This document shows positions 1-64,000 of a stretch of DNA of 64,000 nt, piece by piece. The DNA comes from Xylographa opegraphella. Its lineage: Eukaryota. How positions within the stretch are numbered: the first letter of the stretch is position 1; the number at the start of each line of letters is the position of its first letter. The DNA lies in contig JALDZX010000017.1 in NCBI GenBank assembly GCA_022813865.1, positions 186,001-250,000 of the forward strand, in the 5' to 3' direction. A program made the translations under genes and the position numbers. The notes below the pieces were generated by a model. That model was not told where the DNA came from and did not search any database. It saw nothing but the letters and a program-made list of their open reading frames with translations.

Positions 1-1
1 C

Positions 2-277
2 ATTTGTGGTATCGAGCCGTGGAACATTGCGGAAGGAAGAAATTACAGTGTGACGATGGACGGCGAGGTGATCTCAGTGCCCACGGCCACCATATACGGG
101 TCGAAGGACTATCAGTGGGGCGACGCGAGTCTTGCGTTAAGCAAACTGTGCAACTCCGAGAGCAAAGAGATCTATGATCACGGACGGGCACACGAAGTGC
201 CACGATCTTCAGAGCTGACCTCTGGGATGGCTCGAACTATCCGAAAAGTGATAGATAAAGCCCTCTATCTGCATTAG
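2..277 (+). CDS. 3' end of FSH1/DUF341-type serine hydrolase (gene begins upstream of window)
   Basis: Frame is open from base 2: ICGIEPW...ISVPTATIYGSKD...SLALSKLC...IYDHGRAHEVPR. This matches the FSH1 C-terminal pattern PTxHxxGxxD...DHxxGHxxP carrying the catalytic Asp and His. Confidence 0.7.
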   Translation: MCGIEPWNIAEGRNYSVTMDGEVISVPTATIYGSKDYQWGDASLALSKLCNSESKEIYDHGRAHEVPRSSELTSGMARTIRKVIDKALYLH

Positions 278-1071
278 ATAGTCTACATTCCTGTACCAAG
301 GACTATTCTTGTGCACGGAGCAGGAAGACATACTCTCATATTGCCGATTGATCGGAACCAAAGTATCATAGGTATTGAAAGGGTCTGATCATTTCAATAT
401 TCTTGCAATCACACTTGTCTGCTGGTCAGCGGTCGGTTCCGTTACCGCTGTTACGCCCATTGACAGAGCGGTCTCGCCGCTCGCTATACAACAGTTTCCT
501 CAGCCTACAAGACAAGGACTATCGGCCCTGGTCAGCTTCAAAGCATGATGCTTCAGTCGCTGCTATCACAGTTGTGAACTGGGCTGCCGCGTATGACAAG
601 TATTCGGCAGCATCGAAAGACAAAATATTGCACAGAGCAGAATGGTGGTGAAGGACGATCGGAATAAACAGAACTGCGTATGGCAGGAATGAGGTGGACG
701 ATGACGGTAATAAGGTAGCATGCCCCTATAGAAAGTAGAATTTTCTCTGTCTCGCTCGGGATAAATACAATCTTCGTGAGTGTCTTGATAGTACGATCTT
801 GCCTGAAATCTTAAAAACTTTCTCCTTGTGGTCTAAAGGCATAATCAAACTCGGTACCTACTTGTCTGATGCTGGGATTTCAGAAAGAGAGTCCGGGCCC
901 AAGGCCGCTAAGATGACACGCTAGTGCAATTGAGCTCGAATATGTTCAGCATTTCCGTAAACACGGGTTTCCTCGAATAGGCTTGAGGGTTCCCGAAACA
1001 CATCATACATTCTACGCGGTCCTTTCATATGTCCCCTTCAGCCACCTCGATCCCATGTAACTCTCGTCCAA

Positions 1072-4000
1072 ATGTTTTCTCTTGATGCGCCGGGTGGTGG
1101 CACCACCGCAACTCGAAATCCCCGGAGGAGACAGCGGACGAGCTCAGATGATTCGATAGCTCTGCGACAGAGCCCGAAAAGGCATAAGCGATCGTTTCTT
1201 GCTGCCGACACATTTGTACCGTCGAATTTGCTGAAGCCGAATGGTCACCTTTCTGTGGTTCATGGGGGCCCCATTTCCGATGGGCACCCACCAAAGGCTC
1301 GAAAACACCGGGACGTCAGTGTTGATACAACCAGTCTCGTAATCCGAAATAGAGGAAGTAAAAGGGTGGAAAGAGAACGGCGAGGTAGCAAGCAAGATGA
1401 GTGTGTGGTGCAGGTAGATATTCCCCACGGTGAACGGTTGGCTACATGGCTGTTGACGCTGCCGAAACTAGACGAAGAACGACAACTACATCGTTATGCA
1501 AGATCCAAATATCCCGGACCTGTTACGAGATATCTTGAGCAGAGGTGATGGACGGCCTAAGTGTCTGGGCGGCTTGATCTGACATTATCACAGAGTCCTG
1601 GCAATCCGAGATTTCAAGTAACCTCGGCCACGCCGTTGCTACGACCTACAACCAAGCCATTATATGGTGCTATAGACATACATCATCTATTGACGTCTCA
1701 AGGCCTCTCGTCATAAAGTTTCCTCAGCTCACCCCAAAATCTGTTTCTCCTTCACATCCTCTTCCGCTAGGCATGCTTGTCCATGATTCAGGTGCAGACG
1801 AAATCGCATTGCTTGTCGTTATGCCTCTTAGCGGTCAGGTCATATACTGGGAGAGCGTCAAGCAAGCTGCAAATGCGGAACTGGTACGACAAAAACAACA
1901 AGCCCTCTTGGGGTCTATCGGTGGCTTGCTTTCTGGTGAGATTATTACAAAGATCACAGAAGCTGAGCCTGACGGATTTATCCTCACTACCAATAACGGC
2001 AGAATCATCCACCTGGCTGTAAGAGATCCACAAGGGCGACCGCAGATAAGTACCCAATACATGAGAAACAATGCGACCACCGGAAAAGGCCTGCTTGGAA
2101 GCATCACCAGTGTATTCAGCGCCAGTAGTTGGCGTCGGGATATTGCTGCAGTGCACACTGGAAATTTGCGGGGGAAGTTTCATCGGACGTGTATCGTAGC
2201 AACAGCGCAGGGGTTGCTCCAAGTTTGGGAGTTGGCTCGACATTCAGTCAAGACTCTACTTTTCGAGGTAGACATTAGAGATGAAGTTTTTGCTGTACTC
2301 CAGACCTCCCATATCAGGACCTTCACAGAAGACATGAAAAGCGATTTTCAGGTGTTGGACTTCGCCTTGTTTCCTGAAGCCGAGGTTATCACCGCAAAAT
2401 ATCCGTCCCAGCGACTTCTGGTACTTATCTGCATCAAGGCAGGTCGAGTTGGGAACTACAATCTGGTCGATTTGTGTATACGGAATGGATCAGTCGAAAT
2501 CGACGTTGTACATCCTATTACGTGCTATTCAGAAGGACAACAGCCTGCAGAAAATTGGAACTCCTTCAGAACGCAACTTTTGTTACCTGAGCCTGCTCAG
2601 ATGGCTTTTGTGACTTTTGAGAAATCTATTGTGTTAGTGTCTCTTGCGAGAATTGAGGAAACACCAAACTCACAAATACAAATTGAGTCCCACACTCTGC
2701 CAGATAATTTCCAAGAGGCGCTCCATCTCCGTCAAAATGACCATGACTATCATGTAGTCAGCTGTTGCTCAGAGGTATTCGGCACTGAGTCTGGCAACGC
2801 AACGTGCATTTTTCTTGTTCATGGTTTTGGCATGGCTCGGATAACGACGTTACCCCTTAAAGAAGGGCAATCTACACTGGAAAGGTCCACGGTGACCGTC
2901 AAATCGAAGATTGAACAGGCTATCTTTTATGGAGAGATGCCATATAATTTGCTTGATTTCGATCCCGGACGATCAGAATTCCGGATTGACGAAACCGAGT
3001 TGGAGGCTGCTGCTCTCGAGATAAGTCATTCAATCATGTCATCATCTTCGCCTTATATCCCTACGATAACGCCATCGATGGAGCATCAGCTGGAGTTACG
3101 AGCCACGGCCCTTGCTGAGCTCATTAATTATACTTCGAGCTGGTCGCTCAAATCAGAGACAAGGTGGCAGCTGCTATGGAGTGCGGAGAAGATGGCTGCT
3201 GCAATAACGATCTGGAAAACGTACGATACCCAACTGAGCTCAAGGAAGCAGGAAAGAGGGACCATGCTATTACCTGAGCTCCTCGACATGATTCATGAAA
3301 ACTGTAAAGTGGAAAACTGCCCTGAGCGAGGTGAAACAGATATTGTCCGACATTATCTGATACACGACGTTTGGCGGATAGAGCTTGTTATTCCATGGGC
3401 TGAGAAGGCGGTGGAAGAACTCTATGAAGAAGGCATTCGAGATCCAGCGACGCAGCTTTCACTGGTCAATCAAGCTGTTGATATACAAATCCGCTCAATG
3501 GAGACTGTATTTACTTTCCGCGCGGCTAATGCTGAAGTCTACGGCTTAGGTAGAGGCTTGATAGATGACGGAATATACCAAGGAAAGTACGATTCTCTTC
3601 CAGAGCCCTGGACATCCATATTAGACACTTTGGTACATGTCAAGAAACTTGTGGATCTCTCTCGCCAAATGGCCATAAATAATGCCGACACTCCAGGGAG
3701 TGAGGATGGCGGCGTGGATTTTGAAATGGTTAAAAAAATTGCGGCCGACAACCCTAGACTGGTGCATATCTGCTGCCAAGTATATGACGAAAGATGCCGG
3801 TGGCTCAAAGCGCAGCCAGATGCTCAGACCAAAGCCGAAGGTGATGCTCTGATACGTGCATACCACCAGATTCGTAGAGAAATAATTGTCCAGATTGCCG
3901 ACCTTGAGATGCCGAACGAAGGAATCAAGCTAGCGGAGAGATATCAAGATATGCAAGCGTTGGCAGATGTCATTGAGCGCAGCACGACGCAGGCGGTGGA

Positions 4001-5382
4001 ACGTCTTGCTGAGCCTGGATTGAGCGAGAGTGATGAATTGGACTATGAACTTCAGCTTCAATCGAACCGCCAAAAAATGGCAAGCTACTTCACAACTTAC
4101 GGCTCGAAATGGGCCGATGTTCTATATTCAAACACTATAGCGCACGGCGCCATCGAGGAGTTATTCGATAATACTGGTGACTATCAAAGATTCCTGACAC
4201 TTTACCTACGTGGTAGACCACAATACAACAAGCTGGCTTGGATAAACGAAGTCCTCGCCGAGCATAATTACGGCAAGGCTGCGGACGCCCTCATGGCGAC
4301 TCAAAAGCAAGAGTCCAGCCTCTGGAGTAAGAAAATAGAGCTTAGTATGGGGAAGTTGGCCCTGCTAGCTGCGGAAGAGCAAAAACCCAAACAGGTCAAG
4401 GCCGACGTAGCGGTAAAAGTTATCCGCAGAGTGGATCGAAGGATGGAGATGATTGACATACAGGACCAAATTTATGCATATATCCAGCCCGCCCTGGTGC
4501 AAGCTCTGGACGAGGATGCTAGATACAAGATTGCAATCGAAGAATTTGGCCTTTACGCGACCAAAGCTATGCCCACGCTCAAGACCATTTTTGAGCAGAA
4601 CATAGCAAAGTTGGTATCATGTGAGGCTCTTGATGCAGAAGACATCATCGACATGATTACTTTGATCAATGATGGTTCTCAGCATGTCGATGGCAAAGGA
4701 TTTGCTTACCAACGCTTTTTCCTAGCATTGAAAACATTGACCTTGACAGGCCTGGTGAAACTGGATCCCAGCAGGCACGAACTGCATGAAAAGATCATCT
4801 GGCGGCGATGCATGTTGAATGACAATTGGGCGGAGCTCAATCAGACGGAGACGAAAGATGACGCGGCGGTGGTTCGCGAGACCGGGGCAACGGCACTGTT
4901 CCAGACATTGAAAGCGGGATTCGAAAACGGTATGGCCCTCCGGACCGGACTTGCCACTTATTTTACAAACTAATCTTGTGTACACAGGCCTTTTCGACGT
5001 CATTCAACCAATACCTCCATCAGCAATCTTGTCAGCCGGCACTACCGTGGCCTCGCTACGCACCTCGAGTCGATACACGAATAAACCGGACAGCACTCTC
5101 AAAGCACTAGCACAGGATCTAGAGAAGGAGGACCGCGAGCTCGCGCACGCTGTAGAGAGCGGGAGGCTCGAGCTGTGGTGGAATGGGATCGTTGAAGCGG
5201 CTAAAGCTAGTGCCAGAGAGGACGCGGATCGACGGGGAGCAGAGATGGCAAAGATGGAAGTGCTGAAAAGGAAGGTCGCCAAACGAGTATTGGGTGACGG
5301 GCAGGCGGAGGAAGTGTACACTAACGGTCATGTGCACGGCGATGTGCTGGTGGATGAGCAGGGAGATGTTCAGATGGATTGA
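1072..5382 (+). CDS. NUP133: Nucleoporin Nup133
   Basis: N-terminus RNPRRRQR, then TKNDNYIV, HPLPLG, VVMPLSGQVIYWES, KSKIEQAIFYG, WSKKIELSMGKL and IWRRCML. GT-AG introns at about 1414-1471, 1545-1593 and 4930-4987 join ORFs 1072, 1773 and 4951. Confidence 0.92.
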
Positions 5383-6848
5383 TGTCCAGGAGTGTTTCAG
5401 CTTCCCTTGACCTCTGAGCAGGGGATGCATCGGACGCGTTCTGAATTACGATACCCAGCATACAAAAAGCATTTCGGACTAGCAGTTGTGGTGCTGGGTT
5501 GTGAGGGGTTTGGGGATAGCATGGCGATGGTGGCTCTTCAGTAGTCTAATGTACAACAGAATATGACCTGTCCGTTGAACTCTTCACGAGCACGCAGTGT
5601 CAATGGAATATCGGGTCCGATGATTATGAACCACCTCGTTGAGGAATCCTATGACGCGCTGGATACCATAGCTGCGAAGAGGACGAGTCCGAGCAGCGCC
5701 AAGCAGTGCTTACCAGGGTCGAGATGGGATTGGCTAACGAGTTCGAGGACAACGACCGACCTTCGGCGTTGGGGGAGTGTGTATCCAGTGCATCACCATC
5801 CGTCCCATCTTTGTACTCCGTTGCCACAGTCTCCGTGGTGTAATCCCCGCTGGGAGTGTCCTACAGCTGCGGCTGTCGTTTGCTCTGGTTGGAGCTTCGA
5901 TTACTTCAAAATGGCCAACGCCAGCGCTGTTCTTGACGCTTTACAACGGTGACCTCGCCAGGATGTCGTGACAGCGACGTAGAAACTCACCTTTCATGTG
6001 TCAGTATGCATCGCGCAAACTGGCGAAGAAGTGAGTTTGGGCGTTGCGTGCGATGTCCCACGGGTCAACTCTGCGCGGGCTTTGTCTAAATCATGCCTTT
6101 CCCCATCCATCAGCGGGCGACTTCCCTCTCGAGGCTCTAGGGTACCACGAGAGTTCGTTTCCATAGTTTTCCGGTCGGCTCTTCCGCCGATGAGTGGTGG
6201 TCGTGTGACTTGCATTACGTTTTTGGGGGCGTTCATTGTTCGTGCATATGGAATGGCCTTTCAGGCCTTTGTCTTCGGCCAACTCTTCTTTGTGGTACCT
6301 GCTATCGCACAAACGGTCTGGCGAGGTTCCACCGCTGTTGGGTTTGGTGAGTGGACCTTTTGCGGCTCTTGATCGTGTGCTACGCTGCGCGAAAGCGATT
6401 CAAATAGCTGACAGGAAGTCGTGCGTGCAGAGTTCTTGTGTGCAGCACGTTGGTGATTGGGTTTTCTGCACTTCAGCTGATTGAAGGAGGGTGGAGGTCT
6501 GCAATATCTCGAGTTGTGATTCTCCAAGGTCACTCAGTCGTAAGCTCTACTTTAATTCGAGTCGAACAGCCCAGGGTTGCAGCGTTAACACAACAGAGCA
6601 TGTAACCCTTGTCGATATCTTGAGCAGCCGGCTGACAGTACAACTTCCTAGACGCTGAGGTATACTACGGATCAGTCCACCAGCATAAGCGCTGCCTCGA
6701 CTACGACTTGACGCCGCTGCAACTCCCCTGGTCGTCCCTCTGAGCAATTGCACCATCAATGGTACAGCATTCATCACTAGATCGCCACGAACACGCACTC
6801 GACCGCATCCATTAAGATCGGTAACCAAGAAGAGCAGAAGAAACTAAG

Positions 6849-7229
6849 ATGTGCTCAATAGGATGGCTCAAGAGAGTGTGGTTGTGGGGAAAAGCCGGCA
6901 CTCAACAGACGTTCCGGGAGCCCCAGAAGACAAGGATTGTGTCTGCAGAAATACCAGCAGACCGCGTGAAGCTCCCTACCAGCATTCCTACAGACTCTCC
7001 AAACGCCATACCAACCAGCAACACTACACCGGAGCATAATAAAACCGTGCTTCCGGCCGAGAAGCGCCCGTCATCGTTGCCAATGTCCATGGTGCCGCAA
7101 GCAGAGCGGACTGAGTTACTCCAACCACGCAAGATATATCTTGAGGACGAACCCCTGCCGTTGCCGGGCATGAGAAGAAACCCGAGCATGAACAGCGTAT
7201 CTTCCTTCTTTGCTGATTTCGTTGGTTGA
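6849..7229 (+). CDS. Small hypothetical (orphan-like) protein, 126 aa, Pro/Thr-rich
   Basis: ATG-initiated single-exon ORF with protein-like composition (RRNPSMNSVSSFF). No family recognised. Confidence 0.4.
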   Translation: MCSIGWLKRVWLWGKAGTQQTFREPQKTRIVSAEIPADRVKLPTSIPTDSPNAIPTSNTTPEHNKTVLPAEKRPSSLPMSMVPQAERTELLQPRKIYLEDEPLPLPGMRRNPSMNSVSSFFADFVG

Positions 7230-7858
7230 GGCTGAAGACTGGAATCAGATAGGGAAAGCCGGAGCCGGGGTCGGTGGGTCTGACTGCAGCTTGAGCAGCT
7301 CACAAAAAGCGTTGAAGTTGAGACGGGCAATGGGCATATAATCACACTTGTAGAAACTACATAATTGCAGGATACATTCCACAGACTCTCACAGAGAAGC
7401 AGCTTCGCGGATCGAAGTGGCTGCTCGTTGAACCCCACAAACTGTGTTGTCCATGAGACACTCTGTGGTTCCCAGTTCATCGTGACTGTAAGGTGCACGG
7501 TGCAGCGCCCTCTGTGACGCTAGGACGCTAAAGGCAGCGACATCGGCCAAGCCTGGCTTGTGATTGGTGCTTTAACCTCGCCGGGAAGCAGGCCCTGAGA
7601 CCCACTTCGAAAGGTGTTCATCGCCTTAGTGAGCACACAACGCCCCTTCTGATCCGTGCCTTAAAACATGGTGAAGCGAGTCCTGATGCATTCACCGTGC
7701 CCCGGTCTCACGATCTACTCACCTCTTCAGTTTTCCTGCATTTCTTTTTGTTGTTTCTCTCCCTTCCGTCTCTTCCTCTCCTTCCTTCATTTTCTGATCT
7801 GCCGCGTTCTTCATTGCCAAGCTTTCACTATCAAACGAACATCCATGGCTCCGTCAGC

Positions 7859-9499
7859 ATGGCGTCCAATCCCTCGAAGCTAGACCTCACTAAAGACAAG
7901 ACTGTCTCGAACCATGTCGAGCCACTCGCGGGGACCGTCCGTCGCCGCTCGCCTGCTCGTGACCTCGACCGTAAGGGCCCGCTCACAGCAAGTGACAGCC
8001 AACCGTATCTCGATGTCCCTTTACAGGAGTCGTTCAGACCATCCATAGATACCATCTCGGGGATCTCGAACTACTCTGCGGAAACGGTGAATGAGAGAAG
8101 TGTGCGGGCGGTGCGTCCGAACCTTGAGCGGATCTCCTCACAGTCACTGGTACTGCCCAGGACATGGCGGGACAGATGCAAAGCCTTCTGGCAGCGGAAC
8201 AAGGGCCTGGCGTTGGTTCTGTTATCACAGTTCTTTGGAGGCTTGATGAACGTGGCCACCCGACTGCTTGAGAGTGGTGACGGTGCGCTGTCCCCGTTTC
8301 AGGTACGGATCATCTACGGCGTGGGCTCTCCACAGGACTTTATGCTGATAGACTCCTGTAGATCCTGTTTGCCCGGATGAGTATCACAGCGGCACTGTGT
8401 TACATCTATATGTGGTGGACCAATGTGAAGCATGCTCCGTTGGGCAAGCGCGAAGTCCGCTGGTTGCTCGTCGCTCGTGGACTGACGGGTTTCTTTGGTG
8501 GTATGTCCTTTCAGTCTGGCAACTATTAATCAACATTTCGCTGACGATATATAGTATATGGCATCTACTGTATGCTTGAAATGCGGCCCTCTGTTTCATC
8601 GGTTCCAGTATTGGCTGACATAGTCTTCTACAGACACTCTAATATATCTACCCATTGCAGAAGCCACAGTCATCACCTTCATCGCGCCCATTATTTCATG
8701 CGCCATTTGCTCCGTTCTCCTCAAAGAGCCCTTCACCCGTATCGAACAGATTGCCGGCGTGGTCTCACTTGCAGGTGTCGTGATGATCGCACAGCCGTCC
8801 TCCTTCTTCCCCAGCCATGCCTCCTCACCTGCCATCGTCGCTTCGGACGGCATACCGAGCCCACCCGGCAATTCCACGACCTCCATGCTGGGTATCAACG
8901 GCGTCCACGAAGCGACTCCGACGGAGCGACTCGTCGCCGTCGGCGTCGGTCTCTTAGGCGCGACCGGTGCCGCCGGCGCCTACACCACGATCCGCTGGAT
9001 CGGACAGCGGGCCCACCCCCTCATCTCCGTCAACTACTTCGCGACGTGGTGCACGCTCGTAAGCGCCGCCTCATTCTTCGTCCCGAGCGTTGACTTCCGC
9101 CTTCCCGCCACCGCACGCGAATGGAGCCTCCTGACCTCCCTCGGCGTGTGCGGTTTCGTGATGCAATTCCTCCTCACCGCCGGCCTGGCGCACGAGAAGA
9201 GCTCGCGCGCCACGCAGATGGTCTACACGCAGATGCTGTTCGCGCTCGCGTGCGACAAGATCTTCTGGAACACGTCGCCCGGCGTCTGGAGCATCGCGGG
9301 CAGCTTGCTCATCATCGCGAGCGCGCTGGGCACGGCCGTCATGCAGGAGGGGAAGGTCGACGTTGGGGGCGGCGAGGCGCGCTCCGACGAGGAGATCGCC
9401 CTCGTGGACGCGGTCGATGGGGCGGATGTCGAAGATGAGGACGAGAGGGGCCCGTTGAGGGGCGTGCAGGAGGTGCAGTTGAGGACAATGCGCATCTAG
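7859..9499 (+). CDS. EamA/DMT drug-metabolite transporter superfamily membrane protein
   Basis: NKGLALVLLSQFFGGLMN, spliced GFFGVYGIYYTLIYLPIAEATVITFIAP, AYTTIRWIG and GFVMQFLLTAGL. Three introns including a 15-nt microexon (8555-8569). Confidence 0.9.
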
Positions 9500-10263
9500 A
9501 TCACGGAAGGGGAGCGTGCGGTTGCTGGCGAGGCGCTCGGGGCGGTGGCGACGGCGGTGGTGCTGCTTTTGCTGCTATCGGAGAAATGACACAGAATGTT
9601 GCATGGGCGTGAGCGTCAGCATATGGGACGAGAGTTGAGGGCGGGGGGGTGTTTGGGACTTTCAGATTGCATATGATGGGATGAAATGTAGATGAGCTGC
9701 GATAAGCGGATATGAGAGCAGATCAGATCAGATTAGATGAGAATACAGCGGTATAGGCCGCTTAAGAGTGGAATACGAAATATGGCAAATTGGCTTCGTG
9801 GTTGTGAATGTAGGCATTTGGACTGTCGACTGCACCAGTTCTTGGGTTTTAGGTCTGGTAGACTTTCAGGACGGTGGGTTACTGTTTGCACTTCCATCCA
9901 GGTGGGTGGTGGCTGTGTCCTTGGAGGGTCGTGGTTCGAATGCCGCTTTCTACGCTATCACACTACTGCATGGATCAATGGGAAGAGCTACTGGCCTATG
10001 AGGACTACTTTGGCAACGGAAGCCGAGTTCAGCACACAGAGCAGCTCAAGCATTGTGCTCGTCTGCTGGACACTCCCGTGATTATATCCATTCGTAACAT
10101 TCGTCATACAGACAAGCAAGCTGTTGCTTTGTAGCTAGTATACATCCGGTGCCCCCTCGCTTTAAGCTCCCTACCCAGAGCTCAGCATCAAGAAAGAGAA
10201 CCACGATCCACATTCCATATTTTGCCAGCACATGTGGACTGGGCCAGTAGGAGAGAATCTCCC

Positions 10264-10912
10264 CTAAACCTTCTTCGGCACATCATCTTCCTCAATGCTC
10301 ACGCCGCTGGTGCTCTCAGCGCTATCCTCTTTGTCAAGAGCGAGGTGTTCCTCTTCAACCTTGCCAGCGGCGCCGTGGTATTCCTCTTCAAAGACGGGAT
10401 CTGCCTCGACGGCTTCGAACTTGGTCTTAAAGTCGTTGATGGCGTTGCCGTGGGTGCTGCTGTTGGAGCGGCGGCGGGCATTGGCGAAATTATAGCCATA
10501 GTCTTCAGCTTCCTCGCCGTCGCGACCCCTAAGGTTAGGTAGGTGTGTCAGTGGCCTCCCGGGTGAGTATGAAGAGACAGGATGGTTTACCAATTCCCCT
10601 TGCCACCTCCTTCCTTCTTGACTTTCTTGGGGTCAGCGTCGACGTGGCCTGACTTGGCAAAGTAGCGTGGGAGGTGGTCGTCTGGCCCGGCAGAGCCGTC
10701 CGCAAGGGCGACATGGTCACGGTCATTGGCTTTGTGGGAACGAGTCACTGGAAGAGTGGAGATTAGCATGTGGTCTGTGTGCATTGAGTTCTGATGGAGC
10801 GTTGTTAAATCTTCCATCCGATAGCTCCATGCTGACGTTCATCAAATGGATAAACTTCGTGCCAACCAATGCAATTGCATTATAAGGTCAACAGGCCATC
10901 AGGATGCTTACT
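10264..10912 (-). CDS. STF2: STF2-like / HABP4-type small hydrophilic protein
   Basis: Spliced product MTRSHKANDRDH...PRYFAKSGHVDADPKKVKKEGGGKGNWGRDGEE...RRRSNSS. The ATG is formed across intron 10748-10911, and a second intron falls in the NW|G codon. Confidence 0.8.
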
Positions 10913-12246
10913 TGTGACTGAATGTAAATTTGGGATGTGTTATTGAATTGGGTTGAGACTCTTTGAAGTGAGAGATATATGGAGATCTGAGGTGAAAGGT
11001 TACATGAAGTCAGCGGCCATCCGAGACAAGGAGCTTTATTTGAGCGGTCATATGACGTGCCCATGGAAGTGGACGAGGAAGGAAGCTCACGTACCTGGAA
11101 CGAAATGAAACACAAGTTGCAGTGCAGATAGGATTGGATTGACTGGTGATCACGGTGGATGAAAGGGGTGGAGGTCAGGTAGAATAGGTCCAGATGATGG
11201 TCGTGAGCGAGCACGCTCACATCACGCGAGCTTCCCCAAAGCTCCCCGCATTCAAGGGGGTATCTCCGTACCACCCCTGCCACTAACGACGAACTAACGG
11301 TTTTCAGCGGCCGCTTGCGACTCGTTCATTTGGAATGGGAAATATCGTGAGTATAATGCCGTGCTCTGTGTCGTAGCACAACTGTGATCGCACAAGAGCC
11401 CGTCATCGCTAGTAACAGTGAAACACACTTGACTGGGTGGGTTGAAAGGATGCCAGAGGCTCGTCTAGCAACTCATCACCCATGGGATACAGATTAGGAG
11501 GAGCCATTGGATAATTCGTGAGGGCCAATTGACCTGCCAAAGGCTGGCTTTCGTTCCTTAATTTGTACAGCCATCGAGATTGACGGCAAGGCTGACCGAG
11601 GTGATAGCGATACTTCAGATCATCGACTCCGAGCTTGATTGTAATATTGCTAGAATAAGAATTTCTTGTTGCAATTTTCTCCCACCTATCTGTGTCATAA
11701 GGCTGTCCCCTGGCTAGTCAGCGCTTTGACCGAGAATGGTGATGACATTAGTGGCCACGTGCTCACGCCCCCTTCCCCGAAGAAATGATGTTCCAGACTT
11801 CAATTCTCTGAATGCTCTTCAAGTGTGCGGTATTAATGCTTCTACATTGTTTGCTCCTCACAAACTCCGCGCGTTTGGCCTGGTTTGACATGACATTGCG
11901 CCATGAGTCCGAGATCGAGGCATGCTAATACGGTTCGAGGCACAGCAGTGTGAGGAATTGCTCTGAGTTCTGCATGTCCGTTATCGCACTGTTTCAGGCC
12001 ATAAAAGTTGAAGTAGAGAGGTTCTCATGCTACGGAACGTTTCTGCTATCGCTTGATTGAGGATTTATTAATTGGGAAGCACCAACGTATTCCGGAAAGC
12101 GGTTGGCGTTTGCATGTCGCGCGTCGTTTCTCCGCCAGTGGTAATCATGCGGTACGATGTAGTACGAGTGGGGCAGACTGGTCGTGCCCAAGCTGTGTGC
12201 TTTGAAAGGATGAACCCATTTTGTACCTTGCTATGAGCAGCCATCA

Positions 12247-12694
12247 TGCTCAAACACTTCAAAACACTCCCTTCTGCTCTTCATGGTCTCATCAGCGCCT
12301 ATATATAAGAATTCCAGCCTTGATTGGTAAACAAGCAGCCCAACTATGGGAGGAATCAAGCCCAGCTTCGTCACCCAGTCCAAATGAGACCTTCGAGAAT
12401 ACAGGAGCTTAGCAAGGTCAATCAGACCGTAAAGCAAACCATCGTTGATATCGCAAAGCTGATCCGCGATGCCACGTCGGGCGCTTTGAAGACCATCTGC
12501 GCGAGCTGAAGACTTTCTTGGACTTGCGAAAGCCCAGGATGCTGAGACAGCTGTGGAGGGATGCGCGCGACGCGACTTCGTGTTGGTCCTTCTGGCTGGT
12601 GGTGCTGTTTGGCTGTTTGGGAACGTTCCTCGGATTTGCGTCTCTGGCCATGTCGATAGCGCAGACAGTGGGCACTTTCAAGTCGTTGCATTAG
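12247..12694 (+). pseudogene. Remnant of a fungal uncharacterised protein with a C-terminal TM helix (KPR..LWRD.RD..W.FW family)
   Basis: 12449-12694 reads YRKADPRCHVGRFEDHLRELKTFLDLRKPRMLRQLWRDARDATSCWSFWLVVLFGCLGTFLGFASLAMSIAQTVGTFKSLH*. It is preceded by an in-frame TGA (12446), and the upstream frames are broken by stops. Confidence 0.6.
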
Positions 12695-13499
12695 AGGAAC
12701 GTAAGGGTAGGCTGATTCCTCATCACGTAAAGTCGCCTCCCCGAACTAAGACGTTCGTTCAAATTGTTTAGGAATCTAGTTCATATACATACACTATACT
12801 CGCATCGTCATATCGGCAGACTGTGCCATACTAATGAATAAGTGAGAGCTAACAGCAAATTTTTAATTTTGAAACCTATCTGATAGTTGCTCTTTTGATG
12901 ATCTAGCACAAACGATTCTCCGCCTGTGTCCGATCCAGCTGATCGTAATGCCAATTCCTGTGACCAACCGACCGAGATCGAAGAAACATGCCAGTGATGC
13001 CTTACAGATACTCTATAGTGGTCTGAGCTCTATTGTTATACCGCCGGTGTAGCCCATCTCTTTCCAGGTTCTGAGTTGCAGCACACATTCGCCAGGATTT
13101 CGACGTAGTGTTGCACCGATGTTGATACGGTTTCTGCGCCCCATCAGATGCCAAACATGCTTGGTGAGCCGGAGATCGGAAGTGGCTCTCGATTACCGAG
13201 CGCCACCTAGTGTCTCGCTGCAGCATCATTGTTGAAGTACAGCACCGCCGACAATGTATCAGATCCTTCGCAATATTTGGGATGGTCCACCAAGTATCGC
13301 CACAGTCAACGCCACCCCGTCGTCGGAATCTCAGCTGTAGCTTAGAAGTAGCCGAGTCTGTAATGCACGGGAGAACCGGACAAGGGACTCTCTTGGCGGT
13401 GAATCTAGTGGATGTCGAGTAACTTGAGCATAGGCAGAACGAAAGCACGGACACGAGACACATGTCTTTTGCAGACCATTTCGTCCCGAGACGGCTCCA

Positions 13500-14150
13500 T
13501 CAGTGGGTGCTCTCCAGAGGCGTAGGTCCGAGTGACTGGGACGATGCGAAATGCTTCCACGTATTATGTACCGTCAATTCGTGGGTAGGCGTCTCGGTGA
13601 TAACCGCCATCAAGAAGGTAGCACCCAAGGAGATCCAGGTGAAGAAAACGCCACACAGGTACGAATAGGTAATCCATTTCACGGGATGCCGCTTTGGCGA
13701 AGAACACATCGAGCGCCGCCATTTGGTCCTGCATGTAGCATAGCAGACCAAGACAGATAAACCGTAGAGCATGCCGTAGAAAGTGGTACCGAGCGTTGTC
13801 CAGTACGCGATGAAGCCCGGGCGACCGGGTTTGTTGACGGATTTCGTTCCGAGCACGGTCCAGCACACGCTCTGGGCGCAGCTATTGAGGAAAATCACCA
13901 GGTGGAAGAAAACGTATGGCCACCAGCGTCTCCTATTTTTGGGTGTACAGTTCGGCTGGTTGCAGACTGCACAGGGCTCGCTTTCTGCGGGTATCTGTGC
14001 CAGGATGGGAGATCTGGGTAGTCGATGCTCTTCCACCACTTCCCCAGTGCTGTGCTTCCGTAGACGCACTTCACTGCTTTCGGCCGCCACAGCGCCATTG
14101 TTGTAGTATGCTGAGGATGCCGGCGGAGTCAGTATTGTAGCTGTCGACAT
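13500..14150 (-). CDS. Hypothetical membrane protein (~3 TM helices)
   Basis: ATG at 14150 opens a 216-codon ORF with three hydrophobic segments and a CxxCxxxxC motif before TM1. Confidence 0.6.
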   Translation of the reverse strand: MSTATILTPPASSAYYNNGAVAAESSEVRLRKHSTGEVVEEHRLPRSPILAQIPAESEPCAVCNQPNCTPKNRRRWWPYVFFHLVIFLNSCAQSVCWTVLGTKSVNKPGRPGFIAYWTTLGTTFYGMLYGLSVLVCYATCRTKWRRSMCSSPKRHPVKWITYSYLCGVFFTWISLGATFLMAVITETPTHELTVHNTWKHFASSQSLGPTPLESTH

Positions 14151-14586
14151 TGGAGGAATAGGTTGATTTGACAAGTTGGGAGTGTTGAAATGAATAGGTA
14201 TTCGATAGGAACTTTGGCCGTCAACCTATGATTTTTCCACAGGAAGGATAGATCCGAATGTCTCGAGTAGGAAAGTGCGATATTTAGAAGTGTGGATTCG
14301 AAATTTAGCGAAGAGTCAGTTCTCATTTGAATTTTCGTCTGAAGTTCCGATCCACGGCTGCTGGGTTGAAACTTCAACCTTGTGTTTGAAAAGTTGGGAT
14401 GCCTGAGTGAATGATGCAATTGTAGCAAAGGCTCAGTGTAGCATTCTCTAGTGACTATGCCGTAGAAATGTGTTATCTAGCGAGTTATAATATCGGTTTT
14501 ATTTTAACGTCTGTGATAATCGTTAGGAATCTCCAGTATTTTGAGCTTCTTTGTCTCCCAGTCATACCTAGAGAGACCCGTCAGAG

Positions 14587-15680
14587 ATGTCCAAGCGTTC
14601 AGACGATGGAAGCCTTGCCCAGCTTACTGACCAGTGCTTAGCAAGGTTCAAGCTTAGCTTCCCAGATGCAACGCATCAAGAGATTTCGCTATACAAACCG
14701 CGCTACATGATGTTGTTGAGAATGCAGAAGCGGCATGAAGTGTACTTCAGCGCGAGTACGCTATCTTCGAAGTCGTCCGTATCACAGATTCTGCAAAACG
14801 AGATTCTCAAGTTCTTCGCTCAAGGTACATTGCAAGCATCAGTGAAGTTTGCAGCTTTAACAAAAGCTATTGTCCATTCCAGACTCAACATATTATTGGA
14901 AGACTACCTTCTAGAGGAAGCCCACGAGCGAACTGCGCTTGACTTCGCTTCCACGCCAAGCCAGATAACCTCGAAACTCATTCGAATCTACGCCGCTCCG
15001 AGCAATGTGGAATCTGTTCGCCAAGCATTTGGTTTCGCTTCGCAAGATCCAAGGGATCCACTTTGCAACAAGAAATACTTAAAATTCATGAAGAGAACGC
15101 CAACAAGTGATCTTTCGGCTCTTGTGGAAAGCGCGAAGACAGCTGCTTTCAAAGGCGAGATTGGGGATGTCACCGTTCTAGGCGTACACTTAGAGGACAT
15201 GGAGTTGATAGAACGACGGCACAAGAAAAGTAAGGCTATGGCATTCACCTTCTTCAGTCACCACTTTGTCCTTTGTATCGCCAGAGAAGGTTTCCGCGTA
15301 TACCAATCCTGGGGAGGTCTAGGGTATGGGTTGAATGAGTATCTCACTCTGAATGGCACAAGGCTTCGAGATTGGGCAGAAGCGGTTGAGTTCTTGAAGG
15401 CTTTTAAGCTGCTCAGTAAGCCAGAGGTATAATTTCTCGTTCTGCCACAACATTGATTTATTGCAAAGTACAGGGCTGACCGAGGAGGTATTCTGCCCAG
15501 GCTCAATGGTCCCAAGCAATCAATAACGCCTATGAACACTGCTTTGAGATAAATATGCTGGAATTATGTGGAGATGGAAAGCCAGGAGATCCCATTGTCC
15601 CGGTGTACCGACCTTGGGTCCAAGTTGTCGAGTACAAAGATATCAAGAGTGCAGATGTGATGAAGCTCACATGGTCTTGA
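14587..15680 (+). CDS. Hypothetical protein with SHHFVL...RVYQSWG motif (possible papain-like/Cif-like fold)
   Basis: 281-aa ORF plus an intron at about 15427-15500 (GTATAA...GCTGAC...CAG) and a 60-codon last exon AQWSQAINNAYEHCFE...KLTWS*. Confidence 0.75.
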
Positions 15681-17053
15681 GCAGAGATATTGCGACAGCA
15701 CACTAAGCCACCACGTCAATGGTTTCAATGCCGTACTTGTGAACTCATAAAACACCACAGGATACACATTGTACTTCGTCTAACTCGCAAGAAACAGGCT
15801 TGGGTTCCGGTGACATGTCCAAGCGAACACTGCATAAAGCCTTCGTTGAATCCACTGTAGCCTATGTCCATACATTTGAAAGTTTTCATCAAATCACGTG
15901 CAACAACTCCTGTCTTGGATACGAATATTTCAGGCAAGAACCAAAGTATCCAATCTCGGATCAGAAACACAATGAGGAGCAGGAGTAAAATTTGCTCTGT
16001 TCTCTGTGTACATGGGAGGTGTTGCAGAAGTGGCAGATGAATAATGTGCGAATCCTTCCCATCGGTAGGATATGGGATGGTAGATTTCGACTATTTATCG
16101 TGTCCATACCGACTTACTTCGGCAGGCACTCCATGTACTCCGTAACTTTTTAAAAATAATTGTCTCGTACATACAATAGAACATGCATTGCTGCGAGCGA
16201 CTATTTGTGATTGATAAAATACAATATCAATGTTGAAGATAATGTGAAACGAGTGACTAAAAATATGCTGGTCGACGAATGACTTGGCTCTGCCTGTCCC
16301 TGCAACCCCTCGTGCCCCTTGTAGTTTGCGGTGTTTGGGGGCAGCTTGTAAGCCGTTTATCCTCCCCCTTCGAAGCCGAAACGGTCGGGCACTACTCAAC
16401 CTCAAATCAACCCTCGTGGATCTCGTATCTTTTGCCTCCTTCAGCAAACACGCTCTGCAGCTGCACATTATTAAGTGCGGGTTTGGCATCGATCTCTCCC
16501 TTCGTCCAAGCTTTCCCGGATCATCTCTCCTTAATCTCCCGCCAATCAGTTTTTAGCTTTACGCCGTCGCTACAACTGAAAATCCACGAAAAACATTGTC
16601 ACTGGTTCTCGGGGCAGCCAGAGCCAAAGGTTCTGACCGACAGGAGGTCGCATCCAATCTGTGTGGAAAATTGGAGTACGGCAAGCTTTGGAGAATAGAT
16701 CTGGCCCAGCTCCAGTGGAACGATTTGCACGGGCGGTCTCGGTGCTGAAAGGAGCTTGGCTGCTGGGTAAACCTTCGTGAGTCGAAACTCTTGCCTACTT
16801 CACCAACCTCAAAGTCACCACTGGCTGCACAATCGTGAAACATCGCGAACGCTTCGTGAATTGACGAGCGCGATATATTTGCTCAGCATCTGCATGTCAG
16901 AACTAATGCGTCTACCAGCCTTGTGGCCACTGTAGCTGCTACCCGACCTCGTATCCGAAACACCAACTGACACGGGATCGTGACTTCTGTACATTCAGCT
17001 CTCGAGGTTCCCCACGCTACCTTGGATTTCATCGCTGTTCTTCGGCTCTTGCG

Positions 17054-18637
17054 ATGGCGTCCTCGTCGTCGAATGTCGTCGGTGTCCATTATAGGGTGGG
17101 AAAGAAAATCGGCGAGGGTTCGTTTGGTGTAATATTTGAAGGAACAAATCTGCTCAACAACCAGCAAGTGGCTATAAAGTTTGTATGATTTACCAATGTC
17201 TAGCAGCTGACGGTTTCGTATAAGTGCTGATTGCAATGCAGGAACCAAGAAAAAGCGATGCCCCACAGTTACGAGATGAGTATCGGACCTACAAAATCCT
17301 TGTCGGATGCCGTCAGTTCACTTGCCAATCAGGAAAACTACATTCACTGATGGTTTGCAGCTGGTATACCTAATGTCTATTATTTCGGCCAGGAAGGTCT
17401 CCATAACATTCTTGTCATTGACCTCCTTGGTCCCTCCCTTGAAGACCTTTTCGACCACTGCAATCGAAAGTTCTCCACGAAAACAGTCGTAATGGTTGCG
17501 AAGCAGATGGTATGCATCTGTTGGTTTTCAGAAACTTCCATGAACTAATATTGCTATAGCTTTCAAGAGTTCGAACAATACATGAAAAGAATCTTATCTA
17601 CCGCGACATTAAGCCAGACAATTTCCTGATCGGACGACCAAGCTCGAAATCAGCCAACGTCATACACGTGGTAGACTTCGGTATGGCCAAGCAATACAGA
17701 GATCCAAAGACGAAGCAACATATTCCGTATAGAGAAAGGAAATCTTTATCAGGTACTGCTCGATACATGAGTATCAATACACATCTGGGAAGAGAACAAT
17801 CAAGAAGGGACGATCTAGAGGCTCTTGGACATGTCTTTATGTACTTCCTCCGAGGTGGCTTACCCTGGCAAGGACTCAAAGCTGCAACGAACAAGCAAAA
17901 ATATGAGAAGATTGGCGAGAAGAAGCAGACGACCGCTATCAAAGACCTCTGTGACGGATTCCCAGGTATGCATTTGCTAACTCAAACACATACGGTAGCA
18001 TAACTAAATCGTATCGATAGAAGAGTTCAATAAATACTTGAGCTATGTACGGAATCTAGGGTTTGAGGACACACCCGACTATGATTATCTTCGGGATCTT
18101 TTCACTCAAGCTCTTAAGAATACTGGCGAAGTGGAGGATGGAGAGTATGACTGGATGAAGCTCAACAATGGAAAGGGTTGGGAAGCGATGAAGCAACATC
18201 CTTCACAGCATCATCTACACGCTGCCAACGCAGTACCCAATGCTTCAGCACGTGCTCTCGGCGGAGGTGCTGATACGGCTCGAGGACCACAAACACCAGG
18301 AGTCACCGCCGCCCGTTTAAACGCCGCGCAGCCCCCGCCTCCATCCCCGGCGAAACCGGGAGTGGGCAAGACGCGCGAAAGGCTAGGCGCCTCCGGCGCA
18401 GCACCACTAAAGCGTCAAAGCGGAGCGGCGGGGGGCCTCACAGATGTAGTGACGCCGACGGCGTCGACTCAAGCGCAATTCCAAAACAGCACAGCGAATC
18501 TAGGGCACCGGATGAGCACGGCAAATCCAGGCTTGAGCCCGCAGGTAGCAGCGCCGCAGAACTCACGACAGGGAAACACGGAGCCCAAACCTACAGTAAT
18601 GCAGAAGATAATGAAGGCTCTGTGCTGCGGTAGGTGA
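17054..18637 (+). CDS. CK1: Casein kinase I (Yck/Cki membrane-anchored type)
   Basis: [55 protein letters not shown] and SRRDDLE; four introns. The C-terminal ALCCGR* carries a di-cysteine palmitoylation motif. Confidence 0.96.
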
Positions 18638-19701
18638 CGCTTACATTCCGGGTTTTCTCGGCATGGTTTTCCGTTCTCAGAACACTTACCGGACCTGGCG
18701 CAGCTTGACAAAATTTTCCTTGGACATCAAAACAGTCCTAAAAAGCATGTCGGACTCAACTTTCCCTGTCCCATCTTCAACGCCTATCAAACAGGGATAT
18801 TCTATTTTCAGTACCACTTTTTACACCGAGTGGCCATTATATAGATGCACGCTCGCTAAGCATACCCTTCTTGGTTACCTACTAGACGACTCGGGTTGGC
18901 TCACACACTAGCTACTTCCGTTTGCTCTAGATAGCAGTATCTACATCGGCCTTCATGCTACAACCAGTACAACAAACATTTGGACCTCACGATACGGATG
19001 ACTGGACATAACAGCCTGCGAACCAATCACACGGCCAAGTGCTCATAGGAGACTGCTGTCCTCTTGGTAAAATGTCCTCAGGCATAGTACTTTCTCTGTC
19101 GACCAACTGAAACGAGTGATGAGTACGTTTCCTTTTCATTTGTTCCGGGGATAGTGTCTAGCGAAGGAGCATCAGGAATGTGCGGCAGCATTGACATATT
19201 GGAAGAGGAAAAGGGGGTTGTAGTAATATAATACAGGAAAGGACTGACGAATTGCGTCGACTCAAGTTCCTCCCGTTGCTGGTCTTCGATGGCGTGCCAA
19301 GATGTTTTCAAAGGTCGGCGCAAATCTTTACATGCCATAGTAGAGATAAAACCCCAAGCTCTTCATCCCTGTCTGCCACGTTCGAACTACACGCGAGGAT
19401 GAATCGGATCTTTGAACAGATCTATCTATGTACAGTCTGAACGCCCATCGTAGTACAGCCGGCCGACGAACGAAACGAATGCTATGCTGCCGATTGCCGC
19501 ACACGCCCACCAAATGCTTCTCATGAGTGATCTTAATGCCTTTCAATGCGTCTCGTATCACATCTATGATCGCGCTAACGACCCCATATCCATCCGGATC
19601 TGCTCCTCCAGCTCACACTCGCGGGCCTGCTTGCTGTCCACCTCCCACCTCCCACCTCCCAACCTCAATCTATCTGGTTATATGCTTCCTCATGCCCTGT
19701 C

Positions 19702-20849
19702 CTAAACCGTTCCTTCGTCTCCCACTGCCAGTCTCACCTCCTCGCCCGGCTTGAACGCCGGCAGTCCCACGTACGGGCACCCGTCACACCTGAAGGCGTC
19801 GCCGAGCGCGCAATTACCGCAACTGCCCACCTTGCCTTGTACGGTGAAGTCTATCTCGGCCAGGTCTGAAGCCTTCAGTTTCGCGAGGCTCTGGTCGGCT
19901 TTCGATCGCTTCGACGCGTCCTCGGCTGCGATCTTCTGGGCGAGGCCGCATGTGCAGTCTTTACAAGCGCGGCGGCGCTTGCCGGCCGTGGGACGGCATT
20001 CGGGTGCTATGGATGAAAGGGGAGTTTAGTGGAATGTGGGTGGGGATTGTGTAGGTGAGGATGGGATGGGAGATGGGAATGGGGGGGGATCATACGCTGG
20101 ACCACGGGTTTTATGAAGTCTGATGCTTCGAGGAGGGTGTCTTCGTCGATCAGCTCGTCGTCCGAATCTTCTCCTTCTTCCACAGGGGCGTCGAAGTCGT
20201 CGCTGAAGTCTACGAAGCCAACGCCGCTGGGGCCATTGGTACGCTTGCCGTTGAGATTGAGCGACACGACGCCTGTGCCTGTTGCGGAAGTGCTGCATGC
20301 GAGGCCGTTGGTGGGGACGCTGTCGGAAGGAATGCTGGAGCCGTTGGTCGTGGCGGCGGTGCCGTTGGAGGATTTGTTCTTTCCAAAGCGCAGGGGAACA
20401 GAGGCTGTCGTGTCGTAGTCTGGCTTTGTAACGCCGTCGCTGGACACGATCAGCCCCGCGAGAATGGCTTCTTGCCTCTCTGCTGCCTCTGCTTCGCTGG
20501 CGAATGTGCCGTCTTGGCTGCGTAGTGCGCCACCAGGTCTCAGAGCAGCGATAAGGCGGGCCAGTACTTCGCTACTGAGGAGGGACCGGGATTCTGAGCG
20601 TGTGTTGTCGGCGTCTGTGAGGAGGATGATCGTGGTGTATGTGGATGGCGGGAGCTGTACCAGGGACAGGGAGAGGCGATCCAGCATCTGGATGTCTGTC
20701 GTCTGGCGGTTGTGTGCTTCGAGGACAAGATCGAGCTTCTCCGGATGCGAGGAAATGGAAGGCGGAGCCAGAAGGAGGGTGCGAGGGAGCGTTGCGCTTT
20801 TGGGCGTGGGGAGTGTCTCGAAGTGGTCCATGGTGGAGGTGGGTGCCAT
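19702..20849 (-). CDS. DRE2: Fe-S cluster assembly protein Dre2 (anamorsin)
   Basis: [13 protein letters not shown] and IQMLDRL; after one intron, PECRP...[11 protein letters not shown] and [28 protein letters not shown]. Confidence 0.95.
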
Positions 20850-22395
20850 GGCAGCAGAAGGAGGCAGAGAATGAAGGTCCAAAATGTGCTATACACGACT
20901 GAAGTATTAATTCTTATGATGGGTTTTGAGCGACGGGTTTTGCTGCCACTGTTGTGTAGTAATGGCTAAATACGACACGGCGAATATACGAAGTAGTATT
21001 CCGATGATGCGATTTTTAATGTACGGCAATAATTTCTCCCCTCCATCCCCATCGGCCCGTCGTAAACGTTTGGCCGATCCGAACGTAGCTAGCTCAGGCC
21101 AGTATCGGCCTGTTGATCATGCAAAAGCCCTGACTGGAATATCGAGCAGCACCACTTGAAGCATTATGACACGTTGATATGACACCACTGGCTGATTTCG
21201 GGGACAAACATATCAAGTGTCCCCCTTATTGTGTGGTGCAAACGTATGCTTCCATCTTTTTTTTGCTACTCAGCTGAGTAGGGTCTTCGTCTACCATCCA
21301 CCGTTGCATCATACAAATCACATGTCTCTTGCCATTACCTCCACAAAGCATGACTCAGGTCTTTTGACCTCCCAGAGTGGTGTTACTGGCCGTATCGGCA
21401 TCGAGTCAATGCAACAATATGGTCGCTTCCATTTTGTGTATCAAATATGGAGTAACCATTGTTATTATACGGAGTAGCTACAAATGCCGTCCGCGGCCGC
21501 TTAGCCGGCCTGCCAAGACCTGGTGTGAGAAGAAGCTTTGCGCTCAAACTTGAGAGCTTGACTAAAAGTGCGAGTTAGCACTATTGCGGAACTCACTTCA
21601 ATGCTTGTGTCAACAACTGACGTCTCAAGGAGCAAGTTCGTTCTGTTGTGTGATTAGCGGTGTGTAGCATTGAGATATTCTGTTGCCGCAGACCAGCAGA
21701 TGTGGTACAGAGTAAACTCCTCGGCGGTACCTGTTGTGTTTTGCCTGTATTCCCTATGCAAGACTGAAGAACGAAGGTGTGCTGGATTATATGCTTGACT
21801 TCTCGGCCTTTTCCGAGGATGTCTGATGTGTACTACTAGAAGTTTGCTGTCGGTCGACCAGAATGGTCTGTTACCCCTGACTAAGCCCTTTCGGATTAGA
21901 CTAGATCCCTCTTTTAGGGCTACACCCCCTGGTCACAGATCTGTTCTAGATCTCCTCCGCGGCCATTCGAAATGCAAAAAGGTGTCGCTATTACCGCCCC
22001 GTCGGCCACTCCTGAGCCCACCTTGCCCCATCTGGCGCTCCAGGAACCATTCCGACGGGTCCTGCATCTCACTAACGAGTTTCGGATCCTGGAAGTTGAC
22101 TCAACATGGAATTTAGCACTTCCCCGATGCTCTTTTCATCATTTCCACCAAACTGCATGACTGAGTTGATACCAGCTGAGCGTCTTTTTGCAGAGATGCA
22201 CAATTTTACCATCGGCTTCGGGAGATGTTTCTGCGCCACGAAAGCTTACCTGATGTTGTTACACATTCCTGACCCCACACATCCGATGGGGCCTGCGTGT
22301 ATATATGTGAAGACTTTCTCCATGTCGTGATCTTCACAAGCGTCGTTCTTTACGTGCACAGCGAAGTCCCCGCCCTGGGATACTTGATATTTGTT

Positions 22396-22916
22396 ATGAT
22401 GATCACACTCTTTTATGTCCAACTGTTCATCAGTCTGCTCTTCAGCATTAATGGCGTGAATGCCGCTCCAGCAATCGCTCGTCGTTCCTATCCTTCTGGC
22501 TCCATAGAACGATACTCAAATGGAACGAGTACTTACCACAACTCACTTTCTTCTCCTACTTCAACCTCGGTGATCCCACCGCTGCAAACACCCAACAACA
22601 ACAACATCGCGGCCCCAGCCTCAAATTCCCAAGGTCCTCAACAGCATGCCGCGCCCGTCGAAGCTCCTTCCCAGTCAGGCACAAGCCCAGGAGTATCCAA
22701 CATATCCCCAATATCTCCTCAAAGCGCCTCTGTCTCCGCAGGTAAGCCCGATCGGCCGTCCTCGTGGAGTAGAATGAGTAGAATGTACTAATCTGTGGAT
22801 CGTCTCAGTACCTTTCGCTACCGAGTGCGGGGCCAACTTACCGGTCACGGTTATCCAGCCGACAACTTTGTTTGTGACTGTTGGCGGATCAGCTCAGTCT
22901 ACGGGCGCCCCTGATT

Positions 22917-22971
<55 letters not shown>

Positions 22972-25900
22972 TGGCTTGGGCTCTGGCTCTGGCTTGTCGG
23001 GTTCGGGCCTATCGGGAAGCCAATCGTCAGGGAGTCAATCATCAGGAAATGGTGGTTCTGGCAGCGGGTCCGGTAGCGGGTCATACAGCAGTGGATCCCC
23101 AAGTACTGGATTATCTGCTCCATCTTCTCAGCCCACTTCACCCATAACTCCGCTCCAGCCGTCCGTCCATTGGGACACTGACACATCCGACATTACCACT
23201 CTCGTGCCGGGGAATAATACATCACTTTACTACTCCTCGGACGGAGTTTCTGGTATGTTCTGCCAACTACTTCTACTCTACATCACTAACTCCATATAGA
23301 TCCTGCCGTTCAACATTTGTTTGCGCAGCTAGCAACAAACTTCAGCTATCCTTCGGTCGTCCTCGAGCACTCCGACTATGTACAGTCGATCACTGTCGAA
23401 GGCAATGCACTTCTGATCACATTTGTTAACGCCGGTGTGTATGACTATGCCGAACAAGCATGGTCTACGGTGTCGCGCTTCGTACTTGTTACGTACACGG
23501 ATGGGGTCGGTAGCTTGACTGAACAACGCACTTTCTGGCTGGTCCAAGGTATTTCAGCAGGAAGTGCCCCAAATTCAATACTTGTCCAAGTAGAGGAACT
23601 GGCAATTGAGGATGCAGTTGGTGGAATTGACATGGTATGGGGTACTTATACTCCAGCGAATGGAACTTCAAGCGATGTTGGCACAAGCGGTATGGGCTCC
23701 AGCGGTTATACCGGAACCCCAGCTGGTGGTTACAACAGTACCAATCCAGGAAACAGCACATCAAGTGGCAACGGCACTTCGATAGGTACGGATGGAACTT
23801 GCGGCGCCCCTCCAAGTGCCACAATCGACGGTTTCCCAGCAGCTGCATGTGGTGCTGCGAACTTTGATGAATTACTCGACAATGCTATTGGCTACTTGGA
23901 CTTCAGTGATGCCGATTTCAGCGCAACCCTTAAGAATTTTGCACCCGGCCTTACTGATGATGACCCATCGGACTACGAGGACGAGCCCTCCAGCAAGATC
24001 CGTCGACGGATGCTAGTACAAAGTAGCCGCTTGTACCGTCGAGGCTGGTTTTCGAGTATTATGAAGAAGGTTGCCAGCACTGTAACCAGCGCTGCCAAGA
24101 ACATCTTACACAATGTTGTTCAGGTGGCTACCACGGTTGCAAACGTTGTGGTGAATGTTGTCAAGACCCCTTTCACGCCCTCGGTTTCGACTGACCTAGC
24201 GATCAACTTGACGCCCAAGAACCTTGTTCCTTCACCATGGGGCGATGCATATCAACTCTTCCACAAAGCCGGAGCCTCAAGCTCTGGAGCCGCATCAGGA
24301 GATGTCAGCTTATATTGCGTCAATTGTGGAGTTACTGGAACAGTACATCTGGGTGGTTCTGCCAGCATAAACATTGTGGACGGACTCACGGCGGCCCAGA
24401 TCGGAATGAAAGGAAACATCGCTGCCGGACTTGAGTTGGGTCTGGACGCGAATGCGCAATATACAAACAAGCTTACCTCGACGATTGCATCCGCTGGCTT
24501 ACCAGGTTTCTCGGTTCCAAACATCATCACCATCGGTCCCGTGGTCGATCTGTCTGCGGAATTGGACCTCAATATCGCAGCGCAGGGACAACTGCTCGTT
24601 GGTGTCACCATGAGTATTCCTGACTTCGCCGCAAACCTGGATCTTGTCGGGTCAAACTCCTATTCCCGGGGCTTCACCCCACAATTCACAAAGGTCTTTA
24701 ATGCATCTGGCGAGATCTCCGCTACCGCCTCTCTTGGTCTTCCTTTGTCTATCGGAGTTGGTGTTGAAGCACCGATCATCAAATACAAGAAAGTGGTAGC
24801 ACTGATTGATACACCAAGTATTGGCGCTTCAGCAAAGTTTACCGGAGGCACAGGACCAGCTCCCGACGGGGCAACCTGTTACAATGGCCTTGATTATTCC
24901 GTGACTGGTGAGTTATAGTTCCGCTTCTCTATGGGATACCGCAATACTAACGACGTTGAAAGCTGGAAATGATATTGCGCTTGACCTGTTTGGCATCAAG
25001 AAGCTAGATTTATTCCAATACACGGCACCACCGTTGGCTCAAGGTTGCTACACGTATGTCGTCTTGATCTCTTCTCTGGTGGTCGCTTGGCTGACACTGT
25101 GGTTTCAGTTTACCCATCTCATCCAGTTCATCGTCGGGCTCTGATACAACTGGTAGCGGAGGTGGGTCCAGCTCGTCGTCCGGATCCGGCACCAGTGGTA
25201 CTACCGATGGTTCTTCTACTTCAAGTGGCTCTGGCGACACATCTACGAGCAGTTCGGGGGATACAAGTTCAAGCGGCTCTGGTGGGGATACCTCTTCAAG
25301 CAGTTCCGGCGGTTCTAGTTCAAGCAGCCCTGGCGGTGATACTTCATCAACCAGCTCTGGTAGCGATACGTCTTCGGGCAGCTCTGGTGGTGATACGTCT
25401 TCAAGCAGCTCTGGCGGTGATACATCTTCGAGTACCTCGGGCGGTTCTACCTCAGGTAGTTCGGGCAGTGATACTTCTTCCAGCAGCTCTGGTTCTTCAA
25501 GCAGCTCCGGAGGTGATACATCATCAAGCAGCCCAGGTGATACATCGTCAAGCAGCTCTACTGATGGTGCGAGCTCCAAGCGCGAAATAGCTACTCTGAT
25601 CCGACGGCAAGACAACAGCACCTCCGACGATCCTTTCCTGGACGGCGATGACAGCTCCGCCGATAACTCCAGCTTCGATGAACTTGAAAGCGAAGCTTTT
25701 ACCGATACCGACAACCAGTCCGAGTCCGATGACGACGGCTTTGACTTTGGTACTATCGTCGATACCACCAATACTTATGTACTCTCCTCGCGCGACTCGG
25801 GCAACATTTACCTGGACAGTGTTGCCGCGGGCCCTTCCGGCGATAGCACTTTCGCGCTTGACAGCGGGCTTGTAGTCGGAGACGAAAGCGACCGCTTCCT

Positions 25901-26261
25901 ACACTACTACCCGGACGTCATGGCCGCTTTCAATGTCAGCCGTATCCGACTATCCACCCAAGACGCTGTGCCGGTGACGAGCGACATCATCACCCTTGCG
26001 CCACTGGACGGAGACAGCGAGAACTCGGCTGTGAGTGTGTACATTGCCGTGGACTCGCAAGGGAACTTCTTCTATCCCGTGACGTGCAATATCGAGGACC
26101 AGCCGAGTAAGGTGTTCATCGTGGCCGATCCGGTCAAGGGCCTGGAGACACTGCTGATGGAGGAGCTGAGGTATATCGTGACGGGAGGGGTGGTGCAGGA
26201 GTGCTTCTATATTCCGTTCATGGCGGGGAGTGGGGATGGGAGTGAGGGGGAGAGTCGATGA
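22396..26261 (+). CDS. Large secreted Ser/Gly-rich protein with uncharacterised fungal beta-rich domains
   Basis: Signal peptide (MMITLFYVQLFISLLFSINGVNA|AP), four GT-AG introns joining ORFs 22297, 22868, 23317 and 25920, dibasic sites (RR, KR), the LYCVNCGVTG domain and two Ser/Gly repeat tracts. Confidence 0.8.
22916..22969 (+). repeat. (TCCGGC)9 perfect hexamer microsatellite encoding (Ser-Gly)n
   Basis: Counted directly in the sequence; lies within the coding exon of the secreted protein. Confidence 0.95.
25230..25560 (+). repeat. Degenerate 24-27 nt coding tandem repeat (GGDTSSSSS units, about 12 copies)
   Basis: Repeated GGTGATAC.TC.TC.AGCAGCTCT units. Confidence 0.85.
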
Positions 26262-26610
26262 GACCAGGGGAAGTCTCGAAGAGAGGAAGTAAAGAGGAGG
26301 ATTGGAGTAGATAAGAGTGCTAATGCATAATTCTTAATGGATGAGGTCGGGAGAATGTTGCTGGTGCCCCTTTCGCGCATCGTCGCTCAAGGTCGTGGCT
26401 AAACCCCTAAGCGGGACTCCCCCGCATCTCCATTTCCGTCGTATCGCGGCAAAGATCCCGAAGAAAGGCAAGCACACCAAAGCCCTATTTTAATCAAATG
26501 ATGATATTTTAGGATATTACATACATATTCTATCAGTCCCACCACCAGGTCCAGTGCCACCGAGCTTGACGAAGCTCCAGGCCTTCCCATCTTCTACGCC
26601 CAGCCCAACC

Positions 26611-28383
26611 ATGCCGTACTCGCTCCAAAACCGCAACGTCCTCGTCACCGGCGGCTCCCGGTACCTAAGTTCCCTCCCCATCCATCTTAACGATCCCTCC
26701 ATATTGCCCGCCCTATCGACCGAAACATCGCTGACGATGGCAGAGGCCTCGGCGCCCTCGTCGCCGAGAAGTTCGCCGCCGAAGGCTCCCACGTCGCCAT
26801 CAACTACGTGGCGAACGCCGAGCGGGCCAAACTGACGGCGCAGAAGATCGAGCGGCTGTTTGGCGGGAAGGTGGTTGTTATTCAGGGGGTAAATGTTGTC
26901 TTTGCTACGCGGATGTTTTGTTTCTGTTAGGGTAGAGTTGGAATGACTGACGAGAGTGGGGCGGTGCTAGGATATGGGCGTTCTTGCGGATTGTGAGAGG
27001 GTGGTTAAAGAGGCTCATGCGGAATTGGGGGGGCTGGATATGATTATCTCGAATGCGGTGAGTGAGGCAGCGCTTTGCTTTCGTTGCCTTTCGGGATTTG
27101 GGTGGCTTGCTTTGGACGAAGGTGGGAGGGCTGATGGTGTCACGTGCAATGGTAGGGGTGGACGAAAGTCAGTCAGTTTGGGGACTTGCATGCGCTGAGT
27201 GAGGAGGAGTGGGACAAGGTATGTTGTTTTTTTGTGCTTACCCATAGGATGGTTCGATTTCGGTCATGGCTGATGAGAAGGCTGTAGTGCTGGGCGGTCA
27301 ATGTCAAGGGCAACATGCATCTCCTGCGGGAGGCGCTGCCCATATTCAATGCGAACCCGGAGGGGGGAGTGTTTCTGATGACTTCGTCAATCGCGGTGAG
27401 ATGATGGCTGGTTCTGGTGAGGGTCGGGTTTGGCTGATGAGTGTAGGGCATTGGGCAAAGCGGGAGCGCGATGGCGTATTCTGTCACGAAGGCTGCTGGT
27501 GAGTTGGTGGCATGTGTTTTTTCCGATATAGGAGGCCTTTGCTAATGGTGTGGGAGGTTTGCAACTGATGAAGTGCCTCGCCCAAACTCAGGGTCCCAAG
27601 ATCAGGATCAACGCTGTATTACCAGGCTTGTTATTAACGGAATGGGTCAGTCCGCTTGAACGGAGTGGGTATGAAATCTTCGAGCTGATTCTGTATAGGG
27701 TGAGCAATTCGGGGAAGCGCGTATCAAGCAAGTGAAGGAGAATGCGGTCTTAAAACAAGAGGTAAGGGGCTCACATGAGAGGATTAAAGAGCTGAAGATG
27801 ACGTTTGGCAGACGCTACTTGATGATTGTGCGGATGCGTTCATTATGGCTGCAAAGGTGAGAACATCCAACCATTGGACGATGTCTTTCTTTCCCCATTG
27901 CCTTCCCGCTCTCCTCACCCTCGGTCTATTGTTCCTCAAGTGTACTCGTCATACTCTTGCTGCTCATCGGCGTGCATTTCACTACCCGTACTCTACACCT
28001 CCACAATCGGCATCAAGTTGCGAGGTTTGAGTAAGTTCAGAACTGCGTCTTCGAATTTTGGGACTTGGGGAGTCTAAAACATGCAACGCTCCATTCCCTT
28101 GGCCTACATTGCTTCTTACATGAGTCTTCAATACCTATAGCCGCCAGTTCGGCGACGTTCATCTGAGCAGGCTAAGAAGTCGACATCATGTTTTGGAAAG
28201 AACAGACCATTAGCAGAAACCTTGTGGTCAGAAAAACGACAAGGCGCACTGTTGCTAACTTATTATATAACATATAGAATACCTCCATGACAGGACAGAA
28301 CATCCAGATTGGTAAGAAACCCGGACTTAAAAGTCGGCGGCTAGTACTAATCTCCAGCAGATTCTGGCCTTGCCATAAAATAA
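26611..28383 (+). CDS. Short-chain dehydrogenase/reductase (classical SDR), 11 exons
   Basis: Spliced motifs VTGGSRGLG, ISNAG, MAYSVTKAA (YxxxK), RINAVLPG and terminal NTSMTGQNIQIDSGLAIK*. Ten introns traced. Confidence 0.92.
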
Positions 28384-28543
28384 TCCAAAACCGGGTTTGT
28401 GCAAGCCATAGACACGTCCAGACGAGATTTTTTTTTTCAGGCCACAACCTGTACAGATTCCGTGCATATACTGTAACGGGCTGCAGAGTGAAATAGCCTG
28501 GCACAAACCTAACTTCCTGCTATGGTCTTCGTTACTATTACAT

Positions 28544-29837
28544 TCAGGTGAAGGGGCTCCACAATTGTAGAGTTTCCGTAGTTCCCACAACATGTTTTGT
28601 GTTGGAATCGACCATGTTAGCCTTTTTGACCGCATAGCTGGCCGCCTTCTTGCCTGATCCTTCCACGATCGCGCTTTCAGCACGCAATGTTTGCTGATCT
28701 ATAGTACGAATGTATACGTATGAATCAGATGACGAGATCAAACCGACTCCAGGCTCGGTAGCGGTCGGAGCTGCGTGAACTTTGTCGAAACCTGAGGACC
28801 AAATGATGCGCTTCTCGTTCTTGCCTGAGACATGGTCTACCGCGGCTTTGCTCCAAAGGGGGCCAATGACTCGGTGCCTGTTCAGAATCTCCTGAGCTGA
28901 CCACTTACACCAATCGATATGCCGATCCTCTGGAGTAATCTTTGGTGCCGGTCTTACAAGACCGGCTGTTAGTTTTGAATCAGGTTCAGACAAGAAAACA
29001 CCTTCGAGCAGCCCTCGAAGAAGCAGGTCAGCTCCTTTTGGGGCAAGAAAACCCAACATTTCGGCTGGTGTTATACCATCTGGATTTGGGATCTCCAGGC
29101 CAGGTTGGGGCGTCTGTAATAGAGTATTTCCTTGATCCAAATGACTGTGATGCAGTGTTTGCAAAGTAATTCCTGTCGTCCTACAGTTGTGTAGAAGTGC
29201 CCAATGTATTGGTGCTGCCCCTCGGAAGCTGTATAGGTAAGCAAGTTTGACAAGTCACATGGGGAGTTGAATAGGCTTACTCTGGCAGCAATGAGGGATG
29301 TACGTTGATGCCACCATATTTAGCGTTCTGGAGTATCCGCCGTGGTATTAAGAGGCCGAATGAGACAGCGATGACTAAATTGATTGTTTGGCCATCTGGT
29401 CGTGGACACTGTACTTACGGTTAGGACTTTCAAGCCGTGCAAAAACTCTCCTCCTTTACCTGCCACCCGGTGAAAGTCTCAAGCTGATGCAATGGGAGAG
29501 AGAGCTCCCGAGCTGCAGCAACTATTGGGACTACAGGAGGGTCAGCTAATCGATACCTTGGAATGGTTTCAATGATTGTACCTTCCCGCACATTCTTCAA
29601 GCCTCGTCCCTGTTTCTTGCCCACCTTGCACGCAACATCGAGAGATTGTATCAACTCTGGATTTACGGTTTTTTCACGATGCAGTGCCTCGAGTGACGCA
29701 ATGCTAAACTCATCTGACCCGCAGAAGAGGATCCGCAATGGATCTGCACTTTTGGTCACAAGCCGGCGTCGTATCTGTATGATACCTGACTTCCGCTGTA
29801 TCAACAATGTTCTTCGAAGTAGACTCTGAACAATCAT
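28544..29837 (-). CDS. FMT1: Mitochondrial methionyl-tRNA formyltransferase
   Basis: Arg-rich presequence, LRILFCGSDEFS, VSFGLLIP, GINVHPSLLP.FRGAAPIHWALL and APKIT; three introns. Confidence 0.93.
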
Positions 29838-30213
29838 GGTTGTGTCGTTGTGATTGGAGGATGCAAGCCGAGAGGAGCTTCAAACATGGTCCGAGCTTTG
29901 GGACCTATTCGAGGTCCTTTGTTCCGGCGAAGCCTATTTGAATCTGCCAAGTTTGATATTTCTCTAATTCAGTGGAAGGCGAGTGATTTTGATCAATTTT
30001 TGTCAATAGCTATAATGCTGGAATTCTCCGCTATTTACAATGTAACTTAGGCATGCGTTGTATGTCGAACTCTGATGTCATATGTACCTACATGGATAGC
30101 ATGTACGGCATGGGCCTTAGCACGTGGATCGTCAGATGATTCCCGAGCGTCCAATTTACCCCCGACTCAACGAGATGTCCTGAACAGGCTGCGCAAAATA
30201 CGTTCAACAGATT

Positions 30214-30959
30214 ATGGATTCCGAGGAAACTCAGCCACTTTTGCGTGAGGAGCGGCAAGCCCAGCGCGATGCAGAACACGATCATATCCATGAACATATA
30301 GTCTGGCTGGCTCCCGATGGGGAGCACTCGAAGCTTCATGGGGCTCGAGCTCAGACCCAACGGGCCCTTAGTTCCAAAACCGGTCATTACTCAGTTCTGA
30401 TACTGGTCTCTCTTGATGTCAGTATTATTTTTGCAGACTTCCTTATCAGTCTGTATCAGTGCGAACATTCGTGCGGGAATGCAGACAGTGGAGTCAATCA
30501 TGACCTGGATGAAGCACAAGAAGTGATGGGCATTGTAAGCTTGATATTCAGTTGTCTCTTCATGCTCGAATTGCTTGCTAGTATTTGGGCCTTTGGATTA
30601 CCGTAAGCCGCTCTGTTCTGTCAATGGGCGACATACGTTAATATTGAGATAGGTACTTCAAATCGAAGTTTCACTGCTTCGATGCTTTCGTCATTATTAC
30701 CGGATTTGTCGTCGATGTCTGTCTCAAAGGTGTACTCGAAGAGGTCGGATCCATTGTGGTTGTTCTGCGGTTGTGGCGGGTCTTCAAAATTATTGAGGAG
30801 TTCAGCGCTGGAGCGGAAGAACAGATGGACACCCTTACGGAAAGAATTGAAAGTCTGGAGAGGGAAAACGAGGAGTTGAAGAAGGAGTTGCACAATCTGA
30901 AAAGTATAGGTGGCGATACGAATGGCAATGCCAAAGGTCAGTCTGACAGTAGTTCGTGA
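30214..30959 (+). CDS. HVCN1: Voltage-gated proton channel Hv1
   Basis: S1 LVSLDV with the selectivity Asp, S2 FMLEL, S3 FDAFVI, S4 LRLWRVFKII and a C-terminal coiled coil. One intron at about 30603-30652. Confidence 0.9.
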
Positions 30960-32351
30960 ATACGCATGCATTCCGATCATTGGTTCTTGAAATGAGGGAA
31001 TTCTTGCGTTGGCGGTTTATGTTGCTCGATTTCGTGGACTTTTTTATGCTTGGATCTCACTTCAATATACATGTAATGTATGATTTAGCTACAGGTTTTC
31101 GGGTTGGTGTTTCAATTCTCGAATGAATTGCAATTACAATATCCGCTAGCTTCTTGTCTGCGGATTTTATACTTTTGGCCACCCTGAGTGTAATCAGAAG
31201 CTACAATATGACTCTGTGATCTAATGCCTAACTCGAATGGGCTGCCGGCGAATACAGCAATTGTGGTCCGCACCCTAGGATCTCCACAACTTCGAAGTCG
31301 TGTGCTATACACGTGCTGTGTCCAGAATCCCTGGAACATCAGAAAGATAACGTGTAACGGTATGGCTTGACGATTCTGGCGCAACCACCATGCCATTGAA
31401 AGTACAAGGTGGAGATGGGCCCTTGCATCTAGAATTCTCAAGGACCTAAGCAGTGCTGTGATAGCTCATCTGGTTCTGTGCACAAGATACTGTCATACAG
31501 TGTATGAGCTTGTCTTGTGCGGGTTCCAGCTCCTGAAGGCATGACAAGCGGATACTAGGCTGGCTTCGCACTTTCGTACTAGACAAGAGCTTCCATTTTT
31601 AAATGCCGGAAGAGGGTAGACAACTGCAAAGCAGTTCTTCTGTCTTGTCAGGGAACTTGGAACAGCTCTTTGTAGATCGTAACCACCTCGCAGTCAGCAT
31701 TTTCTCTTCCTTCCATCCGACAAACATACTATCTAGTGCTTTTATGAATATAAACATTTTTGAGATTAGTCTCTTCCTGATTCGGGTCTAAATCAAATTT
31801 GGATTGATGACAAAATGCCTTGATGGCTGACAGTCAAGAACGTGGGCTCAGGCTGACGAGGCATACTCGGACTTCGTGCCTGGCCGCTGTACTTAGTAAA
31901 CAATAGCCCATGATACAACTTTTTCCGATTCTGATAGATATACTACATTCTGCCTGATCTCCTTTGATCTAGAACTGGCTTGTTCTGATAAGATCTGTCA
32001 AAGGTGGACCGGAGACCGGATCGACCTTTTCTCCGCACATGGACTAGGGTGCAGGCTTTTTGGCTTCCAGCGTCATCAGAGTGGCTTGCACGCGACTCAG
32101 CATTTGAGGCATGTCTGTTTCGTACAACATAAAGTGCAAAGTCTACCTCTTCATTCACGTACAGTAATTCTCGACGTAACGCACGGACTCCCGAGGCGCT
32201 GAGCTTCTCAAACAACAGGACCTGCATACTGCCCAGAATTGACCGCGCAAGTTCCTTCTTTCTGACGATCATTTGCATGTCACACCGCGAATTATACTCC
32301 AGTACAGGAATAGTGCGGAGGAGTCGTGAAGGTCTCCAATAGCCTTCAGTC

Positions 32352-34253
32352 ATGGGTCAGACGCTCTCGGAGCCGGTTGTGGAGAAGGTGTGTCATCGTC
32401 TCCAGTCGTGAAATCCATCAATTGACCCCGGGTGAACTTTTGCTATCCATGTTATATCCAGTGCCTGGGCCATGCTTAATATCGAACTTCCAGACGTTCA
32501 ACAATATTTCCAGTAGTTTCGTTGTTTTCTGCCGTTGCTGATCCTGTGAACCTCCAGATTTCCGACGAGGGGCAGGATGACCGTGTAGCTTTCGGTGTAT
32601 CAGCCATGCAAGGCTGGCGTATTAGTATGGAAGACTCTCACGCAACGGTATTAGACCTGCAAGCAATACGTGCAGAAGACAAAGACTTCAAGCCCGCGTC
32701 AGTAAGAGACAGGTTGAGCTTCTTTGGAGTATACGACGGACATGGTGGGGATAAGGTTGCATTATTTGCTGGAGAGAAAGTACATAACATCATTGCTCAG
32801 CAAGAATCATTCAAGAAGGGGGACATCGAGCAAGCTATGAAAGACGGATTTCTGGCTACCGATCGTGCAATACTGAACGGTAAAAGACATGACTCCCTAC
32901 TTTCGTGAGGCTTCCACACTGACTTACTTGGCCAGATCCCAAGTACGAGGAAGAGGTATCTGGATGCACTGCGTCGGTTGGAATAATCTCAGATACCAAG
33001 ATATACGTGGTAAGCTGAATTGCAGAAACATCCCTTGAGGTGAATTATATAACGGTACAGAACGGCTGATACGCGTAAAAGGCCAACGCCGGGGATTCTC
33101 GATCTGTGCTTGGTGTTAAAGGCCGGGCAAAACCCCTATCATTCGATCACAAACCGCAGAATGAAGGTATGTGCACTTTCTTGTTGTCGCTGTCATATGA
33201 GCTAATTAACCATCTTCCAGGTGAAAAGGCAAGGATATGCGCAGCTGGCGGGTTTGTTGACTTTGGAAGAGTCAATGGCAACCTGGCATTATCAAGAGCT
33301 ATCGGTGACTTCGAATTTAAGAAAAGTGCGGAGCTTTCGCCAGAGCAGCAGATAGTTACAGCATTTCCCGATGTCACGACCCATGTACTTTCTGATGATG
33401 ATGAGTTTCTAGTGATTGCTTGTGATGGTAAGTCACCAGATTATTCAGAGTTTTCAACAGCTAACAATGTCGAATTACTAGGCATTTGGGATTGTCAGTC
33501 ATCCCAAGCTGTAGTCGAGTTTGTGAGGCGAGGCATTGCAGCCAGACAAGAACTCCATAAGATCTGTGAGAACATGATGGATAATTGCCTTGCGTCCAAT
33601 AGCGAGACTGGGGGTGTGGGTTGCGACAACATGACAATGATTGTCGTCGCTCTACTTCGTGGAAAAACCAAGGACGAATGGTATAAACTAGTTGCAGAAC
33701 GTGTAGCGAACGGCGATGGACCATGTGCTCCACCAGAGTACGGCAAGTCTGGACCTACACTGAATATAACATTCAATCATTAACAGTCTCCCTAGCCGAG
33801 CATCGCGGTCCAGGCGTGCGTCGTCAGTATGAGGACACTGATGATGATTTCGACCGTGATATGGATCAACGCACAAGAGGCGTTGGTGGCCGTTCCGGTC
33901 GAATCATCCTACTCGGTGATGGCACTGAGGTTTTGACTGACAGCGACGAACAAGAAATGTTTGATCACGACGAAGAAGATAAGGACTTGGAGAGTCAAGT
34001 GAGTAGAGGGCAAATGCAGACCGAAACCACCGAGTTCAGAAACCGTGAAGCAACACCTGGACCGGAATCCGAACGCGGCCATCTTACAAGCCATACTCCA
34101 GAACCGATGGAAGATTCTAATCCTTTTGACTCACCCGCTTCGAACTCGACGGAGAGATCAACTGCAGCGGATGAGCCTCCACCGTACGTCAAGGCAGCTA
34201 ACGACAGTGATGTCCCCGAGAAGTTAACCAATCCATCTTCCAAGAAACCTTAG
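32352..34253 (+). CDS. PTC2: Protein phosphatase 2C, Ptc2/Ptc3 type
   Basis: [50 protein letters not shown] and GCDNMT; six introns. Confidence 0.96.
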
Positions 34254-35017
34254 GATGTCGATATCGCCGAAGCAATACATGGTCCTCCTTATTTGATGAT
34301 CTGTAATCGAGGGAGGTTAACGAGCTATGATATTACATGTTCCGCAGGGTGGCAGTCCAGCATTGTCAGTGATCAGCGGAAATTTACTCAATTAACGCGT
34401 TTGCACCACAGGGTTTCCCATGTTCCATGGCGACCTTGTTTATACCCCAGCATTCGAACTAGGCTCTCCTTGAGATCTGTTACACCAGCAAGCTTGCTGC
34501 GCAATCGACCAGTTGCCTAAAAATTTCAAGCATTCTGATCTCTCATAGTTGACCAAAGATACTCTAGAAATGATTTGAAATCCTCCGCGCCAAAGACCCA
34601 TCGCAGGTGGAGAGAGGATTAAATGAAGTCCAAGCCCAAAGCCCTTTGCAATAATATGACCATCAAAGGAAGCAAGTCAGTAGTTGTTCGTAATTATCAT
34701 GTTGCGTCAATTACTCTGGCACGTGCTCACGCTTCTTGACGGGAAGACTTGGCTGCATGACGACTCTCTGTGATCTGGCAGAACAGGGAATTGTAAACCA
34801 AAAGCTACATCAGCTGAAAACATTGAAAGTGATTTACATTCATCAGGGCATTCTTCAATGCGAATTTCACACTCCTTGATGCATGTGTAGCTGCTTACTG
34901 CGATTTTGTGGCACAACACTACTGTGTCTTGACTCGACTTCACGGACTCCTACAAGCTATGTGTAGGACACACTGCCGTTAAGTTACTGGCTCTGCAAAT
35001 AATCATCTGCGGCCAAT

Positions 35018-36636
35018 ATGTCTTCGCCTTCATCATCAGGCTCGGGGAAGAGAAAACGCAGTGCGAATCTGGCTACAGGAACGAAAAAGTCTTCGACAGT
35101 CGATCTACAGCAGCCCTCTTCGCGTGACGCCTCAGGTGAAGACGCGGCACACGACAACTCCACTGAAGCTCCAACAATTGCCAAGCACAAAAAGTCCACA
35201 ACATCCATTGACTCAACAAACCCTCCGGCCAAACGTCCCCGAACGCGGTCAAGTGCTGTTGCAGAAAACAATTCGAGCAATGGCACACCAATACCGAGTA
35301 TAAATAAAGAGGACCCTGGTGAACCATCCGATACTACCGAAGCGAGCTCTGACATTGCGACGCGATCGAAAACCAGGGGAAGAAATATCATTGGTAAAGG
35401 ACAGCAAGATGGCAAGCTTGATGAGGATAGCAAGGCAATGCCTCCTCCAGGAAAGGGAGGTTTACAGGATCCTATCGGCTACCATACGAACCCACCGCCA
35501 AAGGGGAGAGCTATACGGATATACGCGGATGGTGTCTTCGACTTGTTCCACCTTGGGTACGCTAATGAAGTGTTCTACACTGATTACAGAACTAACATCG
35601 TGGGCAGGCACATGCGCCAACTTGAGCAAGCGAAGAAAGCCTTTACAACAGTATATCTTCTCGTGGGAGTAACAGGAGATGCGGAAACACATAAACGAAA
35701 GGGTTTGACAGTCCTATCAGGATCAGAGCGTGCTGAGACTGTACGACATTGCAAATGGGTGGACGAAGTTATACCTAACTGTCCCTGGATTGTCACGCCA
35801 GAGTTTCTTGAAGAGCACAAAATCGACTATGTAGCGCATGATGATTTGCCCTATGGAGCAGATGAAGGCGATGATATCTATAAGCCTATCAAGGAAAAGG
35901 GTATGTTCTTGGTGACCCAAAGAACAGAAGGTGTCAGCACCACGGGCATTATCACCAAGTATGTGCTACTGCTTGCATGGTTTTCATGATTCTTCACTCT
36001 AACAAATTAATAGGATTGTGCGAGACTACGAGAAGTACATTGCGCGGCAATTCAAGCGAGGGACGTCACGGCAAGAACTGAACGTTTCTTGGCTCAAGAA
36101 GAACGAACTCGACCTCAAGCGTCATGTCACGGAGATCCGAGACAGCGTTCGCAACAACTGGACTACGACCGGTCAGGAACTGACCAAGGAGCTTAGACAA
36201 TTCTGGCAAAGTAGCAGGCCTGCCAGTCCAGCTAGAGGTATGAGCAGAAGTGGCAGCGAGGTCGATCTGTCTGGAGCAATGAAGAGCCCGACTGCACTGT
36301 CACACCTCAGCCATCTGGACATCCCGAGGCAAGACAGTCCAGGTGGCGGTCGCGCCAGCAGTGATTTCGCTACTGGTTACAGTTTGGGCCTTATCGGTGG
36401 TGTGAGGTCTTGGGTATGTTCGAACACTGCATCAAAGGAGCATTGTACTAACATTGTGACAGATGACAAGAAGCCGGTCCAACATACGCGACAGTCAACC
36501 TGGCAGTCCAGAGAGAAGCAGCGAAGAGGATGATTCAGATTTGAAGAGTCCGAAAGAAGACAAGATGCCTTCAAGGGGGCGGGTTGGTCAGCGCGGCCAC
36601 GAGGAGAGCGAGGATGCTATGGACACCGTAGACTAG
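35018..36636 (+). CDS. PCT1: Choline-phosphate cytidylyltransferase
   Basis: [19 protein letters not shown] (HxGH), [14 protein letters not shown] and [10 protein letters not shown]; three introns. Confidence 0.95.
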
Positions 36637-37182
36637 ACATTCTTAGTCCTCACTGTGGTTTGTGGGAAGGCTCCGGACAAAATATAGCAATAATACTTCG
36701 GTGCCGGAGCAGGTAGGTTGATAATTTACATCCTCATATTTGTAAAAACTAGCGGGCATTTCTGTCGATATTCCTATAGAAAAAGTTACCAGGACCTACT
36801 CTCCGGCTGTTCTTGGACATAATCTCTGCATACCTATCCGTGGACTTTTTGGTAAATAGCTGCGATACCCAAAGGCGTGATATATACTGACTGGAAAATG
36901 CCGGTTTTCAGAAGCACTTTGTAGACCCATCTTCGATACTAGACTTGCTCCCTTTTCGCGTTTATAGCTAAGTAAACTCTTCCTAAGTAAGGAAGTGGCC
37001 CGAAAGCGGCTCCGAGATCTTTTCAATGAATTATAATCACTATCGCGAAACAACGGGACTGCGAGGTGGAAAGTAGTAATTCTATCTCCACCACAGCAGC
37101 CAGATGATGCCACTGCAACGACAGCATACATTAAACTTCGTGTAAATGCTTCGCTTTCCATCTCCACCCGTTCGACTCCTCT

Positions 37183-37753
37183 CTACGACCGAGGCTTCTC
37201 TTTCTTCTCCTTCCACAGCGCAGACAGACCCACTCCTGAAACTTTCACAACCTTGAACCGCACACCGGGAATATCACCCTTCGCCTTGCCCTTTCGCCCG
37301 AAACCTGAGAGTAGTACTTCGTCGTTCTCGTCGACGAAGTTGAGACAACCATCGTTGGGCACTAGAGTGCACCAACGATTAGCGACTGGTCTTCAGCTAT
37401 TGGTTTTCATTCTTGCTTCAATATTTCACACGGAAATGTGCCAATTTCTCGCCCATACAGTGTTCCCAAGCCAAACTAACAAAGATTCACATACCGAAAG
37501 CAGTAACCTTCTTTCCGTTCTTAATTAACTGCACTCTGACACATTTTCGGATAGCACTGTTTGGCTGCTTGGCTTCGACACCAACTTTCTCGAGCACTAT
37601 TCCCTTGGCGTGCGACGAACCCCCGAAAGGCGAAGACTTGTAGGCTGTTCCAAGGAGGCGCTTCTTGTACGAGAGATCGGCCCAACGGCCTTCGCGACGA
37701 TGGTTGCGGAGCTTGCGGGCGGCGTTGAGACCACGGGGCTTTCCTTTACCCAT
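37183..37753 (-). CDS. RPS23: 40S ribosomal protein S23 (uS12)
   Basis: [15 protein letters not shown]...[10 protein letters not shown]...VPNDGCLNF...KEKPRS*. One coding intron plus a probable 5'UTR intron just before the ATG. Confidence 0.98.
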
Positions 37754-37935
37754 GGTGGCTGGATGCGGTCAGTCTCGATCAAATTGAGCAGAATTGCTGC
37801 TATGGTGTATCATATGTATCGAAGGGGTCTGAAGAACTCACCGATTGATAAGTGGTCGCGAAATGGGGATTTGTGATGGGTGTCGTTGTCGATGAAGTTC
37901 TTAGTTCGAGATTTGGCAAGCGAATGTGGGTGCGC

Positions 37936-37958
37936 CAGCCCTTAGTGCTGTAGGGCTG
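37936..37958. promoter_or_regulatory. Inverted CAGCCCT...AGGGCTG pair in the RPS23 promoter (Tbf1-like ribosomal-protein gene element)
   Basis: CAGCCCT(n9)AGGGCTG lies about 190 nt upstream of the ATG. It resembles the AGCCCTA/TAGGGCT element known from fungal RP promoters. Confidence 0.55.
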
Positions 37959-38116
37959 AGTAGACGGCCTTGCTTTCGAGCTCCACTTCCTTATCTTGCT
38001 ACCTATATATAATAGAGGCTCGTGATGTGGTCTTTCGACACGTGGATTTGTGATTGATGTTATCTCAACTATAGCTCCGAAATGTCAGGTTATACTCAGA
38101 CACACTGAGACATGCA

Positions 38117-38899
38117 ATGAGACCCCAATCGCCCACAGATACTCTATCCCCCACGTCCAGCAATCCTTCGCCACGGCATCCACAACGTCCACCTCCGCCA
38201 TCTCTTTTCTTTGGGCCTCCATCTCATAATGCCTCAAATATCTCTCTACCTTCTCTCTACCAAACGAATACAAATCTCTCAACGTCGAAAGCCGCATCTC
38301 AGGCTAATGCTTCCTTTGGAGGCCGCTCGACCCGGGTGACCGACTCCGGCCTGTCTACCGCTTCGCCTCTTGGCCGTTCCTCACAACAGCAACAGCAGCA
38401 AAAGCAACACCAGAGCGAGGGTGAACGCACAGATGCGCTGTGGGCAGAAATGCAAGCCACGCTTGCAGAAGTAGAGCTGAGTGCTGCTCGTGGAACGCAT
38501 TTTTTTGGCCCTGAGCATTCTACTGCTTTGGAAGCGCTGAGAGCCTCCCAGATCGCCCTCGCTCAGGCTTGGGCACGGAGTGAGGCTGATGAGAATGTCG
38601 AGCACCCATGCGAGAATGAGGATGTAGACGGCAGGGGCGTGAGACCAACGTCCGCTGGAGACGGTAAGGAGAGGAAGAAGGGCGTGGGTCTTGAGGAAGA
38701 GACTGAAGGAGATATATTGTTAGCGAGGAAGAGAAGAGAAGCAAATGATAGGTATTTCGAAAGAGTGAGTGCTGGCGTCCTTGATGTGGTGGGAAGGCTG
38801 GAGGAGGTCGCTGTTGCGATGGGGAAGGTTGAAAAGCAAAGTAGAGAGCTTTGGAGCGAAAGTGAGAGTATTGATTCGGGGTCGTTAAAGTCCTCGTGA
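38117..38899 (+). CDS. Conserved fungal hypothetical protein (coiled-coil, poly-Q)
   Basis: 260-aa single-exon ORF with TDALWAEMQATLAEVELSA, LRASQIALAQAW and RREANDRYF; divergent from RPS23. Confidence 0.8.
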   Translation: MRPQSPTDTLSPTSSNPSPRHPQRPPPPSLFFGPPSHNASNISLPSLYQTNTNLSTSKAASQANASFGGRSTRVTDSGLSTASPLGRSSQQQQQQKQHQSEGERTDALWAEMQATLAEVELSAARGTHFFGPEHSTALEALRASQIALAQAWARSEADENVEHPCENEDVDGRGVRPTSAGDGKERKKGVGLEEETEGDILLARKRREANDRYFERVSAGVLDVVGRLEEVAVAMGKVEKQSRELWSESESIDSGSLKSS

Positions 38900-39321
38900 T
38901 ACTTCAACCACATCAGCTATTACACTTATCACTATCACCCAAAGGAGCACTTCTTCCAAACCTCAACAGCCGTCGTCACTTCTCTTGACCTCTTCAGTTA
39001 TTGTTATACTATATGATTGCTTCGGCTTGCTGATTTCGTCATCTGCCGGAGGCTGTCATGCTTCTAACTGAACTTCAGACGACTGCTTCTAGTACTTTTG
39101 ATGAGTGGAACTGCCATTCTGTTAGGCATGTAAATAAGTACAATCCTCCACTTGCATGGTTTTATCTCAACTCCGTGGTTTCCATAATTCAGGACAGTTT
39201 CCGAACGAACCAGATAGCAGCCGACTCTTTTCCTACTGAACACGGATCAGACACAACCCAGCAGTTATCCCCGTCTTGAACATTCATTAACCCCCCAAAA
39301 AGCCGATTACCTGTCATCGAT

Positions 39322-39915
39322 ATGGTGACTACCACGGAGCCTGATCAGCAAACTGATAAAAAAGCCTTACTAGAAGGCTCAAATGCTAAATCGGCAACCA
39401 GAACGTCTCGCTTGTATGTCACATCTCAGCTTATTTGGCTTCAAATTTCGATGTTATAAAAAAAATTGTACGAAGACTTCATACACTTCGAAGTTGGCGA
39501 TAATGCGCAAGACTGGTGTTCATAAAGGACTGCTATGCGAGACGTTCTTCTAGCTCGAAGGATACTCGTGCGATTTTTAGGAAGAGCGAGAAGAGATAGG
39601 CTATCTGGATGACGATGATGTAGAAACGTTTCAGCGTCTTCATCTTTGGTTCTATCCAGGGCGTCTTCTTGACAGCGACGAATTGCTCGATTTCCTCAGT
39701 CCATGACCCTCGATCGATCGTTACAACCGAGTGAACCTCCGCGGTATCCCCAAACTTTAAAGCCTTGTCTCCAACATGTTCAAACCAGCTTGGTTGCTAC
39801 TCTATACTTCGATGCCGAAACACATGATTCAACACTGGTTCATCTTGTTTACAATCGTACTCCAAGAAGCTCCGCGTTGTGGAAACTTTGGACTTGTTAC
39901 TATTCCAATCCGTAG
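39322..39915 (+). pseudogene. Degenerate BTB/POZ gene
   Basis: KLYEDFIHFEVGDNAQD[frameshift]GVHKGLLCETFF*LEGYSCDF*EEREEIGYLDDDDVETFQRLHLWFYPGRLL aligns by eye to the adjacent BTB gene. No AG acceptor at the expected position of the first intron. Confidence 0.8.
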
Positions 39916-40657
39916 CCCACTAAGACACAATATGTGATTATGGACGACGAGACCCAGATGATATTCTCCAAGAGTTTCTGCATGTTGTTTGCTATCGTCA
40001 AATTGATGAGTCAAGGTGCCAAGTCCCAGTGCAATGGCTGCTCGTGGCTACTCCTCAAGTTGTTGCTGGCTTCACGTTCGCGACCAACGGACTTCGTGCG
40101 CGAAGAGCGTTGGTAAATACAGTAAACCGCTTTTAAGGCAATTCCATGCATTCCTTCCTTGTTTGTACATCTCGCTATCGTGCAGCAATACACGGCGAAA
40201 TAGGGAAATGCTCATCTGGATTTGCTCACTTCGTCCTACCACATCGTGGAAGCTATGAGCTTCAGTGCTGTGAGTTATAGAGGCATAATTATCACCGTGT
40301 CTCCATTTATGTGTAGACTAGCTAACATCCCTGATTCACATATAACATGCCTCATGTGAACTGATCTATGACAAAACGTGTCCGTGTCTCTTCTTAAATG
40401 TTTCTAACTACTTATCTATTTGCTTACTGATTCATATTTCATTACGGTACTCAAGAACTATTTCCTGTCATCTTTGTCGCACGGCAAACTCAGGACTATT
40501 TACTTAAAAAGTCACCTGTGTGAGTGCGCAACAAATATCAAGTTCTAAAAGATTGAAATACGACCTGTTATTCTTTCTAGTCTTCTATCAAGAGCCGGGG
40601 TCTGTAATCTTGTGGTAGGATACCTGCAACGCCTCGAAAGCGTTCATCAATACCAAA

Positions 40658-41443
40658 ATGGCCCTGCTTCTGGATACTAATAAGGAGGAGAAAACGAAGG
40701 AACCGCAGCTGGGGCGTCGCAAGTGAGTCATGCCATTTACTCATGATTTGATTTGCTTCCTCACTAACAGCAGTAATCTTAAATTATTCAACGACTGGGT
40801 AACTCTAGTAGTCGGACCAGAGAAGAAGATCTTCAAAATGCATATGGGACTTCTCTGCTCCGTCTCACCATACTTCAAAGCAGCACTAGAAGGTGACTTT
40901 AAGGAAGCACAAGAACAAGTAATTGAGCTTACCGAGGATGACTCTGAAATCATAGAATACTTCCAGTTCTGGCTCTACACGCAGTCGATTCTCGATGAGG
41001 ATGAGACTATGAGCCATATCGAGTGGGAGATTCTCGTGGGGCTTTATGTGCTCGGAGACTCTCGATTGATTGTTACACTTCAGAATCATGTTATGGACCT
41101 TCTGCTCCGTAATATCACTTACGACCGCGAGCTCCCCGAGTTCGAAACCATTTATGGTATCTACGAGAAAACATGCCCTGCCTCGCTGCTTCGAAGATTT
41201 ATCGTTGAAGCTTCGGCTCGCCACGCTGATCTCGACACTTGGGAATGGAACTTCGTGGACGGAGTCGAGACTGCACAGCGAGACTTTCTCAAAGACTTAG
41301 TGCTAGAGGTGGACAAAGATCATGATAAGAGGCAAGAACGGGATTTGTGGAAGATTCGCTGCAGCTATCATATACACACTGAGGGAGAAGCTCGGTGTTC
41401 CGAGGACACTCCGAATCCGTACAAAGTACGCCCAAAGAAGTAA
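40658..41443 (+). CDS. BTB/POZ domain protein
   Basis: VTLVVGPEKKIFKMHMGLLCSVSPYFKAALEGDFKEA...FQFWLYT, LYVLGD and CSYHIH. A short first exon from ATG 40658 is followed by a GTGAGT intron. Confidence 0.9.
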
Positions 41444-42732
41444 ACTTCTATGGCAATGTCATGTCTACCTATGCAGTATATGACCGAGTGTCTGAAGTCT
41501 TCGGACCCTTTCATTGTACGTTATTGATATCATCCATTAATCCGTGTCTTCATGCTGATGACTCATGTTGAAAAGCACTCTTCACTTCGCTCAAGGAAAG
41601 ACTTCGGCTGACACAGCTCATCCATTCCAACCTCAACTGGGGTTTACGAAGCTCGTTGGAATCTCTGAGGCAGAAGTGTGAAAGGCATGAGTGAACTGCC
41701 TACCGAACAGGTTCTCAAGTACCATCGATATGTGTATTGAGTAAGCAATATGCGTGCTTTGAATATCTTGTTATGGAAGTTCTTGCGAATGTGCCTGCTC
41801 GGCCATGACGGTTCGCTGTATGTGGACCTTTAAAATAATATTATAATATTTTTTTTAAATTATAGCAAAATATACTATTTATTTTCGACAAGTTTTTTAG
41901 ACTCAATAATCATTAATACTCTTGAAACAGCGAAATGCTTGCTCTCCCCTGCTGATAGGCAGTACCTGGGGCTCTTCAATCCCCGAGCATCAGTCTGAGT
42001 ACCGTGCCCAATATCAATCTCTCTTTCCCACGAAGGAAGTTGCGTTCTTCCCACTGTTATTATCTAAAGCTCATGATTGTGCTTCTCCTTTCAGAGGCCA
42101 ATATGTGTACTGCCATAACGAAGGCTTTCGCAATACGGAGACTGACAATGAGAACGGCACTCCACAAGGGTTGTGTCCCGCAGGCAGAGTGGGAAATAAT
42201 CAGCCGGCCCACATAAACTACATGCCCAGTGGGTAGATTTTTGGAGAGTGCGTTATGAATTCTACATACGCAACACAACGTAGCCTCGCTGCTCCGCAGA
42301 TATGACAACTCCAGATTGCGGTTTATAGGCCTCTTACTACAATTCTGTTAGACCCGAGCTGTCTTAAGTAGCGCAGGGCCCTTATCGGCTGACGGACGCC
42401 CTCAATGGTCGGGTATTGGATAGGAAGCTCGAGCAGAATTTCGAGCTTGAGAAGTAGGTGGTAATGTACCAGTACTCGTACGCGGCTGGATGCTCTAATA
42501 CGGCATGCCTCTATCTTAGAAGCGACTATGAAAGTTGTTGGTTACTGGTTGATCTGCTACAAACCGTGCTATCTTTACGTAGTAAGTGCATGCGTTGCGT
42601 GGGCTGAGAGACGGCTGGCTAAGAGGTGGATGTTTGTATCACACAGTATAGGGAGACATCCACATGAAGTGAGATGGTCTATACCATCCACAATCGGTGC
42701 ATTATTCACCATCTTTAAGTCAACTATCCAGT

Positions 42733-45700
42733 TCATATAAAAGCTGTGCCTCCCTGCTTACTTCTTTCGACGTCCCTCCCTCTCGCCAGACCTTCCTCTA
42801 CTACACTAACCCGTCGACTCCGATCCCCAAGCACAATCCCCGGTCCATCAGCCCCACTTCCACTTCCCTCACCAGTATCTTGCGGGTTACCTGAACCTCC
42901 CGGCTGTAAGACACCATCTTCCTTCGTCCAGTTCAGTCCCTGGACCTTTAGTTCACTCACCAGCGACTCGTTCGACCTCAAAGGGTTCGACAGCCCCGGA
43001 TGCTCCCACTTTCTTTCTTCCCCATCCTCACTTTCCTCGATGAGGTCTTCTCCTACATCGCTCTGAGGATCACTACCTTTTGTAGAACCATAGCGATGAC
43101 TACTACTCAGACTGCTCTTGCTGCTTTGGAAATGCAGACGGTGGATTGGGATGCGCAACCGAGACCCGGGCTTGTGCGGCGAGGCCGAGGGTGTCCGATG
43201 TTTGTCGTTGCGTTTGCGGACATGGATCTGCTCTTGCTGATACTCCAGCGGTAAGCACTGCGAGGAGGCGCGGGACAGCGAACGCTGTGGTATCAGGCCT
43301 AGCATCATCAGGCCTTTGCGCTGACCTGAGCTGGCATTTCTTTGGACGTCGCTTTTCTCGAGGCCGGTGTTGTTAATGTAGAGTTCGGGACTGCTACCAC
43401 TGTCTCCCTTGAACAATCTCTTGTCATTCTCCTTATTACTGCTGCTGCTGGTAGGCCGCTCTTCTGAGTATATTTCGAGTGGTGGACTCATAGGCATTTT
43501 CGCTCTGGGATATCTCCCAGACTCACGAGTCGAAGAGCATCGACCAGCGAACAGAGGACTCTCGCGGTGCCTGGATGGTCTAACTTGGTTGGGTATCTGA
43601 TTGTTCCGAGTGGGCATTAACGGCGGGCGAAGGCTGGGGTGAATAGGGTTCTGCGGCTCGACGGTGTCCTCGTCAAGACTCTCCGTAGATACCAAGTAGC
43701 TGTGTACTGGAGGAATGGGCCACCTGTACACACCGTTGGCGCCTAGGGAAGTATTGCGCCACGACTTTGCGACTCCACTGAAGGTTGGTGAGCCTAGAGA
43801 CCGACGATCAGAACTACCTATTCGTCGTCCATGACCGAGACCATGGCTAAAATTCGAGCGGATGGAGTTTCTAATTTTCGGATAGCCGTATATGGAGTCT
43901 TGTGCACTAGTAAAAGATGCCTGTCGGTACAATCGGGAGGCCGTAGCGGATAGAATTGGTAGATTGCGAGAGACTTCGGTATGTATTGTTTTTACTGTGC
44001 TATCACCACCTTGACCCTCGTGGCCCCTTAAAGAACCACGCTTTTCGTTCTCTGTGATTGATCTAATGGGCCAGTTCTCTGAATCTCTGCTTTGTCTCAT
44101 ACCCTCATATGATGCTGCAAATCGCGAAGCTCTTTTTACGTCTCCAATCTGTGGTGCGTTCGATGAGATACGCTTGTGGCCAAACAGAATTTCCTGAGAT
44201 GGCTCGAGTGGCTTTTCTGGTCTTTGAAGATAAGGACGTGAGATTTGCCGCCGTACGACGTCCAGATAATATCCTTGACCATTTTTCCGCCGCCTTTTGC
44301 TGATCCAACAAAGCAGAAGCAATGCTCCAAAGAGCACTATGATCGGCACTACCACGGCAGCAGCAATAGTCGATTTGCTGATGGTCTTTGAAGAGATTAT
44401 GTTCAGACCGGTCTGTGTAGGGGAACTCGAAACAGCTGTAGCTCCAGATGTCGTTACTGTGGCGGCAGATCCAGAAGCAGATCTAGGGCTGGAGACTAGC
44501 GAAATCGTAAAGTTCTGGGTCTGAGTCTGAAAGCCATTGCTGGCTATCAACACCAGCTGATCGTCTTGGCCTTGCAGATTCCTCGGTATCTGTCCAGATA
44601 GTACCAGCGTGTTTTCATTGAAGCTGAGCCATTGAGAAGTATTACCAAGAACTACGCTGAATTTGAGATCAGGAGCAGCAAAAAGACCTTCGTTAAATTT
44701 GTAACTGAAAGCCGACCCAATAGTAGCCTGCACTGTCCCAATAGTGCCTTTGAAAAAATCTGAAGAGCCGGCGACCGATATTGATATCGTCGTGTTTGCG
44801 ATATCACCATATATATCGACAGCCGAAACTGAGAAGTTTTGAGAACTCACGTCGTCTGGAGGCATACCAGAGAAAACTAAGCTCTGGGGATCAAAAGACA
44901 GCCAGACGGGCGAATTAGCAACAATCTCATCAAGTTCGTAGCTCTGAACAGGGTTGCCGTCCAATCTCAAGCTCGATTTAATCCCTGAAAAATTGACCGA
45001 TTTTCCCGGAGATGTGTCTATCGTGAGTCCAGCGACCCCAAATGTCAACTCGTGATTTGTAATCACAAGCTGAAGTGAGGCAATTGCTCCTGAAAATCCA
45101 ATCACGTCGGAGGCAGTCAAGTGGATACCGAACGTCTGAGGAAGTTCAGTAGGAGATGTGAAGCTAGGGATCGTGCCTGTAAGTTGGAGGTGTGACGCAT
45201 CGAAACTAAGCCATGACGGTAACGGGGTATTGTTAGCGCATATGGCATAGTATACAGTATTGTCGTTGGTGTTCGTGAATGTTTCCGTTGTGAAGGATAA
45301 CATGACAGGACTTGAAGGGTATAGTAGAAGGCTATTCGGTTCAGAAAATGTACCAAACGCTGATAGTTGCTGGGCGATGGGTATCCCGAGCTCAGGACCC
45401 GGGTTTGAAGTGACAATGAAAGTAACGGGCATCGTTGATGAACCACCGGTGTCCGTCGCTTCCAAGCTGAAATTGACCGACCCCACATCATTTTTCCCAG
45501 GAGTCCCTAAAAATGTTCTAGTGGAGCTATCCAGCTGCAACCAATCTGGGCCGTTCGATAAAGCGTATTGTAAGGAAGAGGAGGACGAAACGAAAGTCGA
45601 GGCGGAAAATACAAATTGGTACGGTTCTGAGACTCGGGCGACAGGAGGAACTTGAGAGTTTATCGGCAAAGCAATACCAGGGGTTGCACCGACACAGTCT

Positions 45701-45780
45701 GCAAGTAGAAGTCCTAAAGTAACAACTGCGGCTGTCCAGTGACAGCATCGGGCTGTCAGTCGATGCACGACGCGTTTCAT
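42733..45780 (-). CDS. AXL2: Axial budding protein Axl2/Bud10-like (cadherin/He_PIG Ig repeats, single TM)
   Basis: Signal peptide, PINSQVPPVARV, four P.WL.FD repeats, TM IAAAVVVPIIVLFGALLLLCWI followed by KRRRK, and ISRP. Confidence 0.88.
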   Translation of the reverse strand: MKRVVHRLTARCCHWTAAVVTLGLLLADCVGATPGIALPINSQVPPVARVSEPYQFVFSASTFVSSSSSLQYALSNGPDWLQLDSSTRTFLGTPGKNDVGSVNFSLEATDTGGSSTMPVTFIVTSNPGPELGIPIAQQLSAFGTFSEPNSLLLYPSSPVMLSFTTETFTNTNDNTVYYAICANNTPLPSWLSFDASHLQLTGTIPSFTSPTELPQTFGIHLTASDVIGFSGAIASLQLVITNHELTFGVAGLTIDTSPGKSVNFSGIKSSLRLDGNPVQSYELDEIVANSPVWLSFDPQSLVFSGMPPDDVSSQNFSVSAVDIYGDIANTTISISVAGSSDFFKGTIGTVQATIGSAFSYKFNEGLFAAPDLKFSVVLGNTSQWLSFNENTLVLSGQIPRNLQGQDDQLVLIASNGFQTQTQNFTISLVSSPRSASGSAATVTTSGATAVSSSPTQTGLNIISSKTISKSTIAAAVVVPIIVLFGALLLLCWISKRRRKNGQGYYLDVVRRQISRPYLQRPEKPLEPSQEILFGHKRISSNAPQIGDVKRASRFAASYEGMRQSRDSENWPIRSITENEKRGSLRGHEGQGGDSTVKTIHTEVSRNLPILSATASRLYRQASFTSAQDSIYGYPKIRNSIRSNFSHGLGHGRRIGSSDRRSLGSPTFSGVAKSWRNTSLGANGVYRWPIPPVHSYLVSTESLDEDTVEPQNPIHPSLRPPLMPTRNNQIPNQVRPSRHRESPLFAGRCSSTRESGRYPRAKMPMSPPLEIYSEERPTSSSSNKENDKRLFKGDSGSSPELYINNTGLEKSDVQRNASSGQRKGLMMLGLIPQRSLSRASSQCLPLEYQQEQIHVRKRNDKHRTPSASPHKPGSRLRIPIHRLHFQSSKSSLSSSHRYGSTKGSDPQSDVGEDLIEESEDGEERKWEHPGLSNPLRSNESLVSELKVQGLNWTKEDGVLQPGGSGNPQDTGEGSGSGADGPGIVLGDRSRRVSVVEEGLARGRDVERSKQGGTAFI

Positions 45781-46177
45781 CGCAGGGTTTGGTGCAGGTT
45801 CGGGACGTGCAGAGTACACCTGATTTTGTTTAGATAGAATTAGAAGATTCGCATTGAAGCCTCATGCTAGTTCCCTAGACACTTCGTGACCTCTGCTTAA
45901 GAGCATCTGCGACGATGTATTGATATTTTGCTTGCTGTAAAGAAGAGCTTCCTCTCTTCAGCAAAAAGAGAACACTCTCATACATCCACCCCTTTGAACA
46001 GTAATACAGAGTGGTTGGAACCTAATATGCAGGCACTATAGCTCTGGCCAATAAGAATCTCACCGAGAAGAAGGCTCTGTAAGGGGTACTGGGCTCGCTG
46101 CGAGACCACATTCCGCGCAAACCATCACGAACAATGCATATGATATTGGTATAGGAAGAGAAACTAGAACATGATTT

Positions 46178-46633
46178 TCAATTAATAGATGTCAAATCAA
46201 GAATCATTTGAAGACCATTACGGCCTGGACCATAATAGTCCTCAGCACGAGTAACGACCTCAAAGCCCAATAAATGGTACAAACCACGAGCAGGCTGCCG
46301 AGCTTCATCAACCCACAGCAGTAGTTTCTCACATCCCTGACATTGAAGTCTGTCCTTCAGTCTTAGAAGTAGATTGCGAGCAAGGCCTTGCCGGCGATAG
46401 TCGTCGAGAACGCATACCTTATGCAGGAGTGTAATCTTATGTAGACGCGCATAGAGCATGTAAGCTGCAAGGCTCTTCTCAGTATCAGCCAGCACGACAA
46501 TGAGTTCTGTATTGGCTTTCCGTGACTCCTGTTTGATGTCTAATGATTCGGCTTTGGGAAACGTTTTCCGCTCAGCTTTTTGGATGCGGTCGATGAGATC
46601 CAGATCCTGAGCATAGCCTCTAAGGGGCTTCAT
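46178..46633 (-). CDS. GNAT (RimI-like) acetyltransferase; 5' end uncertain
   Basis: LHKVCVLDDYRRQGLA (motif A), LWVDEARQPARGLY..LGF and DYYGPGR. Confidence 0.88.
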   Translation of the reverse strand: MKPLRGYAQDLDLIDRIQKAERKTFPKAESLDIKQESRKANTELIVVLADTEKSLAAYMLYARLHKITLLHKVCVLDDYRRQGLARNLLLRLKDRLQCQGCEKLLLWVDEARQPARGLYHLLGFEVVTRAEDYYGPGRNGLQMILDLTSIN

Positions 46634-46939
46634 ATCTACATCCACGAGAATCATCACAGGGACTGTACTAAGAAAGAGGCAGTATTTTCAACTGCGGTGA
46701 ATTACAGCATATCCTTGGACCCTGCAAGATCTGTAGATAGACTGATTAGGGTAAGCCTCGAAATTTCTTGGCACCGGCCGACGGGCAATATTGCTACCAA
46801 GTACAGAGTACTTACCCAAGATTTTAGGTTGATGTTGGTATTACCACGAGTCGTCACCAACCAATCTGAGGATGCTTAAGTCACACGAAAACCCCTAAGC
46901 TTCACCAAATCATCAACAGCCACCCTCCAATTCTAAACC

Positions 46940-48018
46940 ATGACATCCCCCCCCCTCGCCCTCCACATATCGGAAGATTTCCTGCCCTCCCGTCGTCCAA
47001 AGACCCCAGGAACCAGCAACCTCTCATTCTCCGGCTTCCTCTCCCCGCCCCTCCGACTTCACGAAGACCTCAAAGATGGGTGCGGGGGACAACTCTGGCC
47101 CGCGGGCATGGTCCTCGCACGATACCTATTGGAAAGGAAGGACGAGCTGAGGGGGAAGGTGATGTTTGTATGCTCTAGCCGACGTATCTGCCCTGGTACA
47201 TTGCTGAGAGATATAGCATCGCTGACGAGTATCCACTGCAGACTTGAACTTGGCGCCGGCGGCGGATTGGTTGGGTATGCCTCGCCCTCACCTAACAGAA
47301 CAAGTAGCTGCTGACACCTATACGACAGCTTGGCAGTCGCCCTCGCGCTAAGCCAGTCTTCCCAACCAGCAAGCACCAGAAAAGAAGCCAGCCCCCCGCT
47401 CCTTATCACCGACCTCCCCATCCTACTCCCCCTCCAAGCCTCCAACATCGCACTCAACGCCCTACCCACAACCTCCATCCTCTCCCACCCTCTACCATGG
47501 GGTTCTCCCCTCCCGGCCCATCTCCCCACGCCATACCGCCGCCCAGAGATCATCCTTGCAGCCGATTGTGTGTACTATGAACCCGCCTTCCCGCTACTAC
47601 TCGAGACGCTCGAGGAACTTCTTGGGATCGACGAGGGCATCAAAGACAGAGGTGAAGGCACATTGGATGATGAGAGTACAAAAGGTGCAGAACAACGGAG
47701 GGAGTCCGTGTGCTACTTTTGCATGAAAAAGCGACGAAAGGCGGACATGCGGTTTGTGGCGTCGCTGAAGCGGGTGTTTGAGGTGGTGGAGGTGAAGAAA
47801 GGGGTTGTGGATGGGGAGAAAGGCGTGTTCTTGTGAGTAGCATCATTTGACGCTTTGAGTGTTTGAGTGGACGAAAATCAAAGAGGGAAAATGCTTGTGC
47901 TGACCGTTACCGCAGATATGAGGTGAGGTCAAAGAAGGGCAAGGTTTCGAGAAGCGGAGCAAAGGGCTTGAAGCTGGGAACGGTATCAACCATGGATCAT
48001 GAAATGATAAACCGGTAA
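46940..48018 (+). CDS. EFM6: Protein-lysine methyltransferase, Efm6/METTL21 family
   Basis: GCGGQLWPAG, spliced LELGAGGGLVGL, ITD, LPWG, ILAADCVY and KKRRKAD; three introns. Confidence 0.85.
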
Positions 48019-48189
48019 AGGGATTTAGAACATGATTGTTTCCAAGACATGCTTGACATTCGGACGGCCAATTAATATCTCGCTTCATAGCCTACTTATT
48101 CTAGTACATTCATAATTATGAGGCTCTAGTGCAGGGAACTCGTTTCGAAAATCGTTTCCTTTTTTAGTTGTTACATTCGCTGATATGTC

Positions 48190-50915
48190 TCAGCCTCTGA
48201 TTACTATCATGACCAATATCGCATTGGCGACACAGATCAAGGCGAAGACTAATAACAACCCACTCCTCTGCAACAAGCCCGTGCTCTGCTTACTTATAAT
48301 CATCATGCTTACACCGAGGATTGCGAAGACAAGGCTGAACACCATACCCACAAGTGTGCCAATATCAGCTCGGCGGACATATCGTCTACGAGCTGTGGTA
48401 GTGAGCACACCGGCGATTGCGAGCAGGATGAACGACGCGATGAAGAAAGCAATGCAGCAACGGAGGAGAAGACTCTCACGGTTGGCAACGACTTTTGACT
48501 GGTTAGACCTCCGATTTGCTTGGAAAGTAGAGTAGCGGCGAGGTTGAGGTACGTTTTCTGCAGAAGAGTTGTCCGAGTCGAGATCTGTATCCTCGGCACG
48601 GGGCCGTTGGTTGAAGTAGTCGTCTGTGAGAGGCCGGTGCTCCGCAGAGCTGTACTTTGAAGATGGACGCAACCAGGCCGTGACCTTTTCGGACGTCTGT
48701 ATTGCAGTATTTGAGACTGTTCGAATTAGTTTTGATATGCTGGCTATCCCTGGGAATGTTGATTGAGCGTTGGGATCGACGAATATTGTGTAAGCCTCAT
48801 CTGGCGGGGCTTCATCACCATCATCGAATTCGTTCCAATATCTTTGTGGTGGGGCTTCGGATGAGCTGATCTGTCGACTGAGAGGGTGTTCGTTCCGTGT
48901 TCTGCGCTTTCTCTTCATCGCCAAATGAGGCGATTCAAGCTGCTCTCTTACGGACGTAAGAGGAGATTCGAGCGACGCATTAGCGGAGAATCCGCTACCA
49001 GAGGGTCCATCGGTGACAGATGTTGCAGAATTGGATTTCGTCTCCGGGCTGACGGGTGTTGATGCACGCGGTAATGCTGTCGAGTGACGTCTTGAAAGAG
49101 ATCCAGGCGTAGGCAGTTTTCTGATATCTCGGTTCAGCGCCGGTATCCAGAATGGAGGTGGCATGCCTGGAGGCTTGCAAAGCATAGCCACCGCGTGAGT
49201 AGCGAGTGAGAATCCTCGGACTCGTTCTGTCAAATGTGTTTCATCAAGTGCCTTCACTAGATCCGGCTGGCTGGTTTCTTCCCATCGTACCTCTAGAAGT
49301 GCATATGGGAAGTCTTCTGAAGCTGAGTCTTTGAGGGACGTCGAGTGGCTGAAATCCTTCAGCTCGTCAACAGATGATCTGGTCATCGATACACTTTTAT
49401 CCAATATGGCCCAGATACCTCTAGAATCGCTGTTGCCAAGGCCTACAAACCTGGTTCGGGAAGACCGTAGATGTACAAGAGGCTGAACCTCTTGGTGGTC
49501 AGTTAACCAGTGGCGTATCGCTTCAACATCGCCATCCGTGGCATATGATTCGTTCATAGGCACCGTAATGTTAGTACTTGAATCAGCCGGTGGGAGAGAT
49601 GAAGCATGGTCAGCAAAAACTTGGTTCAGCAACTTAGGTCTCAATCTCGCTTTCTTTGTAGATATGGATGTACCTGTCGTGTTGACTCCAGCCTTGCATG
49701 CCGCGAAATTGTTGATGACGACGATCGCTTCTCCCTTTGCTGAATATCTTATACTTACTGCAGCTTCCTCTGGCACAGTCCCCGGCACACACTCCATGTC
49801 GTTGACAGTCGTTGAGTTCCGACGCTCTGCAAAATTCTGCAAATCATCACACACGATAGTCCCGGCTTCATCTACGACTCCACTATTTGCTGAGCTTTGA
49901 AGAGAGGTTCGCCGGGAGCCTGAATGTGATGAATTCCGAGAAGACCTTGAGTCTTCTCCAGGACGTCGTAATCTACTATAACGTAGCAATAGGATGTGAA
50001 GTTGCACAAGATTGTCTGGGTGAATCCAATATGCCGCCTTGCCGCCATTGTTTCCCAATGGCGAAATAGCGAAAGCTGTATCGACTTCGACGTCGTCTCC
50101 GGTCATATACGCAGCATAAATCCCTGTGGTGCTCGTTGTGTCCGCACTTGTATTGGCGGTCGCTTCTTGAGTTAGCTTGGGATGACGGGCACTTCCACTG
50201 GAAGTCCGCGGGCATGGTGTGGATATGCGTTGAATTCGGCCGGCGGTATTCCAAGAAAACCCAGACTCGAACGGGCTTCTGACAGAAGCCAGGACCCAAG
50301 TGAATCGTTCCAAGAGCGGTCCAAAATCCTTGCGTGAGAAATTGTTCGGCTTGCTCAGCACCTCGTCTTGGAAGCGTGTTCCCAGTCGGCTTGAGCCTGT
50401 CCACTTCTTATACTTCTTGAGCAATTTGCGAAACGCTAAGCGTTGTACCCCCACGAATTCTGCCAAGGATTGAATCTCTTCGCCAACCCTTAGCACTTCA
50501 GTCTCAGCTTTTGAAAATCTCTCCAAACGCCGAACCGAGATTGGTTTTCGTCTTGCTGTTTCGCACTGGTGGACCAGATTCAGGACCTGTTTGTGTAGAT
50601 GATCCAATCGGCGTTCGATCTCCCCAGATTTGCTTTGCACAAAAAGATCAATGCGCTGATGCTGATCAAATAGCTCTGCGTATAGCTCCTCTTCGAAGTC
50701 ATCGGACGCCTTCTTGGCACTGGCCTGCCCAGGAATTGAAATTGGCTGACCCTGGGATCTGGTCGTTCGTTGTTTGATTAGGTGTTTGATGTCGTTGTAA
50801 TCGACATTGTCTGCATCGCGAAGTCAGATGTGATAGTCTCAATGGCCTCGGTCGATCCCTTACATGTTCCCCATTCTGGAATGGAACGCTGCTGAAGCGT
50901 GGCCCCGTACTTCAT
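48190..50915 (-). CDS. SPX + VTC-like domain membrane protein
   Basis: MKYGATLQQRSIPEW..|NVDYNDIKHLIK (SPX start, one intron), AFRKLLKKYKKW, YWIHPDN, LLEVRWE, ERVRGFSL, RYWNEFD and three C-terminal TM helices. Confidence 0.88.
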
Positions 50916-51834
50916 CTCACACTGTGGTCGGGATACTAGGGAATGTCGGCTGCAGAAAGATACTCGATTGACTTATGTACAATTGATCCCCTGGGGATCG
51001 ACTTTCCTATCCAAGCAGTCCAGGTGGGGTAAAGCGAACGACTGAACAATTTGGAAAAGAGGTGCAGCGTGCAGCGTTAGCCGATTCATTGGAGGTTAAG
51101 GTATCTTGTCGTGTCTAGAGCATCCCCGGGGGATAAAGTGTGAATAAGGATAGGAAAGATGGAGCCGCATGTGCAACAAAGGCATGGACAGCAACAACAA
51201 TACTGGGAAAGCTTGGGTGGATCTTGCAAAGCCATAGCTTCGACGAGGATTGGCCGAAACAATTACCTAGCAAGAAAGATTTCTTGAATTTGCATGTGGA
51301 AAGTCAAGGCTAAAGACTAAAGGTTACCTTAGTGATCCCTCCCGCCAAGAGGGCATTTTTTCAAGGAAAGGTGCCAAGCACAAGCCGTCAATATCCGCAC
51401 CAGCCGCCGATATACGGGAGTAAGGTAGGTACCTAGGTATCGTTCAATAGATACGGAGTGGTTGGGAGTTCTAGGGTATCTTTAGGCACATGCTTTGCGA
51501 TCAATACCCTAAGGTAATCTACCTCCCTACCGTACTGACAACCAAGACACCTGGAGGTGGGAGCAAGTTCGATCGAGGTGTCGGAGGCATCGGCAATTGT
51601 TGTAGTGGGGGTGGGCTTCGGGAGCGGAACCTGGTTGACGCCAAGCCAGAGGTCAGGGGCAGGGGTCTAGCTCCAACGTCGCTGCACGAAATTCGGCTAA
51701 GATTTTTTCTGATATCAGTCTGCGCTGCGATAAGCAGGATCAAGATTACCTTGCAGCCACGGAGACGTGGATCACACGACACATTACCTATCCGTGCTCG
51801 CTGTTCGTGTATCAACAGCCTGGACTGATAGCCG

Positions 51835-51855
51835 CTGCTGCTGCTGCTGTTGCTG
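51835..51855 (+). repeat. (CTG)n microsatellite just upstream of the MPP10 start
   Basis: ctgctgctgctgctgttgctg. Confidence 0.8.
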
Positions 51856-51862
51856 GACACAA

Positions 51863-54136
51863 ATGGCGCCTGGAAGACTCAGCTCCCCGCCTTTGTCGCC
51901 GAGACCGGTAGCTGCCTACATCCACCCATCTGCTGGCGATCTACATCCTTCGTCAGACCAATTGTTGCTCTCGACATTATCCGACTTCCCCCACTCCTTC
52001 CTCCAGCCGCCCCCGACTTTGCATACTGCGGCTCTCGTTCTTGCCAAGCGTTATCTCGATTCACTGGCATCGTCAACCAGCCAGGCACAAGAGCAAAGAC
52101 TGCAAGATGCTCGACGAAAGAGAAAGAGGGCCAAGGATGACGAAGGCAATGCAAAGAATATTCTACGGCTGAAACAGGTGCATCTGGAAGGTTTCGCGAT
52201 CGACCAGATCTGGGAACAGGCTAGGCGGGTGTTGGATGCAAGCCGGGAGGAAATCGAAAGGTCCCTATCAGACCTATCAGACGTCTTGCCAACAGTCACA
52301 AAAGCGTCGAATGACTCGAAAAAGGATGTGCCTCAGGAGAATGTCAAGATGGTCAGGTTTGATGAGGATGGGTTTGAGATCGCTGATGAGGACGGGTCCA
52401 ATGAAGAATCTGAGGGAGACTTAGAGCTCGAGGATGCTTCGGATGCTGTAAATAATCTAGACAATACCGAGCTCGTCGAAAAGCTTCTAGATGGTGGTGA
52501 ACTCGATGACGAGGACGAAGATGAAAAAGGCGAGGATGTCGACGATGAAGAAGACATTGAACAAGGTGACTCAGATCTAGAGATGAACGAAATTGAAGAA
52601 GCCGAGACAGAAATATTCAAACCTGACAAGCACGGCCTGAACGATGGCTTCTTTTCCATTGACGAATTCAATCGCAACTCTGAATTTCTTGAGCAACAAG
52701 GCGCCCGAAGCGATCCTAATGACGGGGACGCCAGCGATGAAGAGGAAATTGACTGGGATGCGGATCCCATGACCACGACAAATGGAACTAGAAAGCGAAC
52801 TGACGGCAACGACAGTGACGAGTCTTCAGAAGACGAGGGGCCCACATTTGGTAACGCCGACCTCAACGCTCCGTTCTCCGACTCCGACACCTCTTCCGAG
52901 CTCGACACTGCCCTCGAAGACACCACCCTCTCCAACACCAACGCCATCAAATACGAAGACTTCTTCGCCCCACCACCCCTCCCCACCAAAAAGCGTACTC
53001 AGCGCCCTCTTCCAAAAACCCAGCCCCCGCCCACCGAAGACGACATCCAGCATACAATTTCCGCCGTCCGACGCGAGCTTTTCGAAGACGAGCCCTCCCC
53101 GTTACCCTCTGAGGCAGAAGACGCCCCCAACACCTCCAGCACAGCAAACAACAACCTCTCCACCCACCAAAAACGCCAAGCGGCACTCGCCTCGCAAATT
53201 CGCGCCCTCGAAGCAGCCAATGTCGCCAAGCGCGACTGGACCCTCGCCGGCGAAGCCCGCGCCGCCGAGCGCCCGCTCAACTCCCTCCTCGAAGAGGACC
53301 TGGACTTCGAGCGCGCCGGCAAGCCCGTCCCCGTCATTACCGCCGCCGTCTCCGAGGACATCGAGGCCCTGATCAAGCGCCGCATCCTGGCGCGACAGTT
53401 CGACGAGGTATTGCGCCGCCGGCCGGACAGCCTGCGCAGCGCTCCGGGTGGGGAGGCCGTGCGCCGTGGCCGCATAGAGCTCGACGACGCGAAGAGTAAG
53501 GTCGGTCTCGGCGAGTTGTATGCGGAAGAGCATCTCCGAAACGTGGACCCCGAGGGCTTCGTGGATACGCGCGACGCGGCGGTGGGGAAGGCGCATGCGG
53601 AGATCGAGCGCCTGTGGGGCGAGGTCAGTGCTAAGCTGGATGCGCTGAGTAGCTGGCACTATCGCCCGAAGCCGGCGGAGGTCGTGGTCCGGGTGCTGGG
53701 TGATGTGCCGGCGGTGCGGATGGAGGATGCGCGGCCGAGCGGGGTGGGTGGCATCGGGGCGGGTGAGGGCGCGAGTATGCTGGCCCCGCAGGAGGTGTAC
53801 GCGGGCGGGGAGGGTGCGGAGAAGGGTGAGGTGGTGAGGGGCGGAGCGGTTGTGGGGAGGGAGGAGATGACGAGGGAGGAGAAGTTGAGGAGGAGGAGGA
53901 GGGAGAAGGAGAGGGGGAGGAAGATGGAGGGGAAAAGGAGCGAGGGTGGGAAGAAGGGGGGGGAGGTGGCTAAGGTGGTCGAAGGGAAGAGGAAGACGGG
54001 GGAGAAGGAAGTCGTGGCGGAGTTGAAGCGGGGTGGCGTGAAAGTCATCGGGAAGAAAGGCGAGGTGAGAGATGTGGAGGGCAAGATGGTCAAGGGTGGG
54101 GAAAGTTCGAGAGGCGGTGGGGACTTTAAGCTGTAG
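51863..54136 (+). CDS. MPP10: U3 snoRNP protein Mpp10
   Basis: DQIWEQ, acidic tract, LNDGFFSIDEFN, WTLAGE...RPLNSLLEEDLDF, LDALSSWHYRPKP and LAPQEVY. Confidence 0.95.
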   Translation: MAPGRLSSPPLSPRPVAAYIHPSAGDLHPSSDQLLLSTLSDFPHSFLQPPPTLHTAALVLAKRYLDSLASSTSQAQEQRLQDARRKRKRAKDDEGNAKNILRLKQVHLEGFAIDQIWEQARRVLDASREEIERSLSDLSDVLPTVTKASNDSKKDVPQENVKMVRFDEDGFEIADEDGSNEESEGDLELEDASDAVNNLDNTELVEKLLDGGELDDEDEDEKGEDVDDEEDIEQGDSDLEMNEIEEAETEIFKPDKHGLNDGFFSIDEFNRNSEFLEQQGARSDPNDGDASDEEEIDWDADPMTTTNGTRKRTDGNDSDESSEDEGPTFGNADLNAPFSDSDTSSELDTALEDTTLSNTNAIKYEDFFAPPPLPTKKRTQRPLPKTQPPPTEDDIQHTISAVRRELFEDEPSPLPSEAEDAPNTSSTANNNLSTHQKRQAALASQIRALEAANVAKRDWTLAGEARAAERPLNSLLEEDLDFERAGKPVPVITAAVSEDIEALIKRRILARQFDEVLRRRPDSLRSAPGGEAVRRGRIELDDAKSKVGLGELYAEEHLRNVDPEGFVDTRDAAVGKAHAEIERLWGEVSAKLDALSSWHYRPKPAEVVVRVLGDVPAVRMEDARPSGVGGIGAGEGASMLAPQEVYAGGEGAEKGEVVRGGAVVGREEMTREEKLRRRRREKERGRKMEGKRSEGGKKGGEVAKVVEGKRKTGEKEVVAELKRGGVKVIGKKGEVRDVEGKMVKGGESSRGGGDFKL

Positions 54137-54599
54137 TGTCAAGGAGTTCATCATATTGATGATCAAGATTGTGAATATCAGCGTCAGACTCATGTGTAAA
54201 GTAATATCGCATTGACTCTCGTGGATTTCAATGATGCTTCATATCAATTGCACGCAATTGCCGCGGCAGTGCTGCCTTTTGGAGCGCTCATCTGAGGACA
54301 CGACGCCCTGATCTGCTCATGTCTGGCTTCAGCATGTGCCTTGGGCTCATCCCATCCATCGCGCGTTGATCATATCCATGAGCTAATAGAGTCGGGAGTA
54401 CCGACGGAAGGGAAATATTGTGCTCTTTCTTTTATACTGGATTAATAATGGTTGAAGCAGCCAGCGGAATATGCTGTCTACAAGTGCAATCGACTGGATG
54501 GCCGTCACTCTCTCCCGGCCTCTTCCTGGGAGTGGATAACATATCTTGTTATCAGTAGAAGGAAGCCACTGTGAATCAGTCAGTTGTCGAGCCCATCTG

Positions 54600-55618
54600 T
54601 TATCGTCCCATGTTCATAGCTTGAGTCATCGCCAGGCGTTTGCTGTACGGACTAAGACTTCTTTCTTTCCTCGGCAGACGAGCACGAGACTTTGATGCTG
54701 CGAAGTCATCCTTCCTGTCATGTTCTTGCGGCGGATGTTTGGTTCCACCGTTGCGGCCATTATCATCCGCTCGCCGTGAGCGTTCATGAAGGTGCCTACT
54801 GCCCCGATTTCCAACACTCCGCCAGTCCGGACTTAAGGAGTGCCTGTGACGCGCTATGCTATCTCTGTCCATGCTATTGCTTCTGCTTCGAGGAAGCCTT
54901 CTCCGCTCAATCGGCGTTGGATCTCGACCTCTGTTATCAGGACTGACGGAAGACCTACGACGTCTGGTGTTCCGATCATCATCATCTTTGGCCCACTCTT
55001 TCGAGTTGCGGATATATGAGTCATCAGAGGAGTAAGAAGGCTCTGAGATGGACGTGCTCCGTCTTCGTTTGAGGCTCCCACTTCCGAAAGAAGGCCGCGC
55101 CTCGCCAAGCCTGGGTCGCTTCGGCGAGACTGAGCGGGACAAATTGGTGGATATGGTTGAGACAGACGTCGATGAGTAGGACGAGACAGACCTAGATCTC
55201 TTTCGACTGCCATGTGCGGGTTCGTTCTCATCTATCGAACGCTGTCGACCTCTCTCCTCTGCTTTCTTGGCTAGTTGCTCGTCCGCGACACCTTTTCTAA
55301 TGACATTCAGCATATGTTCAGCAAAGTCAAAAGACTAAATATCATGTACTTTCGCAATAAGTCGTTAGGCACATCGCTCATTAACTTAGGAGCGAGCTTT
55401 GGGTTGTTTAGCTGTTGCGTTCTTGACGGTCGAGAAGCGTATGGGCGTTCTTGCGTGGTCGCTTTACATTCATAGCTGTAGTGCCGTGAAGCTACCGTCA
55501 GCTGGGGCTTCAGCTAATGGATCACCAGTGGCTTATCTTTTTTCAGGCACTTCTGACACAAAGTCTGAGCACTTGCTCTAGATGGACCACCGGAGAAAGG
55601 ACCACGACTTCGAATCAT
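54600..55618 (-). CDS. CCHC zinc-knuckle, Arg/Ser-rich protein (ZCCHC10-like)
   Basis: Spliced CQKCLKKGHYSYEC..QERPYASRPSRTQQL, an RS-rich tail and RSLSPYSKRLAMTQAMN. Needs the AT-AC intron 55486-55536 and a second GT-AG intron. Confidence 0.88.
55486..55536 (-). other. Non-canonical AT-AC intron (51 nt)
   Basis: AAA AAA G|ATAAGC...GCTGAC GGTAGCTTCAC|GG CAC TAC. Removal restores CX2CX4HX4C; retention gives an in-frame TAG. Confidence 0.8.
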
Positions 55619-56260
55619 TGGAAAGTTATTGATGCACAGGAAATAAGACAAAAGGAAGGATGGTGCGACGATTTCTATGCAGTCAGCAATGCAGTCATTA
55701 TACAGAAATACGGTGCAGTAGTGCACAGCTGGCAACTCTGTATACTGTGATCTATATTTGTCACTTTAGGAAGCAAAGGGACCCACCACTGGAAGGAAGC
55801 TTCAGGCTTCCGCCGACAGCACCTCGCAAGGCCAGTTAGCGTTGTGCTAGTCCATAAGGAACCTTTTCTACAAATTTCAGAAACGACCGAACGTTCATCA
55901 CCACCGCTTCGTGCCCACTGAGAATTCAATAAGGGGAGTCCACGTCTGTCGGTTGCGACCTCGAAGTGATGGACTAGCCAGTTTCTGGACACACACACCG
56001 CCTTTCTAATCTCAGCCTGATACGTCCTTGCTGACACTTGCCCATATGCTTCGCATGGCGAGCTTCCAGAATGTCCAGGGATTCATTCTCAATACCTTTG
56101 GAGCTGTTTGATTTGCATTCTCCTTAACTTGTTGCTTTCTCCAGACCAACTTATACACTCCTTTACCAGGCTACGAAGGTCGACTTCGGACCTTATTTAG
56201 ACCTTTCGTTTGAGAATTCTCGCCTCCGGAAGAATCGAGATTATCTAGTTTTTGATTTGA

Positions 56261-58903
56261 ATGATAATGGCGGCTCCAGCTTCGAGAATGGCTGGCCCCA
56301 AAAAGTCTTTTGCAAGTGTAAGTTTGTAGATGTGCCAGGTAGGTGTTGACATCGAACTGACTGAACGCCCCGCAGGTTGCGGCTATGGTTCCTCCTTCAC
56401 AGTCTAAGCAGAATTCGAATAAGATTGACGACAGGAAAGGCCGACCTGAGGATGCTATGCCTGCATCGAAGCCGTGCACGTCGCCAACGGAGAATCCCGC
56501 CGTTCATAGACTTCACAGCGATCTGCCCATCTCTTTGTCGCGCTTGGATCTCAAAGATGGCATTTTTCCTGCCAATGACGACGGTAACCCGGCAATGAGC
56601 GGGATTTCGCAGAATGTTTTGAGACTGGATGATGAGAAGAGTCATTTGTCAGTCTCGTCTACGAAGGCTCCCAGTTTTGATGGTAAGAGTGTGGCTTCTG
56701 GAACGACGTTTGCCATGGATGAAAAGGAATCCCTTCGTCCTGATGACAGTGCTAGTTTGAAAGCTGTAGAGGAAGATGACTCAAATTCTGGTCCAGCGTC
56801 TGGGGCGGCCAGCTCACGAATAGGATCAGAGGCAGGCGGAAAAGCCTTTCGTGACCAGTTTAACGAGATATCTGAGAGGATAGGCCCGGGCGGACACCGC
56901 AGTTTACCTCTCAGTCGAGGTATTGCTTCCGCTAATGTCGAACCTCCTCAAACAAGGCCACTAGTTCCTTTAACAACGACGAATTCTGGTGCAGCAGCGC
57001 ATATTCGGCCCGAAGTGCTCCCAGCTTCAGTACCGGCAGCTCTTTACAATTATCAAGAGCCAGACGAAAAATTAATCGAGGCAATGGAAACGCCAAAAGA
57101 CCGGTTGTTTCTTCTCCAGCTCGAAGAACAGGTTATATCTTTTATCAAAGATTCTCAGTAAGTAATACCAGATGCTCTAAAAAGCATATGCTTATATCAT
57201 AAAACAGAGAGCCAGTACTGGATTTACCACCTTGCAACTCCTTCTGCCGCCTTCTAGCACATCGACTAGGCGATTACTACGCACTAACTCACTACGTCGA
57301 TAATGCTGTTAGTGCTGTCAGACTATATAGAACGCCGTATTGCCGATTGTAAGTCCGGCGATAACTATTTTTGAAGTGGTTCATCATACTAATCAAGACC
57401 AGGCCTAATCCATTGAGCACTTATTCGAGGCAGGTTGAAGCCCCTGAGGGGCCATCGTCCAGTCAGCCGTCCATGAAGATCATGCGTCGCGCTGGAATAG
57501 GACCTGACGGACAGATCTATGGATCTGGAGCGAACACCGTGGCAAGCTCATTGGGCCCTTCAAAGGCCGGTTCAGAGACAGGTGACGAAGGGCAAAGAGT
57601 TTCTGGCGTAACGTCTCCGACTGATTCCACCACAACAAAAGATAAGGCTCTGATGACCCGTGAGGAGCGGGAAGCCAAATACAAGGAGACTCGAGAACGA
57701 ATCTTTGGAGGCGTGGAAGAGACACCATCTTTTGATAGTCCCCAAATATCCGACACACCCAACGAGGCTTCCCGTACCAGCTCCGCATCAGGGAAGAAGA
57801 AGTCTAAGAAAAACAAGCATAACGACGATGACTTCCAGGCGCGTTCTTCATTCAATGCATACTGGCCTAGTATGCAGTACTCAGCGACAACAACATACAA
57901 CCAAACGACAAGTCCTACAGCCTTCTACAATACTTATATGCAACAATCAAGTGGGCAGACACCTCAACCTGGAGTTCCTCAACCCTATGCTTCGCCATAT
58001 CAAGCTGTACCTCAAATACAGCCATATCAAATGGCTGCCCCGCAAGTTCCCATGGCCAGCGGCCCACAGACGTATCCACAAAACTATGGCTATACTCAAA
58101 CTCGTAATGCTCAACCTTATACAGCTTTTAATGCTCAGTTGGCGCAACAATATTATCAGCCTTTGTCACAACAAAACCCGATGCTTCCCCAATCCTCAGC
58201 TATACCATCGCCTTCTCTTAGTCAAACTGCTCAGATGTCCCGTCCTCAGTCGCAGTTGTCCGATCAGAACTGGGCACACAATGGCTTTGCCAGCCCCAGT
58301 ACTTATCCTAACTTATCTGCAGGCGGACAACAAGTCCCGTACCACCAACAGATGCAACCACAATTACCAGTCCCAGCAACGACAACTCATTCGACTCAAA
58401 CCTATCCCTATGGTCAATTGCCATTTCAGTCAAGCCCACAGTCAAATCGGACGCAACATCCGCTGCCTGGCAGCTATAATCGACAGAATTTCAATCCCCA
58501 GACCAGAGCTTTTGTTCCGGGAAATACCTCGTTCTTGTCACCACAGCCAGCAGGTATACCAGCAGACTCATCAAGTTATCATCCTATTCCGTCCTACCAA
58601 TCAACGAGTAATATGACCCAATATGGTTCGCAATCACTTGCAAACCTTCATGTTCCTTTTGGTTCTCAATCAGGACAATATGCTCAAAATCTCATCAGTC
58701 CACCTTTTTCTCAGCGGAAAAGCTCTGGCCAGACAACACGATCTCAATCTCCCGGGCAAAGCTCTCTGTCGACCTGGGCCAGGCCCGAAAACCTGCCTCC
58801 AAAGCCACCACCGTCCGAAGCATCAACCAAAACTTACAGCGGTACCCAAGGCGGACTGAACATGCCCAAATTCCAGAACGGGACCTACACCAAGACAGCA
58901 TGA
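56261..58903 (+). CDS. R3H + SUZ domain RNA-binding protein with Q/P-rich tail
   Basis: SLRPDDSAS, KDRLFLLQLE, spliced PCNSFCRLLAHRLGDYY (R3H), MKIMRR and REEREAKYKETRERIF (SUZ); three introns. Confidence 0.9.
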
Positions 58904-60022
58904 CGTCAACAACTTAAGACATCAAAAAGCACTCGATAGTTTGCAAAAGGGATTGGGTATGGCTAAAAAGGTACGGTCCAGTTAAGCTTGCGAGGCATCA
59001 GGTTTATGTACTGTGTACGGCGCAAGAATCGTTCTCATGATATCCACGGAATGGGCGAGACGACTATGTCTGTGCATTTTGCGGCGTTGGTAGATTGTAC
59101 CGAAGTAGTGAGGTCCTATCGGGTATCTCGCTAGGATCGAACAGAATAGATAGGCAAGTTAATACATGCTATGTTCAGTATCTGCTCTTCAAATATGTAT
59201 TTCCTACCCGGATCGGTAGTATCCATGTGCTCGTCGGTTATTCTAAAAGCCGTCATGATGCTATAATATTTACACTCAATCTCCTACAAGCAACCTTTAA
59301 GCCCATCAAAATAATCGGCAAGTCTCATCTGCCGTCACCAGTGGAGAGACTGTGCGCATGGGTGGCCTGCATACCTATATAGCCCGCTTGAATTAAGCGC
59401 AACGAATCATATCTGGAGTTGGGATTCGAGCCATATATACGGAATAACAGTTCCATGAACGTATAGCTCTTCCAGGATTTGAAGTCTTAGTGATTCTCCA
59501 ATATAGTGAAAGATATTATACATCCACAAGCTTGAGCCTCAAAACTATCTAAAGTCTACTATCTTCCCAAGCTATAATGATGGTCGGGCTTGTCATAACA
59601 AGCTTAGCAAAGCGTTTTGGGACAAGGCCGTGGTCTTCATTGACGAAATTGCCGTAGAGATTATTCCCGAAATACCGGCTAATGAGAGCAAGATGGGATA
59701 GAAAGATCCCCAAACGGGGTTTTCATATACCAAGCATCTGCTGGGACATAGCACCAGCCTTCGAGGCTCACCACCCTCTTCAGGTTTGGATAACCATTCC
59801 ATTCTGCTTGCGGAGCCGGGTAGCCTCCATTCCCACTGCATCGCAGGGTACCGAGCTAAAGAGGACTTCCGAGCAGTCCTCGAGAGGAAGCAAAGTCGGA
59901 AATTGCTGAAACGTCATTCTTGCGTCTTCGTAACAATGCGCAATACCTCGCCATCCAATGAAGATGGGCAATCGTTATCGCTGAAGCACCGTCTCTGTGC
60001 TCTGCCTCTCAAGCCTTAATGC

Positions 60023-60406
60023 TTAAGCCCTCCGTTCACCGTCCTTCCACGCTACCATCCTCTCCTCCGCAGCCTCTCTGACCTCTCCCCACCGAATGCC
60101 CTGCACCCACCTCACAGCTCCTTCGATCTCCGCGTTCCACCGATCCTTCCACGTCTCAGTCCAATCTGCCCGTCGTACCACAAAGCGTGGGGCATCCTCC
60201 ACTGGGACTATCGAGGGGTCGATGATCGAGTTGAGGAGGAGGGATTGCTGATGCAGGAGGTGTGCTTGTCGGACCCGGTTACGTTGGTGTGCCAGAAGAG
60301 AGATGTACAGAGCTGTGGAGGTGAGGGTGAGGCCGGAGATCTGTAGAAATTAGCAGTAGGCATGTAACTAGGAAGGGTTATCTACAAAGCCGGTGGAAAA
60401 CCCCAT
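60023..60406 (-). CDS. MIC12: MICOS subunit Mic12/Aim5-like, 112 aa (absent from the ORF track)
   Basis: Exon 60386-60406 (MGFSTGF), 45-nt intron 60341-60385 (GTAGAT..GCTAAT..CAG), then exon ISGLTLTSTALYISLLAHQRNR...ETWKDRWNAEIEGAVRWVQGIRW...RRA*. Confidence 0.8.
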
Positions 60407-61934
60407 TAGCAGGCTGTGATCTTGTCAATGTATCTCCTGGAAATTAGAACAACACAAGTATACAAGCTCTCTGCTTGTACTGAAAAGTGGTCGTTTCCGC
60501 CCAATCAAGTAGGCGCGAGGAGGAAGGAGATGAATCCGCGGTCAGGTATATTTCCCTAATCCGCCTTCCGCGCTAGCCCAGATAGGACCTAGAGTTGCCT
60601 CAGTTCTTTACCTAGATACCTCAGCAAAGATAGCTACTGTAAGGTACCCAGGATATCAGAAGTCTACGAACTACCCCACTTCGTCGATGTATCATTACAC
60701 GTCGCACTTACGGACCGCCTTAGCTTCTGTTGTTCCCGATTATCTAGTCAAATGCAAGCATATATTTTTATATCTCGACCAGATTTTTGTTGTGAGTTTT
60801 TCCATTCTATTTCTTTCTACATTTTAGTATTTCATCGCCGCGCTCTATTGATCAACTTGAGCTTTGGCACCCTCCTGCAGCTAGCCGTGGGTAACCAACA
60901 CAGCTCCCTAGATGTGCTGCTCATACCAACGACCCACATTGTCGCAACCGATCAGCAGCCTGGTGTGGACGACTGGAATCTGTGTGGTTATGACCTCGTG
61001 CTCTTGAGTGCACAAGCCCACAGTCGGAGCCACGAACCAGGTAAGCTAGGGTCCATTACCTGTGGCGAGAAAGTATCATTGCGAGACTGTTGATACACAT
61101 TTTCGTTGTAGAGCAGCAATCGATATCGACTACGTTTGGAGCGACCGCTTTGTATATCCCAGTCAAGACCCGTTAAATATAGACTTTGCAATCGGATTCA
61201 TTTCACAAGACTAAATAAGTACCGATAGTGGAAGCGTACATGTGCGTTTTGCCGCCTCCAATATGCATATGCTATAGGCTCTCTTCAACGATTGAAATTA
61301 TTGCAATGATAATTTTTCATTCAAAACTTCGTCCAGAAATTCTGGCTCACAGTCTTGAGCATTAAGTTTCACTGTTTTCCTCCTGGCTGTATTGCAACTG
61401 TCGGCTTTGGAAGACGTTTCTCCTGGCCGTGACTTGGCTACATCCTATTTGCCGAGGATAGCACGAAGGTATGATACCGCTATGTATGCCATTACACTGT
61501 ATGTTATATCTCGTAGCCGTCGGTTTAGTATGCCATATCACTCGCCACGACAAGCAATCTGGCCTGAGAGGCATCTCAAACCTGGCCATGGTCGTGAACA
61601 CGAAGGCCTGGTTTACCGCAAATGGGAGAGGAGCTGCGTTGACTCTCAATTTCGGGCACTAACATCTGATTCTCGAAGCAATCGCATTGGTCAGATAAAA
61701 GTAGCTGCGGTGAATTTGAAAGCGGCCATGGTGGTCCAGATGGCGACTTATTCCACGACAAACCAGGCAAAATCGGGTATATCCCACAGCACCAAACCCC
61801 GTACGTCAAACAGCCCTATAGACAGTCGATGCTTGACACAAGACTTTGAAAGCCTGAAGGTGCACGATAGAATGAATCCTGCCGCCATTGATATTCCCGG
61901 ATGCTTTTTTCCCAGTTCAGAAATGGTCAAACCG

Positions 61935-64000: not shown

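Follow-up and report, generated by a model that had tools for sequence, protein, structure and literature searches.

An AT-AC intron with U2-type signals in a ZCCHC10-like zinc knuckle gene of Xylographa opegraphella and its fungal orthologues

A knuckle gene and its first intron

The window, that is, the whole 64,000-nt stretch of Xylographa opegraphella DNA that was analysed (contig JALDZX010000017.1, positions 186,001 to 250,000), carries a gene for a protein with a zinc knuckle and an Arg/Ser-rich tail. Its features, all on the minus strand and given in window coordinates, are as follows.

55537..55618, minus strand: exon 1, opening with the ATG (55618) and holding 27 codons and one further base, the first of a Gly codon; ending in ...AAG
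55486..55536, minus strand: AT-AC intron of 51 nt, phase 1, interrupting the Gly codon of the knuckle
55531..55536, minus strand: 5' splice site ATAAGC, which departs from the U2-type consensus GTAAGT by its A at +1 and its C at +6, following exon AAG
55497..55502, minus strand: branch-site motif GCTGAC, with the putative branch A at 55498 and 12 nt from there to the intron end
55486..55488, minus strand: 3' splice site CAC (pyrimidine-A-C)
55350..55485, minus strand: exon 2 of 136 nt, with the second knuckle half H-Y-S-Y-E-C and the conserved RPSRTQQL...DLLR
55297..55349, minus strand: intron 2 of 53 nt, ordinary GT-AG (GTACAT...TTAG)
54600..55296, minus strand: exon 3, with the Arg/Ser-rich tail, the conserved C-terminal RSLSPYSKRLAMTQAM motif and the TAA stop (54602..54600)

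The knuckle's first half (C-x2-C-L-K-K) is encoded by exon 1, whose last letters are ...AAA AAA G, at 55537. Read on the minus strand, the 51-nt segment that follows opens with ATAAGC and closes with TTCAC; its terminal dinucleotides are AT (55536-55535) and AC (55487-55486). Exon 2 begins at 55485 with GG CAC TAC AGC TAT GAA TGT. Removal of both introns leaves an open frame of 304 codons that runs to the TAA at 54600. This spliced model is as long as its relative P0003 (304 amino acids), with which it shares 245 identical residues, and its N-terminus resembles those of relatives such as P0003. When the 51 nt are retained, translation reads ...KKDKPLVIH and then stops, in agreement with an earlier sequence-only reading of this DNA, which had placed a stop after DKPLVIH.

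In the Pfam profile zf-CCHC_3 (PF13917), positions 1-13 correspond to residues 15-27 of exon 1, and exon 2 alone matches positions 15-41 with 44.8 bits against a cut-off of 27 (E = 1.1e-11). The family cut-off for PF13917, which covers ZCCHC10-like proteins, is thus passed, and every listed relative has PF13917. Since the two stretches of the profile flank the junction, exactly one residue is needed there. Removal of precisely the AT...AC segment joins the two zf-CCHC_3 halves into a canonical knuckle, as the sequence-only reading had proposed. Its further claim, that no GT-AG pair preserves the knuckle, also stood: we enumerated the GT-AG and GC-AG pairs of at least 20 nt that keep the frame open through the end of exon 2, and none of these 49 pairs preserved CX2CX4HX4C. 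Among all possible deletions, 13 preserve CX2CX4HX4C (each of 51 nt, at offsets from -10 to +2), and only the AT-AC one places Gly before His, the pattern of the family. Also present is the TAG, in frame and 6 nt upstream, that the same reading had described; its use would give ASRH.

The splice signals by themselves are not above chance. The pattern AT-R-N-G-Y...CTRAY...YAC occurs 20 times in the window compared with about 30 times in shuffled sequences, and the corresponding GT-AG-type pattern occurs 37 times compared with 38. The features that do exceed chance are the precise rebuilding of the domain and the conservation among orthologues. The letters themselves recur in a public-run Logan contig of 83,275 nt with a word depth of 163, which has no differences from the window over 54500-55900 and so speaks against the assembly error, with GT and AG in the raw reads, that the sequence-only reading had considered. 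This contig perhaps comes from the window's own sample and therefore counts against assembly error only. Two further public DNA contig sets gave three short pieces less than 90% alike and no match, respectively.

Orthologous loci and predicted proteins

A protein search with exon 2 found 515 relatives, and a search of representative proteins gave 989 matches, of which the best 150 were listed (all with E below 1e-23). For DNA, we took the best 80 of 417 metagenome matches as orthologous loci, a choice that biases the sample toward close relatives. The site holds an AT-AC intron in 59 of the 80 loci, an AT-AA intron in 3 and no intron in 17; the remaining locus (L045) is cut by a contig end, and its surviving 3' end reads AC. 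Ordinary GT-AG ends were found in none of the 80, and the shared AT..AC ends that the sequence-only reading had proposed to look for in orthologues are thus the common state. The AT-AC introns occupy the same phase-1 site as the intron in the window. Grouped by exon-2 identity, the loci form 43 clusters, 30 of them with AT-AC, 2 with AT-AA, and 11 intronless. The intronless orthologues encode an intact G-H-Y-S-Y-E-C.

With the window's own included, there are 39 distinct intron sequences. The orthologous introns are 46-59 nt long, and a median pairwise identity of 0.61 among the distinct sequences indicates scrambled interiors, in which nothing but the splice signals is conserved. For exon 2 and the C-terminal motif, conservation is 77-93%. 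The intron length is not a multiple of three in 24 of the 39 (15 are multiples of three), which argues that the segment must come out. At the site of intron 2, a heuristic called a GT-AG or GC-AG intron in 61 of the 81 sequences, left 9 unresolved and made some doubtful GC-AG calls. An outgroup search in genome contigs gave only two irrelevant bacterial MAG matches. One predicted protein, P0345, has a read-through insertion at the intron site whose ends imply G...G, so a GT-AG intron may exist here in at least one lineage; P0345 places near Ramularia (Mycosphaerellales), in a nested position and not as an outgroup. Another predicted protein with a read-through, P0015, has ends that imply A...G. 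Taken together, the sequences argue that an intron with AT-AC termini is conserved across Pezizomycotina (leotiomyceta), in at least six classes.

The prediction that gene finders would mis-model this gene was borne out, as 67 of the 120 closest predicted relatives are wrong at the intron site. The errors include reading through the intron, starting within it or downstream, and using a false junction. A read-through pattern, ...K-[KR]-D....R-H-Y-S-Y-E-C, appears in 31 of the 120 best matches, the Asp arising from G|AT and the Arg from C|GG; another 31 are truncated, with Arg before His. A contiguous knuckle is present in 329 of 428 predicted proteins, among which AT-AC, GT-AG and intronless genes are indistinguishable. 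By taxonomy look-up, the affected lineages include Lepidopterella (Dothideomycetes), Tricladium (Leotiomycetes), Loxospora (Lecanoromycetes) and Candelaria (Candelariomycetes). Also affected are Cladophialophora, Emergomyces and Penicillium (Eurotiomycetes), and Thyridium and Daldinia (Sordariomycetes).

One member of the family has apparently been reported before. In Fusarium graminearum, gene FGSG_10073 is listed with an AT-AC intron of 52 nt (738569-738620), and primers for its Sanger confirmation are tabulated (Zhao et al. 2013 supplement, PMC3577648). Reverse-complemented, the reverse primer encodes HGGRHQ, a string that occurs in P0197, the orthologue from F. graminearum; no match to the forward primer turned up in the P0197 protein, and that primer may sit in the 5' UTR. 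The F. graminearum primers match none of the 80 loci, the sole match (5 mismatches) looking like chance. On the six-residue primer translation and the matching intron length and gene size, FGSG_10073 is apparently the orthologue, and its tabulated junction lends indirect support, at the RNA level, to excision at AT-AC ends.

Splice signals and proposed mechanism

The donors of the 39 unique introns read ATATGT (16), ATAAGT (9), ATGAGT (5), ATAGGT (4), ATAGGA (2), ATACGT (2) and ATAAGC (1). A purine at +3 and G at +5 are invariant (39/39), and T at +6 is found in 36/39; judged by consensus positions, these are U2-type donors apart from +1, in the sense of Sheth et al. 2006 (PMC1557818). The motif CTRAY is present in 34 of the 39 introns, and in all 34 the distance from its A to the 3' end is 10-12 nt. 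The standard deviation of this distance is 0.59, compared with 3.3 in intron 2 (GT-AG, located heuristically) of these genes. The last three bases are YAC in 37/39 and YAA in 2/39. An AG stands just 5' of YAC in 11 of 34 introns, yet it is not the site that restores the protein.

The exon side of the donor is constrained as well. In intron-bearing contexts the last full codon of exon 1 is CGA, AAA or AGA, and because this codon ends in A, the exon ends in AG. All 41 intron-bearing contexts have this ending, against 5 of 12 intronless ones (Fisher P = 5e-6). We read this bias as selection acting on the exonic part of a U1-type donor, which fits U1/U5-type recognition.

U12-type signals were absent from the unique introns, the window's included. 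The donor ATATCC and the branch motif TCCTTRAY were each found in 0/39, so that the introns lack the conserved U12-type signals (/ATATCCTT donor and TCCTTAAC branch site). Rfam gave no match in the window at the gathering score. The assignment of the signals to the major-spliceosome type and not to U12, made from the letters of the window, therefore holds across the orthologues, with G at +5 in 39/39 and U12 motifs in 0/39. The likeness to other introns of the window was checked against intron 2 of the same gene and published fungal intron statistics. In the accessible text of PMC2846911, U12 snRNAs and U12 introns are reported missing from Ascomycota/Pezizomycotina, and it is on this literature that the reported absence of U11, U12, U4atac and U6atac rests for our organism.

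Segment 55536..55486 of the minus strand is very probably a constitutive U2-type ("AT-AC type II") intron of a ZCCHC10-like orthologue with a knuckle and an Arg/Ser tail. We infer that the major spliceosome removes it in this organism. The donor would be read like an ordinary fungal one, exon AAG plus ATAAGC, which follows the consensus save at +1 (and here also +6). The branch site would be a standard CTRAC, and the 3' splice site would be the first YAC, 10-12 nt 3' of the branch A. In the second catalytic step, a pair between A at +1 and the last C would take the place of the usual G-G contact of first and last bases. These termini would have been inherited across Pezizomycotina (leotiomyceta). 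Changing one end alone would break splicing, so lineages would be expected to keep A...C (occasionally A...A) or to lose the whole intron.

Alternative readings and known AT-AC introns

Neither the autoregulatory switch nor the U12 relic suggested by the sequence-only reading gained support. The switch would add to the U2-type reading and not replace it: the major spliceosome would splice the intron inefficiently, and regulated retention would act as an autoregulatory or NMD switch. A nonconsensus base at +1 should slow splicing, as may be gathered from yeast mutant work cited in PMC5029451; retention destroys the knuckle in every case, and the termini have been kept for very long although the intron can be lost. 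However, the outcome of retention varies among 41 introns (an internal stop in 21, a frameshift in 11 and, in the other 9, an insertion that is in frame and free of stops), and the interiors, with their median identity of 0.61, show no further conserved element apart from the splice signals. The intron has also been lost entirely in 11 of 43 locus clusters and so appears dispensable. We regard the switch as unlikely.

The relic idea, judged on orthologous DNA from leotiomyceta, is similarly doubtful. The AT-AC pair would be the frozen remnant of an ancestral U12-type ZCCHC10 intron that passed to the major spliceosome when the minor one disappeared in the ancestry of Dikarya. Since GT-AG is out of reach of any single change, the termini would have persisted over hundreds of millions of years. 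That no U12 motif survives in any of the 39 distinct introns counts against it. Neither human nor mouse ZCCHC10 appears in a published list of genes with minor introns, ZCCHC10 was not found in one supplement of PMC10639083, and our literature search returned nothing pairing ZCCHC10 with a minor intron.

A canonical pair shifted relative to the AT-AC ends could also be the real junction, with a donor 4 nt into the segment and an acceptor AG 10 nt into exon 2, within the Tyr-Ser codons. This deletion of 57 nt keeps the frame, and its product lacks the knuckle His (...K-R-D-I-Y-E-C). Exactly this model appears in 11 of 428 predicted proteins, and the pair is available in 32 of 40 distinct locus contexts. 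In the other 8, though, GT or AG is missing. The shifted donor in the window is GC followed by CACT, a poor GC donor; elsewhere it is the GT of ATATGT, and it shows no consensus (G at +5 in 0/37). The acceptor AG belongs to a Ser codon that also reads AGY in all 13 intronless loci, which makes it a matter of codon usage and not a splice signal. Intronless orthologues moreover encode the intact G-H-Y-S-Y-E-C, the Pfam profile covers those positions, and the intron tabulated for F. graminearum is AT-AC and 52 nt long (PMC3577648). The shifted junction is accordingly very improbable.

Still less credible is a U12-type intron spliced by a minor spliceosome. The AT-AC termini and the short, fixed distance of 10-12 nt between branch and 3' end would suit it, but ATATCC and TCCTTRAY are missing from all 39 introns, the donors fit the U2 consensus save at +1, the exon-end AG appears to be selected for, and the Ascomycota/Pezizomycotina surveys covered in PMC2846911 did not find U12 snRNAs or introns.

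That the segment stays in, because of a pseudogene, a downstream protein start or termini created by sequencing error, is hardly tenable: retention does lead to a stop after 7 codons, but the letters are identical in a contig of depth 163, the same termini recur in 30 orthologous-locus clusters despite scrambled interiors, exon 2 and the C-terminal motif are 77-93% conserved, 24 of 39 lengths are not multiples of three, and a domain without exon 1 loses both of its first Cys residues. Four other candidates were rejected. Two successive canonical excisions from a nested (twin) intron would need more than 51 nt, which is too short for two introns; A-to-I editing could give a GU-like donor but cannot turn the AC acceptor into AG; an isoform that retains the segment would keep the frame in only 15 of 39 introns; and the orthologues conserve a spliceosomal donor, CTRAY and YAC, unlike an unconventional Ire1-type (hacA-like) cytoplasmic intron, which lacks spliceosomal signals and is marked instead by paired stem-loops carrying conserved cleavage motifs.

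The intron matters in three respects. Standard gene finders are defeated by it, and a rule allowing AT-AC at this site would repair the model of this gene in many fungal annotations. It amounts to a long natural experiment on how the first and last bases of an intron meet, in which A at +1 is kept with C, and rarely A, while the remaining donor positions and the exon-end AG are tightly held and the branch-to-acceptor distance stays at 10-12 nt. For intron evolution, it illustrates how a splice-site pair may become trapped, open to loss but almost never to conversion, and it provides a defined locus for asking whether U12-type introns left relics in fungi.

The class is known and rare, and the intron is a new member of it. 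Our literature search (which excluded figures and bioRxiv supplements) found no report of AT-AC intron conservation, whether for this gene family or for Pezizomycotina at large, and neither the conservation across classes nor the frequent mis-annotation was found in any paper. The closest case, FGSG_10073, shares a 52-nt AT-AC intron in a small gene, and there too the earlier gene model was wrong and has since been revised (PMC3577648). It differs in being one row among 28 genes with noncanonical sites, and the accessible text of PMC3577648 holds nothing on the gene family, knuckle, conservation or mechanism.

Among U2-dependent AT-AC (type II) introns of animals, such as those of SCN4A/SCN5A, a survey counted 15 in human, 6 in mouse and 3 in fly, with termini conserved from human to pufferfish (Sheth et al. 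2006, PMC1557818); the metazoan set has a strong /ATAAGT consensus (PMC5029451). The fungal intron has in common with them its AT-AC ends, an otherwise U2-type donor, the absence of U12 motifs, rarity and long-conserved termini. In contrast, it sits in a lineage reportedly devoid of a minor spliceosome, its length of 46-59 nt is very short, its CTRAC branch is fixed 10-12 nt from the end, and it has been followed over many orthologues, with repeated whole loss and no GT-AG at the sampled loci. With U12-type AT-AC introns it shares the terminal dinucleotides and the short branch-to-3' distance, whereas its donor and branch site are not of U12 type (0/39), an exon-side AG appears to be selected, and its lineage reportedly lacks the machinery. 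The nearest mechanistic parallels come from Saccharomyces cerevisiae, where the major spliceosome, in a cell without a U12 system, joins an /AT donor to an AC/ acceptor: an engineered AT-AC actin intron splices in yeast (Parker and Siliciano 1993, as cited in PMC5029451), and RPL30 has minor AT-AC junctions, in 1-2% of transcripts, with a donor unlike the consensus (PMC5029451). Those cases are artificial or confined to 1-2% of transcripts, whereas the fungal AT-AC intron appears to be the sole route to a conserved protein.

The AT-AC junction in the zinc-knuckle gene

We read the minus strand as a ZCCHC10-like zinc-knuckle gene with three exons:

55618..54600, minus strand: zinc-knuckle gene, ATG at 55618 to TAA at 54600
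55618..55537, minus strand: exon 1, 3' end AAA AAA G
55536..55486, minus strand: AT-AC intron 1, 51 nt, starting ATAAGC and ending TTCAC
55485..55350, minus strand: exon 2, starting GG CAC TAC AGC TAT GAA TGT
55349..55297, minus strand: intron 2, 53 nt, ordinary GT-AG
55296..54600, minus strand: exon 3 (last), long and rich in Arg and Ser

Translation of this model gives 304 open codons once the 51-nt and 53-nt segments are both excised; if intron 1 is kept, translation halts after KKDKPLVIH. The Pfam profile zf-CCHC_3 (PF13917, 41 positions) matches residues 15 to 27 of exon 1 at positions 1 to 13 and exon 2 at positions 15 to 41 (44.8 bits for the latter; cut-off, 27). The matches stop at 13 and resume at 15, so that one residue is required exactly at the junction, and G|GG supplies it. 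We enumerated the alternative junctions exhaustively, both as GT/GC-AG pairs and as all possible deletions. The CX2CX4HX4C knuckle was kept by 0 of the 49 GT/GC-AG pairs that leave the frame open through exon 2. Only 13 deletions kept the knuckle spacing, each of 51 nt and at offsets of -10 to +2, and among these the AT-AC deletion alone places Gly before His. An earlier, sequence-only reading had claimed that exact AT...AC removal restores the knuckle, that no GT-AG pair saves it, and that retention hits a stop; all of this held, and its description of the sequence was right in every detail checked, down to the TAG that lies in frame 6 nt upstream.

The loose pattern AT..CTRAY..YAC occurs 20 times in the window versus about 30 times in shuffles, and its GT-AG version 37 versus 38 times. 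Since neither count exceeds the shuffles, the splice-signal pattern is uninformative by itself, and the case rests on the exact domain repair and on relatives. An 83-kb contig from public sequencing run X1 (word depth, 163) matches 54500-55900 with 0 differences. This rules out the assembly slip that the sequence-only reading had wanted checked, although X1 is perhaps the source sample and so not an independent organism. A short contig piece from run X2, a second organism, spans the last four intron bases and retains TCAC.

The closest full-length relative of the model is P0003 (JGI; 304 amino acids; 1376-nt contig), identical at 245 of 304 residues. It is a contiguous open reading frame in which both junctions exactly match the spliced model, and could derive either from a transcript assembly or from an intronless gene. 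On the plus strand, an 800-codon open frame (51734-54136) with many acidic stretches and a Lys/Arg/Gly-rich tail converges on the 3' end of the knuckle gene.

Orthologous loci and splice signals

Scanning metagenome contigs with an exon-2 peptide alignment yielded 417 relatives, and in each of the best 80 we located both knuckle halves and read the intervening DNA. At this phase-1 position, 59 of these 80 loci have an AT-AC intron and 3 (L004, L013, and L078) an AT-AA intron; 17 were intronless, with a Gly codon alone, and in 1 (L045) a contig end interrupts, the 3' end being AC. None of the 80 had a GT-AG intron at the junction, which was the orthologue comparison proposed earlier. At >=93% exon-2 nucleotide identity (at least that level), the loci formed 43 clusters, of which 30 were AT-AC, 2 AT-AA, and 11 intronless. 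The 39 distinct intron 1 sequences, including the window's, are 46 to 59 nt long. Their median pairwise identity of 0.61 means that the interiors are randomised, and their length is a multiple of three in just 15, so the segment must be removed for the protein to be made.

Intronless loci were found in Pleosporales-like (Paraphoma, Alternaria, and Pyrenochaeta) and Botrytis/Monilinia-like groups and in a few unnamed lineages. Most of them (L032, L038, L055, L060, L074 to L077, L079, L080, and L026) also lack intron 2, which suggests joint loss of both introns, e.g., via a spliced copy. These double-intronless loci have an uninterrupted frame to the C-terminal motif, several on contigs of 20 to 230 kb. 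Intron 1 alone was lost in L017, L030, L033, L059, and L067. Weak tblastn matches to the knuckle region on two bacterial MAG contigs (L081 and L082; 46 to 55% over 20 to 35 residues) are probably unrelated CCHC motifs.

The donors of the 39 distinct introns follow the fungal GTRNGT consensus but with A at +1: ATATGT (16), ATAAGT (9), ATGAGT (5), ATAGGT (4), ATAGGA (2), ATACGT (2), and ATAAGC (1, the window). G occupies +5 in all 39 and T occupies +6 in 36. Of the 39, 34 contain a CTRAY branch motif, and the remaining five carry near-variants such as CTGAG or CTTAC. In all 34 CTRAY introns, 10 to 12 nt separate the branch A from the intron end (SD, 0.59). Applied to intron 2 (GT-AG) of these genes, a heuristic model that made no assignment in 9 of 81 sequences gave distances of 3 to 17 nt (SD, 3.3) and lengths of 42 to 141 nt. 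A pyrimidine always precedes the terminal AC (or AA).

The flanking exon offers a test that does not depend on what the intron itself contains. In each of the 41 distinct contexts that carry the intron, the final complete codon of exon 1 (Lys/Arg) ends in A (CGA, AAA, or AGA), so that the exon ends in AG, versus 5 of 12 intronless contexts (Fisher's test, P = 5e-6); at the adjacent Lys codon, AAA and AAG are interchangeable. Selection thus acts on the exon side of a U1/U5-type donor, and solely where the intron is present.

A shifted GT-AG junction, with its donor 4 nt into the intron (GT of ATATGT) and its acceptor AG in the Tyr-Ser codons, 10 nt into exon 2, stays in frame and is modelled in 11 of 428 predicted proteins (C-L-K-R-D-I-Y-E-C). 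However, it removes the zinc-binding His, is missing in 8 of 40 contexts, and in the window would need a weak GC donor. The shifted donor hexamers lack any consensus, 0 of 37 having G at +5; the AGY Ser codon occurs just as invariably without the intron (13 of 13 intronless loci), and intronless orthologues encode the intact knuckle. We therefore rejected this junction in favour of the AT-AC one. The false GT-AG models (P0278, P0299, P0308, P0320, P0325, P0329, P0333, P0338, P0423, P0424, and one more) are systematic mis-annotations of another kind than the read-through or truncated models.

Predicted proteins and phylogenetic breadth

We assigned a junction class to the best 120 protein matches to exon 2. 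The knuckle was contiguous in 52. The intron was read through as K-[KR]-D....R-H in 31 and as D....G-H in 1 (P0015); the first knuckle half was absent in 31 with Arg before His and in 4 with Ser before His, the latter from the AT-AA lineage of L004. One protein was unclassified. In the read-through models, Asp derives from G|AT and Arg from C|GG. The expectation that gene predictors would mis-model this gene was borne out, as 67 of these best 120 proteins are wrong at intron 1. The share is lower among all 428 proteins, 329 of which are contiguous; in two of the searches the query was full-length, which tends to retrieve well-modelled proteins.

The Asp...Arg or ...Arg-His signature was lineage-checked in Lepidopterella (Dothideomycetes), Tricladium (Leotiomycetes), Loxospora (Lecanoromycetes), and Candelaria (Candelariomycetes). 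It also occurs in Cladophialophora, Emergomyces, Histoplasma, Penicillium, Lasiodiplodia, Phyllosticta, Lachnellula, Daldinia childiae, and Thyridium. Its presence in species of these classes makes the AT-AC intron 1 at least leotiomyceta-old.

Two proteins suggest rare exceptions to the conserved termini. P0015 is 93% identical to L004, and its read-through implies, at the protein level, an A...G (AT-AG) intron in a very close relative of the AT-AA loci. P0345 reads through a 63-nt insertion exactly at the junction, and the first and last codons, both Gly, imply G...G termini, again as judged from protein. It could represent a GT-AG intron occupying that site, by conversion or new gain. Its lineage is Mycosphaerellales-like (nearest named relative, P0302 of Ramularia collo-cygni), where relatives have a contiguous knuckle.

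Proposed splicing mechanism, possible origin, and known AT-AC introns

In the mechanism we propose, the donor would retain all U1/U6-contacting positions save +1 (the window also loses +6, a C), the branch site would be standard fungal, and the acceptor would be the YAC met first, a short and fixed distance away from the branch site. An AG lies between the branch A and YAC in 11 of 34 introns, and its use would insert residues and disrupt the knuckle. A at +1 would make C (or A), not G, the productive last base. Both termini would then need to change simultaneously, an evolutionary trap that fits the finding of 0 GT-AG introns in 62 intron-bearing loci (among the best 80 of 417) versus 11 clusters with outright loss.

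The sequence-only reading had also suggested a U12 relic or a regulatory intron; on the orthologous DNA compared, all of it from leotiomyceta, neither gained support, and each keeps a low probability. As it had noted for this intron, U12 consensus is missing: no U12 motif survives in the 39 distinct introns (ATATCC, 0 of 39; TCCTTRAY, 0 of 39). Human and mouse minor-intron gene tables list ZCCHC8, and ZCCHC10 is absent from them (PMC6717393). Across 41 introns, retention would give a stop in 21, a frameshift in 11, and an in-frame insertion in 9, varying by lineage, and intron 1 is dispensable in several lineages.

Our literature search found no account of intron 1 conservation or of the link to the ZCCHC10-like family; the breadth of conservation and the scale of mis-annotation appear undescribed, the Fusarium orthologue having been tabulated once. 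The non-canonical-site table of a Fusarium graminearum RNA-seq study (PMC3577648) gives FGSG_10073 (minus strand, 738569-738620) a 52-nt AT-AC intron, which replaced an earlier model at 738572-738860. We take FGSG_10073 to be the orthologue, since its reverse primer, reverse-complemented, encodes HGGRHQ, present in the F. graminearum family member P0197. The study's primer table suggests that the site was experimentally tested; a figure there presents seven non-canonical-site genes with Sanger-confirmed sites, of which FGSG_10073 may be one.

Judged by these sequence comparisons, intron 1 is a real, conserved AT-AC intron of the major-spliceosome type and a member of a known rare class; we infer its splicing in this organism and the lack of a minor spliceosome here. 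PMC2846911 describes U12 splicing as missing in Ascomycota and Pezizomycotina. In genome-wide RNA-seq of filamentous ascomycetes, AT-AC junctions made up 69 of 14,305 in Trichoderma longibrachiatum and 0.03% of those in a dataset that included A. niger. PMC1557818 counts U2-dependent AT-AC introns in several genomes (human, 15; mouse, 6; fly, 3; worm and Arabidopsis, 0), remarks that others were hypothesised in some filamentous-fungal xylanase genes, and describes the SCN4A and SCN5A introns as experimentally U2-dependent, with borders kept to pufferfish. PMC5029451 reports a strong /ATAAGT consensus in metazoan type II introns and notes that yeast, from which the minor spliceosome is absent, splices an engineered AT-AC intron (crediting Parker and Siliciano 1993).
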